In this document: in pieces, positions 1 to 64,000 of the stretch | How the letters are laid out: the number at the start of each line of letters is the position of its first letter | Numbering within the stretch: position 1 is the stretch's first letter | From: an uncultured Candidatus Rokubacteria bacterium | GTDB lineage: Bacteria > Methylomirabilota > Methylomirabilia > Rokubacteriales > DASRDR01 | Reading direction: 5' to 3' | Length of the DNA: 64,000 nt | Assembly (NCBI GenBank): GCA_963805625.1 | Contig: CAWDVE010000010.1 | Coordinates: 2,112,001-2,176,000 of the forward strand | Translations under genes and position numbers: made by a program | Notes under the pieces: model-generated | The model's database searches: none | What the model saw: the letters and a program-made list of their open reading frames with translations, nothing else | What the model was told of the DNA's origin: nothing

Positions 1-1
1 A

Positions 2-1114
2 CTGGACACGTCTCGACCGGCGACGATCTCGGATCGCCCCCGGCGGGGTGAGGTCTCGCTCCGGCAGCTCCGGAAGACCTACGGCCGCCTGACCGCGGTG
101 CGCGACCTGACGCTGGAGATCGCCTCGGGGCAGTTCTTCACCCTCCTCGGCCCGTCCGGCTCCGGCAAGTCGACCACCCTCATGATCATCGCCGGGTTCG
201 TGACCCCCGACGTCGGCACCGTGGTCATCGAGGGACTCCCAATGGAGCACGCGGCGCCCGAGAAGCGCAACCTCGGGATCGTGTTCCAGAACTATGCCCT
301 CTTCCCCCACATGACCGTGTACGAGAACCTGGCCTTTCCCCTCCAGATGCGGCGAGTACCGCCCGGGGACATCGATCGGCGCGTGGAGCAGATCCTGAGC
401 GTCGTCCGCCTCGAGCAATCCCACTGGAAGTATCCCTCTCAGCTCTCCGGGGGCCAGCAGCAGCGGGTGGCCGTCGCCCGGGCCCTGATCTTCGAGCCGG
501 CGGTCCTGCTGATGGACGAGCCCCTGGGCGCCCTCGACAAGAACCTCCGCACCCATCTCCAGATGGAGCTCAAGCACCTGCAGCGCCAGCTCGGCGTGAC
601 CGTGATCTACGTGACCCACGATCAGGACGAGGCGCTCACCATGTCGGACCGGATCGCGGTCATGAATCAGGGGGCGGTCGAGCAGGTGGGGACGCCCGAG
701 GAGCTGTACGAGGAGCCGGCCACCCACTTCGTGGCCGGGTTCGTCGGGGAGAGCAACACGTTGGCCGGCACCTTCGTCCGGGCCCAAGCCGACTGCAGCG
801 AGATCCGCCTGCCCAGCGGGCTGGTCGTGCGGAGCCGCCGCCGTGAGCTCGCGCCCGGGACCGCCTGCACACTGAGCCTCCGTCCGGAACGAGTGGTCCT
901 GGGCCCCGCCCCCCCGGGCCCCGGGGCACTGCCAGGCCGGGTCCTGGAGGTGGTGTACGCCGGTGACACCATTCGCTACTGGGTGGAGGCAGAGGGCGCG
1001 GCCCGGCTCCTGGCCAAGCGGCCAAACGACGGTCAGGGGCCGACCCTCCGGCCCGGCGGCGTCGTCTCCCTCGACTGGCGGAGCGACGACTGCAAGCTCT
1101 TCGAGAGTCCCTGA
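2..1114 (+). CDS. ABC transporter ATP-binding protein, PotA/spermidine-putrescine family (5' partial)
   Basis: Walker A GPSGSGKS, signature LSGGQQQR, Walker B LLMDEP, C-terminal TOBE-like region. The frame is open back to base 2 ([12 protein letters not shown]), so the start lies outside the window. Confidence 0.93.
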
Positions 1115-2943
1115 TGGACTCGCGCTCGCCGGCCGGCGGCTCCGCCGCGCGGCGCGTCGGCGGGGGGCCGGCCACCCGGTGGTGGTTCCTGGCCGTCCCG
1201 GCCCTCCTGTTCGTGACATTGGTCTATCTGGTGCCGCTCGCCTCGATGCTGCTCCAGAGCGTCCTGTCGCCGGAACCGGGGCTCCAGAACTTCGCCGAGC
1301 TCCTGGGCAGCCCCGGCTATCAGCGCGTGCTGCTCCAGACATTGTGGATCGCCCTGCTCGCCACGGTGCTCTGCCTGATCATCGGGTACCCAGTCGCCTA
1401 CGCGATCACCCGGGCCGGACCGGTGGCACGACGCTTCCTCATCATCGGTGTCATCTCACCCTACCTGACGAGCATCCTGGTGCGCACCTTCGCCTGGGAG
1501 GTGCTGCTGGGGCGCCTTGGCGCCATCAACCAGGCGCTGGTACTGCTCGGGTTCCAGACCGAGGGCATCCTCCTGAGCCCCGCCGCGGTCATCGTCGGGC
1601 TGGTCCACATCCTGCTGCCGCTCATGATCCTGCCGGTGTACAGCGTGATGCAGGGAATCGACGAGTCGTTGCCACGGAGTGCTCGGGCCCTCGGGGCCGG
1701 ACCGGCCCGGGCCTTCTTCCGCGTGTATCTCCCGCTCACCCTGCCGGGGGTCGAGGTCGGGTGCGTCCTGGTCTTCGTCTACGGGGTCGGGGCATTCATC
1801 TCGCCTCAGATCCTGGGCGGACGCTCGGGGATCATGCTGGGGGTGGTGATCCAGATCGCGATCGACCGCATGGCCGATCTGGGCTTCGCGGCCGCCGCCG
1901 CGTGCCTGCTCATGCTGATCGTCCTGGCGGTCCTGGTCCTGTACCGCACCGGCATGTCCGGCAGCATCGAGTGGCTGGCGGTCCGGGAGTCGATCGCCCG
2001 GGCTGATCGGAAGCCGCGACGCCGCCAGGTTGAAGGCCCGCCGCGACGCGCCCGCATCCTGCCCCGGCTGGCCGACACGGTCGGCTGGGGCCTCGACGCG
2101 AGCGGCCTCTCGCGGCACGGCAGCCTCCTCTGGGCCTTCACCGCCGCGGTGCTGGTCTTCCTGGTCGTGCCGCAGCTCATCGCGGTGCCCATCTCGTTCT
2201 CGTCGACCCGGACGCTGATCTTCCCGCCCCGCGGCCTGTCCACCCAGTGGTACGCGAACTTCCTCTCCTCCGAGTGGCTGTCTCCGGCCACGACTTCGCT
2301 GGTGGTGGCGGGGGTGGTGGCAGTCGCCGCCACGCTCCTGGGGGCGCTGGCCGGCGTGGGCGTTGTACGGGGTTTGAGCCCGCGGGTCGGCGGGGTGGCC
2401 ACCATGCTACTGCTCCTGCCCCTGCTCATCCCCACGGTGGTGGCTGCCGTGGCGCTCTACCTGGTCTTCGTGCGCCTGCGGCTCACCGACTCGGTGCTGG
2501 GCCTGATCCTGGCCCACACGGCCCTGGCCATCCCCTTCGCGTTCGCCGTCATGAGCGGGCACATGCGGAGCCTGGACCCCACGTTCGAGCGGGCCGCCGC
2601 CAGCCTGGGCGCCGGGCGAATCGCCGTGCTGCGGCGCATCGTGTTTCCGCTGGTGCGGCCGGGGGTGCTGGTGGCCTTGTTCTTCACGCTACTGTTCTCC
2701 TTCGACGAGGCAGTGGTTGCCATCTTCCTCTCGGGTATCCGCGTGAAGACCTTGCCGCGTCGCATGTTCGAGGCGCTGCTGCTGGAGAGCGATCCGACCG
2801 TCGGCGTGGTGGCCACGCTCTCACTGGGACTGTCGGTGCTCGTGTTGATCGGGTCGGCGCGCTTCGGACAGGCCGCCGGCACCCGCGACCGGAGGAGCCC
2901 GAAGGTGGGCGGACGCCGCGGGAGCGACGGTCCCGATGAGTAG
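1114..2943 (+). CDS. Fused double ABC permease (PotB-like + PotC-like), 609 aa
   Basis: Two transmembrane bundles, each with an EAA-type loop (SARALGAG; RAAASLGAG), joined by a basic linker; TGATG overlap with the ATPase gene. Confidence 0.88.
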   Translation: MDSRSPAGGSAARRVGGGPATRWWFLAVPALLFVTLVYLVPLASMLLQSVLSPEPGLQNFAELLGSPGYQRVLLQTLWIALLATVLCLIIGYPVAYAITRAGPVARRFLIIGVISPYLTSILVRTFAWEVLLGRLGAINQALVLLGFQTEGILLSPAAVIVGLVHILLPLMILPVYSVMQGIDESLPRSARALGAGPARAFFRVYLPLTLPGVEVGCVLVFVYGVGAFISPQILGGRSGIMLGVVIQIAIDRMADLGFAAAAACLLMLIVLAVLVLYRTGMSGSIEWLAVRESIARADRKPRRRQVEGPPRRARILPRLADTVGWGLDASGLSRHGSLLWAFTAAVLVFLVVPQLIAVPISFSSTRTLIFPPRGLSTQWYANFLSSEWLSPATTSLVVAGVVAVAATLLGALAGVGVVRGLSPRVGGVATMLLLLPLLIPTVVAAVALYLVFVRLRLTDSVLGLILAHTALAIPFAFAVMSGHMRSLDPTFERAAASLGAGRIAVLRRIVFPLVRPGVLVALFFTLLFSFDEAVVAIFLSGIRVKTLPRRMFEALLLESDPTVGVVATLSLGLSVLVLIGSARFGQAAGTRDRRSPKVGGRRGSDGPDE

Positions 2944-3026
2944 GGCCGGTGCGCGGGCCAGCTCGACGTGCGAAGATGCGGCGGACCGGTAAGCGCCACG
3001 ACCGGCCCCGATCGAAGGAGACCCAC

Positions 3027-4019
3027 ATGGCCGAGACCAAGGACACGCTCAGCCGCATCGGGGTGTACGTGTTCCCGTGGGGCAAGCAGCCCCCCACCGT
3101 GGAGTCGGTGGTGCGGTTGACGCGACACATGGAGCGGCTGGGACTGGACTCCGTCCAGATGCCCTGGCACTTCACCCTCCCCCCGGCGCGGTTCGGATGG
3201 GGGAACCGGTACCTGCTCGATCCGCTGGTGGTCCTGCCGGCAATGGTGGCCGGCACGACCCGGATCCGCATCGGCCTGAACTCCGGCCTGGTGCCGCTCG
3301 TCCACCCATTCTTCTGGGCCCAGTACCTGGCGTCGCTGGACGCCATGTCGGGAGGCCGGACCATCGCCGGCCTGGCCCTGGGCTGGTGGGAGGAGGATTT
3401 CACGGTCGGGGGCGCGAAGCTGGGCGAGCGTGGGAAACGGACCGACGAGGGACTCGAGATCATCTCTCGGCTGTGGCGCGGCGAGCCGATCGAGACGGCG
3501 GGGCGGTTCTGGGACGCCCGCGGGCTGCGCCTGGATCCCCGGCCCTCGCCCCGGATGCCGCTGTGGATCGGCGGGGGCGCGAAGTCGATCGAGCGAGCGG
3601 CCCGCCACGCCCAGGGGCTCAACCCCCTGCATCCATCCCTCGACGAGGTTCGGACCGTCCTCAGGCCCGGACTGGACGCGGCAGCCTCGCGCCTCGGGCG
3701 GCCACGGCCAACGCTGGCCGTCTTCAACTACTGCGTGGTCATCGAGCCGTCCGACAGCCCGCGCTGGGTTCGGGAGGAGCTGATGCCGACCCTGCGGGCC
3801 CGGCTCCACGGGCAGGAGCCGGACGACTCGATCGTGTGGGGCTCACCGGAACAGTGCGCGGAGCGGCTGGGCAAGCTATTCGACGCCGGGGCCGACTACA
3901 TCCTGTTCGACGGCAACCTGCACGGGTGGCTGCCTGAGCAATTCAGTGAGGAGCAGATGAGCCGCTTCGTGGAGCGGGTGGTGCCGCTGCTCGACCGCCC
4001 GGGAGCCGGCCGGCCCTGA
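3027..4019 (+). CDS. LLM-class (luciferase-like) flavin-dependent oxidoreductase
   Basis: Motifs DPLVVL..TTRIRIG, ASLDAMSGGR, PLWIGGG, GSPEQCAERL; AAGGAG RBS at 3015-3020 before ATG 3027. Confidence 0.85.
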   Translation: MAETKDTLSRIGVYVFPWGKQPPTVESVVRLTRHMERLGLDSVQMPWHFTLPPARFGWGNRYLLDPLVVLPAMVAGTTRIRIGLNSGLVPLVHPFFWAQYLASLDAMSGGRTIAGLALGWWEEDFTVGGAKLGERGKRTDEGLEIISRLWRGEPIETAGRFWDARGLRLDPRPSPRMPLWIGGGAKSIERAARHAQGLNPLHPSLDEVRTVLRPGLDAAASRLGRPRPTLAVFNYCVVIEPSDSPRWVREELMPTLRARLHGQEPDDSIVWGSPEQCAERLGKLFDAGADYILFDGNLHGWLPEQFSEEQMSRFVERVVPLLDRPGAGRP

Positions 4020-4094
4020 CGGGAGGACTCGGGTTCCCGGCCGACGACTAGGACCGATCGGATCGCCGCCCCGTGGCGGCAGAAGGAGAAGACC

Positions 4095-5177
4095 ATGACC
4101 CAGGACGAGACGCGGGCCGCAGGCAATCTGTCCCGACGGGCGTTCCTCCAGCGCGGCGGCGTCGCCGTGGGCGCGCTGGCGCTCCACGGCTCGCTTCCGA
4201 CCGCCGCCGGGGCAGCCGCGGGGAGCCTGGTGTACTCGGGCTTCGGCGGCATCTACGAGCAGGGCATCCGCCAGGCCGTCCTCACGCCCTTCCAGCAGCA
4301 GACTGGCATCCAAGTCGAGGTGACCACCGGCTCTTCCAGCATCGCCAAGATTCGCGCCATGGTCACCGCCAAGCGCACCGAGTGGGATGTGATCGACGCG
4401 ACGGGACCGGCCTTCGGGCAGCTCCTGACCGAAAACCTGCTCCAGCCGCTCGACCTCTCGATTGTCAAGACTTCGGATCTGGCGAGTCCCAAGTATGTCG
4501 GCCCGTACGGGGTCGCTATCTACGCCTACAGCCACAACATCTTCTGGAACACGAAGGTGATCGCCGCGCCGCTCAACAGCTGGGCGGACATGTGGAACGT
4601 CGCCAAGTTCCCCGGCAAGCGCGGGTTCCAGAACGTCCCTTGGTACACCCTGGAGGTGGCCCTGGTGGCCGACGGGGTGCCGATCGACAAGCTCTATCCG
4701 CTCGACGTCGATCGGGCCTTCCGCAGCCTGGACCGGATCAAGGCGCACGCGGCATTCCTGGACCTCAACACGTTGACCAATCTGGTGGCGCAGCAGGAGA
4801 TCGTCACCGGCGACCTGAATCTGGCCCGGGTCCAGAAGCTCGTCAAGGACGGCGTCCCGCTAGCCTACAACTGGAAGGAGACCCTGGTGGACGTCGAGCG
4901 CTGGCCGATCCCTGTGGGCGCGCCGAATCCCGCCCAGGCGAACCAGCTGATCAACTTTGCCCTCCAGCCCGAGCAGCAGCTGCAGATCCTGAAGATCCTG
5001 GGCTACAGCCCGACCGGCAAGGCGGCCATCGCCCGGATCGATCCCGAGCAGGCCAAGGACCTGCCCGGCACCCCGGCCACGGCGCCCCAGAGCTTCTATC
5101 TCGATCCGGAGTGGTGGGCCCAGAACGGCAAGGCGGTGGAGAAGCGGTTCCAGGAGTGGCTGCTCACGGCCCGGTGA
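4095..5177 (+). CDS. ABC substrate-binding protein, PotD/PotF-like, Tat-exported
   Basis: Twin-arginine signal SRRAFLQ; SWADMW, FPGKRG, LEVALVADGV, LYPLDVDRAF motifs; AAGGAG RBS. Confidence 0.9.
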   Translation: MTQDETRAAGNLSRRAFLQRGGVAVGALALHGSLPTAAGAAAGSLVYSGFGGIYEQGIRQAVLTPFQQQTGIQVEVTTGSSSIAKIRAMVTAKRTEWDVIDATGPAFGQLLTENLLQPLDLSIVKTSDLASPKYVGPYGVAIYAYSHNIFWNTKVIAAPLNSWADMWNVAKFPGKRGFQNVPWYTLEVALVADGVPIDKLYPLDVDRAFRSLDRIKAHAAFLDLNTLTNLVAQQEIVTGDLNLARVQKLVKDGVPLAYNWKETLVDVERWPIPVGAPNPAQANQLINFALQPEQQLQILKILGYSPTGKAAIARIDPEQAKDLPGTPATAPQSFYLDPEWWAQNGKAVEKRFQEWLLTAR

Positions 5178-5255
5178 CGGCTCGCGCGGCCGCGCGCGCC
5201 CTTACAGACACTGCTGCGAGAAAGTAGCCCGCGAGGCGGTGGAGGGCGTCGTCGG

Positions 5256-5430
5256 TTAGAGCACGCGGCCGCCCCACGGCACCCTGGGCGAACCGGGAGA
5301 ACCGGAAGGGTCGGAGGTCGAGCGATGGTTTGCCGTCGGTGACGAGCTCGGCGACGAACCGGCCGACGATGGGGCCCATCGCGAAGCCGTGCCCGGTGAA
5401 TCCGGTCGCGAGGACGACCCGGAGGCTCCG
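5256..5430 (-). pseudogene. C-terminal remnant of an FAD-dependent (DAO/sarcosine oxidase-like) oxidoreductase
   Basis: VLATGFTGHGFAMGPIVGRFVAELV..LDLRPFRFSRF is the typical DAO-family C-terminus; no N-terminal part upstream. Confidence 0.7.
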
Positions 5431-5734
5431 CCTCCCCCACGACCGGGATCGCGTCCGGCGCGGCGTCGATGCAGCCAGCCCAGCTCCGCGTGACCGCGCG
5501 ACGGATAGAAACTGCCGCAGGGAGGGAAGATTAACGCCCTCCACCCGCTCGAGAGCCACGAGGTCGTCGGGCGTCCTGACACCTATCCGTTCGGGCTCAC
5601 TGACGGTGGCCGGGCGCCGCGCACCACGCTCCGACAGTCCCACCCGACGTCGTCCGGGCGCCCGCCGGCCTCACCAGCGCGCGATCACCTGGCGGGGAGG
5701 CGCCGCGCCGTCGCGATCCGACGCCGCCTGACCG

Positions 5735-6767
5735 TCAGCGCAGCCCGAGGCTGTCCGCGTCCGCCTCGGCGCGAGCTGGTTCCTCCATGAGCCCCGCGAG
5801 CGCCCGGTGCACGTCGAGCTCGCCCTCGAGCACCTGGGCGAGCGCTGCCGTGATGGGCATGTGCAGGCCCTCGCGCGCGGCGACCGCGTGGACGGTGCGC
5901 GTCGTGCGCACGCCCTCGGCCACCGTGCCAAGCTCTCGGAGAATCTCGGGCAGCGCCCTGCCCTGCGCCAGCCCGAGGCCCACCCGATAGTTGCGCGAAT
6001 GGGGGGACGAGCACGTGACGACGAGATCCCCCATCCCGGAGAGGCCGGCCAGCGTCAGGAGCCGCGCGCCATGGTGGACCGCGAAGCGGGCCATCTCGGC
6101 CAGGCCACGGGTCATCAGTAGGCTCCGCGCGTTCTCGCCCAGGCCGAGGCCGGTGACGACGCCGGACGCGATCGCGATGATGTTCTTGAGCGCCCCGCCG
6201 AGCTCCACGCCGACCACGTCGTCGTTGGCGTACACGCGAAACCGCGGACTGGTGAGCGCCCGCTGCGCGACCTCGACCACCTCCGGATAGTCGCTCGCCA
6301 CCACGGTGGCGGCGGGCAGCCCCGCGAGAATCTCGGGCGCGATGTTGGGGCCGCTCAGGGCCCCCAGCTTCCGGATCGCCGTCTCCTCGCGCACGATCCG
6401 GGACAGGGTCCGGCCCGTCTCGAGCTCGAGACCCTTGGTCGCGTGCACCACGATCTGGTCCGCGAGCACCACGGCGCCGAGATCCCGGATGACCGGCCGG
6501 GCCGCCGTCGACGGCACCACCGCCAGCACGAGGCGCGCGCCCCGGACGGCCTGCTGCCAGATCGTCGGTCGGCTCGATGCCGGCGGCGAGCCGGATCGGG
6601 CCGGTGTACCGACGATTCGTCCCGTGCTCGCGAATCTCGCGCACCGTCTCGCGGTCGCGCATCCAGAAGCGCACGCCGCCCCCCGCGAGCGCGCAGAGCT
6701 GAGCCAGGGTGGTGCCCCAGCTCCCGCCCCCGAGGACGGCGATCTCCAGCCGGGGCCCCGCGCTCAC
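5735..6767 (-). CDS. gpsA: NAD(P)H-dependent glycerol-3-phosphate dehydrogenase, frameshifted near 6550
   Basis: N-terminal VLGGGSWGTTLA in ORF 5685..6767; ATKGLE, LSGPN, VELGGALKN, GMGDLVVTC..SRN in ORF 5735..6529; one indel joins them. Confidence 0.9.
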
Positions 6768-8446
6768 CGGCGATGGCCCCTGCGCGCCCGTGGCTCGAGA
6801 AACAGGTACCGGTCCAGATCGTAGGCCGCGAGTCGATTGCGGTAGTAGTACACGAGGGCCGGATTGCTGACGTGGATCCGGTCGCCGCGGCGCTCGAGCG
6901 GCGGAGGCGCGTGATAGAGTCCGAGCGCGCGCTCGGCGGAGGCCACGATCTGGGCGGCGTCGCCGCCCAGGTCCGCGGGGAGGGAGAGCTGGCCCGCCTG
7001 GGCCTTCTGTCGCAGTGTCCCGAGCAGCCGGGCCACGCGCTCGGTGAGCTCCGCCACGTCAAGTCCCTCGGCGATGCGTCGCGAGCGCAGGACCCGGTAG
7101 AGATCCCGCTCGCCCGACCGTTCCACGAGCGCCTGCATGACGGCGAAGCAGGTGATGTGCGTTGGCAGGACCGTGTGGCTCCGGTGCAGGCGGTCCACGA
7201 TCGCCGTCCCGAGCTCCCGGGTGTACTGGCGATCCCGGGCCGCGTCGAGCACCGGATGCCCCCCGGCATCGAACACGTAGCGCCGCTCGTCGACCACGCG
7301 CCCGTGCGGGTCGATCGACCGTCCCTCGTCGTCGACCTCGTTCCCGAACGGGTCGAGCGCCCGCCCGAAGCGGACGTGGATCTGCCCGTCCATGGCCAGG
7401 AGGGCCGAAATGAACTTGGCGACGCGCGCGGGACGGCTGACCTCATCGTCGTCGATGATGTACCGGCTCTGGCCCTCCTCCCGGAGGTAGTCGTCGATGA
7501 GGGTCTCGGCCTCGAGCACGACGTGATAGCTGACCGTGGTCGGGACGATGAAGACGCGCGGATGGGGTCGGCCCGCCTGGAGGTTGAGGATGTAGGCCTC
7601 GAGCCCGCACCCGAGCAGGCCGAGCTTCAGCGCCTGCTCGATGGCGCCCGAGCGCGAGCGCGTCCCGCCCGGGAAGAACAGGTTCCCGAGCCGGCGGCTC
7701 AGGGTCGCCACGCAGTAGTTCTTCAGCGTCCGCTTGTAGAGCCCCTCGTCCTTGAGCCGGTCCACCTTGTACGTGCCGAGCTGCTGCAGGAAGAACCCGA
7801 GCAGCGGGTTCGCGAACAGGTTCTTGCCTGCGCCGTAGATGAACCGTGGCAGGCCCACGCGCTGCAGCACGTACCCCACCACCAGCGAGTCCATGTGCGA
7901 CGCATGGGTCGGGGTGCACACGAGCGTGCCCGCCTGGGCGAGGCGCGATAACGGCTCGACCGCCCCGTCGATCACGAGGCGCGTGTCGAGATCCTCGCGC
8001 TTGAGCCCCTCGAGTAGAAGGCGCGGCAGCGAGGTGGCCGAGAGGAGCAGCGACAGGAAGCCCGGTGCGAGCCAGGAGACCAGGGCGAACATGCGCGGAT
8101 CGAAGTGGCCGCCGATCTCCGCCGCGTAGTGCTCGCACAGCGCGTGGGTCGCGGCCTCGAGTCGGGCCGGGTCCCGGGACTGGATCGCCTCCTGCGCGCG
8201 CTCGAGCACGCGCGCCTCCGCGTCGTCGGGCGGATGGGTCCGTGCCCGCCGGTCGGCGTGATAGAGGCAATCGTTCAGGGTCTCGTCGAGCGCCTCCCGC
8301 CCGGCCCGGGCGCGCACGATACTCTCCTCCGCCGAGCGGCGTGCGGCTTCCCGCCTGACGGCGACCTCATCGAGAGCTCCCACCGGAACCGGCATGGACG
8401 GCCATGATACCGACGCCCCTCCCGTGTGGTCAAAGCCGGTGGCCAT
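6764..8446 (-). CDS. Glycerol-3-phosphate acyltransferase, PlsB-like (start uncertain)
   Basis: HxxxxD motif THASHMDS, YGAGKNL, FFPGGTRSRSG, KLGLL; GTGA-coupled to gpsA. Confidence 0.85.
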   Translation of the reverse strand: MATGFDHTGGASVSWPSMPVPVGALDEVAVRREAARRSAEESIVRARAGREALDETLNDCLYHADRRARTHPPDDAEARVLERAQEAIQSRDPARLEAATHALCEHYAAEIGGHFDPRMFALVSWLAPGFLSLLLSATSLPRLLLEGLKREDLDTRLVIDGAVEPLSRLAQAGTLVCTPTHASHMDSLVVGYVLQRVGLPRFIYGAGKNLFANPLLGFFLQQLGTYKVDRLKDEGLYKRTLKNYCVATLSRRLGNLFFPGGTRSRSGAIEQALKLGLLGCGLEAYILNLQAGRPHPRVFIVPTTVSYHVVLEAETLIDDYLREEGQSRYIIDDDEVSRPARVAKFISALLAMDGQIHVRFGRALDPFGNEVDDEGRSIDPHGRVVDERRYVFDAGGHPVLDAARDRQYTRELGTAIVDRLHRSHTVLPTHITCFAVMQALVERSGERDLYRVLRSRRIAEGLDVAELTERVARLLGTLRQKAQAGQLSLPADLGGDAAQIVASAERALGLYHAPPPLERRGDRIHVSNPALVYYYRNRLAAYDLDRYLFLEPRARRGHRR

Positions 8447-8909
8447 TCACGCTCCGAGGGCCCGCGTGGCGTGCCAATCTGCGTTCGCAAGGATGTCTCG
8501 CCTGCCCGGCGTTGGATGAACACCGGACCTCCGGTGTTGGGCTCGGCATCAGGCCACAGAAGCTACTGACATCGCCGCTTTGGTAGGCGAGCGCTACGCG
8601 CGACCGTCCACCGGCGGAGTCTCCCGCCCGGGGTCAGCCCCCGGATCACCCTCGAGCCGTCACGCGACCGGGATGTTCCCGATGCTCGAACGTCGGGGGG
8701 CCTAGGATCCCCACTGGAGCGACACTCCGAACGGGACGAGTTCTAACCACTGCGGTGTCCGCCACCTCCTCTCCGGGAGGGGACGGCCCGGTCGCCGACA
8801 AGCGGCTCTACCCATGCCGCCCCGTCCGGCCCCGCGGCCTGGCCGACATCCAACAGGTCCGAAGGAAGGGCGCTCCATCTCGTCCCGCGAGGGTTTGATG
8901 ACCCGCACC

Positions 8910-9167
8910 TCAGCGCAGCACCACGCTCTGCAGGGACCGGATGCGCTTGCCCGCGAACCCGCGGATGCTCTCGGGCGCGCCCCCAGCCTTGAGCACGTCG
9001 GCCTCCAGCACAGTCGGGTCGAACACGACGCCGGTCTTCTTCGTGATCTCCCTGATCGGCATCTACTCCAACCTGTGCGCTCTCCCGTCGTGGTACAACA
9101 GGTCGAGGTCGTAGTGCGGCACGTTCGCGTGGGCGGTCGAGGCGTACAAGGCGAGCGCGAGCAGCAT
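8910..9167 (-). pseudogene. Small secreted protein gene with one in-frame TAG (9065-9063)
   Basis: AAGGAG RBS, ATG 9167, signal-like MLLALALYASTAHA, 34 codons, TAG, then 50 more codons with genome-typical codon usage to TGA 8910. Not in the ORF track. Confidence 0.55.
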
Positions 9168-9220
9168 GGAGTCTCCTTCGGGAGGCGGCGCACGTTATCC
9201 TGGAAACTCCGGAGACTACC

Positions 9221-10588
9221 ATGTCATCCCCCACCGAAGCCCCGCGCCCCAAGGCCGTGCTCGTCGGCGTGCAACTTCCAGGCGTCACCGACGCGGAACA
9301 GCGGTCATCGCTGATGGAGCTCAAGCGCCTGTGCAAGACGCTCGGCTTCGAGGTCGTCGGCGAGGTGACCCAGAAGCGCAAGGGCCTCGGCGCGGCCACG
9401 CTGCTCGGCGAGGGCAAGCTCGTGGAGCTGGCCGCCTGGACCGGCGGCACGGGCGTCGTCCCCAAGGGACCCCCCGGCAAGAAGAAAGTGACCGAAGAAG
9501 ACGAAGAGGAGGACGAGACCGAGCCGCTCCACCTCGACGCGCCGCCGGCGCCGACCGGGGAGCCGCGCGCCACCGTCGTCGTCATCGACCACGAGCTGTC
9601 GCCTCGCCAGCTCCACCACATCGAGCGCGCGACCTCGGCCGCGGCGGTCCTCGATCGCACGGGCGTGATCATCGAGATCTTCCACCGGCACGCGTCGAGC
9701 CGACCGGCGCGCCTGCAGGTCGAGATTGCGCGGCTCACGTATGTGGCCCCCCGGTTGCGCGAGACCGGTGGCGGCGAGCGCCAGCGCGGCGGCATCGGGC
9801 TGAGGGGCGCGGGGGAGTCCTCCGTGGAGCTCGATCGCCGCAAGATCCGCGACCGCATCTCCGAGCTCAAGACGGAGCTGGCCGCCATCGACGACGAGTC
9901 GAGGACACGACGGGCGAGGCGTCAGGCGGCGCTGCGCGTCGCGCTGGTCGGGTACACCAACTCGGGCAAGTCGTCGCTGATGCGCGCCCTCACCGGCTCG
10001 CACGTGCTTGTCGCCGACACGCTGTTCGCGACCCTCGACACCACCGTCCGTGCCCTGTGGCCCGAGACTCGGCCGCGTATCTTGGTTTCGGACACGGTGG
10101 GTTTCATCAAGAAGCTCCCGCACGACCTCGTCGCCAGCTTCCGCTCGACGCTCGACGAGGCGCTCGAAGCGTCACTGCTGCTGCAGATCGTCGATGCGGC
10201 CGACCCGGTCTTCCGCGCTCAGATGCAGGTCACCCGCGAGGTGCTGGACGAGATCGGCGCCGGCGACGTGCCGTGGATCCTCGTCCTCAACAAGATCGAC
10301 AAGGTCGCCCAGACCGATCGGGAGGAGCTGTTGAAGGAGTTCCCGGCCGCGCTGCTCGTCTCGGCCAAGGACCCGGCGGATGTCAGGCGCGTGCGGGACG
10401 CGATCATCAGGACCTTCGAGGCGAAGATGACCGAGGTCGAGCTCGTCGTCCCGTACGACGCGGGTAGCGCGATCGGCGAAATCCACAAGGTCCACGTGAT
10501 CTCGGAGTCCTACGAAGGGGACGGCGTGCACTATCGAGTGAGGGCCCCCGAGGCCGCGATCGAGCGGATACGGGCGATGCTGCGCTAG
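9221..10588 (+). CDS. hflX: Ribosome-splitting GTPase HflX
   Basis: LSPRQ..IER, LDRTGVIIEIF, LQVEIARL, G1 GYTNSGKS, LFATLD, DTVGF, NKID. Confidence 0.95.
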   Translation: MSSPTEAPRPKAVLVGVQLPGVTDAEQRSSLMELKRLCKTLGFEVVGEVTQKRKGLGAATLLGEGKLVELAAWTGGTGVVPKGPPGKKKVTEEDEEEDETEPLHLDAPPAPTGEPRATVVVIDHELSPRQLHHIERATSAAAVLDRTGVIIEIFHRHASSRPARLQVEIARLTYVAPRLRETGGGERQRGGIGLRGAGESSVELDRRKIRDRISELKTELAAIDDESRTRRARRQAALRVALVGYTNSGKSSLMRALTGSHVLVADTLFATLDTTVRALWPETRPRILVSDTVGFIKKLPHDLVASFRSTLDEALEASLLLQIVDAADPVFRAQMQVTREVLDEIGAGDVPWILVLNKIDKVAQTDREELLKEFPAALLVSAKDPADVRRVRDAIIRTFEAKMTEVELVVPYDAGSAIGEIHKVHVISESYEGDGVHYRVRAPEAAIERIRAMLR

Positions 10589-10872
10589 AGGACGCGGTCG
10601 ATGCTCATCGGGGTGCTCCAGAGGATCTGCCCGAAGGCCCTGTGGATTCTGGCTCCCGCTCGCTTTCCCGCAGCCGCGGTAACAGCTCGCCTACGCGGGG
10701 AAGCTCTTCGCTGGCGGCACGCGTGATGGCAGAGACCGCGGCATCCAGCAGGGATTTCACCGAATCCTCACGCACCGCGGCGAGACTCGCAAACTCAGAA
10801 ATCTCAACCGACGGGATGGCAGGTGGTGTCTCCAACGTGATTCGAACTCGTGTTTCAGCCTTGAGAGGGCGG

Positions 10873-11040
10873 TTGGCCACCGTGACGCCGTCCTTGGTAA
10901 TGGTCGGGCTGCCGTACTTCTTGTCGATCACCACGTTCCGGCCCTTGCGGCCCAGTGGCCTTCACGGCCTCCGCCAGGATGTTGACGCCCCGCAGGAGCG
11001 CCGCCCGCGCCGCCTGGTCGAACATCAGTTGCTTCGGCAT
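10873..11040 (-). pseudogene. groEL: 5' remnant of groEL (about 55 codons, frameshifted, truncated)
   Basis: [28 protein letters not shown] / [27 protein letters not shown], then an abrupt switch to unrelated sequence. Confidence 0.9.
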
Positions 11041-11356
11041 TCGCCGGTCCTGCCTCTGTCCTTCGTCGGTGATCGGTGTGAGTCTGGAGCGCCGTGGCGC
11101 GGGGGAGTCGTTCCCCCAGGATTCCCAGGATGTCATGAAGGAGCCGAACCATGAGGCGAAACTCAGGGGACTCTCGGACCTGGGGAGCTGGCAGAGAGCG
11201 GAAGCCATCGAAAAGGGGGGCGGGATAAGATGCCTGGGCAAGACAAGGGTGATTATGCGGTCGCCCGGGGATGTGCCGACGGGCTTGAGCTGCTCTTCAA
11301 GAAATGAGCGCGTCGACCGCACCATGGTATCGGCGCCGTCTGCATCGCTGACGTGT

Positions 11357-11995
11357 TCAGGGTCGCCTCGCGACGTCACTCCCCGCGCGATCTTTCGCGA
11401 TCGAGATGCCTTCGATGTACAGAACAAAGCCGAGTGCTCGAGCCTTCTCCAGGTCTGACGTCTTGATTCGGTACACGTTCATCGTGCCCGTCGACGCGCC
11501 GCACATCCGCGGGTGTTGAATTCCGTCCGATTTCTTCGCCTGTGCCTCGACGGCGATGCTCGCGGCACGCAACTCCTTCTCCATTTGCTCCAGGGACACG
11601 GGTTGACCCATTTCACATTGCAGGCTCCCGTCATACTTCGCGATGTCGATTGAGGGACTGTCATACATCCAGGACTGAAATCTCTTGACTCCCTGTGGGT
11701 CAGCCGGTATTCGTGGTAAATCATCCTTCGCAATCTCGTAGACGTTCGCGATGCCGGTCGGGGCTCCACACAGGGCCATGATGAAACCCGGCACGACTCG
11801 CTTCTCGCTTGAGAGGACTGTGATGTTGACGGCCGTGAGCTCCTTCGCCATGTCATCCAGGGGCACGGCCTGCCCCATTCCGCATTGAAGGCCGCCATCG
11901 TACCGGAATACCCGGACGGTGTCGGCCGACAATCCCGGCCCCGTCATCACGACCGTGAATCCTGCCACCAGGGTAGCGAGTCGCCAGGTTCGCAT
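11357..11995 (-). CDS. Secreted protein made of two tandem copies of a 2-Cys domain
   Basis: Signal peptide MRTWRLATLVAG..; repeats YDGGLQC..LCGAPTGIANVYEI and YDGSLQC..MCGASTGTMNVYRI; GGAGG RBS. Confidence 0.75.
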   Translation of the reverse strand: MRTWRLATLVAGFTVVMTGPGLSADTVRVFRYDGGLQCGMGQAVPLDDMAKELTAVNITVLSSEKRVVPGFIMALCGAPTGIANVYEIAKDDLPRIPADPQGVKRFQSWMYDSPSIDIAKYDGSLQCEMGQPVSLEQMEKELRAASIAVEAQAKKSDGIQHPRMCGASTGTMNVYRIKTSDLEKARALGFVLYIEGISIAKDRAGSDVARRP

Positions 11996-12084
11996 CGCGT
12001 TCCATCCTCCCGGTGTGTCCATTGGCAACGACCCGCGGCCGATGGCGTCCACCGGCAGCGAGTCGTGCTAGTTCACTGCGACGC

Positions 12085-12250
12085 CTACGTCGATCCCAGC
12101 CGCTCCTTCCCGACGCTGCGATGCCATCGCCACACGCCGACGACCAGCATCGCCGCCAGCGCCAGGAGGCCGGTGAGACCAAGCCAGCGCTCTGCCCGGT
12201 GCACATCGGCCATGATGGCGTTGATCTGATCCGTGAAGAAGACCGCCCTG
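12085..12250 (-). pseudogene. Possible C-terminal remnant of a DedA-like membrane protein
   Basis: FFTDQINAIMADVHRAERWLGLTGLLALAAMLVVGVWRW resembles a DedA C-terminus; no start region. Confidence 0.35.
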
Positions 12251-12340
12251 GGAGCCGAGACGAGCCGGTCGCGCCGACCGGCGAAGTCCGCCGGGCCCGG
12301 GCCGCCAACGTATGCCGTCTTGGCTCCATCGCATGGGTCG

Positions 12341-12607
12341 CTAGCCCGCGTGCGCCGGTGCGGGGCCGGGGGATCCATGCCCGCTGTCCCTCACGATCCG
12401 GTAGAGGACCCACCCGCTGGCGTCCTGACCGCCGAGGCGCTCCGCCCGCTCGAACAAGCTCAGGCGGCTTCTTCGCGGAATCGATGGATGCTCCGCGAGC
12501 ACCGCCTTCCGCCCGAGCCGGACGGCCTCCGTGGGTAACGGCGCCTCGATGCGGTAACGCGCCAGGATCCCTCGCCTCTCGTTGTAGAACTGCATCACCC
12601 AATTCAT
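12341..12607 (-). CDS. Hypothetical protein, 88 aa
   Basis: Protein-like composition, GAGGGGG RBS before ATG, co-oriented with neighbours. Confidence 0.6.
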   Translation of the reverse strand: MNWVMQFYNERRGILARYRIEAPLPTEAVRLGRKAVLAEHPSIPRRSRLSLFERAERLGGQDASGWVLYRIVRDSGHGSPGPAPAHAG

Positions 12608-12674
12608 CGCCGACCCCCTCGTGCGACCCTGCGGCGTCCTCGGGCCGTGACCGCCGGTGACTCCACGGCCGTCC

Positions 12675-12830
12675 TCAGATGCGACCCGTCATGAACAGGA
12701 CAATGCGCACCAACAGCACGAGGCCGACGCCTCCGCTCGGGCCATAGCCCCAGCTCCGGCTGTGCCCCCAGGTCGCCAGCGCCCCGAACAGCGCGAGAAT
12801 CAGGACGACGATGAGCATCGTGGGCAGCAT
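12675..12830 (-). CDS. DUF3309 small membrane protein (copy 1, 51 aa)
   Basis: MLPTMLIVVLILALFGALATWGHSRSWGYGPSGGVGLVLLVRIVLFMTGRI; GGAG RBS; below the ORF-track cutoff. Confidence 0.85.
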   Translation of the reverse strand: MLPTMLIVVLILALFGALATWGHSRSWGYGPSGGVGLVLLVRIVLFMTGRI

Positions 12831-12937
12831 CAGCTTCTCCTCCGGAGAGTTCTGGCCAGGTCCTCGGCGACTCCCAAGGAGCGCGAAGGCCGAGGCGCGT
12901 CCCGGTCGACACCGGCACGGGCCTCGACCTCCGTGGA

Positions 12938-13384
12938 TCAGGCGGCCTTGACTGCGATCATCTTCCGCGTCGTCACTTGCGGCGCCGGGATCCTCACCTC
13001 GAGCATCCCGTTCGCATGCTTCGCCTCCACGTGGGCGACGTCGACGCCCTCGGGGAGCTGGAAGCTCCGCTGGAACGCGCCGTATGCGAGCTCGCGGACG
13101 AAGTAGTCCTGGCCCGCGGTATCGTGATCGGCCTTGCGCTCACCCTTGACGGTGAGGACGTTGTCCATCCAGGACACCTCGACGTCCTTCGGATCCACGC
13201 CCGGCATGGCGAGCTGGATGACGTAGGCGCCGTCGTCGATCCGCCCCTCAGCGGCGGGAAGCCACGCGGGGGCACGCGGGGCGGCCTCGTCCGTGGCGCC
13301 GTTGAAGAACTCCGGGAACAGCGCGTCGACGTCGTGGTGGAAGTGGAACTTCCGAGCGGGGGACCAGCGAAGCATGGTGGTCAT
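12938..13384 (-). CDS. Hsp20/alpha-crystallin small heat shock protein
   Basis: MPGVDPKDVEV, LTVKGER, RELAYGAFQRSFQLP, NGMLEVRIP. Confidence 0.93.
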   Translation of the reverse strand: MTTMLRWSPARKFHFHHDVDALFPEFFNGATDEAAPRAPAWLPAAEGRIDDGAYVIQLAMPGVDPKDVEVSWMDNVLTVKGERKADHDTAGQDYFVRELAYGAFQRSFQLPEGVDVAHVEAKHANGMLEVRIPAPQVTTRKMIAVKAA

Positions 13385-13430
13385 GGTGCTCTCCTCTCAA
13401 ATACCTCAGTACCCAAAGACTCAAACTAAC

Positions 13431-13778
13431 TTAGCCGCGGGTGAAGAACTTCTGCACGGAACGCCCAACGGACTTCATGCCATCCCAGATGGACTCGCCG
13501 AAGCCCTGCGCGCTTTTTTCCAGCTTCTCGCCGGCGGGCCTGGACTCCGTGCCTGCAGCCGTCGCGCGCCGCTCCACCTCCGTGGCGCCCTCCGTCAGGG
13601 TCTTGCCGATGCCCTTGGCTGTCTCTTGAACGCCCTCGACGATCTTCCTCGCCCCGTCGGCCACGGAGTCGGCGGGCGGCCTCGCCTGGGCGCCCGCGAG
13701 GCCGGCGCTTCCGGTAAGGGCAAGGAGCATCACGACCGCCGTTAGGCTCCACGCCCTTGGTCCTGTGGCACTCATCAC
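13431..13778 (-). CDS. Small secreted helical (LEA/hydrophilin-like) protein
   Basis: Signal peptide, then amphipathic G/K/E-rich repeats; AGGAG RBS; directly downstream of a sigma70 promoter. Confidence 0.7.
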   Translation of the reverse strand: MMSATGPRAWSLTAVVMLLALTGSAGLAGAQARPPADSVADGARKIVEGVQETAKGIGKTLTEGATEVERRATAAGTESRPAGEKLEKSAQGFGESIWDGMKSVGRSVQKFFTRG

Positions 13779-13801
13779 ATGTCTCCTATGCTGAATCGCT
13801 A

Positions 13802-13845
13802 TACTACTGTCCTAGTACAGTAGTACGCATAGTCAATTCTGTCAA
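13802..13845 (-). promoter_or_regulatory. Sigma70 promoter with overlapping 24-bp palindromic operator (site A)
   Basis: Minus strand TTGACA-N17-TACTGT; palindrome TACTACTGT-ACTAGG-ACAGTAGTA at 13802-13825. Confidence 0.8.
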
Positions 13846-14058
13846 GTACCATCTCGCCTGCGTGGGCGCTTCGGGGTCGATGGTCTCGACGCCCGACATC
13901 GATTCCGGGACGGCGCTGCGTCTCCAGTCTGCGCCGAAGCCGCGGCGCGCTGCCCTCCTGCGAACTAGCCTCTGTGGAGCTCGCGGTCACCGCGCCGCGG
14001 GGATCAGGCTGGGCGCCACCGGCGGACCGCAGCCACAGGATGTACAGTGTAAAGATTC

Positions 14059-14964
14059 ATGCGGAGCATGTGGTCGCTGCTGGCCGCCACCTTCCGGGAC
14101 TGGTTTGAGGATCGGGCACAGCGTCTGGGCGCGGCTCTCGCCTACTACACGATCTTTGCGCTGACCCCCGGCCTCGTGCTGGTCATCGCGTTGGCGGGAG
14201 TCCTGCTCGGCCAGGACGCGGAAGGCCAGATTCTTGGGCAGATCCGCGAACTCATTGGGGAGCAGGGCGCGGCCGCGATCGAGGCGACGACTCGGAGCGC
14301 GCGCACCGAGACCCTGGGGGTAGGGGGAACCGCGCTGGCGCTCTTTCCTCTCGTGTTCGGGCTATGGGGGCTCTTCGGCGAGCTTCAGGATGGGCTCAAC
14401 ACGATCTGGGGGGTGACGCCGAAAGCCGGGCGCCGTGTGATCGAGATCGTGAAGGAGCGCTTTTGGTCGTTCGCCATGGTGGTCGGCATCGGGTTTCTGC
14501 TCCTGGTGTCGCTCGCGATGAGCGCCTGGCTCATCGTCGTCGGCACCTACTTCGGCCAACTCCTGCCCGCGCCGGCCGCGGCGCTCGAACTGCTGAACTT
14601 CGTCATTTCGTTCGGCGTGATCACCGTTCTCTTCGCCATGACGTTCAAGCTGCTCCCCGACGTCACGATCGCCTGGCGGGATGTCTGGCCGGGCGCCGCC
14701 CTGACCTCCCTCCTCTTCACCGCGGGCAAGTTCGTCATCGGCCTCTATCTCGGGAAGAGCGCCGTGGCCTCGGCATACGGGGCCGCTGGCTCCCTCGTCA
14801 TCATCGTGGTCTGGGTCTACTACTCGGCGCAAATCCTGCTGTTTGGCGCCGAGTTCACCAAGGTGTGGACGAAGCGGCGGGGTTCGGGGTTCGTGCCGGA
14901 TCAGACGGCGAGGCCGGTGACGCGGGAGGCGCGAGCCGAGCAGGGCCTGGGGCCACGGTCATGA
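14059..14964 (+). CDS. YihY/BrkB family inner membrane protein
   Basis: GAALAYYTIFAL, LQDGLNTIW, WRDVWPGA, YGAAGSL..WVYYSAQILLFGAEF. Confidence 0.93.
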   Translation: MRSMWSLLAATFRDWFEDRAQRLGAALAYYTIFALTPGLVLVIALAGVLLGQDAEGQILGQIRELIGEQGAAAIEATTRSARTETLGVGGTALALFPLVFGLWGLFGELQDGLNTIWGVTPKAGRRVIEIVKERFWSFAMVVGIGFLLLVSLAMSAWLIVVGTYFGQLLPAPAAALELLNFVISFGVITVLFAMTFKLLPDVTIAWRDVWPGAALTSLLFTAGKFVIGLYLGKSAVASAYGAAGSLVIIVVWVYYSAQILLFGAEFTKVWTKRRGSGFVPDQTARPVTREARAEQGLGPRS

Positions 14965-15166
14965 GATCGCGCACAAACCGAGGGCCGTGATAAAGAAACT
15001 GAAAAGGCCTGATGGCGCATGGCAGGCGTCTCGCTGACGCGAGAAGACCAGGGCACGCTGGGGGGCATGTGCGCGATTGTCCTCGCCGCAACTCTCCCTT
15101 GCGCCGGTCCGCGATCCCACTCGATCCACCGATTTGCCTTCAGTGGTCGAGGTGCACGGCGACCGT

Positions 15167-17195
15167 TCAGTCCGACAGGAGGTGGATGCGCGGCCGCACG
15201 TCGTCCTCGGCCGTCGACCCCCAGTAGCGCAGGAGGATCGCATAGACCAGCAGACCGGTCTCCCCCTCCCCGAAGAACAGGAAGCGAAACGCCTGCCGGG
15301 TCAGATCCTCGCGGGTGAGGCTGAGGAAGATGCTGATCGGGTCCACCATCTCGCTCAGGTAGGCGATCGTGTTGGCGATGGCGATTGCCCCGTGCACCTC
15401 GATGACGTAGTCTCGCCCTTCCCGCCGCACCTCGACCCCCAGCGGCGCCAGGAACTCGCTGCGGTTGTCCAGCAGGTTCACGTGCACGAAGGCGAGCGGC
15501 TCGTCGATCCGGTAGTACCGGCGGATCTCGGCGCTCTTCCCGGACCCGGGTCTCCGGCGATCGGGCCTTCATGGGGACCATGTGCACCTGCTTGCCCACC
15601 AGCGCCGGGCCGAGCTCCGCCGACGCCTGATCGATGAAGTCGGCCTCGGACACCCGGATCTCGGTGGCCCGGACGGACCGGCTCACCGTGCTCACCACGA
15701 GCACCAGGAGGATGAACGCGCTCCCGATGATCACCCCGTCCGGCCGCTTCACGCAGTTGTCGACGAGCGTGTACGCGAAGACGACGGTCATCGCCCCGAA
15801 GTACACGCTGGCCGGCCGCCGCTCCTCGCGCCACAGGGCCAGCGTCACCGCCAGCGCCGCCGACAAGATCAGCGCGAGCACGCCGGTGGCGTAGGCCCCG
15901 CTCTGCGCCTCCACGCTGGCGCGGAAGACCAGCGTGACGACCACGTTGATGACGAAGAGCACGAGGACGAGCGGGCGGGCCCGCACTGCCCACGCCGGCG
16001 CCATGCCGAACCGCGGCAGGTAGCGCGGGACCAGGTTCAGCAGTCCCGCCATTGCGGAGGCGCCGGCCAGCCAGAGGATGAGGATGGTCCAGAGGTCGTA
16101 GATCGACGCGAACCCAGCGCTGAAGAACCCATGGGCGAGGTGGGCGAGCGCACGCCCGCTCGCCGGCCCCCCTTCGCGATAGTCCGCGGGCGAGATCAGG
16201 AGCGTCGTCACGACACTCGAGAGCACGAGCATCACGCTCATGATGGCCGCGGCGGCGACGAGGAGTGTGCGCGTGTGGCGGATCCGGCCGAGGGGTGGCT
16301 GGGCGCCGCGCCGCGGCTGGGCATCGGACGCGCCACCGTCGATCAGGGGCATCACCGAGACGCCGGTCTCGAAGCCGCTCATCCCGAGCGCGAGCGTCGG
16401 GAACACCAGGAGAGCGCCGGCCGCGATCGTGCCCCAGTCGCCCCGCTCCAAGAGGGCGCGGTGCCAGCCGCTCCACAGCTCCGGCCGAGCGGCGATCTCG
16501 CCGAGACCGCGCCCGAGCACGACGAGGCTCAGCACGAGGTACGGGATGGCGACGACCGCGGCCATCCCGATCGCCCCCCGGAACCCGAACAGGAACACGA
16601 CGGCCAGCAGGGCGAGGAGGATCAGGGTGACCCCGATCTGCGCATCGCCGAGGAACGGGTGCAGGTACGGGTTCTCGATGGCGTGCTTGGTGGCGTCCGC
16701 GGCCGACAGCGTCATGGTAATGACGAAGTCTGTGGCCGCGAACCCGAGCAGGATGAGCACGAGGAGCTTGCCGCTCCAGCCCGGGAGCAGGTTCTCGAGC
16801 ATCGCGATCGACCCCTGACCGGCGTAGGAGCGGCGCGCGACCTGGGCGTAGATCGGTAGGGCACCGAGCAGCGTCACCAGGACGAGGACGGACGTGGCCA
16901 GCGGCGCGACGGCGCCGGCCGCGAGGAGGGCAATGCCCGGCTGGTAGCCGAGTGTGGAAAAGTAGTCCACGCCCGTGAGCCAGAGCACGCGCCGCCACGA
17001 GTGCGTCTCCTGACCCGCCCCGTCTCCGGCGCCATGGAGGTCGCCCACGCCCAGCAGCCATCGCCCGATGGCGGAGCGCGACTCGCGCCGCTGTGGCAGC
17101 GTGTGCCCGAACGGGATCCGAAGGCGGGCGTTATGGCTCACGAGCGTTTCTTGCCCGCGCGCCACGTGGGCCGCGACCATGGGCCAAGGTCCCAT
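15167..17195 (-). CDS. APC-superfamily amino acid permease-like transporter, frameshift near 15540 (start uncertain)
   Basis: LTGVDYFSTLGYQPGIA, SGFETGV, about 12 TM segments; the soluble C-terminus continues in ORF 15167..15487. Confidence 0.82.
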
Positions 17196-17444
17196 TAGCG
17201 TGACCCCACCGTGCCGGACATACTTTGTCGACGCCTCGCCTGGCCCGGGTGGAGTCCACCCTGTCGTAACGCGACGCGACGGGGCGGCCCCATGAGACCT
17301 CTTCTGGAATCACCATCGGTGATTCCGTGGGCGGGGGCCCCTGTCGGGGCGCCCGCAACAGGAACGACGCGCCGCGTCGGCTAACGAGCGGGTGCCCGTC
17401 TGCGAGCAAGAGCGCGCGCGAGGTAGGCGCGGCGACCCCGGGCG

Positions 17445-17693
17445 TTACCTGAAGACGCCGAAGGCCCGCAGGATGACGATCAGCACGACCGCTCCGACCA
17501 GCGAGACAATCCAGTTCGCCAGGGTGCCAGGTGCGGCGATGCCAAGGGCGCCGGCGGCCCAGTGCCCGATGAGGGACCCAACCACGCCGACCACGATGTT
17601 CGCGATCAGCCCCATCTGGGCGTCGGTCTTCATCATCTGGCTGGCCAGCCAGCCGATGACGCCACCGATGATGATGGCCACGATGAAGGCCAG
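17445..17693 (-). CDS. GlsB/YeaQ/YmgE (transglycosylase-associated) stress membrane protein
   Basis: IIIGGVIGWLAS..GLIANIVVGVVGS..SLVGAVVLIVIL; GGAGGT RBS points to CTG 17693 (alternative GTG 17681). Confidence 0.88.
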   Translation of the reverse strand: MAFIVAIIIGGVIGWLASQMMKTDAQMGLIANIVVGVVGSLIGHWAAGALGIAAPGTLANWIVSLVGAVVLIVILRAFGVFR

Positions 17694-17727
17694 GGTTCAC
17701 CTCCCATTGTGTGAGGGCGGTGACGAT

Positions 17728-18897
17728 CTATTCTCGTCGTTTCAGCAGGTCCGCCACCAGCCCTGCACTGCCTGTGTGTTCCAGCCAGTGGCGATACCCG
17801 ACGGACAGGATCGCGACGGTCGGAATCGCCAGAAAGATTCCCGACACGCCTGCCAACGCCGCGCCGCACAAGACCGCCACGATCACCGCGAACGGATGGA
17901 GGGGCATGCCGTGTCCGATGATGCGCGGGTAGACGACGTAGTCGTGAACGATGCGCACAATGCCCAAGAATACGACGACTTCGAGGACTTGCTTCATCGA
18001 GGAGACACTGGCGATCAGCGTCACGATCAGCGCGACGACGAGCGGGCCGAGCAGCGGAATGAATTCGAGGAGGCCCGAGACGATGCCCAGCACGAGGGCG
18101 TAACGCACGCCGATGAGGGAGAAGCCGATGGTGCAGATCGTGCCGATCAACAGGCAGGCGATCAGCTGCGCACGGATGTACACGGCCAAGGTCGCGTTGA
18201 TGTCCTGAAGGAGCTCGCGGCCGCGCCAGCGCCAACGCCCCTGTGGGAGCGTCTGCAACGCGATCGCCCGAAAGCTGGCCGAGTCTTTCAGGAGGAAAAA
18301 GGCGAGAATCGGTATCAACAGGAGCCACGGGAGAAACCCGAGCAGTTGGATGAGGACGTTGCCGAGTCCCTCCGTCACATACGTCCCTGCGATTTCGACC
18401 GCGTGCGTCGCACTCTTGTTGATGGCATCGCGGACGGTGGCTGGAAGCCGGTACTCTTCATAGGAGGTGGTCCACCCGAGCACCCGCGAGCGCGCACGAT
18501 CGAGGTACATCGGCGCCTCCCGTGCGAACTGAGTGATCTGAGTGCCAACTTGGGGGAGCAAGAGGGCGGCCGCGAGCGCAAGGGCCCCGAGGATGAGGAG
18601 ATACACGACGCCAATGGCCAGCGCACGGGGCATGGCGTGCGCACGTCCTCGCACAGTGAACGGACGGCACGCAAACTCCACCAGCGGCGCCAGCAGATAG
18701 GCGAAGAAGATCGCCAGCACGACGAGCAGGATCACGCCTCTGAGCGCGTAGAGAAGCCACATGGTCGCCGCAACAACCAGCAACATGAAGATCACACGCA
18801 AGAGGGCCCGCGTCTGTGACCATGACGCACCCGCCACGGCCGTCGTGGCGGGGTCCCCGACCTCTTTCGTATCGCTCACGACTGCGCTCCGCAGCAA
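17728..18897 (-). CDS. AI-2E (PerM) family transporter
   Basis: AYLLAPLV, FFLLKD, YIRAQL, EFIPLLGP, YPRIIG..LHP, GIFLAIP. Confidence 0.9.
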   Translation of the reverse strand: MLRSAVVSDTKEVGDPATTAVAGASWSQTRALLRVIFMLLVVAATMWLLYALRGVILLVVLAIFFAYLLAPLVEFACRPFTVRGRAHAMPRALAIGVVYLLILGALALAAALLLPQVGTQITQFAREAPMYLDRARSRVLGWTTSYEEYRLPATVRDAINKSATHAVEIAGTYVTEGLGNVLIQLLGFLPWLLLIPILAFFLLKDSASFRAIALQTLPQGRWRWRGRELLQDINATLAVYIRAQLIACLLIGTICTIGFSLIGVRYALVLGIVSGLLEFIPLLGPLVVALIVTLIASVSSMKQVLEVVVFLGIVRIVHDYVVYPRIIGHGMPLHPFAVIVAVLCGAALAGVSGIFLAIPTVAILSVGYRHWLEHTGSAGLVADLLKRRE

Positions 18898-18915
18898 AGC
18901 CGGCCCGCGCCGCCT

Positions 18916-19110
18916 CTACTTCTTCTTGAGTGTGTCGACGGCCTGGTCGATCCGCTCGCCAGCCTTTTCGAGTGGTCCCTTCCCGCTCAACTTGTCCAGA
19001 GCTTTGTCGAGCTTCTCACCCACCTTCTCGGCCGGCCCTTTCTCGCACCCCACCACGACACCGCTTCCCATCAACCCGAGGCAGACCGCCCCTACGACGA
19101 ACTGGTTCAT
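18916..19110 (-). CDS. Small lipoprotein with duplicated KGPxEKxGE motif, 64 aa
   Basis: Lipobox VVGC; CEKGPAEKVGEKLDKA / GKGPLEKAGERIDQA. Confidence 0.78.
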   Translation of the reverse strand: MNQFVVGAVCLGLMGSGVVVGCEKGPAEKVGEKLDKALDKLSGKGPLEKAGERIDQAVDTLKKK

Positions 19111-19342
19111 CACGTCTCTCCTGTCTCTCAACAAGCGGACGCGTTTGAGGACTCGCTCGGGCGTGGGCGGGGCCGACAGCGGTGTTCGAGTGTTCTGCGA
19201 TCGAACCCAAGACCGCTGATCGCGCCCTCGTCCGCCTGTGGCGGTGACCACCGGCCTTCCCGCCGTAACTTGTACGAGACCTCGCCGGGCCAGCGGCACC
19301 TTCCCGGGACCGTCGAGCTGCCCGGGATCCAATGTCTCGTCC

Positions 19343-19486
19343 TCATAGTCGGCCCGATAGGGCCAAGATAATGAGAATGAGAACGACGAGACCGACGCCA
19401 CCTCCCAGGTACGGGCCGCCATACCGCCAACCGCCAGGGACACCGACAACAAGCAGCACGATGAGGATGATGAGCAGTAGATTCAT
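19343..19486 (-). CDS. DUF3309-like small membrane protein (copy 2, 47 aa)
   Basis: MNLLLIILIVLLVVGVPGGWRYGGPYLGGGVGLVVLILIILALSGRL; AAGGAGG RBS. Confidence 0.78.
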   Translation of the reverse strand: MNLLLIILIVLLVVGVPGGWRYGGPYLGGGVGLVVLILIILALSGRL

Positions 19487-19941
19487 GGCCTGGCCTCCTT
19501 CAGAGCTGATTGGAGTGATCCGACTGGCTTCGTGATGGCGTCGGCAATCGGCTGCGAGCTGTATTTCGGGCAGTAGGCACTCGCGGTCTGCGACGCTTGC
19601 ACCAACTCCTGATCCGTCCGATAGCTATAGCTCTGGCTGGGAGGGATCGGCGCCGGCGCCGGAACCGCGGTCCGCACGCATTCAAAGAGCACGGCTTTAC
19701 TTCCGTCTGGATTGTTCGTCAGGCTGACGGTTCGCGGGACCGTCTGATACTGACTGCAATACGTCGTCCCGTTCTGGTTGGCCTGAAGCAGTTCCCGGTC
19801 AGTTCGGTAGTTGTAGGTCACGCTCGGGTTGCTCGACTGCACCGGCTGTTGCGACGAGGGAAAGGTCGCACAGGCCGCAAAGGCCCCGGCCGCGAACAAT
19901 GCGACTGCCGACACGTTCACCCAGCGAGCGATCCTGACCAT
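19483..19941 (-). CDS. Lipoprotein with internal repeat (second repeat incomplete)
   Basis: Lipobox FAAC; YNYRTDRELLQANQNGTTYC and YSYRTDQELVQASQTASAYC; GGAGG RBS. Confidence 0.7.
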   Translation of the reverse strand: MVRIARWVNVSAVALFAAGAFAACATFPSSQQPVQSSNPSVTYNYRTDRELLQANQNGTTYCSQYQTVPRTVSLTNNPDGSKAVLFECVRTAVPAPAPIPPSQSYSYRTDQELVQASQTASAYCPKYSSQPIADAITKPVGSLQSALKEARP

Positions 19942-20037
19942 CTGAAGTCCTCCGTCACTCTTTCGGTGTCGAGACCATGGAAGTCACCCGGCTCAGCTTC
20001 GGAGTAGAAGCTCCTGGCAGTCACATCAGATCTCAGA

Positions 20038-20076
20038 TTGTATGAGTACACTCGTACACTAGTACGATTCCGTCAA
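20038..20076 (-). promoter_or_regulatory. Divergent promoter with degenerate operator (site C)
   Basis: TTGACG-N17-GAGTGTACTCATACAAT (11/16 match to the site A/B core at the same offset); extra palindrome TCGTAC-N4-GTACGA at 20052-20067. Confidence 0.55.
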
Positions 20077-20141
20077 GCGGCCGCAGAACCGCATGGAAGG
20101 TCAGAGGCTCGGCCGGCGGCTCCCCGCTGGCGCCATGGCAC

Positions 20142-20182
20142 TTGACAGGATCGAAGGACTGTATCACTGTACTAGGACAGTG
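20142..20182 (+). promoter_or_regulatory. Sigma70 promoter with palindromic operator (site B)
   Basis: TTGACA-N17-CACTGTACTAGGACAGTG; the 16-mer ACTGTACTAGGACAGT is identical to site A. Confidence 0.8.
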
Positions 20183-20215
20183 GCAGTTGAACGATGAAGG
20201 AGGAAGGATACGCTG

Positions 20216-20371
20216 ATGATTACCATGGTTCTCCTATTTGTCCTGATCCTCGCGCTCCTCGGAACGCTCCCGACGTGGGGGCACAGCCGGAACTGGGGCT
20301 ATGGACCGAGTGGCGGCGTCGGCGTCGTGCTCGTGATTCTTCTCGTCCTGTTCTTGTCTGGCCGTATCTAA
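20216..20371 (+). CDS. DUF3309 small membrane protein (copy 3, 51 aa)
   Basis: MITMVLLFVLILALLGTLPTWGHSRNWGYGPSGGVGVVLVILLVLFLSGRI; purine-rich RBS. Confidence 0.87.
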   Translation: MITMVLLFVLILALLGTLPTWGHSRNWGYGPSGGVGVVLVILLVLFLSGRI

Positions 20372-20909
20372 GGGCGGCCGCGAGTCACAGGCTGACAGAG
20401 CCCAGTCCTGGTCCGCCAGACACCTGACGACGCCGTTCGAGCGCGTCATCAGAGGGGCGCGTCCCGTATCCGGAACGAGCCAGTCACCTGGGCGTTGGCT
20501 CGAATACTGTGGCGCCAGTCGTCGAGGATCCTGGGCAGAACGGACGCGGCCGGGAGGACCCGGCACGGCACCGAAGCCGGGCTGGTGTGGACTGAGGCCG
20601 TCCCCAAGCGGGTAAGCCGACAACCCGCGGGACCCCGGAAAGGGGGAGCCGTAGCCGAGAGCGGCGTTGACAGTGCCAGCGACGGCGGCATCCCCTGACC
20701 TGACGGTCCACACGACTCAATGACGGAGGGACGAGGACTCTGCGTGTGGGGCAGGAACCCGACGGCCCGATGACTCTCCTCGCCGAAGCCGCTGCTTCTC
20801 GGACGGCCCACGTCGAACCTGCGAGTCGAGCCGGCGTGGCTCGCGAGCGGCTCCGGGCCGTCACCCCTCGCCTGGGCGACGGCCGCTCCCTGCGGCCGGG
20901 TGGCTCCGT

Positions 20910-23152
20910 GTGACGTGGGCCCGCGTGGCCGCGAGGCTGATGGCCGCGTGGTGGCGTAGTGCGGCCTGCGTCGCGGCGCCGCTCCTAGCCCTGCTCCTCC
21001 TGCCCGTGATGGGTCTCGCCTACCACGTCTTCGTCGACCGCCGCGGACTGCCCGACATCGAGCCCTTCATCCGCTTCACGCCCCCGGCGATCGGCGAGGT
21101 CTATGACGCCCAGGGCACGGTGCTCATCAGGCTGGCGCGGGAATATCGGCGCGTCGTGTCCTACGACGAGATCCCGCCCGTCCTCCGACACGCCATCCTC
21201 TCGGCCGAGGACAAGAACTTTTTCACCCACGCCGGCGTCGACTACCGCGCCTTGCCCCGGGTGCTGCAGAAGGGCGCGCGCGCTCCCTGGCCGGGTGGGG
21301 CACCGGCGACGCGGGGTTCCGGATGCTCCTCGGTCAAGGGGGATCGACGCTCACGCAGCAGCTCGTCCGCGGCTACTTCCTCCAGAGCCTGACCAGCCGC
21401 GAGGGTGCCGACGTGCTGGTCCGCGACGGCCTGACGCCACGCCTCCTCTCCACGGCCCTCGGCATCTCCGCCACCAACAAGCTCCTGCGGAAGCTGGAGG
21501 AGGTCCGCCTGGCCCTCTGGCTCGAGGCGGAGATGCGGCGGCACTACGGCTCGCAGGCGAGCGCCAAGCGCGAGATCTTCGCGCGCTACGCCAGCTTCAT
21601 CTACCTGGGCAACGGCCGTTACGGCTTCGCCGCGGGCAGCGAATACTACTTCGGCAAGCCGCTCTCGAGCTACGAGCCTGAGGACGCAGGGAAGGCGGCG
21701 CTCCTGGCCGGGATCATGAAGTCGCCCCGAGACTACGCCCCCGTCCCTGGTGATCCGAGACCGCTGCGCCGCCGCAACCAGATCCTGGCCCTGATGGCGC
21801 GCAACGGCTACATCTCCGAGGCTCTCGCGACGCGGGGCCAGGCAGAGCCGATCCGCATCACGGTCCGCAGCGCGGTGAAGACCCACGCCCCCGCGGCGAT
21901 CGAGCACGTCTTCGACGAGCTGAAGCGCCACGGCGGCGCGCGCTTCGGGGTCGGCGACTTGGTGCAGGGGCGGATCTCGGTCCGCTCCACGGTGGAAGAG
22001 CGCGTCCAGACCACGTCGTCAACGAGGCCCTGGAGACGGGCCTCGCGCGCTACGAGCGGCGCCACCCGAGCGCGAAGGGGCTGATCCAGGGCTCAGTGGT
22101 CGTACTGCGGAACGCGGATGGGGCGATCCTGGCCGAGGCGGGCGGCCGGACAAGTCTACCAGGACCGGTACATCCGTTATTCTGACTACAATCGCGTCAC
22201 CGACTCGCGGCGCCAGGCGGGGTCGGCATTCAAGCCACTCCTCTACCTCGCCGCGTTCCGCCAGGGCCTCGACCTCGACACCACGGTCCCCGACGAGCCC
22301 ATCGGCGTGCCTTTGGGTGCCAACGACGGCGTGAAGTGGATCACGAACTACGACAAGCGGTTCAACGGTCTGATTCCCGTTCGCCAGGCGCTGGCCGAGT
22401 CGCGCAATGCGGTGGCCGTCTGGCTCGCCCGGGAGATCGGCGTGGGCGAGATCATCCAGACGGCCCGCGAGCTAGGGATCCACACGCCGCTCCAGCCCTA
22501 TCTCAGCACGGCGCTCGGGGCGTCCGAGGTCGCGCTCCTCGAGCTGGCGAGCGCCTACCGGGCCATCGCGTCAGAGGTCCTGGCCGAGCCCTACATCATC
22601 GCGCGCGTGCACGACGCCTCCGGTGGAGTCCTCTACGAGGCCCCTCGCCGCGTCCGGGAGATTGGGTCCCCGAACCTGCGTCTGATCCAGGAGGGGCTGC
22701 GGGGCGTGGTCCGCCTCCCGAGCGGCACCGCTCATGCCCTCGACGGGCGCGAGTTTCCGATCCCGGTGATGGGGAAGACCGGCACCACCAGCGACTTCCG
22801 AGACGCGCTCTTTGTGGGCTCGACCTACGGCCGGTCGGGGATCACCGTGGCGGTGCGGATCGGCTTCGACGACAACCGCGTGCTGGGTGACCAAGAAACC
22901 GGGGGGCGCGCCGCGCTCCCGATCTTTCGCGAGATCATGCTCCGGGTCCACCGCGACGAGCTGATGGGGCCGGTGCCGGAGTTCCCCCTGGCGATCGAGC
23001 AAGGGATCGACCAGTACCTCGCGCGGCGAGCCGCGCGGGAGACAGGCCGCCAGGAGCCGTCGCGGCCCGCTCGCGACGACGGGCGCATCGCCCCGCCTTC
23101 CGCTACCCCATCGGTGACGTTCGCCGACACGCTTCTGCACCACTCCCGGTAA
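20910..23152 (+). CDS. Class A penicillin-binding protein (transglycosylase + transpeptidase), three frameshifts (about 21275, 22013, 22148)
   Basis: AEDKNFFTHAGVD, QGGSTLTQQL, IYLGNGRYG, SxxK (GSAFKP), SRN, KTG; the linking segment VVNEALETGL..AEAGGR is in another frame. Confidence 0.85.
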
Positions 23153-23276
23153 CCGGCAGCTGCCCTCTCCCCGCCGTCGCCGGCCCTTCGCTCGTTCTGA
23201 AGTCGTGCCTTAAGCCTTGGGGGCCGGAGTCGTCACAATGGTCACGAGCGGCCGCGTCGTGAGGCACATCGCAATC

Positions 23277-23306
23277 TTGACAAGGGGAATCGACCAGCGC
23301 TAGTCT
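23277..23306 (+). promoter_or_regulatory. Candidate sigma70 promoter upstream of the diguanylate cyclase
   Basis: TTGACA-N18-TAGTCT. Confidence 0.4.
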
Positions 23307-23527
23307 GGCCGCGATCCCCGCGATCGAATTGTCTCCGCAGAAGGGGGAGACGCCGATGTCAAAGGATCGCGCGAGCTACGGCGATTTCGCCAGCCTCGTT
23401 CCTCCCTCTGTGTGTTTCGTTTCGCGTCTGACTCACGTCGCGCGTTGGGGTTGCGCCGACGCATCCGGTGAGGCCAACTCAATTTGCTCGCGGTCTCGTT
23501 CTGCCTGTAGGGAAAAGGGTCCCGCAA

Positions 23528-25015
23528 ATGCCCGATGAGAGCACCAAGCCCACCAAGCGCACGTCGGCGCAAGAGAGGTTGCGGGCATCCGAACTTCGTT
23601 ACCGCCGGCTGTTTGAAGCCGCCCGAGACGGGATACTCATTCTCGATGCCGCCTCGAGAAGAATCACCGACACGAATCCCTACATGGTGGAGTTGCTGGG
23701 TTTCTCGCGCGACGAACTCATTGGGAAGGAGCTCTGGGAAATCGGTTTGCTTACGGATGCTCAAGCCAGCCAGGACGCTTTTCGAGAATTGGAGCGGAAA
23801 GGTTATATCCGTTACGAACACTTACCGCTCCGAACCACTGAGGGGAAAACCCGGGAAGTAGAGTTTGTCAGCAACGTCTATAGGGAAGACGGCCATCAAG
23901 TCATTCAATGCAACGTTCGCGACATCACCGATCGCAAACACGCGGAGGAACTCGTCCGCCAGACCAATGACGAGCTGATGGCGTTGGTGGCTGAACTGCA
24001 GCGGCGCGACAGAGAAATGCAGTTGCTCAATCACATGACTGATCTGCTTCAGGCCTGCAATACGCAGGAGGAGGCCTACCATGTGATTGCGATGGAGGCG
24101 GGGGAACTCTTCGCCGGGCAGAGCGGCTGTGTCGCGATGTTGCAGGCGTCGGGTCAGCATCTTGAGACGGTCGCGCTCTGGGGCGATAAGGCGACAGTGG
24201 AGTCCAGTTTCGCATTGGAAGAGTGTTGGGCGCTCCGGCGCGGGAGTCCTCATGAAGTCATCGATCCCCGGGCTCGGTGGCTGTGCACGCATTTTGTCCA
24301 TCCAATAGAGACGGACTACTTGTGTGTGCCGTTGATGGTGCAGGGGGAAATATTGGGGCTGCTGTGTCTCGTCGGTGCGGCCGCGAGGCGAGGACCCCGT
24401 CAGGTTAGCCACCAACAACTCGCCGTGATGGCCGGCGAATCGATCAAGCTGTGTTTGGCCAACTTGAAGCTGCGCACGAAGCTGCACGAACAAGCGACCC
24501 ATGATTCCCTGACCGGGCTGTTCAACCGGCGCTACTTGGAAGACACGCTGTGGCGCGAGCTGCATCGGGCTCACCGCCGGAATGCCCCCCTGGGAGTCGC
24601 GATGCTCGACCTCGATCACTTCAAGCGGTTCAACGATACGTTTGGGCACGATGCCGGCGACTCGCTGTTACGCGAACTGGGGCAGCTGCTGCGTGAGAAG
24701 CTGCGGAAGAGCGATATTGCATGCCGCTATGGTGGCGAGGAGTTTGTGCTCATCCTGGCGGATTCCTCGCTGGAGGACACTCGGCAACGTGTGGAACAGA
24801 TCCGCGGACTGATCAAGGAACTGAAGATTCGCCACGGCGACCAACGACTCGCTCCGATCGCCGTGTCGGCCGGCGTGGCCGCGGCGCCTGAACACGGCGC
24901 CACCGCGCCTGACTTACTGCGCGCGGCTGACAATGCCCTGTATGCCGCCAAGCAGGGCGGACGCGACCGCGTCGTGGTCTACCAAGCGACACAGTCATCG
25001 TTCGGTCAGCCTTGA
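23528..25015 (+). CDS. PAS-GAF-GGDEF diguanylate cyclase
   Basis: PAS (RYRRLFEAARDGILILD..RDITDRK), GAF (ECWALRRG), DSLTGLFNRR, DLDHFKRFND, RKSD I-site, GGEEF; more A/T-rich codons than the flanks. Confidence 0.93.
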   Translation: MPDESTKPTKRTSAQERLRASELRYRRLFEAARDGILILDAASRRITDTNPYMVELLGFSRDELIGKELWEIGLLTDAQASQDAFRELERKGYIRYEHLPLRTTEGKTREVEFVSNVYREDGHQVIQCNVRDITDRKHAEELVRQTNDELMALVAELQRRDREMQLLNHMTDLLQACNTQEEAYHVIAMEAGELFAGQSGCVAMLQASGQHLETVALWGDKATVESSFALEECWALRRGSPHEVIDPRARWLCTHFVHPIETDYLCVPLMVQGEILGLLCLVGAAARRGPRQVSHQQLAVMAGESIKLCLANLKLRTKLHEQATHDSLTGLFNRRYLEDTLWRELHRAHRRNAPLGVAMLDLDHFKRFNDTFGHDAGDSLLRELGQLLREKLRKSDIACRYGGEEFVLILADSSLEDTRQRVEQIRGLIKELKIRHGDQRLAPIAVSAGVAAAPEHGATAPDLLRAADNALYAAKQGGRDRVVVYQATQSSFGQP

Positions 25016-25019
25016 CCGG

Positions 25020-25135
25020 TGCCGCGACGCGGTGCCGGCGGCGAGCCTCATGGCCGCCCTCGTCGAGGAGGCGCGACGCCGGGGGCGGCCACGCGATCGA
25101 GCGATCTTTCTTCTCCTGCGCTTTACCGGCATTGG
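25020..25135 (+). pseudogene. Tyrosine recombinase/integrase remnant
   Basis: ALVEEARRRGRPRDRAIFLLLRFTGI matches the segment just before the catalytic Arg of box I; the rest is absent. Confidence 0.6.
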
Positions 25136-25353
25136 ACATAGGCGTCCCGCGGGCCCAGTTCGTGGTCCTCGGTGCGGATCGACTGTGGAGCACCCTTACC
25201 CAGCGGGTCGCGAACCGGGCACCAGGGAGCATCGCGATCCTTCTGATCCCGGGCACGAGGACGCAGCCGAGTGCGGGGCGCAGCGCGCGAGCAGAGGGAG
25301 GGTTGTCCAGCGGGCCGAGGAAGGTGCATCTCACCTCCGGCGCCAGCCGGCGG

Positions 25354-26358
25354 TCAGCCTCCCCCGCCCCGGGGGCGGCCGACGTCGCGGACGGTCCCGC
25401 TCCCCTCGAGGGGTGACGACGCCGGCCCGTCGAGGGCGATCTCCGCCAGCACCCCGTAGTGATCCGACGGCCACCGGACCTTGCCTGGTCCGCTCGGCTC
25501 GTGGAGGACCACGCGGCTCCCGACCACCCGGCCGGGCACCCGCTGTCCCGGCGCGAGGAACACGTAGTCGATCCGTCGACGAGCGGTTGACCGCGCGACC
25601 TCCACGTCCTGCCCGTCGGTGAAGCCGGGCGCCCCTGGGTTCACGAGCGCGAACGCATCCACGAAGCCGGCGTCGTGCGTGAGAAGCCTCACGGCCGGCG
25701 AGGTGTGGGGCGCGTTGAAGTCCCCCATCACCACGGTAGGGAGCGGCCCCGCGTTCGCCCGGACGAGGTCGGCAACCGCGCGCGCCTGGCAGACATCCCC
25801 GGACGTGTGGGCCGAGAAGGCGGCGAGCTGACCGCCGGGGGTCTCGAGCTCCGCGAAGACGACCACGCGCACGTCGAACGGCCGCCCGCAGCGCGGCAGC
25901 TCGTAGGCTCGCCAGCGCGTAATCGGGAACCGGCTCAGGAGCGCGGGGCCTTCGGTGAAGCCAAGCACCGACGCCACCGCCCCGCGCATGTGCTCGCTCC
26001 CGAACGGCTTGGTCGCGGCGGGCGCGTAGACGTAGTGGTATCCGAGGGCCACCGCCAGGCGGGCTGGCACGTTCCCACGGTGCCGGCCCGTCGACGCTTC
26101 CTGGAGTCCCACGACGTCGGCATGGAGGGCGCGAAGCCCCTCCACGGCCAGGCGGAGTCGCCCCTCGAGCGCCTCGTCGTCGCCGGTGAGCTCCGAGAAG
26201 ATCCCGCCGTGCAGGAGATTGAACGTCACGAAGCGGAGCGTGAGCGGCGCCGGGCCCGCGGGTCGCTCCGGGACAATGATGCCGGAGCCGGCTCCGAGAA
26301 TGCCCAGCGCCGCCCCCGCGACGATCAGCGTGCCGCCGACCCTCGCCATGGGCTCCAC
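25354..26358 (-). CDS. Endonuclease/exonuclease/phosphatase family protein, probably exported
   Basis: FVTFNL, DVVGLQE, MGDFN, RIDYVF, PSDHYGV; N-terminal hydrophobic segment. Confidence 0.9.
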   Translation of the reverse strand: MEPMARVGGTLIVAGAALGILGAGSGIIVPERPAGPAPLTLRFVTFNLLHGGIFSELTGDDEALEGRLRLAVEGLRALHADVVGLQEASTGRHRGNVPARLAVALGYHYVYAPAATKPFGSEHMRGAVASVLGFTEGPALLSRFPITRWRAYELPRCGRPFDVRVVVFAELETPGGQLAAFSAHTSGDVCQARAVADLVRANAGPLPTVVMGDFNAPHTSPAVRLLTHDAGFVDAFALVNPGAPGFTDGQDVEVARSTARRRIDYVFLAPGQRVPGRVVGSRVVLHEPSGPGKVRWPSDHYGVLAEIALDGPASSPLEGSGTVRDVGRPRGGGG

Positions 26359-26551
26359 CCTCCGCGCGGTCGATCGGGCCGGCGCCTACTTCCTGGGCTT
26401 GTCGCCGCTGAAAAGGCCGATGACCCTGTGCCCAGCGTACTTGATCGCGCTCCGCGGGGCCTCGCCGAAATGCCTCACGCTTCAGCCCGGCAGGCCGTCG
26501 AGGGACAGCCCGCCTCCCTTGAGGAACTGGCGCAACCGGCGTCTCACGTCC

Positions 26552-26667
26552 GCAGGAGAGGGGAAGTTGGATCAGGTGGGGGAAAGGTGAAGGGAACAGC
26601 GGAGAGGGCGGTGGATACAGTCAAGGACGCTCTGACAGGCAACAGAACCGAGCGCCCGGCCAAGTGA
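26552..26667 (+). pseudogene. CsbD-family C-terminal remnant (frameshifted)
   Basis: GEGKLDQVG / KVKGTAERAVDTVKDAL; no start. Confidence 0.65.
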
Positions 26668-26821
26668 TGAGAGTGGACCGACAGATAGCGGGGAGTGGAG
26701 GCCGAATAGCAATAGCCCGCCATCTCGGCGCTCTCGCCTTTGCGTTCTCTGCGCATGAAGTCGCGGCCCCCGGCTGGCGCCCCGGGCGGGCCTGGCGGTG
26801 GTCAGCCGGGGGTGAGCTGCG

Positions 26822-27094
26822 TCACGATCCGGCGGGCGCCCGGGTCCTCGGGGCCATCGCGTGCCGCTCGAGCTCCCAGAGATGGAAACACTCGACGTGC
26901 AGTTGGAGCGGTTTCCGGCCCTCGGCCAGGCTGATGCCCTCGATCACCCACTCATCCTTGGTGATGATGATCTCGCACGCGTCGCAGCTCTCCCCGTTGC
27001 CGGGGCCGCCCCAGACCCGGGGGATGCTGTTCGTCGGGAGCGTGCCGTTCGCGAGCTTGTGACGGATGAGCAGCTGGAGACTGTGTTGCTGCAT
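26822..27094 (-). CDS. Small putative Zn-binding protein (CxxC..HxxC)
   Basis: IRHKLANGTLP..WGGPGNGESCDAC..LHVECFHLWELER. Confidence 0.75.
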   Translation of the reverse strand: MQQHSLQLLIRHKLANGTLPTNSIPRVWGGPGNGESCDACEIIITKDEWVIEGISLAEGRKPLQLHVECFHLWELERHAMAPRTRAPAGS

Positions 27095-27328
27095 GAGATC
27101 CCCCGGTGTCCACGCGGCGCACGACGCCAGATTCACCGGGGTCTTGACGCCAGACGCGTCACCCAAGAGGCCGGGGTGCAGGCACCGCTGAGGGTAGCAC
27201 GCGCGGCGGATTGGCGATACGGGCCCTGGGACCCCGCGTCGGCTCCGACCCACGCCGGATGGCCGTCTGGCGCCCGTCGCCGGGCCGCGGTAGGGTCGGG
27301 CGGGGTAATCACATGGAGGGGGTCCACG

Positions 27329-27508
27329 ATGCGTCGAATCTTGCTCGCCATCCTCGGGAACGCCGCGGTGGTGGTCCTGCTGCTCGCCGGGACGGAGCTC
27401 TTCCCCCGACCCCCCGCGTGGGTGCTGTGGGTGGGTGTTGCGGACGAGACTGACCCCTTCGTGCGGTGGACCAATGCCGTCGAGACCTTCGGCCAGAGTG
27501 CCTGGTAG
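27329..27508 (+). CDS. Small membrane-anchored hypothetical protein, 59 aa
   Basis: GGAGGGGG RBS, MRRILLAILGNAAVVVLLLAG. Confidence 0.45.
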   Translation: MRRILLAILGNAAVVVLLLAGTELFPRPPAWVLWVGVADETDPFVRWTNAVETFGQSAW

Positions 27509-27542
27509 ACGGCGCTAGTGTAACCACCGAGGAGAGACGGCA

Positions 27543-27785
27543 ATGGCCCATCGGATCACGTTCAAAGAGATTCGAAGCGTTCTCTCTCTGATGGCGCCGC
27601 CTCGCATAAGGACGAGCGGACGACGGCTGCCACGCGGACCGTTCCGGGACGCAGCCGTAGCGTGGTACGCCGCCTATGAGGACTTCACGGACCCGGGCAG
27701 CGGGATGGCGTCCTGGACCCAGCTCGTCGCTGCGACTCACAAGCTTCTCTCGGAACAGCAGAAGAGATATCGGCAGGAGTCGTGA
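27543..27785 (+). CDS. Hypothetical protein, 80 aa
   Basis: GAGGAG RBS, protein-like composition. Confidence 0.55.
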   Translation: MAHRITFKEIRSVLSLMAPPRIRTSGRRLPRGPFRDAAVAWYAAYEDFTDPGSGMASWTQLVAATHKLLSEQQKRYRQES

Positions 27786-27875
27786 ACAGAAGACGCGGTC
27801 TGAGAGAGGGCAGCGATGCAACAGATTCGGTAGTGGACGAGGCGACGCCCATTCCGGGCACCGAGCACATGCGCC

Positions 27876-29405
27876 TCAGATTCTCCGATCAACCGGACCA
27901 AACGGGCCACACGAAAAGCGAACGCGCTGGAGGATCTTCTTGCCGCCGCGCGTCTGGAGGCTGTGAGTCGGAAGGAGTGAACTGTAGGGCGCCGCGGTCT
28001 TCCGTGTCCCCGGGCGCTTGGCGGTCGGCATGGCGATGGCGCCATGCTCCAGCAACGTTCCGACGAAGTGATGGACCTCGTCGATGGTCGTGTGCGCATT
28101 CGGCAGGTGGCCCAAGACGACGGCTCGTGCGGCGCTGGCGCCGACGAGCACAGACTCGACGGCGCGCACGACGACTCCCTTGAGGCGTCGATCGAGCTTC
28201 CCCAGGGAGATGTCGCGTCGATGGACGGCCTTGGCGACGGCTTGGCCGCCGACCTTGTGGGCGGTCACGGTCAGCCGGCCGCGCGAGGCGCCGATGCGCG
28301 TCAGGAGATCGCGACGGGCGGCGGCGGGAAGGCGTGCCGTCCCCGTCGCCGCGTCTACGGCGGGCGCGGGGCCGGCCAGCCCCGACGTCGGGGCCAGCAT
28401 CACCGTGCTGCCGATCGCGATCTGGTGACCGGCGAAGGCGTCGCGAATGGCCGCATGATGAGCGCCGCCGCTCGCAGTTTCGTCGGCAAGCATCATGGCG
28501 CGGCCGACGGCCTGGAAGAAGCGCGGGACCTCGGGCGCGCCCTGGACGCCGGCGATCAGCAGCCGACCCGCCGTCTGCGCCGCCGCGAGGAGCCCCTGCT
28601 CATTCTGGGCCGGCTGGCCCGCGAAGATGTTGCAGAGGGTGTCGTAGAAGCAGCCGGTGAAGATGCGGCTGTAGCTGTGCGGCTCCGACGTGAGGGCCGC
28701 GGGAAGGCCAGCCGGCGGCAGGGTCACCGGGATCTCCCACTGGAGCGTGTTCAAGGCGCGGCGGGGCAGCGACTGGGGGTCATTGGGATTCTCGAGTCGC
28801 ACGCCTTCGGCCACGTCCTCTGCCAGGGTCTCGAGGAAGTTCGCGACTCGCAGTTGCCCGCTGCCTTGGAACAGAGCCTGACGCGGCCCCGCGTCGAAGA
28901 GGCTCACGAGCAGGGCCATGCAATCCGCGAAGGCTTCGTGGAACGCGGCCGGCTCCGGGTACACGCTCGCCCACAGCTCGGGGCGGATCGCGTCGAGGAG
29001 TGCATGCCCGACCTCGTGCGCCACCGCGTCGGTGCTGGCCGCCGGATAGGTGTTCCGGGCGGCAGTCTCCCAGCCGAAGAACGCGACGGCCGTGCGATCG
29101 TAGTGGGCGTTGAGCCCTCGTCCGGCGTCGTGCAGCAGCGGCAGCAGCCGCTGGCCGTTCTGCCAGACTTGGGGGAGCGGCGCGAGTGTCCCCCAGGCCT
29201 CGAGCGTCGCCAAGGCGGCTTCCCGACACTGCCAGAAGCGAAACTCGGCGCTGTCCACTGGATAGACCGCTTCCGGGATCGCGACGGCGGAGTCGGCGTA
29301 CTTGAAGCCCACCTGCGGGCCGTTCGGATCCGGCCGCGGCGGCTGCTCTCGCGGCGGCAGGAGCGCTAGCGCGAGCGGGTCGTTCGGGAGGAAGCGGATC
29401 GGCAT
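27876..29405 (-). CDS. Gluzincin zinc metallopeptidase (M4/M36-like), no evident signal peptide
   Basis: LNAHYDR, DAVAHEVGHALLD, AAFHEAFAD (third ligand Glu), SEPHSYS. Confidence 0.82.
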   Translation of the reverse strand: MPIRFLPNDPLALALLPPREQPPRPDPNGPQVGFKYADSAVAIPEAVYPVDSAEFRFWQCREAALATLEAWGTLAPLPQVWQNGQRLLPLLHDAGRGLNAHYDRTAVAFFGWETAARNTYPAASTDAVAHEVGHALLDAIRPELWASVYPEPAAFHEAFADCMALLVSLFDAGPRQALFQGSGQLRVANFLETLAEDVAEGVRLENPNDPQSLPRRALNTLQWEIPVTLPPAGLPAALTSEPHSYSRIFTGCFYDTLCNIFAGQPAQNEQGLLAAAQTAGRLLIAGVQGAPEVPRFFQAVGRAMMLADETASGGAHHAAIRDAFAGHQIAIGSTVMLAPTSGLAGPAPAVDAATGTARLPAAARRDLLTRIGASRGRLTVTAHKVGGQAVAKAVHRRDISLGKLDRRLKGVVVRAVESVLVGASAARAVVLGHLPNAHTTIDEVHHFVGTLLEHGAIAMPTAKRPGTRKTAAPYSSLLPTHSLQTRGGKKILQRVRFSCGPFGPVDRRI

Positions 29406-29455
29406 GCGAGTGTCACTCCCTCCCGAACGCCCGTTGGGTCACCGAGCCGACGCGC

Positions 29456-30799
29456 CTAGGGACCGGTGTAGGTGACGGTCAGATCGTAGGCGCCCGCTGT
29501 GTAGCCGTGCACCAGGACAAAGGCGGTCGTCTTCCCCGCCGGGACGTCGAGCGCGCAACTCTCCGATGGCCCGCTGACAAAGGGCCGGCACGCGTAGCCG
29601 TTCGAGCCGCGCGTCGGGGCCTGGCCGAACTGGACGTACAGATCGGGATCGCCCGGCGCGGTGCCGTCGCCGATCATCTTGACCTCGAAGCGCGTTCCGG
29701 GCGAGACGGTGAAGGCCGGGTACGACTTCTCCTCGCCGTTCGCCACCCGCTGGTCGTTGAGTATCTTGACTTGCTGCTGCCCACACCCCGGCGGTGTGGT
29801 GGCCGCGACCTGACAGGCCCCCGGATTCACCACGAGGCTGGGATCCATCACGAACCCGGGCGCCGCCCCGTAGAGGCACGCGGCGCCATTCTTGTCGAAG
29901 TTGGTGAGGGTGAGCGACCAGTCCCCGGCGCCATTGCACTGCGGATAGTGCATGACGGAGAAGCTGTCGTATGACGTGAGGGGCCGCCAGTCGTTGTCCT
30001 CGAAGCAGGTGCCGGACTCCGGACGGGTGTGCTCGTGCCGCCACCCCAGGGTGTGTCCGAGCTCATGGCGAAGGATGCCGACGAGCGACAGCTTGCCGCC
30101 CGGGTCGAGCTGGAATGCGGTCTCGTCGATCAGCACATTGCGATCGGCCCGAGGCTCGTTCGGGAAGAAGGCCCGGGCGAGGTATTCTCCGTTCACGTTG
30201 ACGGGCCTGACGTCGAACACCACGTTCGCGTTGCTCGGGGTGCAGGTGGCGTCCTGAGAGGCGACGTACACGTAGGCGACATCGGCCACCTGCGACCACG
30301 CGCCGGTCGCGGCCTGCATGGCGCTCACGACACTCGCCTGGCGGGTGCCAAAGGTCGTGCTCACGCAGTACATGATCTGCTTCTTCTGGGTGCTGTTCCA
30401 GACCGCGTCTTGTCCACCCGATCGGTGGACGATCAGCCGCCCCGGCTGGGTTTGCGGCGGCTCCCGCTGGATGCTGGTCTCGAAGAACTCTCGGAGCTGC
30501 TTGCGATCCGAGATGGCGATGTCGCCGTTCACGATGTACTTGCCCCCCGGGAACGGCTCCTTGTAGACGGACCGCTCGAACTCTTCGAAGGTCTTGGTCG
30601 CCCACACGGCGCGCTGGGCTCGGTCCTTCCTCAAGACCTCGGCGCGCGCCTCCTCGATCGCCTCGGGCGTCGCCTGCACCACGGTCCCCGTCGTCGGCTG
30701 GATCTTGGAGCCGCCGCCCCTCATGGTCTGGCAGCCGAACACGACCAGGCCGAGGACGCACGCGAGCAATACCCACGTGGATCGAGCGCGGTTACGCAT
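29456..30799 (-). CDS. Lipoprotein metzincin metallopeptidase (matrixin/M57-like) with C-terminal PPC domain
   Basis: Lipobox VFGC; LARAFFP, HELGHTLGWRHEH, Met-turn SVMHY; PPC GDPDLYV..CRP..ESC. Confidence 0.88.
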   Translation of the reverse strand: MRNRARSTWVLLACVLGLVVFGCQTMRGGGSKIQPTTGTVVQATPEAIEEARAEVLRKDRAQRAVWATKTFEEFERSVYKEPFPGGKYIVNGDIAISDRKQLREFFETSIQREPPQTQPGRLIVHRSGGQDAVWNSTQKKQIMYCVSTTFGTRQASVVSAMQAATGAWSQVADVAYVYVASQDATCTPSNANVVFDVRPVNVNGEYLARAFFPNEPRADRNVLIDETAFQLDPGGKLSLVGILRHELGHTLGWRHEHTRPESGTCFEDNDWRPLTSYDSFSVMHYPQCNGAGDWSLTLTNFDKNGAACLYGAAPGFVMDPSLVVNPGACQVAATTPPGCGQQQVKILNDQRVANGEEKSYPAFTVSPGTRFEVKMIGDGTAPGDPDLYVQFGQAPTRGSNGYACRPFVSGPSESCALDVPAGKTTAFVLVHGYTAGAYDLTVTYTGP

Positions 30800-30826
30800 G
30801 ACCGTTCTCCTTTGTGCGACGGGATG

Positions 30827-31243
30827 TCACTGCTTGGAACATGGCTCCTCGACAACGTTGAGCAGATCGACACCTTTCCCGATCTCGCGCGCGCGTTCCA
30901 GCATCTCCCGCGCGCGCGCCGCGTCCGAGAACTCGGCGCACAGGCGTATCTCGCCCTCGAGACCGATGCGGGTTTGCTGGAGCTGCGCGACCTTGCCCTC
31001 TCGCCGGGCATCCTCGAGCATCGTCCACACCGCTTGCCACGCCCGCGAGGTCGCCTCGGGAACGCCTCGGCCTCGCGAGAGCGCATAGACGGCGAAGGCG
31101 GCCGGGCCGGCTCGTTCCCCCCCGTCGGTTCGGACCGGTATGGCGCATCCGGCCGCAGCCGTCCATGCGCTGAGGAGCCATACGAGCCCAACACGCTGAT
31201 ATTCCACGGCTGTCACGTCGTCCATACGCTCAGATAGGTCCAT
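30827..31243 (-). CDS. Small lipoprotein, first gene of the protease operon (start uncertain)
   Basis: Lipobox AAGC; YALSRGRGVP, RIGLEGEIRLC..C. Confidence 0.65.
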   Translation of the reverse strand: MDLSERMDDVTAVEYQRVGLVWLLSAWTAAAGCAIPVRTDGGERAGPAAFAVYALSRGRGVPEATSRAWQAVWTMLEDARREGKVAQLQQTRIGLEGEIRLCAEFSDAARAREMLERAREIGKGVDLLNVVEEPCSKQ

Positions 31244-31311
31244 TTGATGCGCCGCCGCGTCCCAGGCAGTGTCAAGGGTGGCGCCGTCTCCGCTGCTGAA
31301 CCGCTCTGAGA

Positions 31312-31333
31312 AGCGAGATTCGCGCCAACGAGG
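31312..31333 (-). promoter_or_regulatory. Sigma54 promoter (left)
   Basis: TTGGCGCG-AATC-TCGCT, GG-N10-GC spacing; points to the lipoprotein/protease genes. Confidence 0.75.
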
Positions 31334-31422
31334 GACGTCGAGCCGTGAGAACGGGATTGTCCCGCCGTGACGGCGCTTAGTCCCCTAACCTGGTTGGGAC
31401 CGCAAGGGCCCACTCTACGACC

Positions 31423-31631
31423 GGTGCACAGAAAGCAGGGCAGTGCGGTCCGCGGCAACGACACGCTCCAGCCTAGACCGTCAGAGAGTTCGATGAGTTG
31501 GAGGACGCTGCACTGTAGACTGTGCACCCTGCACTGTAGACTGTGCACCCTGCCGAACCCAGCGATTCTCCGATCGTTCGGGTGCATGGAGGCGCCCGTC
31601 GGGGAGCACCCTGCCCTGTTTTCTGTGCACC
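31423..31631. repeat. 21-bp inverted repeat pair (31423-31443 and 31611-31631), candidate activator binding sites
   Basis: CTGCCCTG(C/T)TTTCTGTGCACC, 20/21 identical in opposite orientation. Confidence 0.8.
31508..31553. repeat. Tandem 21-bp repeat x2, candidate bEBP enhancer
   Basis: CTGCACTGTAGACTGTGCACC twice; each unit contains TGCAC-N8-GTGCA and ends in CTGTGCACC like the flanking inverted repeats. Confidence 0.85.
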
Positions 31632-31700
31632 ATCCCGAGAGTGCGTGGTCCAGCATGATGCGGACACAGCAGGCAGACCGGCGCTCTCCGGGTGGCACAG

Positions 31701-31722
31701 CCTCGTTGGCGCGAATCTCGCT
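31701..31722 (+). promoter_or_regulatory. Sigma54 promoter (right)
   Basis: CCTCGTTGGCGCGAATCTCGCT, exact reverse complement of 31312-31333. Confidence 0.75.
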
Positions 31723-31770
31723 CCCCCACGTGGGTCGTACGACTGGACCACACCTCGAGCGTCTCCCCGG

Positions 31771-31885
31771 GTCGATCAAGGGTCGCCACGCGAAGGGAAC
31801 GGCGACCAGCACGGCCACGGCACTCACTGTGCGGGCAGGATCTTCGGCCGGGACGTCAAGAACACGAGGATCGGCGCCCCGCCGT
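31771..31885 (+). pseudogene. Subtilase (S8) remnant around the catalytic His
   Basis: GNGDQHGHGTHCAGRIFGRDVKNTRIGAP. Confidence 0.7.
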
Positions 31886-32015
31886 CGACGCATTCCCATT
31901 CCGAATGGCACCAACCACGGGGGGCGCGATGATCACCATTCTTCCCACTTCGCAATCCGCAACGGCGGCTCATGTCGTTGGCACGACGCCGGCGCGGACC
32001 CACGACGCGCAGATC

Positions 32016-33023
32016 TCATGGCCGCACGTACCGCACGGCACGGCCCTGGCCCACCCGCTGGAGCTCGCCCCGCGCTACCAGCGCGCCGAGCTCTCGTCGC
32101 GCCAGCGCGAGCCCCACACTCGCCGCCCGGGCAAGCTCTCCGGTCGACACGCCCGACGACGCGCCGGCGAGCTCGAGAGCCAAGTCCCGGCGGGGTACGC
32201 TCCCTGGCTGACGCGTGGAGGCCGGCGGCGAAATTACACCCGACGCCGCCGGCATGGGCTCCGGAAGCGCGAGATCCTCCGGGTGCAGCCAGCCACGCCC
32301 GCGGAGGAGCATCGCCTCCTCCAACACGGCCTCGAGCTCGCGGACGTTCCCCGGCCAGGGGTAGCCCGCGAGGCGGCGGAGGGCGCCGTCCGTCACGCCG
32401 TCGATCCGGATCCCGTGGCGCGCATTGATCTGCCGGCGCATGTGCTCGACCAGCATCGGCAGGTCGTCGAGCCGCGCGCGGAGCGGAGGCACCGTGAGGA
32501 CGACGCGCCGCAGTCGGTAGTAGAGATCCTCGCGGAAGCGCCCCTCGCCCACGACCGCGCGCAGGTCGCGATGCGTGGCCGCGATCAGGCGGACGTCGAC
32601 GTGGCCGGCGCGGCTTGCGCCCACCGCGCGGATCTCCCCGTCTCCCAGGAACCGGAGGAGCATCGCCTGGGCGTCGGGGGCGAGCTCGCCGACCTCGTCC
32701 AGGAACACCGTCCCGCTGTCCGCCTCCCGGAGGAGGCCGGCCCGGCGCTCGGCGGCGCCGGTGAACGCCCCGCGCTCGTGGCCGAAGAGCTCGCTCCGGA
32801 GGAGCTCGCGCGTCAGCGCCCCGCAGTTCACGGCCTCGAACAGGCGGCTGCGACGGCGGCTCAGCCGGTGGAGCGCGGCCGCGACGAGCTCCTTGCCGGT
32901 CCCGGTCTCGCCGAGGATCAGCACGGCCACGTCGTACGGGGCCACGCGCCGGATCCGGTCGAAGAGCGCTTGCATCCCCGCGCTCTGGCCGACCAGCCCC
33001 TCGAACCCCGGCAGTGGCTCCAC
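32016..33023 (-). CDS. Sigma54 enhancer-binding protein without N-terminal sensor, with C-terminal winged HTH
   Basis: GETGTGKE, SELFGHERGAFTGA, FLDEVGE, FREDLYYRL, WPGNVREL; GGAGG RBS then GTG 33023. Confidence 0.88.
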   Translation of the reverse strand: MEPLPGFEGLVGQSAGMQALFDRIRRVAPYDVAVLILGETGTGKELVAAALHRLSRRRSRLFEAVNCGALTRELLRSELFGHERGAFTGAAERRAGLLREADSGTVFLDEVGELAPDAQAMLLRFLGDGEIRAVGASRAGHVDVRLIAATHRDLRAVVGEGRFREDLYYRLRRVVLTVPPLRARLDDLPMLVEHMRRQINARHGIRIDGVTDGALRRLAGYPWPGNVRELEAVLEEAMLLRGRGWLHPEDLALPEPMPAASGVISPPASTRQPGSVPRRDLALELAGASSGVSTGELARAASVGLALARRELGALVARGELQRVGQGRAVRYVRP

Positions 33024-33070
33024 GCTCCGTCCTCCCCGTTGTCGCGATGGCGACGCTGGGGACTGGCAGA

Positions 33071-33085
33071 GCAGCCTGGATGCCA
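33071..33085 (-). promoter_or_regulatory. Candidate sigma54 promoter for the sensorless activator gene
   Basis: TGGCATC-CAGG-CTGC, about 50 nt upstream of the start codon. Confidence 0.55.
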
Positions 33086-33294
33086 GGGACAGACGCGTGG
33101 CGGAAAGGCCCGTCGAATCTAGCGATCTGGCCGGTCGGACGGTGGACCAAGGCTGCAGTTTCGAGGCAGCCAGCCCGCATCCGGTGCGGGTCGACCGACA
33201 CGGCGTGCAGACATTCCTTGGGAAATCGGCGGGCCCGGCGCTACCCTCCTGCCCACTCGGGCGCCCCATCGGCGCCCGAGCCAGGAGGCCAGCG

Positions 33295-34874
33295 ATGCTC
33301 TTCACTGAGGCCGAGTCGACCCTCGCGCGGGCGGTCGGCCAGCTGAGCGCCGGCAACCCCTTCCTCCTGGAGCGCCTCGAGGCCGAGCGCGCAGCCCTCG
33401 GCGACACCTTCGACCCCACCGGCACGCTGTGGCACTCCCCGGCCGAGCCCGAGCCCGCGCCGAACATTCGTCCGGATTGCGGCGCGCGCGACGACCCTCG
33501 CCGACGCGGCCCGCGAGCGCCTCGTCGAAGGCGCCCGGCCACGGGCCGAGGAGGTCGGGCTCTACGAGGACCTCGTCGTCTACACGCTCTACGAGCGCCA
33601 CCAGGGCGCCCTCTTCGCGTGGTTCCGCGCCCAGCCCGTTCCGAGTGGTCGCGTGCCGCTCTTCGACCGGTTCAGACGCGACCTCACCCACTACCTCGCC
33701 GTCCGCGGGTGCGCGAGCCCGCTCCGCGAGCAGGCCGCCCACGTCTTCGCGGGCTACTACCAGGTCCGCCGCGCCTTCCACCACATCCACGCGAACATCC
33801 TCGGCGAGTCGGGGCCGGCGCGGCGCCTCCGCGCGGCGGTCTGGCAGTCGATTTTCACGCGCGACGGGCGCCGCTACCGGCGCGCCCTCTACGCGCGGAT
33901 GGGAGACGTCGCGACGCTGGTCACCGGCCCCTCGGGGACGGGCAAGGAGCTCGTCGCGCGGGCGATCGGGCTCGCGCGCTACATCCCGTTCGACGCGGAG
34001 ACGGGCGCGTTCGCCGAGCCGGTGGCGGGCGCGTTCTTCCCGCTGAATCTCTCGGCGCTCTCCCCGACCCTCATCGAGTCCGAGCTCTTCGGCCACCGGC
34101 GGGGCGCCTTCACGGGAGCCCTCGAGGACCGGAAGGGCTGGTTCGAAGTCTGCCCCGCCCTCGGCACGGTGTTCCTCGACGAGATCGGCGAGGTGGAGAC
34201 GGCGATCCAGGTGAAGCTCCTCCGCGTGCTCCAGACCCGGACATTCCAGCGCCTCGGCGACACGGCGGACCGGGCGTTCTCGGGGAAGCTGATCGCCGCC
34301 ACGAACCGCGATCTCCGCCAGGCGCTCGCCGCCGGCCGCTTCCGGGAGGACTTCTACTACCGCCTGTGCGCCGACCTCCTCGTCACGCCGTCCCTCGCCG
34401 AGCGGCTCCGGGACACGCCGGGGGAGCTCCGGACGCTCCTCCACGCCATCGCCCGTCGCGTCGCGGGCGACGAGGAGGCGGACGAGGTCGCCGCGGAGGC
34501 CGAGAGCCTGGATCGCCCGGCACCTCGGCCCGGACTACGCCTGGCCCGGCAACGTGCGGGAGCTCGAGCAGTGCGTCCGGAACCTCGTGATCCGGGGGAC
34601 GTACGAGCCCCACGGATCCGCGCCGGCGGGCGCGCGGGCGACGTTCCTGGAGGCGATTGAGACGGGGGCGCTCAGCGCCGACGCGCTCCTGCGCCACTAC
34701 TGCACGTGGGTCTACGCGCAGACGGGGAGCTACAGCGAGACCGCCCGGCGGCTCGGCCTGGATCCCCGCACCGCGCGCGACCGGGTCAATACCGCCTGGC
34801 TCGCTGAGCTCCGGGCGGCGGACGCTACATCAACGCCCCGAAACGGGAACCGGGCGCCGCGGCCACCGGCGTGA
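33295..34874 (+). CDS. Sigma54 enhancer-binding protein with uncharacterised N-terminal domain, frameshifts near 33470 and 34505
   Basis: AGGAGG RBS; N-terminal NPFLLERLEAERAALG; GPSGTGKE, SELFGHRRGAFTGA, FREDFYYRL, WPGNVREL, Fis-type HTH YSETARRLGLDPRT. Confidence 0.85.
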
Positions 34875-35027
34875 TTGCGAGCCTCGATGGGGCTGGCTGG
34901 CAATCCTCGTCGAAGCGGTCTCGGACCTGCTCCTTCTCGGATCGATGCACACTCGCTGGGCCCATTGGGTGGTCGGCCTCGCCTGGCTGGGCGTCTTGAC
35001 CCTCATCGGCTGGGGACTCTGGCGCTC

Positions 35028-36578
35028 TTGCGTGGCCGGGTAGGCACGACGCTCCTCTTGGGCCTCGGGCTCGCTGCCTGCGCCGGCGGGCCTACGCTCG
35101 CCCGACTCGACCCGCCCGCCCGCGAAGCCCGCCTCGCCGGCGACGCGGCCGCGGTGGAGGTCTACCGGGCCGGACTCCGCGACGTCGTCGCCTACGTCGA
35201 CACGCGTCCGGACCTGTTCGCCCGGGACCGCTCGCCCGCGCCGGCGCTCCCGTCGCGGGAGGCGCGCGAGGCGGTCTGGGCCGCGTGGCAGCGCTTCCTC
35301 GACTACGTGCTCGCGCTCGACACGATCGGACGCGCGCATCAGCGGTTCGCCGAGCTCGAGCCGCCCGCCCGCGCGCAGTCGTTCGCGATCGCCCACGCGG
35401 CCTTCGTCGCCCAGTACCGCTTCGCCCTCGACCTCCTCGACCGCCTCGATCGGAACCCCGACCTCCAGCCTCAGCTGAACGAGCCGGTGCCCGAGCTCGG
35501 GCTCCCGACGGGCACGTACGCCCGCGTGCGGCTCCGCTTCCTCAACGTGGCCCGGAGCACCGAGTTCACCGCCCTCGGGATGGTGGACGCGGACACCAAG
35601 GGCGCGGCCTCAGCCGGGCTGGCGGCCGGCATCGCGGAGGACCGCGCGGCCATCTGGCGCTATGGCGCCGGGCGGGGCCAGGTCATGACGGCGATGAACG
35701 CCCTCCAGGTCGTCCAGCGCGCCGCCTTCGCGGGATGGTTCCCGGTGCAGCGGGGATCGCCGAATGGATGGGCGATACGCGGCTCGACGCCCCACGGACG
35801 CGCCCTGGTGACGCCGGCCCAGGTGGCCGTGCTCGCGCTGGCACTCGAGCCGGGCGACATCCTGCTCGTCCGGCGCGAGTGGTACCTCTCCAACATCGGG
35901 ATCCCGGGATTCTGGCCCCATGCTGTTCTCTACGTCGGGACCCCGGAGGAGCGCCGCCGAGTCTTTGCCGGTCGCGAGGTCGCCGCCTGGGTCCAGGCCC
36001 GCGGCCAGGTGAACGGCGACTTCGAGGCTCTCCTCGCCCGGACCCATCCGGCCGCCCACGCGCGGGCCCTCGCGGCCGACGGCGCTGCGCCTCGGCGCGC
36101 GCTCGAGGCGCTCAGCGAGGGCGTCGTGTTCACGACGCTCGAGCACGCGGCCGGCGCCGACCACGTCGCGGCCCTGCGCCCGCGGCTGCCGGTCGTGGAG
36201 AAGGCCGCCGCGATCCTCCGGGCCTTCGGCTACGCGGGCCGCCCCTACGACTTCAACTTCGACTTCCGGACGGACGCCGCCCTGGTCTGCTCCGAGCTGA
36301 TCTACAAGGCCTACGAGCCCGGCCCCGGCCGCCAGGGCCTGCGCTTGCCTCTGGTCGACGTCCTTGGCCGCCCGGTCCTTCCGCCGAGCGAAATCGCACG
36401 GCTCTTTGATGCCGAGTTCGGGACGCCGGCGGCGCAGCTTGAGCTCGTGCGGTTCCTCGATGGCCGGGAGGCGACCGGCGTGGCGGTAGACGGCGACGTC
36501 AAGGCATTCCGTCGGAGCTGGCAGCGGCCGAAGTGGCCGACGGTAGCGGCCGAACCGCCGCCTCGAGAGTCGATGTGA
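35028..36578 (+). CDS. Permuted papain-like NlpC/P60 (YiiX/YebB-like) lipoprotein (start uncertain)
   Basis: Lipobox LAAC; PGDILL, GFWPHAVLY (His first), GRPYDFNF..LVCSELI (Cys second). Confidence 0.82.
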   Translation: MRGRVGTTLLLGLGLAACAGGPTLARLDPPAREARLAGDAAAVEVYRAGLRDVVAYVDTRPDLFARDRSPAPALPSREAREAVWAAWQRFLDYVLALDTIGRAHQRFAELEPPARAQSFAIAHAAFVAQYRFALDLLDRLDRNPDLQPQLNEPVPELGLPTGTYARVRLRFLNVARSTEFTALGMVDADTKGAASAGLAAGIAEDRAAIWRYGAGRGQVMTAMNALQVVQRAAFAGWFPVQRGSPNGWAIRGSTPHGRALVTPAQVAVLALALEPGDILLVRREWYLSNIGIPGFWPHAVLYVGTPEERRRVFAGREVAAWVQARGQVNGDFEALLARTHPAAHARALAADGAAPRRALEALSEGVVFTTLEHAAGADHVAALRPRLPVVEKAAAILRAFGYAGRPYDFNFDFRTDAALVCSELIYKAYEPGPGRQGLRLPLVDVLGRPVLPPSEIARLFDAEFGTPAAQLELVRFLDGREATGVAVDGDVKAFRRSWQRPKWPTVAAEPPPRESM

Positions 36579-36686
36579 GGGTCGCACGGATATGAGCCGC
36601 TCCCCGAGTCTGGTCCGGATCCGAGCCTCGGTGTTGGGCCATCGAGCCGCCCCCGAGCGTGCTAGCCTGGGCGGACCGGAGCCGCC

Positions 36687-39600
36687 GTGATGCAGTGTCC
36701 CCGGTGCCGAACCGAGAATCCCGCTGGCATGAAGTTCTGTGGCCAGTGCGCGACACCGCTCGCGTCCGTCTGCCCGTCCTGCGCCGCCACCAATCCTCCT
36801 GGCAACAGGTTTTGCGGACACTGTGCGGCGCCGCTCGCGAAGACGGCCGAGCCCCGGTTCGGGTCGCCCGAATCCTACACACCCAGACACCTCGCCGAGA
36901 AGATCCTCACATCGAAAGGCGCACTCGAAGGTGAGCGCAAGCAGGTGACGGTGCTCTTCGCCGATCTGAAGGGCTCGATGGAGCTCCTCGCGGACCGCGA
37001 CCCGGAAGAGGCGCGAAATCTCCTCGACCCGGTGCTCGAGCGCATGATGGAGTCGGTCCATCACTACGAGGGGACCGTCAACCAGGTCATGGGTGACGGC
37101 ATCATGGCGCTCTTCGGGGCACCGATTGGGCACGAGGATCACGCCGTTCGCGCCTGCCACGCGGCACTCCGGATGCTGCGACGGATCGGCCTCTACGCGG
37201 ACGAGATTCAGCGCGAGGGCGGCACCCCGGTGCAGATCCGTGTGGGGCTCAACTCCGGCGAGGTGGTCGTGCGCGCCATCGGCAGCGACCTCCGCATGGA
37301 CTACAGCGCCGTGGGCCAGACGACCCATCTCGCCGCCCGGATGGAGCAGATGGCGAAGCCCGGTTCCGCGTTGATCACCGGCGACACCCTGAAGCTGGCC
37401 GAGGGCTACATCCAGGTCCGTCCGCTCGGAGCGGTTCCCGTGAAGGGGCTCGAGGCGCCGACGCCGGTCTACGAGCTGACGGCGCTCATCCCAACCCGCT
37501 CCCGGTTCCAGGCGAGCGCCGCCGCGCGCGGCCTGACCCGGTTCGTCGGGCGCGACAGCGAGCTCCAGCAGCTGGGGCAGGCCCTCGAGCGTGCCGCCGC
37601 AGGGCACGGCCAAGCGGTCGCCGTCGTGGGCGAGGCGGGCGTCGGGAAATCGCGGCTCACCTGGGAGCTCACGCGGTCCCACCGCACCCACGGCTGGCTG
37701 GTGCTCGAGAGCGGCTCAGTCTCCTACGGGAAGGCGACGCCGTACCTGCCCGTCATCGACTTGCTGAAGACGTATTTCCGGATCCAGGAGCGGGACGACC
37801 CGCGGGCGATCCGCGAGCGTGTGGCGGGAAAGCTCCTGATGCTGGACCGCGGGCTGGAACCGCTCCTCACACCGCCGCTCCTAGCGTTGCTGGACGTGCC
37901 GGTCGACGAGGCCGCGTGGGACACCCTCGACCGGGCCCAGCGCCGACGGAGGACCCTCGAGGCGGTCAAGCAGCTGCTTCTCCGGGAGAGTCAGGTCCAG
38001 CCGCTGCTCGTGGTCTTCGAGGATCTCCACTGGATCGACTCCGAGACCCAGGCGCTCCTCGACGGCCTTATCGAGAGCCTTCCGACCGCCCGGATGCTGC
38101 TCCTCGTCAACTACCGGCCCGAGTACGAGCACACCTGGGGCCGCAAGACCTACTATCTCCAGCTGCGGATCGATCCCTTGCCGCCCGAGAGCGCCGACGC
38201 GTTGCTTCATGCCCTCCTCGGTGACGATCGGACCCTCGCCCCACTCAGGAAGGTTCTGATCCACCGCACCGAGGGGAATCCCTTCTTCCTCGAGGAGAGC
38301 GTGAGAACGCTCGTGGAGACACAGGTGCTGATCGGCGAGCGCGGGACCTATCGGCTGGCGAAGGCGCCGGACGCGTGGCAGATCCCGGCGACGGCGCAGG
38401 CGATCCTCGTCGCGCGCATCGACCGGCTCTCGCCCGACGACAAGCGCCTCCTCCAGGCCGCCGCCGTCATCGGGAAGGACATGCCGTTCGCGCTCCTCCA
38501 GGCCATCGCGGACGTGCCCGAGGAGGATCTTCGCCGAGGCCTCGCGCACCTCCAGGCAGCCGAGTTCCTGTACGAGACGAGCCTCTTCCCGGATCTCGAG
38601 TACACCTTCAAGCACGCGCTCACCCACGAGGTCGCCTACGGGAGCGTGCTCCAGGACCGGCGCCGTGCGCTCCACGCCCGGATCGTCGACGGCATCGAGG
38701 CGGTCCACGCCGAGCGGCTGGGCGAGCACGTCGAGCGGCTCGCCCATCATGCCGTGCGGGGCGAGATGTGGGACAAGGCTCTCGCCTATCTCCACCAAGC
38801 CGGCGCGAAGGCGATGGCTCGCTCGGTCCACCGACAGGCCGTGGCACACTTTGAGCAGGCGCTCGTGGTCCTGGAACGGCTGCCGGCGACTAGCGACACG
38901 GTAGAGCTGAGCATTGACCTGCGCCTCGATCTCCGCACGGCCCTCCTGCCCAGTGGCGAGTTCGCTCGCATCCGCGTGGTCCTGCGCGAGGCGGAAGCGC
39001 TCGCCGTCCGAGCCGGTGACCGACGTCGCCTCGTGCGGGCCGCACAGTTCCTCTGCGTGTCCGCCTACGTCGCCGGAGAGCACGCTCAGGCGCTGGCCTC
39101 GGGCAATCGTGCCCTCGTAGCGGCGACCGAGCTCGGCGATGTGGGCCTCCAGGCGGTCTCGAACAATTACATCGGCTTCAGCCATCTCGGGCGCACGGAC
39201 TATAGCCAGGCGGAGGCGTGCCTCCGTCGGTCGGCGGGCGCCCTTGTCGGCCCGCTCCTTCGCGAGCGCCTCGGCCAAGTCATGCTCGTCTCCGCGGCGT
39301 CCCGTTCATTTCTCGCGTGGAGCCTGGTCGAACTCGGGAAGTTCACCGAGGCGACCGCTTTCGCGGAAGAAGCCGTCCAGATCGCCGAAGCTGCCACTCA
39401 CCCGGCCAGCGTGCTAGTGGCGCACCTCGGGCTCGGCCTGTCCGCCGTACGGCAGGGGCGGCTCGGTCGAGGGATGTCGAGCCTGGAACGGGCGCTCGCC
39501 ATCTGCCGCGATCTCGACCTGCCGCTCTACGTGCACTACGTGGCGCCGCCTCTGGCGCTCGCCTATGCTCTGTCGGGACGCCCGCGTGAGGCGGTGAACT

Positions 39601-40067
39601 TGCTCGAGCAGGCAGTCCAACAGGACGTCACCATGGGTGTCATGTGCCATCACGCCCTTACCCTGGCGACCCTCGGCGAGGTCTACCTTGAGGCGGGCCG
39701 CCCTCTGGATGCTCGAGCGTCCGCCGATCGAGCCCTCCAGCTCTCCCGGGAACGAGGGGAAGCCGGACACGAAGCCCACGCGCTCCGCGTCCTCGGTGAC
39801 GCGAACGTCGCAGTCGAGCCGCTTGAGGCCGGACATGCCGATGCCGCCTACCGTCAGGCCCTCGCCCTGGCCGAGAAACACGGGATGCGTCCGCTCGTGG
39901 CCCACTGCCACCTCGGCCTCGGCAAGCTCTACCGCCGCATCGACGATCGGGCGAAGGGCGACGAGTCCTTGGCGGCCGCGGCGATGATGTACCGCGAGAT
40001 GCAGATGGGCTTCTGGCTGGAAAAGGCGGAGGCGCACCTGGGCCGTCCCAACAGGAGCTCATCCTGA
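36687..40067 (+). CDS. Double zinc ribbon / class III nucleotide cyclase / AAA ATPase / TPR protein
   Basis: Four CxxC pairs, FADLKGS, GDGIMALF, GEAGVGKS, FEDLHWID, EGNPFF, TPR-like C-terminus. Confidence 0.93.
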   Translation: MMQCPRCRTENPAGMKFCGQCATPLASVCPSCAATNPPGNRFCGHCAAPLAKTAEPRFGSPESYTPRHLAEKILTSKGALEGERKQVTVLFADLKGSMELLADRDPEEARNLLDPVLERMMESVHHYEGTVNQVMGDGIMALFGAPIGHEDHAVRACHAALRMLRRIGLYADEIQREGGTPVQIRVGLNSGEVVVRAIGSDLRMDYSAVGQTTHLAARMEQMAKPGSALITGDTLKLAEGYIQVRPLGAVPVKGLEAPTPVYELTALIPTRSRFQASAAARGLTRFVGRDSELQQLGQALERAAAGHGQAVAVVGEAGVGKSRLTWELTRSHRTHGWLVLESGSVSYGKATPYLPVIDLLKTYFRIQERDDPRAIRERVAGKLLMLDRGLEPLLTPPLLALLDVPVDEAAWDTLDRAQRRRRTLEAVKQLLLRESQVQPLLVVFEDLHWIDSETQALLDGLIESLPTARMLLLVNYRPEYEHTWGRKTYYLQLRIDPLPPESADALLHALLGDDRTLAPLRKVLIHRTEGNPFFLEESVRTLVETQVLIGERGTYRLAKAPDAWQIPATAQAILVARIDRLSPDDKRLLQAAAVIGKDMPFALLQAIADVPEEDLRRGLAHLQAAEFLYETSLFPDLEYTFKHALTHEVAYGSVLQDRRRALHARIVDGIEAVHAERLGEHVERLAHHAVRGEMWDKALAYLHQAGAKAMARSVHRQAVAHFEQALVVLERLPATSDTVELSIDLRLDLRTALLPSGEFARIRVVLREAEALAVRAGDRRRLVRAAQFLCVSAYVAGEHAQALASGNRALVAATELGDVGLQAVSNNYIGFSHLGRTDYSQAEACLRRSAGALVGPLLRERLGQVMLVSAASRSFLAWSLVELGKFTEATAFAEEAVQIAEAATHPASVLVAHLGLGLSAVRQGRLGRGMSSLERALAICRDLDLPLYVHYVAPPLALAYALSGRPREAVNLLEQAVQQDVTMGVMCHHALTLATLGEVYLEAGRPLDARASADRALQLSRERGEAGHEAHALRVLGDANVAVEPLEAGHADAAYRQALALAEKHGMRPLVAHCHLGLGKLYRRIDDRAKGDESLAAAAMMYREMQMGFWLEKAEAHLGRPNRSSS

Positions 40068-40142
40068 ACCAGATCGAAGCAGCCGGGCTCTCAGCGAGGT
40101 TGGCCGAGATCAGAGGGCAGGTCACACTGGACTCGCTCCGGC

Positions 40143-41382
40143 GTGCGACGTGGATGCTGTTTCCGTCAGGCCAGGTTTCAGGCTACGCGTGAAACGAAGA
40201 CGCGAGTCCGATCCCGACCGGTTGCGGGATCGGGCGCCAGGCTCGACCGCATCCTCGTCCTCTCCGCCTCCGCCGGGGCGGGTCACGTCCGCGCGGCCCA
40301 GGCGCTCGAGCACGCCCTGGTCGCCACCGGCCGGGTGCGCGAGGTCCGCCACGTCGACATCCTCCAGTACACGAGCAAGCTCTTCCGCCGGGTCTACACG
40401 GAGGCCTACCTCGACCTCGTCAACCGCGCCCCCGAGGTGCTCGGCTGGCTCTACGACTACTTCGACGTCCCCTGGAAGCACGAGCGCCTGCGCCTGGCGC
40501 TCGACAAGCTGAACACGACGCGGTTCGTCCGCCTCCTCGAGCGCGAGCGGCCGGACTGGGTGGTCTCGACCCACTTCCTGCCCGCCGAGATCATTGGCTG
40601 GCTGCGATCGAAGGGGCGGCTCACCACCCGGCAGGCGATCGTGGTGACCGACTTCGACGTCCAGGGGATGTGGCTCACCCGCCACGTCGACCGCTACTTC
40701 GTCGCCCTCGACGAGACGCGCGCCCACCTGGAGCGCCTCGGCGTCCCAGCGGCCACGATCACGGTGTCGGGGATCCCGATCGATCCCGTGTTCGGGGTCC
40801 CCAAGGACGCTCGCGCCATGCGCGTGAAGCACGGCCTCGCGCCGGACCGGACCACGATCCTGGTGTCGGCCGGCGGCTTCGGGGTCGGCCCTGTCGAAGC
40901 CCTGATCCACATGCTCCTCGAGCTCCAGCATCCGAGCCAGCTCGTGGTGATCTGCGGCCGGAGCGAGGCGCTCAAGCGGCGGCTCGACGAGCTCGCCGGC
41001 GGCCCGGCCGCCGCACGTGAGCCCCGCGTTGCACGTGGTGGGCTATACGACCGAGATGGACGAGTACATGGCCGCGGCGGACCTCCTGGTGGGCAAGCCC
41101 GGGGGGCTCACGAGCTCCGAAGCCCTGGCGCGCGGCCTCGCGCTCGTGATCGTCCATCCCATCCCCGGCCAGGAGGAGCGGAACGCCGACCATCTCCTCG
41201 AGGCCGGCGTGGCAATCCGCTGCAACAATCTGCCCGTGCTCGCCTACAAGATCGATCGGCTGCTCGCGGATCCCGCTCGCCTCGCGGCCATGCGGGCGAA
41301 TGCCCGGCGCCTGGCCCGGCCGCACGCGGCGCGGGAGATCGCGGCGGTGTTGGTCGGCACCCAGGCCGGCGTCAATGGGTAG
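40143..41382 (+). CDS. MGDG synthase/UgtP-like diacylglycerol glycosyltransferase, frameshift near 41015 (true start probably near 40240)
   Basis: SASAGAGHVRAA, VVSTHF, VVTDF, GIPI, KPGGLTSSE, PIPGQEERNA. Confidence 0.87.
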
Positions 41383-42379
41383 CCGCGATATCACTCTGGA
41401 CTGAAGGTCCGGATCCCCGGAAGCCGGACGCGCACTTGATGCTGCGCGGCGACGCCCTTCCGATCGGGAGGGTGGGACTCAACGATCCAAGGCGCCGCGC
41501 AGGAATGCCCTCCCCTACCTCGGTGAGGGACCGCGGCGGCCTCGTCCGAGCAGCCCGATCAGCCCCGCCGTCGCGACGGCGACGACCGCGCTGACAGTGA
41601 TCGTGCCAAGCCACCAGTAGCATAGAAAGAAGAGCAAGGCGCCGGCCAGTAGCCCGACGCCCGACCCGGCAAGAAAAGGGGACCACGTCCGCATCGCGAC
41701 GCGAGCTCTCCGTCTCAGCGATCGGTCAGCCTCTTGATCTCGTCGGAGGCGAATAGGGCGTCGAGCAGCTTGTTCGCGCCGTCCTCAACCGCCTTCGAGG
41801 CGGACTTGGACGGGTTCTCGGCGAAGTCAAAGCCCGCACTGCCCTTCACGTCTCCGCTGCCCTCCACGGTCTTGACGAGGATCACCTTTGCATCCCGCCA
41901 CTCCCGTTCAAAGGCCGCGATCAAGCGCGTCCGCTCCAGCTCGAAGACGGAGGCCGGGATGACGATGACGTCCACGCCAGCCGTGCGGCTCAGGGGCGGC
42001 ATGGGCCACGACCGGTGCGTGAAGACGTCGCCGGAGAGTTTCACCGATCCGAGGAACAGAAAGTACACGAGGAGCACGACCACGGCGATGCCGTTCGACC
42101 AGAACGGCGCGGCCGTCCACAGCGCGCGAACATACTCGGTCGGCCTCGTCGCCCTCCGGGGCGGCGGCGCAACCCTCCCGAGATTCCGTCCGTCCCTCAC
42201 TCCTCCCCTCCGACCCAGCAACCGCACACAACAGGTGGGGCCCCGCGCGCGCCGCAGCCTCCCTCTCCCCGGCGCATAGCTTGTACCGCGGGGGTAGGCC
42301 AGCACAAGCTTCGCGGCCGACCTGGCCACGCACCAGAGCCGGGCAATGCACCCTCGATCCGCGGGGGACAAGGCCCCGC

Positions 42380-42800
42380 GCCTCGCGTCCTGCGTCTCAG
42401 GCTGATGGGCCAACAGGTTCGTGTGTCGCGCCTGGTGGACACAGCGGCTCGGGTCGGCGCAGTCGACCGCCGGCTCGGCGTGCACGACGACGTGCGCGCC
42501 CGGCATCGTCGCCGCGATCTCCTGCGCGATGTGGTCCACGAAGTCGTGGGCCTCTCCGAGTGGCAGATGCCGGCACGCCACGTTCGTGGACTCCACGTGG
42601 GGCTGAGAGCCGGCCCGCCCGTTTGCAGGTCGTGGTGCTCGACGACAAACCGGTGACGGTGGATCACCCCTCGATCGCCCCGCTGCTCGACCTCGGGTAG
42701 GACCGCGTTCATCAGATCGTTGATCGAGCGCACGAGGAACCGGTATGCCGAGCACGACGATGACGCCGGCCACGACGATTCCGATGCACGCGTCGAGGCC
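42380..42800 (-). pseudogene. Cation diffusion facilitator (FieF-like) C-terminal remnant with multiple frameshifts
   Basis: Pieces LDACIGIVVAGVIV, RSINDLM, HHDL, RAGSQPHVE, LPLGEAHDFVDHI..VVVHAEP spread over three frames. Confidence 0.7.
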
Positions 42801-43317
42801 TGATCAGGGCGCCGGCAGGCGCTCCCCCGCGGGATCCCCGAGGGCCCGAGACCAGGCCCTCTGTGGACGGTCAGCCCTGCGGAAACGCGACCACAGGACG
42901 GGCCGGTCGAGGTGTCGCGCGCTCGATTGGGATCGCGCTCTGGTCATGGAGAGGCCTAACCGTGACAACACGGACTGCCAGCTTGTCCGGTCGCGAGACC
43001 AAGATGGCACTGTCGTTCTTGTTGCCGCACACTGCCAAACCGAGATCGCCTGTGTCGCTTTCGCCCGGAGAATCAAACGCTTGCGTGAGGTCCACCGCCT
43101 GGACCGAATGGGAACGGGGTTACTGGCTTCTGGCACAGAACCTGCTCAATGGCCAAGCGACCGACCGAGCGCAGGAAGATCGTCTCCGACCAACACGCTA
43201 GCTGAGGACGAACGGAACTTCGGACCAGGGCCAATCCTCACGTGAGGGCCATGCGACCGAAGGGAACGAGCTGGCAGGCTCGGAGTCGAAGGCGGTCTTC
43301 CGCGAGGGAGACTGCCC

Positions 43318-45213
43318 ATGAGTGCGGCGTGCGTATTCGCGCGACGGAGTTCCTCATCCCGCCGGCAGTTTCCGCGCTTCATCCTCGGCCTTCTCATCTT
43401 TGAGCTGGCGCTCTCGGTCAATGGGGGCCTTGCCCTTGCTCATGGCCCCTCACCTTCTGGACCCAACCCGACCGCGGATAGTCTCACCAACACGCTGCTC
43501 GCCCTGAGTGCGCAGCATCGACAGGCAAGCCCCGCCCACAAGGCCCAGATCGAGAGCCAGCTCCTCGCCACCGCGACCGCCCGCTATCAGTTCCTGGCGT
43601 CGCTGATCGAGGACGACCCGGGCGAGGTGTTGCGGGTCGCCTTGCCCGCCGCTCTCCGGGCCGCGCTGCCACCCGCGGTCAGAGCTTATGTCGAGGAAGA
43701 GGTAGAGGCCGAGGGGACCCTGGAAGTTCTGCATGCGCACCAGGACGGCGGCAGCCGCTATCTCTACTTCCTCGACACCGCCGCCGAGCGGCTGTCGCTC
43801 CACTTCGCGGCCGATCCACCGGAGCTCCAGACCGGCTCTCGGGTGCGGGCCAGGGGTATGCACGTCAGGGGAGCGCTCGCGCTCGGCTCTGGCAAGGGCA
43901 ACGTCACGACGGTCTCCCCGGCTGTCTCGAGCACCCGGGGGGAGCAGCGCACCCTTGTGATCCTCGTCAACTTCTCGGACGACCCCACGGAGCCCTACAC
44001 GCTCGACGAGGCGCGGAGCGTTGTGTTCGCCACAACGAGCCAGTTCTTCCTGGAAAACTCGTTCGAGCAGACGTGGCTCACGGGCGACGTCGTGGGCTGG
44101 TACACCATCCCGCTCAGCGTGACCGTCTGCGACTCTTCCACACTCGCCTCCCAGGCCAAATCGGCCGCCTCCACGGCCGGTGTCGACCTAACCGCGTATA
44201 CGCGGTATGTCTACGCCTACTCCAACGCCTGTGGAGGGTTGGGGCTCGGGACGGTGGGCGGCAATCCCTCCCAAGCCTGGATCAACGGGAGCCTTGATCT
44301 TAGCGTGCTCGCCCACGAGCTCGGCCACAACCTGGGGCTCTACCACTCGCATGCGATGGACTGCGGAAACCAAGTGCTCGGTCCGAGCTGCACCATCTAC
44401 GAGTACGGCGACAGGTTCGATGCCATGGGCAACATTGCCGCCGGCCACTTCAACGCCTTCCACAAGGAGCGTCTTGGCTGGCTGAACGCCGAAGCCTCAC
44501 CCCAGATCACGACGGTCCTGGCCGGGGGCACGTACACGCTCGAGGCCTACGAGCGCGCTGGCTCGGGGCCGAACGCGCTCAAGATCCTGAGATCAACGGA
44601 CCCGAGCACCGGGAAGCGGACCTGGTACTACGTCGAGTCCCGCCAGGCCATCGGCTTCGACGGATTCCTGGCCGAGAACGCGAACGTCGTGAACGGGGTT
44701 CTCATCCACACCGGGTCCGAGTCGAGCGCCGACAGCAGCTACCTCCTGGACATGACCCCCGCGAGCGGGAGCTTGGTTGTCTATGACTGGCGGGACCCCG
44801 CGCTCGGGGTGGGCCAGAGTTTTTACGACCCGGAGTCGGGCGTCACTCTAACGACGGACTGGGTAACGGGGACCGAAGCGGCGGTGACGGTGCGCTTCGA
44901 CACACCGGTCGTGACTGCAGAGTCTATGACGATCTCAACGGATCAGGCGAGCTACACGGTGGGGCAGTCCGTCTCCATCACGGCAACGGTGCGGTCCGGG
45001 GACTCACCTGTCCCGAATGCCAACGTGACGTTCACGGTCACCAAATCGTCGGGAACCGTAACCACGGGAAACGCGACCACCGGATCCAATGGCAAGGCTG
45101 TGTACAAAATGCGGCTGAAGAGGCAAGATCCGGTCGGAATCTATCAGGCAGGTGCCGCAGCCTCGAAGGACGGCCAGTCGGCAAGTGCCATCACCAGCTT
45201 CGCGGTGCAGTAG
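43318..45213 (+). CDS. Secreted metzincin metallopeptidase (M11/M6-like) with C-terminal Ig-like domain
   Basis: Signal segment; LVILVNF, HELGHNLGLYHSH, EYGDRFDAMG, HKERLGW, YYVESRQ; STDQASYTVGQSV domain. Confidence 0.85.
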   Translation: MSAACVFARRSSSSRRQFPRFILGLLIFELALSVNGGLALAHGPSPSGPNPTADSLTNTLLALSAQHRQASPAHKAQIESQLLATATARYQFLASLIEDDPGEVLRVALPAALRAALPPAVRAYVEEEVEAEGTLEVLHAHQDGGSRYLYFLDTAAERLSLHFAADPPELQTGSRVRARGMHVRGALALGSGKGNVTTVSPAVSSTRGEQRTLVILVNFSDDPTEPYTLDEARSVVFATTSQFFLENSFEQTWLTGDVVGWYTIPLSVTVCDSSTLASQAKSAASTAGVDLTAYTRYVYAYSNACGGLGLGTVGGNPSQAWINGSLDLSVLAHELGHNLGLYHSHAMDCGNQVLGPSCTIYEYGDRFDAMGNIAAGHFNAFHKERLGWLNAEASPQITTVLAGGTYTLEAYERAGSGPNALKILRSTDPSTGKRTWYYVESRQAIGFDGFLAENANVVNGVLIHTGSESSADSSYLLDMTPASGSLVVYDWRDPALGVGQSFYDPESGVTLTTDWVTGTEAAVTVRFDTPVVTAESMTISTDQASYTVGQSVSITATVRSGDSPVPNANVTFTVTKSSGTVTTGNATTGSNGKAVYKMRLKRQDPVGIYQAGAAASKDGQSASAITSFAVQ

Positions 45214-45350
45214 CGGTAACCTCGCTCAGGCGCACGAAGCTCCTGAACGGGCAGCGCTCTCCCGCTAAGGCAGGGCTCGAAGGCCCTCGGCCTCGGCTCC
45301 CGCAGCGTGTCAGAACAAGCCTTCGCCTGGGAGCCCGGCTCAAGTTTGTC

Positions 45351-46685
45351 CTAATCCCCCGCCTTCGCACGCTCGAGCTGTCGCTGCAACACGCTGGCGA
45401 ACTGCTCGGTGGGACGTGCGCCAACCAGGATGAAGGGCGTCTCGCCGCGAAACAGGACGAATGTGGGGACCGTCCTGACGCCGATGCCCTGCCCGTCGTA
45501 CAGATCGCGAAGCACGCGCTCCAGGGCCTGCCGGCTTGCCAAGCAGGCGGCGAACCGGGCCTTGTCGAGGCCGAGACTCGCGGCGATTTCTGTCAGCGCC
45601 GTATCCGGATCCTCGCCATTTGACCACTGCTCCATCCGCTCGAACAGCAGGTGATGCATGGGCCAGAACTTGCCTTGATCGCCAGCACATTTTGCGGCGC
45701 TGGCCGCCGCCGGGGCACGGTTGTGGATCCCCCCCAGGGGGAACTGCTTGACGACCCATCGAATCTGTCCCGTCTCGATAAAGCGCTTGGCCAGTTCGGG
45801 TTGGGTCGTCAACTCGTGGCGTTGGCACGGGGGGCACTGAAAATCCACGAACTCCACCATCACCATCTTGGCGTCCGGACTACCCTTGTATGGATCCCCG
45901 GCGACCGTGAAGCCCGGGCGCTTCGGATCGGGCGCCAGGCCCTCCGGCTTGGCCCAGAATGGCAACTCGACCTTCTGGGCCGGCTGGGCCTCTTCCGTCT
46001 TGGGCGGCTCCTTGCCGGCCAGCAGGTCGTCGATCCATCGCGTGAAGACGTCGACGGGCTGGGCCCCGACCAGCGTGTAGGTCTTACCGCTCGGTCGGTG
46101 AACGAACTGGAAGGTGGGCGTCCCGTTGAAGCCCAGGGCCTGCCCCGCCGCCACACTCTGTTGCACGAGGGCCTCATGGCGGCCCGAGGCCACACACTGC
46201 TCGTACGCGGTCATGTCGGCACCGGCCTTCTGGGCGACCTTGGCTAGGAAGGGCCGGGGATCGGGCAGCCGGTTCCACTCCTGCTGGGTTTGAAACAGCA
46301 CATCGTGCATCTGCCAGTACCGACTCGCCCCCTGCTCGCCCACACACCGAGCGGCCACGTGGCCTCTCGGCGCCATGGGATGCAGGCCAACGAGCGGAAG
46401 ATCGCGAAGCACGAACTGCACCTGCCCCGGCCGGACATACTTTTCCAGGAGAGCCGGCAAGGTCTCGCGGGCGTACCGCTCGCAGAACGGACAAAGATAG
46501 TCGGTGTACTCCACCAGGGTCAGTGGGGCGTCCGGATTCCCCCGAAAAGGATACCCGTCGGAAGTGAAACCAACAGGCATCCCCTGATAGGTCTCCAGGA
46601 CCGCGGCGTGCGCGGCACTGCTCCCAATGAACCAGACAGCCGCGAGCGAGAGCCAGAGCCAGCGTCTCCAATGTCTCGAATTCAT
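45351..46685 (-). CDS. Secreted tandem two-domain DsbA-like thiol-disulfide oxidoreductase
   Basis: Signal peptide; EYTDYLCPFC..GTPTF and EFVDFQCPPC..TVPTF; GAGGAG RBS. Confidence 0.9.
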   Translation of the reverse strand: MNSRHWRRWLWLSLAAVWFIGSSAAHAAVLETYQGMPVGFTSDGYPFRGNPDAPLTLVEYTDYLCPFCERYARETLPALLEKYVRPGQVQFVLRDLPLVGLHPMAPRGHVAARCVGEQGASRYWQMHDVLFQTQQEWNRLPDPRPFLAKVAQKAGADMTAYEQCVASGRHEALVQQSVAAGQALGFNGTPTFQFVHRPSGKTYTLVGAQPVDVFTRWIDDLLAGKEPPKTEEAQPAQKVELPFWAKPEGLAPDPKRPGFTVAGDPYKGSPDAKMVMVEFVDFQCPPCQRHELTTQPELAKRFIETGQIRWVVKQFPLGGIHNRAPAAASAAKCAGDQGKFWPMHHLLFERMEQWSNGEDPDTALTEIAASLGLDKARFAACLASRQALERVLRDLYDGQGIGVRTVPTFVLFRGETPFILVGARPTEQFASVLQRQLERAKAGD

Positions 46686-46772
46686 GGTCTCCTCATAGGT
46701 TAGCCGTTACCACGGCCAACCTCATCGCCACTGCTCGTCCAGGTCATGTCCTGGACGTCGAACAGCCCTCCC

Positions 46773-46803
46773 GCTAGCCCGGCGTCTCGGACGCCGGGCT
46801 AGC
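46773..46803. terminator. 14-bp perfect hairpin between the Cys-rich gene and the dsbA-like gene (partial terminator or mRNA stabiliser)
   Basis: GCTAGCCCGGCGTC-TCG-GACGCCGGGCTAGC; no U tract. Confidence 0.6.
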
Positions 46804-46901
46804 CCGGGAGGCGTCATGGACTTGACGCACCAACGCGCGACCGGGTCGGCACGCCCGCGTTGCGGAGCGCGCCGCCCGGTCGCCGGATCGCGACGGCTCG
46901 A

Positions 46902-48461
46902 CTACGGGATCGTCGTGGTCACAGTTACCGAGGCGCTACCGGACGGTGAGGACTGCACACCGTCATCATCCGTCACGCCGCCCGTCACCCTGTCCGTGTG
47001 CGTGAAGCTGCACGACGTACTGACGATTTTTCCCACGAACTGACAGGTGTAGTTGCCACTCTGTGCGATGGTAGCCGGCAGCGTTCCCGGCCCCGGCGAG
47101 GCCTGGCCACAGCTCGTGCTCACCACCTGTTCGCACGTGGCCAACACTCCGCAGTCGGTATTGGCCGCGTGCGTCGCTGCGATGTTGCCGAACTTGTTGT
47201 CAGTGAGCGTACTCAGCGTCAGTGTATCAATTGCCGACTGGTTGCTCACCACGACCTGATACGTCGCGTCCAGCTGGCAATTGGCAGCAGACTGCGCTGT
47301 CTTGGCCAAGGTCGGTGTCGCAGACACGTTCTCGATCCCTACGTCCGCGTCGTCGTCATCGCACACTGCGGCGTTGTTGGGAGTCTGCGTTCCACAGACC
47401 TCGACCGTGTCGGTGACCGTCGTACCGAAATCCCCCGACACGAATGCCTGGAACTTACACGTAGCGCTGCCGCTCGGAGCGAGCACGACACCGATCAGGT
47501 CGGGGCAGCTGAAGTTTGAATCGAAGGTGCAGGCATCAGGCGTCGTAGCGTTCGGCTCACCTACCCCGCACGCCGAAATCGCGCCCAGGTCACCGTACAG
47601 ATCGTCCTGGATGCTGCTGATGGTCACGGACTCGACCAACGAGTCGTTGGTCACCTGGACGGTGTAGGTCACCGCGCCGCCCGTCTCGGGCACGGTGGCC
47701 GGCGACGCACTCTTCACCACTGTGATTTCCGCCTCCTCGACGGTGACCGGGACCTGGAAGGTGTCATCACAAACGCACTTCGACTTCGTGTCCGGGGCGA
47801 AGGACGGGGTAGGGGCATTCGCGTTGATGGTAGCGTTTATGCTGCAAACCGTGCCCTGATTGCTGTGCCAACTGGTGCAGTTGGGCAGGTTCAGGAAGCC
47901 ATCGCCGTCGGAGTCCTGGCATAGGACGTTGGGGATCGTGAAGGTCAGACCAGGCGGATTGCCGTCCACAGGATCGGGGTACGTGCCGGCATTGAGGTCG
48001 CCGCAGGTATCACCATCCAGCTGCAGTACGGGCGAGTTAGTAGGGGGAGGAGCCGCAAGCCTGCTGAGCGAACATGTCCCCAGCCTGGCATTGGCACCGC
48101 CCGCGGTGTTGAAGAAAAAGGCGGCGTCATACCGGGCGTTGGCAGTCACGATCGTCTCGAACGTCGCCGTCAGGGTGAAGTGTGTGCCCGAGGTGCAGGT
48201 GTTAGGCGACACACTGAGCGCGCGGGAAAGCCTGATGTCGTTGGCCGTACAGTTGAGTTTATCCGAGTTCGGGACCGGCTCAGCGGTGTGCCCCGAGAAG
48301 ACCGTCTGCATGCAGACCGTGTCGGGTGTCGTCTGACCGCTGACCGCCGACGCCGGCTGGGCCATCAGGAGAAGCCCGCTCACCGCCAGGACCCCGAGCA
48401 GAATGGGGAGCAGTCTCGTGGGCAGGTGTGAGAGTTTAGTTCGACATGCGCCTGCTTTCAT
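46902..48461 (-). CDS. Secreted Cys/Thr-rich beta protein with two DUF11-like Ig repeats
   Basis: Signal ending AQPASA; 22 Cys counted in the mature part; repeats ITVVKSA..VTYTVQVTN..DDLYGDL and TLAKTA..ATYQVVVSN..DNKFGNI. Confidence 0.85.
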   Translation of the reverse strand: MKAGACRTKLSHLPTRLLPILLGVLAVSGLLLMAQPASAVSGQTTPDTVCMQTVFSGHTAEPVPNSDKLNCTANDIRLSRALSVSPNTCTSGTHFTLTATFETIVTANARYDAAFFFNTAGGANARLGTCSLSRLAAPPPTNSPVLQLDGDTCGDLNAGTYPDPVDGNPPGLTFTIPNVLCQDSDGDGFLNLPNCTSWHSNQGTVCSINATINANAPTPSFAPDTKSKCVCDDTFQVPVTVEEAEITVVKSASPATVPETGGAVTYTVQVTNDSLVESVTISSIQDDLYGDLGAISACGVGEPNATTPDACTFDSNFSCPDLIGVVLAPSGSATCKFQAFVSGDFGTTVTDTVEVCGTQTPNNAAVCDDDDADVGIENVSATPTLAKTAQSAANCQLDATYQVVVSNQSAIDTLTLSTLTDNKFGNIAATHAANTDCGVLATCEQVVSTSCGQASPGPGTLPATIAQSGNYTCQFVGKIVSTSCSFTHTDRVTGGVTDDDGVQSSPSGSASVTVTTTIP

Positions 48462-48515
48462 CTCTAGCCCCTCACGCGGGTGTGAGCTTTCGCCATTCGA
48501 CTCTCACACCGCTTC

Positions 48516-48590
48516 GGCGCTCGCTGGCGCTCGGGGTTGGGCCTCTCGGTGGGCCTCTGGGCGGCTCTCGGGGAGCTCTGGGATGCCCTC
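48516..48590 (-). promoter_or_regulatory. Cluster of six GAGNNCC motifs (Com-type RNA binding sites) in the 5' leader
   Basis: mRNA: GAGGGCATCC-CA-GAGCTCC-CC-GAGAGCC-GCCCA-GAGGCCC-ACCGA-GAGGCCC-AACCCC-GAGCGCC-AGC-GAGCGCC. Confidence 0.7.
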
Positions 48591-48729
48591 AGCGGGGCTT
48601 TCGTAGCTACGCGGGTGAGAGCCCGGTGAGCCTCCTTCCGGTGCGAGCTGTTCCGCAGTTGCGTCAAATGAACACGTCGGTCCGGCGGCCGGGTGCAACG
48701 GCTCATGGAAGCGCCGCGGCGGTCACGCT

Positions 48730-49482
48730 CTAACCCACATCACGGCATTCGACCGTCCTCGCCGGTTGGGCGCCGGGCCCTCCAGGGCGCTGCTCCGCGG
48801 CCGTGGCATCCCTGCGCGACGTCTGACCCATCATGCTCGCCAGGGCCTCTTGGAATGACACGGGGCCCAGCGAACCCCCGTTCTCCGTTATGGAGAGCCG
48901 TCGGCGCTCCGTCGACTTGCTGCCGATCTTCGCTCCCGGTCTCGACGCTCCGGACGCGGCGGAGGAGCGCGAAGCCCCCGCAGCGTACGCGAGCGGCGCT
49001 CGCCGCGCCCGCTGTTCGGGCGATGCCCTCAAGCTCGTGCGGGAACCTGACGCGAGGAGGGCCTGCCGAACGCGGTGCGCCAGGAACCGGGCGGTTTGCG
49101 GAGACACCCCCAGCCGCCGGTCGAGCGTGGCGCCGCTGAGGCCATTGTGAGACCGACAGAGATGCGCGATCGCCAGAAGCCACTTGTTGAGCGAGACGTG
49201 ACTGCTCTCGAACGCGGTCCCGACGGTCACGGTGAACTGGCGGCGACACGCCTTGCACTTCAGGACCCCGGCGCGCGCCGGCCGAACTGAAGCGTCCTTG
49301 GCCTGCAACCGATAGGCTCCAGCGGAGCCACAGTGCGGGCAGACGGGTCCCCCCGGCCATCGCACCTGCTCGAGGAACGCCCGGGCAACGTCTTCCGGAA
49401 GGAACGCCGCCGACGAAGCCGCAAGACCCCTGGGATCCAGCATCCTTGTACGCGCCAAACGTCTGGCTAACGCTCGGGCCAA
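48730..49482 (-). CDS. IS1595-family transposase N-terminal (Zn ribbon + HTH) protein lacking the DDE domain (start uncertain)
   Basis: ARAFLEQVRWPGGPVCPHCGS..KCKACRRQFTVTVGTAFESSH..KWL..LGVSPQTARFLAHRVRQAL; no following VExDET motif. Confidence 0.8.
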   Translation of the reverse strand: MARALARRLARTRMLDPRGLAASSAAFLPEDVARAFLEQVRWPGGPVCPHCGSAGAYRLQAKDASVRPARAGVLKCKACRRQFTVTVGTAFESSHVSLNKWLLAIAHLCRSHNGLSGATLDRRLGVSPQTARFLAHRVRQALLASGSRTSLRASPEQRARRAPLAYAAGASRSSAASGASRPGAKIGSKSTERRRLSITENGGSLGPVSFQEALASMMGQTSRRDATAAEQRPGGPGAQPARTVECRDVG

Positions 49483-49555
49483 CCGCCTGCACCATCGCGG
49501 AGACCCGCGGTCGCCGGAGGGCGGGGAATCGACGGACAGACGCCTGCTTCGGTGC

Positions 49556-49834
49556 TCACGGCACTGCGCTCCGGAGCCCGCGACCCTTCTCCGCGCCGCT
49601 CAGGGCGCTCGGAAGAGCCGCGCGGGCTGGAACTGGCCGAGTGGCCTCGATCGAGCTCGGTCGGGGCATGCTCTCAGCTGCGGGCCGAATGATCTCGAGG
49701 TGCGGCCGTCCGCACTTCGGGCACTTCAACTCCAGGATGACCTGTCCCGCCTGGAGCTCGTTGACGAAATCGCCGAGCCGGCGGTTACACTCCCTGCAAC
49801 GGACCTGCGTCTGGGTCGCCGCGCCCACGGTCAC
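49556..49834 (-). CDS. Mu Com-like zinc finger regulator
   Basis: VRCRECNRRL..ILELKCPKCG matches the Com pattern IRCxxCxKLL..IEIKCPRC; low-complexity tail. Confidence 0.72.
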   Translation of the reverse strand: MTVGAATQTQVRCRECNRRLGDFVNELQAGQVILELKCPKCGRPHLEIIRPAAESMPRPSSIEATRPVPARAALPSALSGAEKGRGLRSAVP

Positions 49835-50727
49835 CGCTCCACTCCGTCTACATGCGAGTGGCGCCCCTTACTCTGAGCACGGCGACCGCAAGCCCACAGC
49901 AACGCTGGTGTTTCGGTCTCACGGTCACCAGTGACGCGCCGACAGGGAGGCAGTTGGTAACTGGCCTGGGGCTGAGTGTCAACACCCTTGACACAGCTCG
50001 CCACACTCGGTCTCACCGTTACGTTACTCCGTGAGACCAGGATGGTTCCGGTGCAAGCCGAAGGCCTTTAGGCAGAATGCTTGTCGCATGTCTATGTGGC
50101 GCGGCAGAGGGGTGCAAGATTCGAACCGATACGGGATACGGGTTTTCACACTGTTCAAACGGTCGGCGACCAGGCCGTCTTCTTCCCATTGCTTCCCATT
50201 GCTTCTCTATACATGTACGCGTGCGACGCGTCTCGGGAAGCGCTGAGAGCCTGGCAAATGGACCATTGAATCTGTAACTCACATTCCTCTCATCAGAAAG
50301 TCACTACTATGTCATCAGGAAAATCATTACCCATGTCTATCAATCGCTTCCTGCATCCAATTGGCCTTCGGGGAAAGATCCATCCACTGGCGCTCGGGAA
50401 ACTATCACGGCACATGAACACACTCCAGCAACAGCGATCTAGGCGCTAGAGCCTCGGCTTTTCCCGGGATCTTGTCAAGAGCAAGATCACAAACCCAGAG
50501 AAGCCCGGTTCCTCTGGCCCTGCGCTAGTTGCCAAACCCACCAGTCGATCATCGGGCGTCAGAGCCGCGTCTGTCGCCATGTCGCGGACCTCGGGCGATG
50601 ACCGCAAGTTCCGCTACCGCTGCCAGCACGCGTATTACCGGGGCCGACCGTCTGCACGAACCGGCGTCCGCTCGGGATGCTCGCGACGAACGAGGCGGTC
50701 CAAAGCGCATCGTTTTCTTACTCTTTG

Positions 50728-51525
50728 TCAGGCCACCAGCCCGGCGGCGCGGAGGTAGGCGGCGTCCTGCTCCATCACCCCGGCCATCTCCTCCGGCAGC
50801 GTATGGGGCTCCAGGGACACCGCACCCCGGTAACCGTCTTGCTTGAGCCGAGCGATCAGCCCAGCCCAGTTGACGGCGCCGGTGCCGAGCGGCAGGCAGA
50901 CGACGTTGCCCCCGGCGCGATGGAGCACCCGCCGGCCGTCGCCGTGGACCGCAGGCAGGTAGCGCGCCGAGTCCTTGGCGTGGAGCTGGACGATGTGGCC
51001 CTTCAGCAGCTCGTAGGCGTAGGGGAAGGGCTCGATGCCGGCGTTGTAGAAGTTGTCGGCGTCGAAGTTCGCGCCGACCCGCGGGTGGTCGACGTGCCGG
51101 ATGATCGCCAGCAGGTCCTCCGGCTGGCGCGTGATCTTGATGAACGAGTTCTCGATCGCCAGGTGGATGCCCTCGTGCCCGGGCTGGTCGATGAGGCCTC
51201 GCACCGTCTCCCGGAAATCGTCGAGGCTCCGCCGCCGGCTGGCGTCCACCCGCTCGATCGCGTCGTCGAAGACCACGATGACGGAGGCGCCGAGGGCGCG
51301 GGCGGCGCCGAAGGCCGCCGCCAACTCGGAGGCGCCGGCATTGACGTGCACCCGGAGGCGCCGTGCCGCGAGCTCGCGGCCGACCGCCGCGGTGCCCTCG
51401 CCGACGATGCGGCGGCTCGGCAGCTCGACGAACTGGGCGCGCACCTTGACGGCCAGGTCGCAGATGTTGGCCACCGGCCAGTGAGGGAACTCGCCGCCGT
51501 TGATCCCGAACGGACAGGGCGTCAT
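50728..51525 (-). CDS. Sugar phosphate isomerase/epimerase family TIM barrel (xylose isomerase-like)
   Basis: LAIEN, VGANFDADNF, LHAKD, PLGTGAVNW, GYRGAVSLE. Confidence 0.85.
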   Translation of the reverse strand: MTPCPFGINGGEFPHWPVANICDLAVKVRAQFVELPSRRIVGEGTAAVGRELAARRLRVHVNAGASELAAAFGAARALGASVIVVFDDAIERVDASRRRSLDDFRETVRGLIDQPGHEGIHLAIENSFIKITRQPEDLLAIIRHVDHPRVGANFDADNFYNAGIEPFPYAYELLKGHIVQLHAKDSARYLPAVHGDGRRVLHRAGGNVVCLPLGTGAVNWAGLIARLKQDGYRGAVSLEPHTLPEEMAGVMEQDAAYLRAAGLVA

Positions 51526-51550
51526 CAGGGCCTCCTTGCCGGCCAGGCGG

Positions 51551-52336
51551 TCACACGAACCGGGTGAAGCCGACCACGCGCTCCACCAGGAGCACCACCC
51601 CCGTGGTGAACACGATCAGCAGTACGGAGATAGCGGCGATCGTGGGATCGCTGGCGAACTCGATGTAGTTGTATATCTGCACGGGCAGCGTGGACAGCCG
51701 CGGGCCCGTCAGGAAGAGCGAGACGACCAGCTCGTCGAACGACGTGATGAAGGCGAACGTCGCGCCGGCGATTACTCCCGGCTTGATGAGCGGCAGCGTG
51801 ACCGTCCGGAACAGGGTGACGGGCGGAGCGCCCAGACTGGCCGCCGCCTCCTCGACCCGCCGGTCGAGCCCCTCGAGGGTCGCGGAGACGGTACGGATCA
51901 CGTACGGGAGCGCGACCACCAGATGCGCGGCGAAGAGGCCACCGAAGCTCTGCGCGAGCGGCGTGCGGTTCAGGAAGATCAGCAGCGCAATGCCCAGCAC
52001 CACGCCCGGCAGCACGATAGGCGCCATCAGACCCGTCCGGATGAGCTCGCGGCCGGGCAGTCGATAGCGCACGAGGGCGAGCGCAGCCAGGGTGCCCGCG
52101 ACCGTGGCGGCCAGCGTCACCGCCACCGCCAGCCGCAGGCTCAAGCCGAGCGCCTCGGTCAGCTCGCGGCTCTGGAGAAAGTTCACGTACCAGCGGAGCG
52201 ACAGTCCCCGGGGCGGGAACACCACGAACGCGGCCGCGCTGAAGGACACGGGGATGACGATCAGGATCGGCGCCAGAAGATACAGGTAGATCAGCGCGTT
52301 CGTCGCACCGAGGAGCCGGCGTCCTCCGAGCCTCAT
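51551..52336 (-). CDS. ABC permease, PotC-like
   Basis: SLRWY, EEAAASLGA, FITSFDE, TLPVQIY; ATG 52336 inside ORF 51551..53194. Confidence 0.92.
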   Translation of the reverse strand: MRLGGRRLLGATNALIYLYLLAPILIVIPVSFSAAAFVVFPPRGLSLRWYVNFLQSRELTEALGLSLRLAVAVTLAATVAGTLAALALVRYRLPGRELIRTGLMAPIVLPGVVLGIALLIFLNRTPLAQSFGGLFAAHLVVALPYVIRTVSATLEGLDRRVEEAAASLGAPPVTLFRTVTLPLIKPGVIAGATFAFITSFDELVVSLFLTGPRLSTLPVQIYNYIEFASDPTIAAISVLLIVFTTGVVLLVERVVGFTRFV

Positions 52337-52344
52337 CGCGGCGC

Positions 52345-53208
52345 TCAGGCGAGCCCCGTCGACTCGGGCCGGTGGCGTAGGAGGCGCCCTTGGGCCCAGA
52401 TGAGCGTCAAGACCAGGAGGAGAAGCACCCAGGCGGCGGCGGCGCCAAAGGGCCAGTTCAGGAGGCTCAGCGTCTGCTCGTAGATGAAGACGGTGATGAC
52501 GTCGGTGGTCGGCCCGCCCACCAGCCGGGGCGTGGCGAAGGCGCCCACCGACAGGACAAAGACGAGCACTGACCCCGAGACCAGGCCGGGGAGGGACAGC
52601 GGCAGGATGACGTGCCGGAACGTCGCGAGCGCGCCGGCACCCAGGCTCTGCGAGGCCTCCTCCAGCGCGATGTCCAGGCCCTGGAGAACCGGGAGAAGGG
52701 ACAGCACCATGAAGGGCAGGAGCACCTCGGCCAGCGCGATGACCACGCCCGCGGGCGTGAACAGGAGCTGGATCGGCCGGCTCACGAGCCCCGTCCCGAC
52801 CAGGGCCGCGTTCACGACGCCGGTCGAGGCGAGCAGGATCATCCAGCCGTAGGAGCGGACCACGACGCTCGTCATCAACGGGATCAGGAGCACGGTTACG
52901 CCGAGCGCGCGCCGGCGCGGCGAGCGCGCCCGCGCAAGCCCGTAGGCGAGCGGGTAGCCGAGGACCGCCGTGACCAGGGTCACCGCGAGCGCCAGCCCGA
53001 GGGTGGTGCCCAGGATGCGGAGGTGGTGGGCATCGAGCAGGAAGCGCGTGTACTGCTCCAGCGTCCACGCCCGCACCATCACCCCGCCGGCCCCGGTGCG
53101 GTAGAAGCTGTAGCGGCCCAGGATCCCCAGCGGGATCGCGAAAACCCCGACGAGGACGGCCAGGCTCGGCGCCAGGAGGAGGACCGGACGCCACGCCGGT
53201 CGCGTCAC
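52345..53208 (-). CDS. ABC permease, PotB-like
   Basis: GYPLAY, VVRSYGW, LPFMVL, EEASQSLGA. Confidence 0.92.
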   Translation of the reverse strand: MTRPAWRPVLLLAPSLAVLVGVFAIPLGILGRYSFYRTGAGGVMVRAWTLEQYTRFLLDAHHLRILGTTLGLALAVTLVTAVLGYPLAYGLARARSPRRRALGVTVLLIPLMTSVVVRSYGWMILLASTGVVNAALVGTGLVSRPIQLLFTPAGVVIALAEVLLPFMVLSLLPVLQGLDIALEEASQSLGAGALATFRHVILPLSLPGLVSGSVLVFVLSVGAFATPRLVGGPTTDVITVFIYEQTLSLLNWPFGAAAAWVLLLLVLTLIWAQGRLLRHRPESTGLA

Positions 53209-54332
53209 GCCGCGCTCCCCACCGGCCCGGGCAGCCCCACCGCTGGCTGGAAGGTGCAGCTGGCGGGCAGCCAGGCGATGCGGACCGCCGCCCCCTCCGT
53301 CATCGCCTGCGCGTGCGTGGCGAGCGGCCCGACCTGGCAGTCCACGTGGAGCTCGGGTCCAGCACCCGTCGCCACGCGGTACTGCCGGAGGGCCCCGAGG
53401 TAGGTCACGCGTCGGACGACCGCCTCGACCACGATGGCGCCGGGCGCCGGCGTCTCGTCGAGGCCGAGGAGCGCAATCGCCTCCGGGCGGAGGGCGACCG
53501 TGCCCCGCTGGCCGTGCGACCCCGCGACACCCGGCGGGAGCGGGAGGGCCAGGCCCTCGTCCGCCCGGAAGACGGGGGCTGCCCCATCGGGCGCATGGAT
53601 TCGGCCGGAGAGGAAGTTGCAGCGGCCGATGAACTCGGCGACGAACGGCGTCGCCGGGTGGGCATAGATCGCCTCCGGTGTCCCGACCTGCTCGACGCGC
53701 CCCGCATGCATGACCACGATGCGGTCCGCCAGGGTGAGAGCCTCCTCCTGATCGTGCGTCACCAGGATGGTGGCGATGCGCAGCGTCCGCTGCAGCTCGC
53801 GCAGCTCGTCCCGCATGGTCTGGCGAAGGCGGGCGTCAAGGTTCGACAGGGGCTCGTCGAAGAGCAAGGCGGACGGACGGATGACGATGGCGCGGGCGAC
53901 CGCCACCCGCTGCTGCTGCCCGCCCGAGAGCTGCCGTGGATAGCGGGCGTCCAGCCCGGAGAGGCGGACCAGGTCGAGGGCCGCCGCCACCCGCGCCGCG
54001 CGCTCGGCCGGGGGGACCTTCCGCATCCGGAGCCCGTAGGCGACGTTCTCGGCGACTGTCATGTGGGGGAAGAGGGCGTAGCTCTGGAAGACGATCCCCA
54101 CGTCGCGGCGATGGGGCGGCTTGTCCGTCGCGGGGAGACCCTGGATCAGGACCTCTCCCCGGTCGGGGCGCTCGAAGCCGGCCACGATCCGGAGGGTGGT
54201 CGTCTTGCCACAGCCCGAGGGGCCGAGCAGGGCCACGAACTCGCCCGGCGCCACGCTCAGGTCCAGCCCGTCCACGGCGACCGTGCGACCGAAGGTCTTG
54301 CGGAGGCCGCGGAGGACGAGATGCGGCTGCAT
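53205..54332 (-). CDS. ABC ATP-binding protein, PotA-like
   Basis: [34 protein letters not shown]. Confidence 0.94.
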   Translation of the reverse strand: MQPHLVLRGLRKTFGRTVAVDGLDLSVAPGEFVALLGPSGCGKTTTLRIVAGFERPDRGEVLIQGLPATDKPPHRRDVGIVFQSYALFPHMTVAENVAYGLRMRKVPPAERAARVAAALDLVRLSGLDARYPRQLSGGQQQRVAVARAIVIRPSALLFDEPLSNLDARLRQTMRDELRELQRTLRIATILVTHDQEEALTLADRIVVMHAGRVEQVGTPEAIYAHPATPFVAEFIGRCNFLSGRIHAPDGAAPVFRADEGLALPLPPGVAGSHGQRGTVALRPEAIALLGLDETPAPGAIVVEAVVRRVTYLGALRQYRVATGAGPELHVDCQVGPLATHAQAMTEGAAVRIAWLPASCTFQPAVGLPGPVGSAA

Positions 54333-54365
54333 GGCGACCGGGCGGCGCGTGGCCCGCGGCCGCGT

Positions 54366-55430
54366 CTACTTGATCTCCCGGTTCCAGCGGTCGACCCACT
54401 GGTCGCGGCGCTTGCCGAACTCATCCCAGTCGGGCGCGACCAGGCGCTTGAGGTTCTCCCCGTAGGGAACCAGCTTCGCCACGTCGTCGCCGAGCTGGAC
54501 GCCGCGGTTCGTCGGGCCGATGAACATGGTCTCGGCGTTGAGTTTCTGCGGCGCGGCGGCGAGCGAGTAGTTGACGTACTGCTCGGCGAGCGCCCGCTGC
54601 TTCGAGCCCTTGGCGATGCCCATGGCGCCCATGCCGAAGATCGCGCCCTCCTTCGGAACGACCGAGGCGATCGGCGCGCCGCTCTTGACCTGGAAGGCGG
54701 CGCGGTCGCTGGCCCAGGGCGACAGCCACACCTCCCCCTGGACCAGGAGCTGCGCCAGCTGGTCGTGCGAGGTCCAGAAGGTGAGGATGCTCGGGCGGAG
54801 CGTCTTCACGCGCGCGAACGCGGCATCGTCGTCGAAGAGGTCCTTGCCGAACGCCTTGCCCATCATCGCCACGAAGTAGGCACCGCTGATCGATCCGATC
54901 TCGGGCAGTACCACCTTGCCCTTGTACTCGGGCTTCCAGAGGTCCGCCCACGACGTGGGGGCGGTCTTCACGTGCTGCGTGTTGTAGGCAAGCACCTGGC
55001 TCGACGTGAAAAACGCCACGTAGGCGCGGTCCTTGGGTAGGGCGAAGTCGTGGAGCTGCCCGAGGTTCGGGATGCGCTGCGGGTCGAGCGTCTCGAGGAG
55101 ACCCTCGCGCGCAGCCACGAGCGCGAACGGCGCGTCGAAGGTCACCACGTCGATCTGGGGGTTGTCCTTCTGCGCCCGGAGCTTCGCGAAGTTCTCGGCG
55201 CTGAGCCCCGTCACCACGCGCACCCGCGCGTTGTGCTCCCGCTCGAAGGCCTGGATCACGTTGGTCCGCCAGGCCTTCTCGAACGTGCCGCCGAAGACGG
55301 TCACCACCAGCTCGTTCCCCTGCGCGTCGGCGGGGCGCGAGCCGACGGCGGCGACGGCTCCCACGCCGAGCAGCAGGCCGATCAGCGTTCCGACGAATGC
55401 GTGCACGCGCCATGCTCTCTGGGTGCTCAT
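54366..55430 (-). CDS. ABC substrate-binding protein, PotD-like
   Basis: Signal peptide; FGGTFE, LAYNT, PTSWADLW, PKEG; GGAGG RBS. Confidence 0.9.
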   Translation of the reverse strand: MSTQRAWRVHAFVGTLIGLLLGVGAVAAVGSRPADAQGNELVVTVFGGTFEKAWRTNVIQAFEREHNARVRVVTGLSAENFAKLRAQKDNPQIDVVTFDAPFALVAAREGLLETLDPQRIPNLGQLHDFALPKDRAYVAFFTSSQVLAYNTQHVKTAPTSWADLWKPEYKGKVVLPEIGSISGAYFVAMMGKAFGKDLFDDDAAFARVKTLRPSILTFWTSHDQLAQLLVQGEVWLSPWASDRAAFQVKSGAPIASVVPKEGAIFGMGAMGIAKGSKQRALAEQYVNYSLAAAPQKLNAETMFIGPTNRGVQLGDDVAKLVPYGENLKRLVAPDWDEFGKRRDQWVDRWNREIK

Positions 55431-55948
55431 GCTGTCCTCCGCGGGCGCGCTCGCGCGCCGGTTGCTGAAGCTCGCCGCTCATCGACCGGCCGCTCTGCCC
55501 AAGCGCATCCGACACCGGTCGAGGTTGACCTGGAATGCCGACACCGGTGCCGACCGAACGTGGAAGGAGACACTAGGCACGCTTCTCGGTCCCCTTCCCC
55601 CGCTCGCCCGTCGGCCCCCGTGCCCCGAGGGTAGCGTGCGGCCGGCCGGCCTGGCAACGGCAGCGGGAGATCGGGGAGGAGGTGCCGGAACCCACCCGTA
55701 CGATCGAGAGACTGGGATGGTCGCGCCGCGTGGTGTGCGCCATCGCCGACAGGCCAAATGGCGGGGCCGGGACGGCCCGGCGGCGAGCCCGGGCGCCGTG
55801 AAGAACCGCCGCACCGCATGCGGGCGCGGTCACCGCGGCCCGATTCCGCCCGCGGAGCATCGCCGGGACCGACGAAACCCTTAACCGCCGCAAGCAGCGG
55901 CTCCGCACAGGCCATTCTGCGCATGCCAAATGGCGCAATAGGTCCCCC

Positions 55949-57386
55949 TGTCAAGCCATCTAAGAAAGATACCGAGGGGTGAATCGTCGAGCCATCTAAC
56001 ATGTAACCCTCGGAGACCGAGCCTGGGGCCGGCGTAGGTGGTTGGCAAAGGTGAAGTCCGGGGTGCCGGGCGGGCGGCCCGGGTGCGGCTTCGGCGGTGC
56101 CGGGATGATGGGCGGGAAGTTCGCCGCCGTGGGGATGGGCACGCCCGCCACCCGCGCGGGCGTGGCCAAGGCGACGAGCCGCTCGATCTTCCGATCGATG
56201 GCCTCGGCCAGGACGAAGGGATCCAGCTGATCGCGTAGGCGGACGAGTTCGCGCACCGCCTGGGAATCCGCCTCGGGGCAGCTCTGGACCCGCTCGAGGG
56301 GCGTGCGCGGAGCATCGTAGTGACGGCGCAACCGCGCGCCGACCCGTTCCTTGCTGAGGAGTTTGACCGACGGCAGGAAGAGGTTGTGCAAGAGCCGGAG
56401 CTCGTGCCGATAGAGCGCATTCAGCGCGGTCACCGCCGCCGGCGTGTCGTAGCGCCAGTAGCCTACGAGCTTCCGGACGTGCGTCCAGTTCTTCTGCTCG
56501 ATGTGGGCGTTGTCGTCCTTCTTGTACGGTCGGCCGCGTGTGAACTGGATCTCCTGCGCCTGGCAGTAGCGGTAGAGATGATGGTTGATGAACTCGGACC
56601 CGTTGTCGGAGTCGATCCCCCGGAGGCGGAAGGGCAGGACCTGCCGGATCTCGTCCAAGGCCGTCTGGACGCCGCGTTCGCCGCGGCCGAGGACCGCCCG
56701 GGTCTCCACCCAGGTGGTGTGGATGTCCGTGACGTTCAGGGAATGGGCGAACTCGCCATCGGCCCGATGGCCCGCATGCGCGACCAAGTCCAGCTCGGTG
56801 AAGCCCGGCACGGTCACATCCCAGTGATCGGTCTTCAGCGGAATGTGGTGCTTGAGGAGAGTGCCCGGTCGGGTCCCGCCATAGCGGCGCGTCGTGCGCT
56901 GCCGCTTGGTTGCGGCCAGGCGCCGGTCGATCTGGCGGGGGCTGATCGCGCGGAGCTGCTGGCACACGGTGGCGGACAGCCGGAGGCGCCGGCGTGCCCA
57001 GGGCAGCCACAGGGGGAGCAGCGCCTTCAACCGCACAGACCAGGGATACCCCGCGGCCTCCCAGATCGCGGTCAACGCCTGGATCACCGCCAGCCCGTAC
57101 GTGGCGGGGCGCCGCCGACGACGGGGCCGCTCGGGGCCCGGGGGCGGCCCGTTGAGAAGCCGCAGCGCGTACTTGCGCTGGTAGCCCGTGGTCTCACAGA
57201 ACTCATCGAGGATCCTCCCCCGCTCGACCCGGGCCGCGCCCCGGTAGCGCGGGTAGACAGCCGTGAGGACCTCCCACCGCGCACGGCGACTCATCATGTA
57301 ACCCTCCTCCGGCCACGGGGCCCTCGAGGGTTACATTCCAGATGGCGCGTCTCTTTCCGCTCGGTAACATTTTAGATGGCGCGATA
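55949..57386 (-). mobile_element. Insertion sequence of about 1.44 kb with imperfect terminal IRs and duplicated subterminal motifs
   Basis: Left TGTCAAGCCATCTAAGAAAGATACCGAG versus right (revcomp) TATCGCGCCATCTAAAATGTTACCGAG; inner copies at 55991-56011 and 57326-57346. Confidence 0.82.
55996..57297 (-). CDS. DDE transposase with integrase core (ISNCY-like, family not firmly assigned)
   Basis: PGFTELDLVAH, IDSDNGSEF, RPYKKDDNAHIEQKN, TPLER. Confidence 0.9.
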   Translation of the reverse strand: MMSRRARWEVLTAVYPRYRGAARVERGRILDEFCETTGYQRKYALRLLNGPPPGPERPRRRRRPATYGLAVIQALTAIWEAAGYPWSVRLKALLPLWLPWARRRLRLSATVCQQLRAISPRQIDRRLAATKRQRTTRRYGGTRPGTLLKHHIPLKTDHWDVTVPGFTELDLVAHAGHRADGEFAHSLNVTDIHTTWVETRAVLGRGERGVQTALDEIRQVLPFRLRGIDSDNGSEFINHHLYRYCQAQEIQFTRGRPYKKDDNAHIEQKNWTHVRKLVGYWRYDTPAAVTALNALYRHELRLLHNLFLPSVKLLSKERVGARLRRHYDAPRTPLERVQSCPEADSQAVRELVRLRDQLDPFVLAEAIDRKIERLVALATPARVAGVPIPTAANFPPIIPAPPKPHPGRPPGTPDFTFANHLRRPQARSPRVTC

Positions 57387-57479
57387 CGGTCCCTTGACCC
57401 ACGTTCGCGCCACTCCCTATACTCGCCGCGCATTCGAGACCAGCGGCGGCCCTCGTTCGCCCACGGCCGGCTCAGGAGG

Positions 57480-57576
57480 ATCCGCACATGTCCACCTGCA
57501 GCTCGATGTCCGGCGCGACGGCAAGGACTTCTTCCACCGGACCTGGGAGGAGACCATCGAGCGCTGGCCCCTCTAA
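57480..57576 (+). pseudogene. Possible C-terminal remnant of a CocE/NonD-family hydrolase
   Basis: HVHLQLDVRRDGKDFFHRTWEETIERWPL-stop with coding-like codons, directly before the next gene. Confidence 0.4.
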
Positions 57577-57582
57577 GGACGG

Positions 57583-58776
57583 GTGATGGCCCACACCCCA
57601 TACGTCATGCCACCCAGTCCGACGGCGACCACCACGGCCCACGACGTCGTCATCATCGGGGGCGGTATCGTCGGCACCTCGACGGCCTACTTGCTTGGCC
57701 GCGCCGGCGTGCGCAGCCTTCTCGTCGAGCGCGATGCCATCGGCAGCCATGCCTCGGGGTTTGCGTATGGGGGACTGAGCCCGCTGAGCGGCGAGGGAAT
57801 CCCGGGACCTCTCGCGGCGGTCGCGCGGGAAGGCATGCGCCTGCACCAGGTATTCGCTCGTGACCTCGAGCTCGAGACGGGGATAAATGTCGAATACCGC
57901 CAGCGGCCCTCCATCTCGCTCGCATTCACAGAGGACGAGGTCCGCAGAGCCCAGGCGGCGATCCACTGGCAACAGCAGCAGCCCGGATATGCGGTCCGGT
58001 GGCTCGACGCCCGGGAGACACGCTCGCTTGAGCCTCGCATTGCCGAGACGATCCTCGGCTCGGTGCTCATCGAACAGGGGGCCGATGTCGAGCCCTACCG
58101 ACTGGTACTGGCCCTCACCAGAGCCGCCGAGAACCGGGGGGCACAGATCCGCCACGGCCGTGTCATCGGTCTCACCCGTCGAGACCGGCGTGTGACAAGT
58201 GTTGTCCTCGAGCATGACGAGATTCCGTGCCACACTGTGGTGCTCGCCCTCGGCCCGTGGAGTGAGGCAACGTCCGCATGGCTGCAATGGCCAATTCCGG
58301 TGCGTCCACTCAAGGGGCAGATTCTCCGGCTCCGAGCCCCGGGGCCCCCGCTCGGGTATTCCGTTGGCTGGGCGAAACACTATGCGACGACGAAGACCGA
58401 CGAACTCCTATGGACCGGCACAACCGAGGAGGATGCGGGCTTCGACGAGACGCCGACCATTGATGCTCGAGACCGGATCATCACGTCCCTGCTGAAGATG
58501 CTGCCGTCGATGAACGAAGCCACGCTGGCCCAGCACACCGCCTGCCTGCGGCCCGTCACCGCCGACGGAATGCTACTGCTCGGCCAGGTTCCTGGCTGGG
58601 ACGGGGTGTACATGGCGACCGGCGCGGGGAGAAAGGGCATCCTCTTGGGTCCTGCCATGGCACGTCTGGTGACCGACCTCATCACCCAGGGAAACACCGC
58701 GCTTCTGCCCCTGGACGCGTTTGACCCGGGCCGCTTCGCGGGGACATCGCCAGCCGGCGCCGAGGGAGATCGGTAG
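57583..58776 (+). CDS. FAD-dependent oxidoreductase, glycine oxidase/DAO family
   Basis: DVVIIGGGIVG, VLALGPW, VRPLKGQ, GTTEE, LRPVTAD, ATGAGRKGILLGP. Confidence 0.9.
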   Translation: MMAHTPYVMPPSPTATTTAHDVVIIGGGIVGTSTAYLLGRAGVRSLLVERDAIGSHASGFAYGGLSPLSGEGIPGPLAAVAREGMRLHQVFARDLELETGINVEYRQRPSISLAFTEDEVRRAQAAIHWQQQQPGYAVRWLDARETRSLEPRIAETILGSVLIEQGADVEPYRLVLALTRAAENRGAQIRHGRVIGLTRRDRRVTSVVLEHDEIPCHTVVLALGPWSEATSAWLQWPIPVRPLKGQILRLRAPGPPLGYSVGWAKHYATTKTDELLWTGTTEEDAGFDETPTIDARDRIITSLLKMLPSMNEATLAQHTACLRPVTADGMLLLGQVPGWDGVYMATGAGRKGILLGPAMARLVTDLITQGNTALLPLDAFDPGRFAGTSPAGAEGDR

Positions 58777-58971
58777 GCCTCCGACACCAGGAGTTCGGAA
58801 CAGCCTCGAGGCTCGCGCGCTGCTTCCCGTACCGGTCGTACAGGCCGACATCGTGCACGAGCACGAAGAGCGGGAGGAGCCACGCGATGTCGGCGCCTCC
58901 TCCGTGCCTCCGGTGGCGGGGCGGACTCGCCCCTTGCCCGGCTTGCGCGCGTCTCGCTATGATCGCCTCGA

Positions 58972-60243
58972 GTGCGCTCTCCGGCGTCCGCCCGGCCCCG
59001 TCGCCAGCTCGCGCTGGTCGTCCTCCTGGGCGCCGTCGTGGTCGCTCTACTCACCCTGCCTGTCCGTCACCGCTGGTGGGGCGGCTGGCTTCTCGCGATC
59101 GCCGAGGCCGGGATCGTCGGAGGGCTGGCCGACTGGTTCGCGGTGACGGCGATCTTCCGCCGGCCGCTCGGCCTGCCCATCCCCCACACCGCGCTGATCC
59201 CCGCCAACTGGGAGCTCATGGCCTCTCGCGTGGGCTCCATGGTCGGCGACCGCGTACTAACCCGGGAGTACCTGACGCGCGAGATGGCCGGCCTCGACCT
59301 GGCGGGGCTGCTCCGGCGCGGCGCGGAGCGCCTCCGCCGGGAAGATCTCGAGGCGGCCGTCTGGCGGGCGGGCGCATGGGCGGCGGACGAGCTTCCGCGG
59401 GCGGCCTTCGACGACCTGCTCCACGGCCTGCGCGACCTGGCCGGGCGGCGGCCGGCCGCACCCGTCCTCGTATGGGTCCTCGAGGGCGCCACGCGCGAGG
59501 GCTGGGACCGGCGCGCGGTCGCGGCGCTCCTCCGGACGTTCGGGGAGGCGGTGGACCGCCCCGACGTCGCGCAGATGCTCGACGAGCTGGTTGGGGACCT
59601 GCTCGCGCGCTACCGCGCGCGGACGCGCATGGCCTCGCGCGTCTGGCTCGGGCTCGCAGAGCTCTTCGGCGTGGTCGACCGCGCGACGATCGTCGCCGCG
59701 CTCCGTGCAGGACTGAGAGCCGTGGCGGAGGATCCCGACCATCCCCTGCGCCGGGAGCTCCTCGTCGCGATCGGCGAGCTGCCGGCCCGCCTCCGCACGG
59801 ATCCGGCGCTCCAGGCGCGCGTGGAGGCGGCGAAGGCGGACCTCCTCGCGAGCGCCGCGGTGAATGACCTTCTGCGCGACGTGGCCGCCTCGCTCCACAG
59901 GGCGCTCGTGGCGGACCTCGGCACCACCGACTCGACGGTCGCCCGCTGGATCGTCGAGCAGCTGGACGCCTTCCGCCGGACGCTCGCCGACGATCCCATG
60001 GTCGCCGCCGAGGTGGACGCCTGGCTCAAGCGCCGGGCGACCGAACTGATCGGCCGTCACCACGTCCGGCTGGCGGCATTCGTCGAGGGCGGGATCCGGG
60101 CGCTCGGCCCCGAGGGCGCCGTGCGCCTGATCGAGGAGCACGCGGGCGACGACCTCCAGTTCATCCGGGTCAACGGAACGCTGGTGGGCGGGCTCGTCGG
60201 GGGCGCGATCTACGCCCTGCACCTGCTCCTCGGCTGGCGCTGA
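58972..60243 (+). CDS. DUF445 family membrane protein
   Basis: EAGIVGGLADWFAVTAIFRRPLGLPIPHTALIP; DLQFIRVNGTLVGGLVG. Confidence 0.93.
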   Translation: MRSPASARPRRQLALVVLLGAVVVALLTLPVRHRWWGGWLLAIAEAGIVGGLADWFAVTAIFRRPLGLPIPHTALIPANWELMASRVGSMVGDRVLTREYLTREMAGLDLAGLLRRGAERLRREDLEAAVWRAGAWAADELPRAAFDDLLHGLRDLAGRRPAAPVLVWVLEGATREGWDRRAVAALLRTFGEAVDRPDVAQMLDELVGDLLARYRARTRMASRVWLGLAELFGVVDRATIVAALRAGLRAVAEDPDHPLRRELLVAIGELPARLRTDPALQARVEAAKADLLASAAVNDLLRDVAASLHRALVADLGTTDSTVARWIVEQLDAFRRTLADDPMVAAEVDAWLKRRATELIGRHHVRLAAFVEGGIRALGPEGAVRLIEEHAGDDLQFIRVNGTLVGGLVGGAIYALHLLLGWR

Positions 60244-60351
60244 CCACGTATATCAGTAAGTTTCACGGACTCACCTGCCGATCCTCGCCAGACCGAGAAG
60301 CGACGCGCTAAGCGCGAACGCACGCGGCGGGAGCAACGAGCGATGAGAGGG

Positions 60352-60618
60352 TCAACGCTTGCGCGGGCGACCCGCGCGGTAGGCGGCGACCCCCGCGCGA
60401 ACACCCGCGCGCACACCGCGGGCGATCACCGTTGCCTCGGCGACCGCCTGACGAACTCTGGGCTCGAGCGCCCGAACGGTGCGCTCGACCTTCACGCGTG
60501 TCCGCCGTTCGAGCCGCCTGAGACGCCGGCGCGTCTGGCCGCGCGCCTTGTCGGCCCGAGCACTGAGGTTCCTAAGATGGTCCTGGAGGGCCTTCAGCTG
60601 CTTCTCGAGGCGTTTCAT
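60352..60618 (-). CDS. Small basic coiled-coil hypothetical protein
   Basis: AGGAG RBS, ATG, helical R/K-rich sequence. Confidence 0.6.
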   Translation of the reverse strand: MKRLEKQLKALQDHLRNLSARADKARGQTRRRLRRLERRTRVKVERTVRALEPRVRQAVAEATVIARGVRAGVRAGVAAYRAGRPRKR

Positions 60619-60949
60619 AGCGTCTCCTGCAGGTCACCGCCGAGACCGGCGGCGTTCTATCTACGTTAAGGTCCAGGTTGCTCCCTAAATCGGTCTGTTC
60701 CAGGGACACTGCTCCTTCATCCAACCGACGGATTCCCATCACCTGGATCCACCGCCCGCTCCGGGATTGCTCATGGTCTCCTCAGTCCATCCCAGCCGCT
60801 TGATACACGTGCTCCGTCAGTTCAATGACCCGAGCCTGCAGTCGATGGACCTCATCGAGGCAATCCGCGAGCTCGACGAGGTATGATCACACGCACTCAC
60901 TGGCCCACCTCCCCTGCCTCACTGGCGAACGCCTGTCCATGACCCTCGT

Positions 60950-62083
60950 CTAGCCTCGTCGAACTGCCTCGATGCCGATCGCGCGCTGAGTCGCACCGCG
61001 CCCGTCCTCGCGCAACAGCTTCTCCACCCGAACGCCGACAAGGCGGATCTTCCTCCCCTTCGGGTTCTCCCGCGCGTCGAAAAATGGCTCCAGCAATCGT
61101 CGCACCTCGCCCTGCAGCTCCTCCTCGCGCCGAAACGGTCCCGTGCCCGTATGGGAGCGACTCCGTGTCACGAACCCCGAAAAGCGAACGGTGACCGTCA
61201 CGGTCCGGAACGCCTGGAACCCCTCGGCGACGAACCGCCGATACACTTCGCCGGCGAGCAAGCACGCCCGCTCCAAGACAAAGCCGGCATCGAGCGTGTC
61301 CTCCTCGAACGTCTCCTGTTCGCCCACGGACTTCCGCTCCCACTCGTTGGAGACGGGATCTTCGGACATTCCCCGGGCCTTCTGCCACAGGCCCCCGCCC
61401 CACTTGCCGAACCACGTCGCGAGCAGGGGGATTTCAATATCGCGGAGATCGGCGATGGTCTTGATGCCCTTCCCGTGGAGGAAGGCCTCGGTCTTGGGCC
61501 CGATCCCGGGAATGACCCGGCTCCGGAGCGGGTCGAGAAACGCCTGCACCGCCTCCGGCCGGACGACGGTCAAGCCATCCGGCTTCCTGAAGTCGGAGGC
61601 GATCTTGGCGACGAGCTTGTTCGGCCCAATCCCGACCGAGCAGGTGAGGCCCTCATGCGCGAGGATCTCCGCCTTCAGCCTCCTGACATGCCCCTCGGCA
61701 CCTTTCATGTCGCCGAGGGACGTGAGGTCGACGTAGGCCTCGTCGATGCTCGCCCTCTCGAAGGCATCGGCGCCTCGGGCGAGGATCGCCATGATCCGAT
61801 CGGAGACCTCCCGATAGAGCGACTGGTTACCTCGGACGAAGACCGTCTCGGCCTCGCCCCGTTTGCGGGCGACGTCAGCCAGGCGCCAGGCCCGTGAGAT
61901 CGGGAGAGCCGAGCGGATGCCGTACTTCCGGGCGGCATAGTTCGCGGTGGTGACGACGCCACGACCCTTCCCCGCCTTCGGATCGGCCCCCACGACGACC
62001 GGCCGGCCGCGAAGCTCAGGGTGATGCCGCTCCTCCACCGCGGCGTAGAAGGCGTCCATGTCGATGTGGGCGATGATTCTCAT
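60950..62083 (-). CDS. dinB: DNA polymerase IV
   Basis: HIDMDAFYAAVE, ANYAARKYGI, SIDEAY, AKIASDFRKPDG, IPGIGPKT, RKSVG. Confidence 0.95.
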   Translation of the reverse strand: MRIIAHIDMDAFYAAVEERHHPELRGRPVVVGADPKAGKGRGVVTTANYAARKYGIRSALPISRAWRLADVARKRGEAETVFVRGNQSLYREVSDRIMAILARGADAFERASIDEAYVDLTSLGDMKGAEGHVRRLKAEILAHEGLTCSVGIGPNKLVAKIASDFRKPDGLTVVRPEAVQAFLDPLRSRVIPGIGPKTEAFLHGKGIKTIADLRDIEIPLLATWFGKWGGGLWQKARGMSEDPVSNEWERKSVGEQETFEEDTLDAGFVLERACLLAGEVYRRFVAEGFQAFRTVTVTVRFSGFVTRSRSHTGTGPFRREEELQGEVRRLLEPFFDARENPKGRKIRLVGVRVEKLLREDGRGATQRAIGIEAVRRG

Positions 62084-62113
62084 GCCGCGCGGGGACTCCC
62101 GGCTGTCCGTGGA

Positions 62114-62344
62114 TCACCGTGATCGAGGGGTGCCTGCCACCAAGATTCTACCGCGGAAGGCCTCCTTCGGGCGCGGGCACTGCAACCCGGCGTACGTGAG
62201 GGCGTCGAGGCTGGCCCAGCGGAGGTGGATCACCACCTCGTCGGCGCCGTGGCTCAGGACGAGCCGCGCGCCGCCGGCCGCATCCGGGCTGAGCGTTGCG
62301 ATCATCCCGTAGTGGCGCCAGTCGAGAGCGCAGAGCATGGCCAT
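62114..62344 (-). CDS. Small hypothetical protein
   Basis: GAGGTG RBS, tightly coupled to the upstream ORF. Confidence 0.5.
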   Translation of the reverse strand: MAMLCALDWRHYGMIATLSPDAAGGARLVLSHGADEVVIHLRWASLDALTYAGLQCPRPKEAFRGRILVAGTPRSR

Positions 62345-62345
62345 G

Positions 62346-62690
62346 TCACACCTCGCGCGAGAGGGCTGGGCCGATGAAGTCCAGGCTCCCGGTCATCGGA
62401 TCGTGAGCTGCGCGTTCGTGCGGACCATCCACCGCGCGCCGGCGGCGCCGGGACAGGGGCTCGACCGGCAGCGGTGCGCCGGCGTCTTCGTGGGCGCGAG
62501 CGAGCTCGGCGCGCTGGGCGCCATTGAGGCTCGCCTCGAGGGCGCGCGCCTCGCCGCGGAGCGTGTCGACGCGGCGGCGCAGCGTGAGGGCGCGCGCGGT
62601 CGCCCGCACCTCGCGCGTCGCCTGCCGGTCGGCGTGGCCTTCGAGCCGGAGGATCCGGCGCACCTTGCGGGAGCGGATCGTCATGGCCAT
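62346..62690 (-). CDS. Small basic helical hypothetical protein
   Basis: AGGAGG RBS before ATG 62690 (MAMTIRSRKVRR..). Confidence 0.55.
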   Translation of the reverse strand: MAMTIRSRKVRRILRLEGHADRQATREVRATARALTLRRRVDTLRGEARALEASLNGAQRAELARAHEDAGAPLPVEPLSRRRRRAVDGPHERAAHDPMTGSLDFIGPALSREV

Positions 62691-62986
62691 GGGTTCGCCT
62701 CCTGGTGTGGGGATCGTGGGATGTCTTGGGATGGCGCTCTCGATGCGATCCGCGTTGCTCGCGGGGTCTGCGCGGCCATCGCCGGTCGGCGGACATCCCC
62801 GGGGCGCCGTTGCCGCCGAAGGCTCCAATCCGGCTTGGACGCCTCGCGGCACCAGCTCGAACGGCCAGTCGTGCCACGAGGGGCTGACCGGGTGTCTCGC
62901 CACGCCCCGAAGCGCGGCATTCGGCTCATCTCGTCGCACCGGGCGACCGGCCGCCCGGCCAGGGCTCGACGACATTGCCCCTGGGG

Positions 62987-63709
62987 TCATCGGGAGGCTC
63001 CTTCACGCGTCGGACTGTCGGCCTCCGGCGCGGTCGGACTCGGACGGCCATCCGGCGACGGTCGCCACCATGGCTGAGCGGCGAGCACGTCCCGGATGGT
63101 CACGGGCGAGATGGTCTCGTCGCCACGCGAGGGAGACGGCCCTGCGCGCGCGCCGAGCCCGAGGCGCGCGTGCAGGGCACGCGCGTCTTCGTCTTTGTCT
63201 TTCTCTGGTCTCTGTCTGAGTCTTCCGGGGGCTGAACCCCGCGAATTCTCAACCGTTTCACGCGCGAGGTCCGCCGGGACCTCCGCCAGAACGTCGGCAC
63301 CGGCGCGGGCTCCGGTGCGGGCAGACGCGGTCACGTCCGCGGGGACCTCCGCCGGCAGCTCCCCCGCGAAGCGAGGGGAGAGATCCGTGTAGGTCCCCTG
63401 TGCGAGCGGGTACTTGTGGATGGCGACGTCGACCAGCCGGCCGCGGGCTCCGCGATGAATCGGGTACCAGATGTAGCGCTTCCGCTTGAGGGCTCGACGG
63501 AGCTTCTCGACGTGGTTCGCCGTCAGGCCCGTCTGCTCTCTGAGGATGGGCCAACTCGTCCGCACGGCGCCCGTCCGGGCGTCCGCCTTCGTGCAGAGCC
63601 ACGTGAACATCCCGAACTCGTCCCACGTGATCCGACGAAGCTCCAGGTGCTCGTCGATCGAGCGACGCCACCGGAGAAAGTTGTCGGCCCCGGCCGGACG
63701 CGGTCTCAC
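62987..63709 (-). CDS. Winged-HTH protein resembling phage/plasmid replication initiators
   Basis: FGMFTWLCTKAD..SWPILREQTGLTANHVEKLRRALKRKRYI, then a low-complexity linker with duplicated AEVPAD; GTG 63709 overlaps the upstream TGA. Confidence 0.55.
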   Translation of the reverse strand: MRPRPAGADNFLRWRRSIDEHLELRRITWDEFGMFTWLCTKADARTGAVRTSWPILREQTGLTANHVEKLRRALKRKRYIWYPIHRGARGRLVDVAIHKYPLAQGTYTDLSPRFAGELPAEVPADVTASARTGARAGADVLAEVPADLARETVENSRGSAPGRLRQRPEKDKDEDARALHARLGLGARAGPSPSRGDETISPVTIRDVLAAQPWWRPSPDGRPSPTAPEADSPTREGASR

Positions 63710-64000
63710 GTGAGTCTCAGGGCGTAGCCCGGCGTGAGCACGCCGGGCGGCAGGACCGGCTCGGCGGAGAACGTCAGGCACTCGATCCCGTCGACGGCGA
63801 ACGCATGGCGGTGCGGGAAGAGCCGCTCCGGCTGCTCGGTGCTCGTCACCGCCAGGCCCGTCCGCTGGACGGTCCGCCAGAACGTCCCGGGGCTCAGTTG
63901 GACCTCGACGCCGCCGTCCGCGCGGGGCCAGACGCCGAGCACGGCGGCGTAGTCCCGCGGGATGTCGAGCTTCGCGAGGACCCGCTGGAGCGTCTCGCGC
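63706..64000 (-). CDS. Hypothetical protein (5' partial)
   Basis: Frame of ORF 63706..63942 stays open to the window end with coding-like codons. Confidence 0.55.
   Translation of the reverse strand, partial: RETLQRVLAKLDIPRDYAAVLGVWPRADGGVEVQLSPGTFWRTVQRTGLAVTSTEQPERLFPHRHAFAVDGIECLTFSAEPVLPPGVLTPGYALRLT

Follow-up and report, generated by a model that had tools for sequence, protein, structure and literature searches.

A Com-like zinc-ribbon gene and a row of RNA hairpins ahead of a secreted-protein gene: a candidate non-phage control cassette

In the 64,000-nucleotide stretch of DNA analysed here (the window), a gene for a small Com-like zinc finger was found on the same strand as a row of RNA hairpins that lies ahead of a gene for a secreted protein. 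The finger likely binds this row and thereby switches the secreted gene on, by a predicted transcriptional read-through in most relatives and probably by release of the ribosome site in the window, and the probability of this reading was put at roughly 0.7. Sequence comparison shows that finger, array and secreted gene go together in soil bacteria, and the cassette is likely a non-phage form of Com-type control, a new variant for which a terminator output is predicted in most copies. All four co-oriented genes of the preliminary description were present and intact on the (−) strand.

The finger gene (49556..49834, − strand) encoded a C4 zinc-ribbon protein of 92 aa with the pattern CxxC-x24-CPKC, a conserved core at residues ~5–52 and a variable tail. 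It had been described as Com-like, and the HMM comparison with Com identified it as a distant relative, though the window finger missed the gathering cut-off of Pfam Com (PF10122; 14.6 bits vs 22.9) and three other zinc-ribbon families outscored Pfam Com on it. Aligned with six phage Com proteins by hhalign, the finger family reached 97.6% with a pairwise E of 3.6 × 10−12 over 30 columns, the alignments being shallow. The top PHROG match was PHROG 6417, ‘translational regulator’ (4.6 × 10−7), which was matched by 29/29 family members. Among the 41 distal profile matches scanned, 6 passed the Pfam Com cut-off and 12 matched this family with E ≤ 0.001, and BLASTP of the window finger against Mu Com gave 32% over 34 aa. 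The four zinc-ligand Cys were invariant across 29 finger sequences. A basic patch of Arg8, Asn13, Lys14 and Arg31 has been proposed for Com (PMC6483171); if its numbering maps as we infer, the counterparts in the finger are R12, N17, R18 and K40. The structure model was a four-stranded zinc ribbon (pLDDT 82.7); in fold searches with it, a Com-family viral model ranked ninth (E 0.39), no match reached E ≤ 0.001 and the best Z was 3.5. The dN/dS against relatives was 0.11–0.16 for pairs with finite dS, and no ANTAR or CAT domain was matched in Pfam or NCBIfam. Judged by these profile comparisons, the finger is homologous to Com, distantly.

Six GAGNNCC motifs had been noted at 48516-48578, and all six were confirmed there; they are on the mRNA (−) strand, with start positions 48578, 48569, 48557, 48545, 48532 and 48522. 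The two close pairs, GAGCTCC-CC-GAGAGCC and GAGCGCC-AGC-GAGCGCC, read exactly as quoted before. The motif itself was commoner than the earlier estimate of one per 400–500 nt per strand, occurring every 306–362 nt in the window and every 332 nt across the genome. When the window was simulated 200 times with an order-4 Markov model, no 63-nt span held five or six motifs; the maximum was four, reached in 14/200. Among 43,800 motifs genome-wide (7.27 Mb), the window array was the only site with at least five per 70 nt, and it was also the genome's only site with three complementary Com-type hairpins starting within 75 nt. The consensus given in the preliminary description, GAG(N)2CC(N)2-3GAG(N)2CC, agreed with the published SELEX motif (PMC6483171).

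The six motifs were predicted to fold as three hairpins of the Com-binding type, with a fourth, imperfect one immediately upstream, and all four paired perfectly (all on the − strand). The upstream hairpin H1 (48585..48598) has a 4-bp stem and a C-N3-GA loop from which the leading GA is missing, and pairing between its 5′ arm and the target SD is predicted. H2 (48564..48576; motifs 1 and 2) is an exact SELEX-type bipartite site, H3 (48540..48555; motifs 3 and 4) has a longer loop and a 3′ strand that begins the terminator or anti-SD helix in relatives, and H4 (48517..48530; motifs 5 and 6) shares its stem and loop form with the end of phage B3 com. Past the array are an extra stem-loop with no U-tract (48480..48509, − strand), common to the terminator-less class, and the secreted gene's SD and start codon (48459..48473, − strand), predicted to be partly sequestered. 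Across the window and 28 related loci, no Rfam family covered the array. A second array, as for a trans regulon, was not found elsewhere in the own genome. Two clusters of three to four motifs on C11 and C17 were rejected as trans targets because they lie beside att-like repeats and lack tandem hairpins.

Strand-specific clusters at homologous loci had been named as a check, and when it was run, 54 of 76 finger loci had a sense cluster and 0 of 76 an antisense one, a cluster being at least four motifs within 2.1 kb downstream of the finger; many loci are near-identical relatives, so that locus and array counts overstate independence. L009 and L010, weak finger matches with no cluster, stood outside this tally. 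Where the finger had at least 2.1 kb of flank, a sense cluster lay downstream in 25/26 loci and upstream in 0/25; L029 had enough flank, yet no array. The NN positions were complementary in 79 of 80 motif pairs at 2–3 nt spacing and in 4 of 58 at 5 nt, with a genome-wide background of 67/410 for motif pairs. This closely spaced hairpin geometry is that selected for Com (PMC6483171). Over 27 aligned arrays, 92.3% of cells were paired and 9 of 16 pairs had two-sided changes, which 0 of 500 shuffles reached; L079 was omitted from alignment A2. As aligned, the hairpins are conserved with compensatory changes and strand-specific.

In the finger-free state, folding predicts that H3 is replaced by a longer helix, which would be an intrinsic terminator in most relatives and would cover the Shine–Dalgarno region in the window class. 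Several finger molecules bound to the CC-N2/3-GAG loops would stabilise the hairpins and displace this competing helix, so that the terminator class would gain read-through and the window, less securely, translation. For 22 of the 38 distinct arrays, the folding predictions do not allow H3, the penultimate hairpin, and an intrinsic terminator to form together, which points to antitermination, and the median pairing of the terminator base fell from 0.87 when free to 0.01 with H3 locked. L008, L049 and L081 belong to this terminator class. The U-tract was missing in 16/38 arrays and weak in some others, and the window's own leader had no predicted terminator. RNAalifold on 16 terminator-class sequences gave H4 as the sole consensus hairpin and did not recover the terminator stem.

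Instead of a local two-state switch, an array bound by the finger might be a platform that loads it for processive antitermination or for protection of the mRNA, carrying expression through the long secreted gene and dsbA. This would suit the retention of three to four hairpins though H3 alone overlaps the competing helix, the 16/38 arrays without U-tract, where ribosome-site release is equivocal, and the presence ahead of most arrays of a strong SD-like element together with a short frame that ends in a stop codon. However, the terminators are built from H3's own 3′ strand and are predicted to be exclusive with H3, which a local switch explains directly, and the platform is therefore unlikely.

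For the local switch, the terminator-less class was modelled at the ribosome site. A consensus 7-bp anti-SD helix was present in seven arrays including that of the window, which retains 5 of the 7 pairs. Among 13 terminator-less leaders with the hairpins locked, the cost of opening the ribosome site decreased by at least 1 kcal/mol in five, increased in five and was unchanged in three; for the window leader it went from 8.8 to 7.6 kcal/mol. The modelled release in this class, the window included, is equivocal. The translational activator of the preliminary description is possible for a minority class that includes the window and covers that class only, because 22/38 arrays overlap a predicted intrinsic terminator. 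The leaders with increased cost (5/13) would also be expected if the finger were a repressor or a decoy-titrated autoregulator, whose binding shuts the downstream gene off or whose array soaks up the protein, and so would the two arrays at each of L049, L063, L072 and L079. Nevertheless, hairpin formation in the terminator class removes the terminator base and the characterised relative, Com, is an activator (PMC6483171), which makes a repressor or decoy very unlikely.

The second gene of the cassette (48730..49449, − strand) likely starts at ATG 49449, and its longest ORF begins at TTG 49482. The claim of a DDE-less IS1595 derivative held, with a Pfam PF12760 match (8 × 10−16), a weak HTH match and no DDE domain. 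The gene shares with IS1595-family transposases (PF12760) its zinc-ribbon and HTH N-terminal region; unlike an active IS1595 element, it is a single-copy gene in this genome, kept short inside the cassette. It recurs in related loci, and with a dN/dS of 0.19–0.36 against relatives it is evidently a conserved cassette member under purifying selection. This conserved DNA-binding transposase fragment, together with the UniProt label ‘DNA-binding transcriptional regulator’ of one Com-family match, could suggest that the finger or the IS1595-derived protein recognises the repeats as double-stranded DNA, or that they are transposon-end remnants. That is highly improbable, since many arrays are in loci without an IS1595-like gene, the motifs are strictly downstream on the sense strand, and their NN positions covary as stem pairs, which a duplex site does not need.

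The gene behind the hairpins (46902..48461, − strand) encoded a likely surface or matrix protein, a secreted, Cys-rich all-beta protein of 519 aa with tandem Ig-like sandwiches (DUF11/DUF7507-like). It contains 23 Cys, and the 22 of the earlier claim are those beyond the signal region. In a fold search, it gave generic tandem beta-sandwich matches only (integrin legs, RbmA, UafA; TM ≤ 0.32), and 454 homologues were found. Binatia and Entotheonellia also have homologues of this protein. A secreted target had been proposed, and every readable target gene in related loci indeed encodes a Cys-containing protein with a signal peptide; the target proteins were of at least four unrelated types. Two secreted families, searched in 251 genomes of the phylum, were confined to genomes with the finger or array. 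As previously claimed, the next gene (45351..46685, − strand) encodes an exported tandem DsbA-like oxidoreductase with CPFC and CPPC sites, likely the foldase of the Cys-rich protein; it has an equivalent position in L040 and L081. A convergent gene absent from the preliminary description (43318..45213, + strand) encodes a secreted M11-like metallopeptidase with an Ig/MG2 domain and is a recurring cassette member. The output of the switch would be the disulfide-rich Ig-like surface or matrix protein, with the neighbouring DsbA helping.

The finger was found in 4 of 251 phylum genomes and the strict array pattern in 4, with 3 in common; G135 has five motifs after its finger as well, and in G052 the array is 257 nt from the contig end. 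The preliminary description had proposed redeployment on the chromosome. The non-phage context stood: no mom, methylase or phage structural gene was among the window proteins scanned (6 + 8, covering part of the window), and no phage gene was among 74 scanned neighbours of related loci. With the finger in 4/251 genomes, the module is patchy, an accessory island and not a fixed regulon of the chromosome. A phage origin of the finger subfamily was rejected, with no confirmed relative in viral contigs (74 candidates). The secreted family was not confirmed in viral contigs either (36 candidates), one array pattern searched there gave 0 matches, and a plasmid search gave none. The phage search returned weak matches only (E 0.8–3), some of which were annotated as Com or as translational regulator.

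What drives the switch would be how much finger is present, and in some relatives a c-di-GMP-variant riboswitch would control this level: a c-di-GMP-II-GAG riboswitch, its ligand given by the Rfam name only, precedes the finger in L008 and L029. In the window, a possible eroded remnant of it (49914..49985, − strand) was visible in the alignment only, and no Rfam riboswitch matched even at E ≤ 10. The SD-like element (48628..48639, − strand) is likewise an eroded copy, with a pairing energy of −12.3 kcal/mol to the 16S tail of this genome compared with a family median of −17.5. These erosions, the weakened anti-SD helix and a sigma-70 promoter scan with no match near the cassette would fit a system that works in relatives and has decayed in this genome, which is barely credible given four perfectly paired hairpins, intact ORFs and purifying selection on finger and IS-like gene.

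A wider interpretation extends the proposed switch. Soil bacteria may have domesticated a phage Com-type finger and a truncated IS1595 DNA-binding gene as a mobile regulatory cassette, in which a cyclic-dinucleotide riboswitch sets the finger level, cooperative binding to four hairpins gates interchangeable secreted Ig-like matrix proteins, and one and the same array is coupled to either a terminator or an anti-SD helix, in the manner of riboswitch expression platforms. This picture is tentative and, on balance, rather doubtful. If the cassette reading is true, Com would be a transcription antiterminator as well, and would act as a relay through which a second messenger controls the cell surface. 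Among the RNA-binding antiterminators, a finger of 50 residues that gates non-phage secreted proteins, mostly by way of a terminator, would constitute a zinc-ribbon class of its own. To judge from the cassette, uncultured soil bacteria also have a hitherto undescribed family of extracellular proteins rich in disulfides. The Com/com pair already serves as an RNA tether, and leader/finger pairs could yield a very small protein–RNA ON switch. Moreover, as the same array occurs naturally in both terminator-type and SD-type leaders, transcription versus translation is directly testable in E. coli.

In the accessible literature, Com appeared only in Mu-like phages, where it activates the translation of mom or of methyltransferases, and no paper was found on Com-type terminator switches or the finger–array cassette. 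The words ‘zinc’, ‘phage’ and ‘mom’ were absent from a 2025 review of RNA-binding antiterminators, and the main text of a 224-motif RNA survey (PMC5737381) does not contain ‘com’, ‘Mu-like’ or ‘zinc’.

The closest known system is the translational activation of mom by Com (PF10122) in phage Mu (PMC6483171), with com–methyltransferase operons also in B3, FluMu and similar phages (PMC3299994). Like the cassette, it has an N-terminal C4 finger with RCxxCN(K/R)xL and (I/L)(E)(I/L)(K/R)CP(R/K)C and a tail that looks dispensable. In both, hairpins built of a 4-bp stem and a CC(N)2-3GAG loop lie downstream of the gene for the finger, on the strand that encodes it, and a competing helix, predicted in the case of the cassette, covers the start of the regulated gene. 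In contrast, the cassette has three to four tandem hairpins, whereas the ends of six phage com genes had one selected-type hairpin or none, and a predicted intrinsic terminator is found in most cassette copies. The cassette finger has a longer loop than Com and scores under its Pfam cut-off. Its targets are secreted Cys-rich proteins and not DNA-modifying enzymes, no phage genes are nearby, and the array can be 1–2 kb from the finger, past inserted genes. In ANTAR (EutV) antitermination (PMC3369931), a protein on small tandem hairpins with conserved loop residues excludes an overlapping intrinsic terminator in chromosomal operons, much as is predicted for the cassette; the cassette differs in its unrelated fold, a zinc ribbon, its loop motif, the lack of a receiver or sensor domain and its up to four hairpins. 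The CAT-domain antiterminators BglG, SacY and LicT (PMC12591593) stabilise a stem-loop that partly overlaps a terminator, as proposed for the finger, but they rely on a single RAT hairpin, are phosphoregulated through PRDs and serve sugar genes, with no zinc finger.

All six GAGNNCC motifs of the preliminary description were found where it had placed them, on the same strand as the downstream gene, together with its four genes. The background of the motif had been set too low, the actual frequency being about one per 330 nt per strand. More than four motifs in 63 nt occurred in 0 of 200 order-4 Markov simulations of the window, and the cluster was the sole site with at least five motifs in 70 nt among the 43,800 motifs of the 7.27-Mb genome. 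A sense-strand cluster of at least four motifs was present in the 2.1 kb following the finger gene (the Com-like C4 zinc-ribbon protein, 49556-49834, minus strand) in 54 of 76 related loci, most of the others being short contigs, and antisense clusters were present in none of the 76. In the loci with full flank, the cluster lay downstream in 25/26 and upstream in 0/25, so the strand-specific co-occurrence with the finger that had been anticipated was borne out. Locus L029 was the single true miss, and a second array 300 nt upstream in L079 went uncounted because its flank was too short. Smaller clusters of three to four motifs were seen elsewhere in the window's own genome (G000), on contig C11 near 23082 (plus strand) and on C17 near 166040-165900 (minus strand). 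As judged by eye, these adjoined att-like repeats, one beside a tRNA-like end; tandem hairpins were absent there.

The SELEX motif of Com consists of two GAGNNCC units 2-3 nt apart forming a 3-4 bp stem, and the part bound is CC(N)2-3GAG in the hairpin loop (PMC6483171). Among distinct arrays, the NN positions were complementary in 79 of 80 motif pairs spaced 2-3 nt; at 5-nt spacing the count was 4 of 58, and the genome background was 67/410. Furthermore, the pair count in 27 aligned arrays was higher than in any of the 500 shuffles or slid controls, with the structure taken from the window and the sequences akin to one another. Judging from these pairing patterns, the array is an RNA structure, with the window hairpins H1 to H4 at 48598-48585, 48576-48564, 48555-48540 and 48530-48517 in mRNA order. 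The com gene of phage B3 carries an H4-type hairpin at its end, which provided a positive control; the site of Mu itself, an imperfect match, was missed by the strict hairpin pattern.

The finger has a core of about 48 residues that was strongly conserved across 33 close homologues, and its tail was not conserved. The proposed similarity to Com held for the family; the single sequence fell under the Pfam Com cut-off and was outranked by generic zinc ribbons. Its top match was PHROG 6417, "translational regulator", which was also matched by 29/29 aligned members. The profile-profile comparison of the finger family with six phage Com proteins gave 97.6%, with shallow alignments on both sides. 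In addition, when 1.84 billion proteins were searched by profile, 98 matches were obtained, and these shaded gradually into Pfam Com members; among the 41 distal matches scanned, 12 matched Pfam Com, 6 of them above its cut-off. The basic residues proposed as the RNA-binding face of Com (PMC6483171) had counterparts in the finger by our own residue mapping. The finger was modeled as a four-stranded zinc ribbon (pLDDT 82.7); in fold searches no match reached E<=0.001, a viral model of the Com family ranked ninth at E 0.39, and the best Z was 3.5. Because of the independent sequence lines the finger is placed with Com, as a probable Com descendant with predicted Com-like action, in a divergent subfamily and not as a formal PF10122 member. 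A broader, more remote set of small finger proteins (P0064-P0122) linked the family to Pfam Com. One of the matches, P0091, opened with the N-terminal half of the finger and continued as IS1595-like sequence, which suggests a frameshift or fusion joining the two neighbouring genes.

Binding of the hairpins by the finger is predicted to activate the downstream gene, with a probability of roughly 0.7. A U-tract, weak in some cases, lay 25-48 nt past H3 in 22 of the 38 distinct arrays whose downstream sequence was complete. Folded alone, these 22 formed a long helix from the 3' strand of H3 to the U-tract, with H4 or an equivalent stem at the apex, and H3 was essentially unformed once this terminator helix formed. 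With H3 forced, median pairing at the base of the terminator was 0.01, compared with 0.87 in the free fold. Consensus folding of 16 terminator-class sequences recovered H4 alone, because the terminator stems shift register.

The remaining 16 arrays, including that of the window, had no U-tract. In seven of them the consensus structure paired the H3 end and linker with the Shine-Dalgarno (SD) region of the target, and the translation-inhibition structure of Mu likewise pairs with the SD region. The window retained five of the seven consensus anti-SD pairs; the predicted partner of its SD was an arm of H1 instead. Locking the four hairpins raised the predicted SD accessibility there from 0.36 to 0.56. 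Across 13 terminator-less leaders, the SD opening cost with hairpins locked was lower in five, higher in five and the same in three. Given this split, the folding models favor antitermination in the relatives over translational activation in the window. The Com-type translational activation first proposed was supported in its hairpin geometry, and less well in translation as the output. Two arrays per locus were seen in L049, L063, L072 and L079, each in or near a platform of the terminator or the SD type. When genes separated finger and array (L051, L056, L069 and L089), a sigma-70-like promoter was recognized by eye about 100 nt before the array, so that the array would have a transcript of its own, on which the finger would act in trans.

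A very strong extended SD-like element was found within 70 nt before the array in 36 of 43 arrays, compared with 93 of 645 control stretches. For most arrays the distance to this upstream element was 35-60 nt (L008:10005-10030 and L020:3413-3440, for example), and the window copy (48639-48628) was eroded. An in-frame stop followed five codons past the embedded GTG/GTT in 22 of 29 elements with the full motif. The element matched the 3' end of the finger gene; in minimal loci, L063 and L075 among them, it coincided with the final codons of that gene. It was retained even with other genes inserted. Among 28 loci scanned against Rfam, a c-di-GMP-II-GAG riboswitch preceded the finger in two (L008:7842-7927 and L029:4218-4302), and was itself followed by a hairpin and U-tract resembling a terminator. 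Moreover, a c-di-GMP-I-GGC riboswitch preceded the peptidase in eight (L008, L024, L032, L034, L040, L052, L056 and L081). The window held at most an eroded riboswitch remnant.

All downstream ORFs with a readable start encoded Cys-containing proteins with signal peptides, the latter judged by eye and several arrays having no usable ORF call. At least four unrelated target types were distinguished: proteins of about 180 aa, Ig-domain proteins of 540-600 aa, DUF11/DUF7507-like proteins of 475-520 aa, and one PEP-CTERM protein. The secreted protein of the window belonged to the DUF11/DUF7507-like type and was predicted with confidence (pLDDT 89) to consist of sandwich domains in an all-beta chain. 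Its structural matches were generic, and it may be an adhesin or matrix protein. DsbA-like genes recurred in related loci, either between finger and array or past the target. The convergent secreted M11-like peptidase (43318-45213) was a fifth gene of the same cassette and also recurred. The IS1595-like gene, 5' or 3' of the finger with about 58-73% identity, looks domesticated, because the DDE domain was absent from every translated copy and dN/dS was 0.19-0.36.

The related loci included a Candidatus Rokubacteria MAG, the closest named, and a Betaproteobacteria MAG. No phage structural family was matched by the 74 neighbours scanned (from 120 ORFs called in 20 loci), in accordance with the lack of phage context described earlier; these were housekeeping, transport and signalling genes that varied from locus to locus. 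Within the phylum, the same five of 251 genomes contained all occurrences of the finger, of the array and of the two secreted families searched for, in a survey where related genomes do not count as independent and many assemblies are incomplete; the finger was found in 0/14 same-genus genomes. This limited distribution indicates that the cassette is an accessory island. The GC content was 0.61-0.66 at 50000-50700 and 43000-48000, versus 0.67-0.75 in most flanking sequence, which is consistent with an acquired island. An ORF of 433 aa at 55996-57297 (minus strand) resembled an integrase-type transposase by eye and had no Pfam match at 1e-5.

On these sequence comparisons, the locus carries a real, conserved module of finger gene and hairpin array, probably a protein-RNA switch. 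No description of the cassette or its switch was found in the part of the literature that could be searched. Com homologues were reported in Mu-like prophages only, in the part of the source consulted (PMC3299994). The module shares with Mu com-mom a related protein and the same type of site; however, it differs in having neither the phage setting nor the DNA-modification target that define the Mu context. In its predicted mechanism, the terminator class resembles ANTAR or BglG antitermination, although the fold of the finger is unrelated.

Follow-up and report, generated by a model that had tools for sequence, protein, structure and literature searches.

Com, the small zinc-finger protein of phage Mu, is in use as an RNA-tethering tool. 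Protein-dependent attenuators are represented by the ANTAR dual-hairpin, BglG/RAT and TRAP leaders, and the maturation gene of MS2 is under the kinetic control of a long-range pairing over its start site. From work on Mu com-mom, Com is known so far as a single phage translational activator (PMC6483171); in the motif selected for it, GAGNNCC(N)2-3GAGNNCC, it recognises CC(N)2-3GAG within the loop of a hairpin (PMC6483171). No published description of a cellular, multi-hairpin Com system was found in the literature covered, outside which most subscription journals lie.

The locus described here lies in a stretch of 64,000 nt, called the window throughout and always meant at its full length. A preliminary description had noted two mutually exclusive RNA pairings around the ribosome-binding site and start codon of a gene directly 3' of Com-type sites, and had read them as an on/off switch analogous to the translation-inhibition structure that Com remodels in Mu mom mRNA. 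The observation itself was confirmed; its interpretation as a switch is supported in part.

Genes of the Locus

The com-like gene, the leader and the target gene are all carried on the minus strand, where a 92-aa ORF is followed by an IS1595-type ORF, a roughly 270-nt leader, the 519-aa ORF and a DsbA-like gene (Table 1). The 92-aa ORF scores 14.6 bits against PF10122 (Com), below the cut-off of 22.9. It matches phrog_6417 'translational regulator' (E 4e-7), a match seen for 26 of the 28 members of its family; its match to phrog_13819 gpCom is weak (E 0.034), and the NCBIfam Com model gave no match to it. The JGI name 'phage FluMu protein Com' is attached to 5 of 28 close homologues, the nearest of which (P0002-P0008) are 88-98% identical, and a wider homologue search returned 83 representatives at E <= 0.001. 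The predicted protein model is a four-strand ribbon (pLDDT 75), with no fold match at E <= 0.001.

Table 1. Positions in the window of the genes, hairpins and pairing segments discussed in the text
Feature	Position	Strand	Remarks
Com-like CxxC...CxxC zinc-finger ORF, 92 aa	49556..49834	-	Core lies within the first 53 aa; putative RNA-binding regulator
IS1595-type zinc-ribbon/HTH ORF	48730..49482	-	PF12760, E 8e-16; between com and array
Upstream arm of CUCAC type (helix D)	48615..48622	-	Third possible partner of the switch segment, from folding; part of 14-nt near-duplicate
Hairpin h1	48585..48598	-	Stem GCCC/GGGC; same stem in 11 of 11 leaders folded
Hairpin h2	48564..48576	-	Stem GCUC/GAGC; a single compensatory U-A to C-G change relative to homologues
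Hairpin h3	48540..48555	-	Stem GGCC/GGCC, 8-nt loop; C-G, U-G and U-A at one pair among homologues
Helix G, 5' arm	48529..48537	-	9 bp with 48399-48391; overlaps start of h4
Hairpin h4	48517..48530	-	Stem GCGC/GCGC; holds the two GAGCGCC sites
Switch segment GGUGUGAGAGU	48500..48510	-	Shared 5' arm of A and B; read as 48510-48500
10-codon mini-ORF	48464..48496	-	Begins in loop of hairpin A, stops 2 nt before main AUG
3' arm of local hairpin A, CUCACACC	48479..48486	-	8 Watson-Crick pairs
Shine-Dalgarno (SD) region	48468..48475	-	5' arm of helix E; GAGGGG 48473-48468; AUG at 48461
Hairpin E (predicted), 48 nt	48428..48475	-	Buries SD and AUG; -13.3 kcal/mol
Coding-region arm ACUCUCACACC	48425..48435	-	3' arm of helix B or E; B has 11 Watson-Crick pairs
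Helix G, 3' arm	48391..48399	-	In signal-peptide codons
Proposed target gene, 519-aa cysteine-rich protein	46902..48461	-	Signal-peptide-like N-terminus; weak DUF11/DUF7507 matches
DsbA-like thioredoxin gene	45351..46685	-	Downstream; domain match

No transposase catalytic domain was detected in the IS1595-type ORF, and its N-terminal part is 54-65% identical in homologous loci, where it is also found just upstream of the array (L045, L048, L050); the zinc-ribbon/HTH protein may be a domesticated DNA-binding protein. In relatives, a DsbA-like gene is positioned upstream of the array. Phage structural genes were not encountered among the seven neighbours scanned. An M11-type secreted metallopeptidase-like gene (43318-45213, plus strand) converges on the operon, and a transposase gene with an integrase core (rve; 55996-57297, minus strand) lies 6 kb upstream. 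Some 260 nt ahead of the com-like gene, the minus strand at 50127-50097 resembles by eye the 3' half of a tRNA, from T-arm to CCA; ARAGORN called no tRNA within the window. The piece is possibly an integration scar, in keeping with the patchy distribution of the cassette.

A lone Com-type hairpin sits at the end of the com-like ORF (49564-49551, minus strand) and is followed by the same five bases as h4. GAGNNCC words are present in relatives between com and the next start codon. Two of the relatives (L048, L055) have a structured leader and a terminator-like strong hairpin with a U-run some 60-100 nt upstream of the com-like start, which suggests a second attenuation layer ahead of the com-like gene. 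Some 30 nt ahead of the array (48638-48630, minus strand) is a strong SD-like word to which no clear start codon belongs; it recurs at the same place in L008, L009, L045 and L051; upstream of it is a TTGAC hexamer (48667-48662) without a good -10. Promoter-like sites were not called anywhere in 46500-50400.

The cargo protein has 454 homologues at E <= 0.001, the best of them about 60% identical. The family, at least 454 strong, consists of cysteine-rich secreted proteins, and its named members include some in Binatia and Entotheonellia. The cargo protein gave no tblastn match in 13 homologous loci, whose cargo genes differ, and it was not found in the other 250 phylum genomes or in the viral contigs and plasmids searched.

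Distribution of the Cassette

The com-like gene is patchily distributed, being present in 4 of 251 phylum genomes, and the array is carried by the same four com-bearing genomes and by one more (G052). Relatives occur in a Rokubacteria genome and in a betaproteobacterial genome, which makes a Rokubacterium the likely host. Array and com are directly adjacent in L056 and L057, with the array 3' of the gene; in a sample of the family of L057, the com-like gene was found in one of 201 genomes, namely L057's own. L059-L064 contain no array. Six distinct homologous leaders have downstream sequence: the L045 type (which includes L046, L048 and L058), the L009 type (which includes L047, L049 and L050), L051, L052, L056 and L057. 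The leader of L008 stops at a contig end.

The phage cases are L065, L096 and L110. Pattern matches in viral sequences numbered 23, of which 20 were discarded as chance matches or simple repeats; a Com-like gene was found only with L096, L110 and L088, the last being the same contig as L065. In phage L065 (2501-2580), a com-like gene, two hairpins and an overlapping terminator precede a scaffold-like gene, and in L096 and L110 (near 1501), a classical Com gene is accompanied by one hairpin immediately before SD and AUG.

The Hairpin Array

Six GAGNNCC words are gathered at 48578-48516 (6 in 70 nt), forming the densest cluster in the 7.27-Mb genome, where the runner-up has 5. These words agree with the selected Com motif, and the predicted fold of the leader places them in four 4-bp hairpins. 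The bipartite motif with a CC(N)2-3GAG loop is fitted in full by h2 and h4; h1 keeps the loop with changed outer bases, and h3 has a longer loop. All four stems pair, and their complementary middles differ between hairpins. A formal covariation count over five distinct rows found 59 of 59 cells paired with one two-sided change. As this is the only such change and 82 of 500 shuffles did equally well, the array shows little covariation. Judged from these sequences, the conserved part of the locus is a Com-type hairpin array downstream of a small Com-like zinc-finger gene.

Two related GAGNNCC-rich stretches occur elsewhere in the genome, on C17 near 165970 (minus strand) and on C11 near 23082 (plus strand), the latter adjoining a tRNA-like fragment. 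There are no further copies of the leader or of the com gene elsewhere in the genome, and no Rfam covariance model scored near its gathering score in 48000-50500 or in eight homologous loci.

Pairings Around the Start Codon

The start codon on which the proposal hinges, AUG 48461, is the right one, as homologous leaders and signal peptides align there. Its SD duplex with the genome's own 16S end has an energy of -6.9 kcal/mol. Alternative starts at 48446 and 48365 were dismissed for a weaker SD, the wrong frame or loss of the signal peptide. The mini-ORF that ends just before the main start has a weak SD (an anti-SD duplex of -3.8 kcal/mol versus -6.9 for the main start) and is probably not used; in four of six homologues the last 80 nt contain no AUG.

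All the coordinates in the preliminary description check out on the minus strand, and GGUGUGAGAGU does begin 5 nt past the last GAGCGCC (48522-48516). Both of the helices claimed, the 8-bp A and the 11-bp B, exist in the sequence, and because they share a 5' arm they are mutually exclusive. The first five bases of the 3' arm of A can alternatively pair with 48475-48471 in a weak helix, C. Of the genome's 3,444 crude gene starts, 7 carry a perfect helix of at least 11 bp spanning the AUG, and a single one, the 48461 start, combines it with a competing 8-bp upstream partner; both parts of the pattern were reproduced in none of 3,000 dinucleotide shuffles. When G-U pairs are allowed, an enclosing helix of at least 11 bp occurs at 33 of 1,200 starts, so that the rarity is one of perfect complementarity. 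The overall duplex energy at the 48461 start is unremarkable, with 23% of starts as low.

A contig from run X2, which is possibly not independent of the assembly, is identical to the window over 48330-48628, which argues against an assembly error. A contig from run X6 covers 48425-48599 with 11 substitutions. The only RNA run, X20, reaches parts of the com region and, at 80-90% likeness, two short pieces of the cargo gene, with the leader outside its coverage; nothing from run X1 aligned.

The preliminary description had looked to covariation in homologs, and there A and B find none, since the pairing is absent from all six distinct homologous leaders. B-like helices rich in G-U pairs in L009 and L051 (8-9 bp) were dismissed, as 310 and 133 of 1,200 genome starts match them. 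Inspection by eye led to the dismissal of a small inserted element with the 11-bp inverted repeat at its ends: there is no target duplication, and the interior aligns with the SD region of relatives. A 14-nt near-duplication links 48609-48622 with 48474-48487, and CUCAC occurs four times and GUGAG three times between 48630 and 48379, with three more such words upstream of com; the seven words in the leader thus offer additional competing pairings. Clusters of these words (at least 5 in 205 nt) number 8 in the genome.

The coding arm specifies signal-peptide residues K9-L13. A TKFxHL-like stretch is common to about 20 of 119 cargo homologues, with S, W, R, L, C, A, G or Q as x; homologues with a TKFxHL N-terminus include P0111, P0117, P0123, P0126, P0145 and P0159. 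The residue matching S11 varies freely and the motif is pairing-compatible in 10 of 119, which indicates that the amino acids predate the helix or ignore it. The codons of the arm include rare ones (AAA, 0.12 of synonymous use; UCA, 0.06-0.07), and their third bases all pair.

Competing Folds and the Effect of the Hairpins

The bistability claimed for the leader is borne out in prediction, A spanning 0.01-0.84 and B 0.03-0.93 across 45 fragment settings, and the balance between them cannot be fixed by calculation. The predicted energies of the two folds, -32.0 kcal/mol for A+E and -33.5 for B, lie within 1.5 kcal/mol of each other, and the barrier between them is about 18; for a start from A alone, the barrier is 2.8 kcal/mol towards E and 7.7 towards B. 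When the 1-nt deletion of X6 is modelled alone, without X6's other changes, the balance moves to A+E (0.99), a shift that is uninformative in the absence of those changes. Helix E pairs 48475-48469 with 48434-48428 and places the AUG inside the stem of a closed hairpin. Helix G, which the preliminary description lacks, encloses B and forms a physical link between B and the fourth Com hairpin; as its 5' arm overlaps the start of h4, G and h4 are mutually exclusive.

These folds do not bear out the labels on and off at equilibrium. Hairpin A, when formed, frees the coding arm to pair with the SD as E, and A+E is therefore more closed than B: the SD opening cost is 8.2-8.8 kcal/mol in A+E versus 4.6 in B, and that of the ribosome footprint 17.2-17.6 versus 13.4, so that the supposed on fold buries the start deeper than the supposed off fold. 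The claim that A leaves the ribosome-binding site free holds before 48435-48428 is transcribed and fails afterwards, when the arm pairs with the SD; A is thus open only briefly. The likeness to the Mu inhibition structure survives in that a predicted hairpin, E, holds the start codon, but the Com sites neither adjoin nor overlap it, h4 ending 41 nt before E.

Binding of Com was mimicked by forcing all four hairpins in the folding, with pairing and opening costs as the readout. On an RNA ending at 48445, the forced hairpins cut the footprint opening cost by 2.9-4.9 kcal/mol in eight of nine settings and by 0.8 in the ninth, because the C-rich hairpin arms otherwise pair with the G-rich SD. Once the coding arm is present, the shift in footprint opening is of inconsistent sign (-3.1 to +1.6 kcal/mol over 45 settings). 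On long fragments with no span limit, B drops from 0.93 to 0.21-0.50 because G is lost, and on long fragments E is lifted from 0.01 to 0.35-0.97 in many settings. Nascent RNA with its 5' end at 48635 shows slight or no opening of the SD (0.29 to 0.43; 0.50 to 0.44). That Com remodels the start in particular did not stand up against grafts of 150 genome starts behind that array, among which the effect is ordinary (an effect of 2.0 kcal/mol, with 35% of controls as large; an effect of -0.1, with 59%), and the ribosome-binding site of the window is occluded no more than is usual among them. As the effects do not exceed those of controls and nascent RNA from 48635 opens little, coupling of the array to the start in the window is, on these folding models, possible only.

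What Follows the Array in Relatives

In L045, L051 and phage L065, folding yields a stem with a U-run that shares its 5' arm with a Com hairpin, which is h3 in the two bacterial leaders and, in the phage, the last of its hairpins. With the hairpins forced, terminator pairing falls in all three (L045, 0.85 to 0.20; L051, 0.81 to 0.02; L065, 1.00 to 0.34). There is no such effect in L009 and L052 (0.73 to 0.71), in which the SD forms 8-9 bp with one arm of h2, and L056 and L057 have short SD-masking hairpins after the array, with no U-run. A simple terminator scan of three relatives made a call at the corresponding place in L051 only, and in the window no intrinsic terminator overlapping the Com sites was called. 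The modelled terminators of the relatives imply an activator logic.

Explanations for the Leader

The explanation that we put first, at a probability of about 0.4, is a lineage-specific translation switch controlled by Com, which would act during transcription and would have replaced the terminator of the relatives. The Com-like zinc finger encoded upstream would bind the four-hairpin array, and the output would be the start of the secreted-protein gene. When the protein is absent, the G-rich SD of the nascent mRNA would first be masked by the C-rich arms of the hairpins, and the RNA would then collapse into a long-range cage of B and G, melting h4 and enclosing SD and AUG. When it is bound, the hairpins would be held closed, G blocked and the SD kept clear of the hairpin arms, and the nascent RNA would stay in hairpin A while a ribosome loads before the coding arm emerges. 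Because A is open only on nascent RNA, control would be kinetic and not a flip between open and closed equilibrium folds. We infer the binding, the direction and the timing of Com control alike. The density of the array, the unique A/B pattern, the near-equal energies, the lower footprint opening cost on RNA that stops short of the coding arm and the activator logic of relatives speak for this switch; the six of six leaders without A/B, the inconsistent sign once the coding arm is present, the ordinary effect relative to controls, the greater closure of A+E than of B, the lack of a terminator effect in L009 and L052, the thin covariation, the PF10122 score below the cut-off and the lack of a fold match at E <= 0.001 speak against it.

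A close rival, likewise tentative, is that the Com array is real and A and B are incidental, having arisen from local duplication and from the linking of the array to a different cargo gene, in which the codons of the signal peptide are complementary to the spacer by accident; the array would then act otherwise, through SD masking by its arms or RNA stability, or would have lost its output together with the terminator. Such an origin would account for the retention of A/B in none of the six distinct homologous leaders, for a coding arm that is part of a TKFxHL-type motif compatible with pairing in just 10 of 119 homologues, for the 14-nt near-duplication (48609-48622/48474-48487), for the eight CUCAC/GUGAG clusters in the genome and for a Com effect not above that of grafted controls. 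It sits less well with a pattern seen at 1 of 3,444 starts and in 0 of 3,000 shuffles, with rare codons in the coding arm whose third bases all pair, and with fold energies as nearly equal as a switch requires. A control of opposite sign, in which A+E is off, B is on because the SD there loses the coding arm to the switch segment, and the Com-like protein is a repressor that disrupts G and B, seems improbable even though the opening costs (8.2-8.8 against 4.6 kcal/mol for the SD, 17.2-17.6 against 13.4 for the footprint), the lower barrier from A to A+E (2.8 against 7.7 kcal/mol to B) and the rise of E under forced hairpins (0.01 to 0.35-0.97 on long fragments, many settings) all point its way: these energies leave out the steric penalty that a ribosome would pay to load within a closed loop of 64 nt, the terminators of relatives imply activation, and Mu Com is an activator (PMC6483171). 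We consider it very unlikely that the CUCAC/GUGAG words serve as half-sites of a DNA operator, for instance of the zinc-ribbon/HTH protein encoded upstream, or that they belong to a second ribosome site with translational coupling through the mini-ORF. The seven copies in 48630-48379, the three upstream of com and the geometry of a mini-ORF ending 2 nt before the main AUG would suit such roles, but the spacing between words is not constant, nothing promoter-like was called in 46500-50400, the SD of the mini-ORF is weak (-3.8 kcal/mol) and four of six homologues lack an AUG in the last 80 nt.

Comparison with Known Systems and Significance

The proposed Com-controlled switch shares with Mu com-mom a small zinc finger with four cysteines whose gene lies upstream on the same strand, 4-bp hairpins with CC(N)GAG loops that are formed by bipartite GAGNNCC sites, and a predicted hairpin that buries the start codon, E being the closest analogue of the Mu translation-inhibition structure. 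It differs in having four hairpins where Mu has one short hairpin, in sites that lie about 40 nt from E and are connected to it only via long-range helices, in a target that is a secreted DUF11-like protein and not a DNA-modifying enzyme, in the lack of a phage structural gene in the seven neighbours scanned and in a protein that scores below the Pfam cut-off. As the site is not beside the inhibitory hairpin and the target is not one of DNA modification, the locus is set apart from membership of the Mu com-mom type. The exclusion of a terminator stem by a small hairpin in L045, L051 and phage L065, and the tandem protein sites, recall the ANTAR, BglG/RAT and TRAP attenuators, whereas the leader of the window has no terminator and both protein and motif are unrelated to theirs. 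As in the MS2 maturation gene, the start would be accessible only until the downstream partner is made and the RNA refolds; in contrast to MS2, the timing is proposed to be set by a bound protein, and there is no sequence relationship.

It is conceivable, if on balance rather unlikely, that soil bacteria have domesticated a Com-like zinc finger and use the four-hairpin pad much like the aptamer of a riboswitch, with exchangeable outputs: an antiterminator, SD masking or, here, a kinetic switch with signal-peptide codons as one arm. The A/B flip is the least secure part of the picture, being real in the sequence and without comparative support, and the array with its exchangeable outputs merits more attention than this single flip. 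If the proposal is true, a cellular, multi-site Com with transcriptional and translational outputs would widen the role of the family, and an uncultured soil lineage would have provided a small, testable protein-RNA switch.
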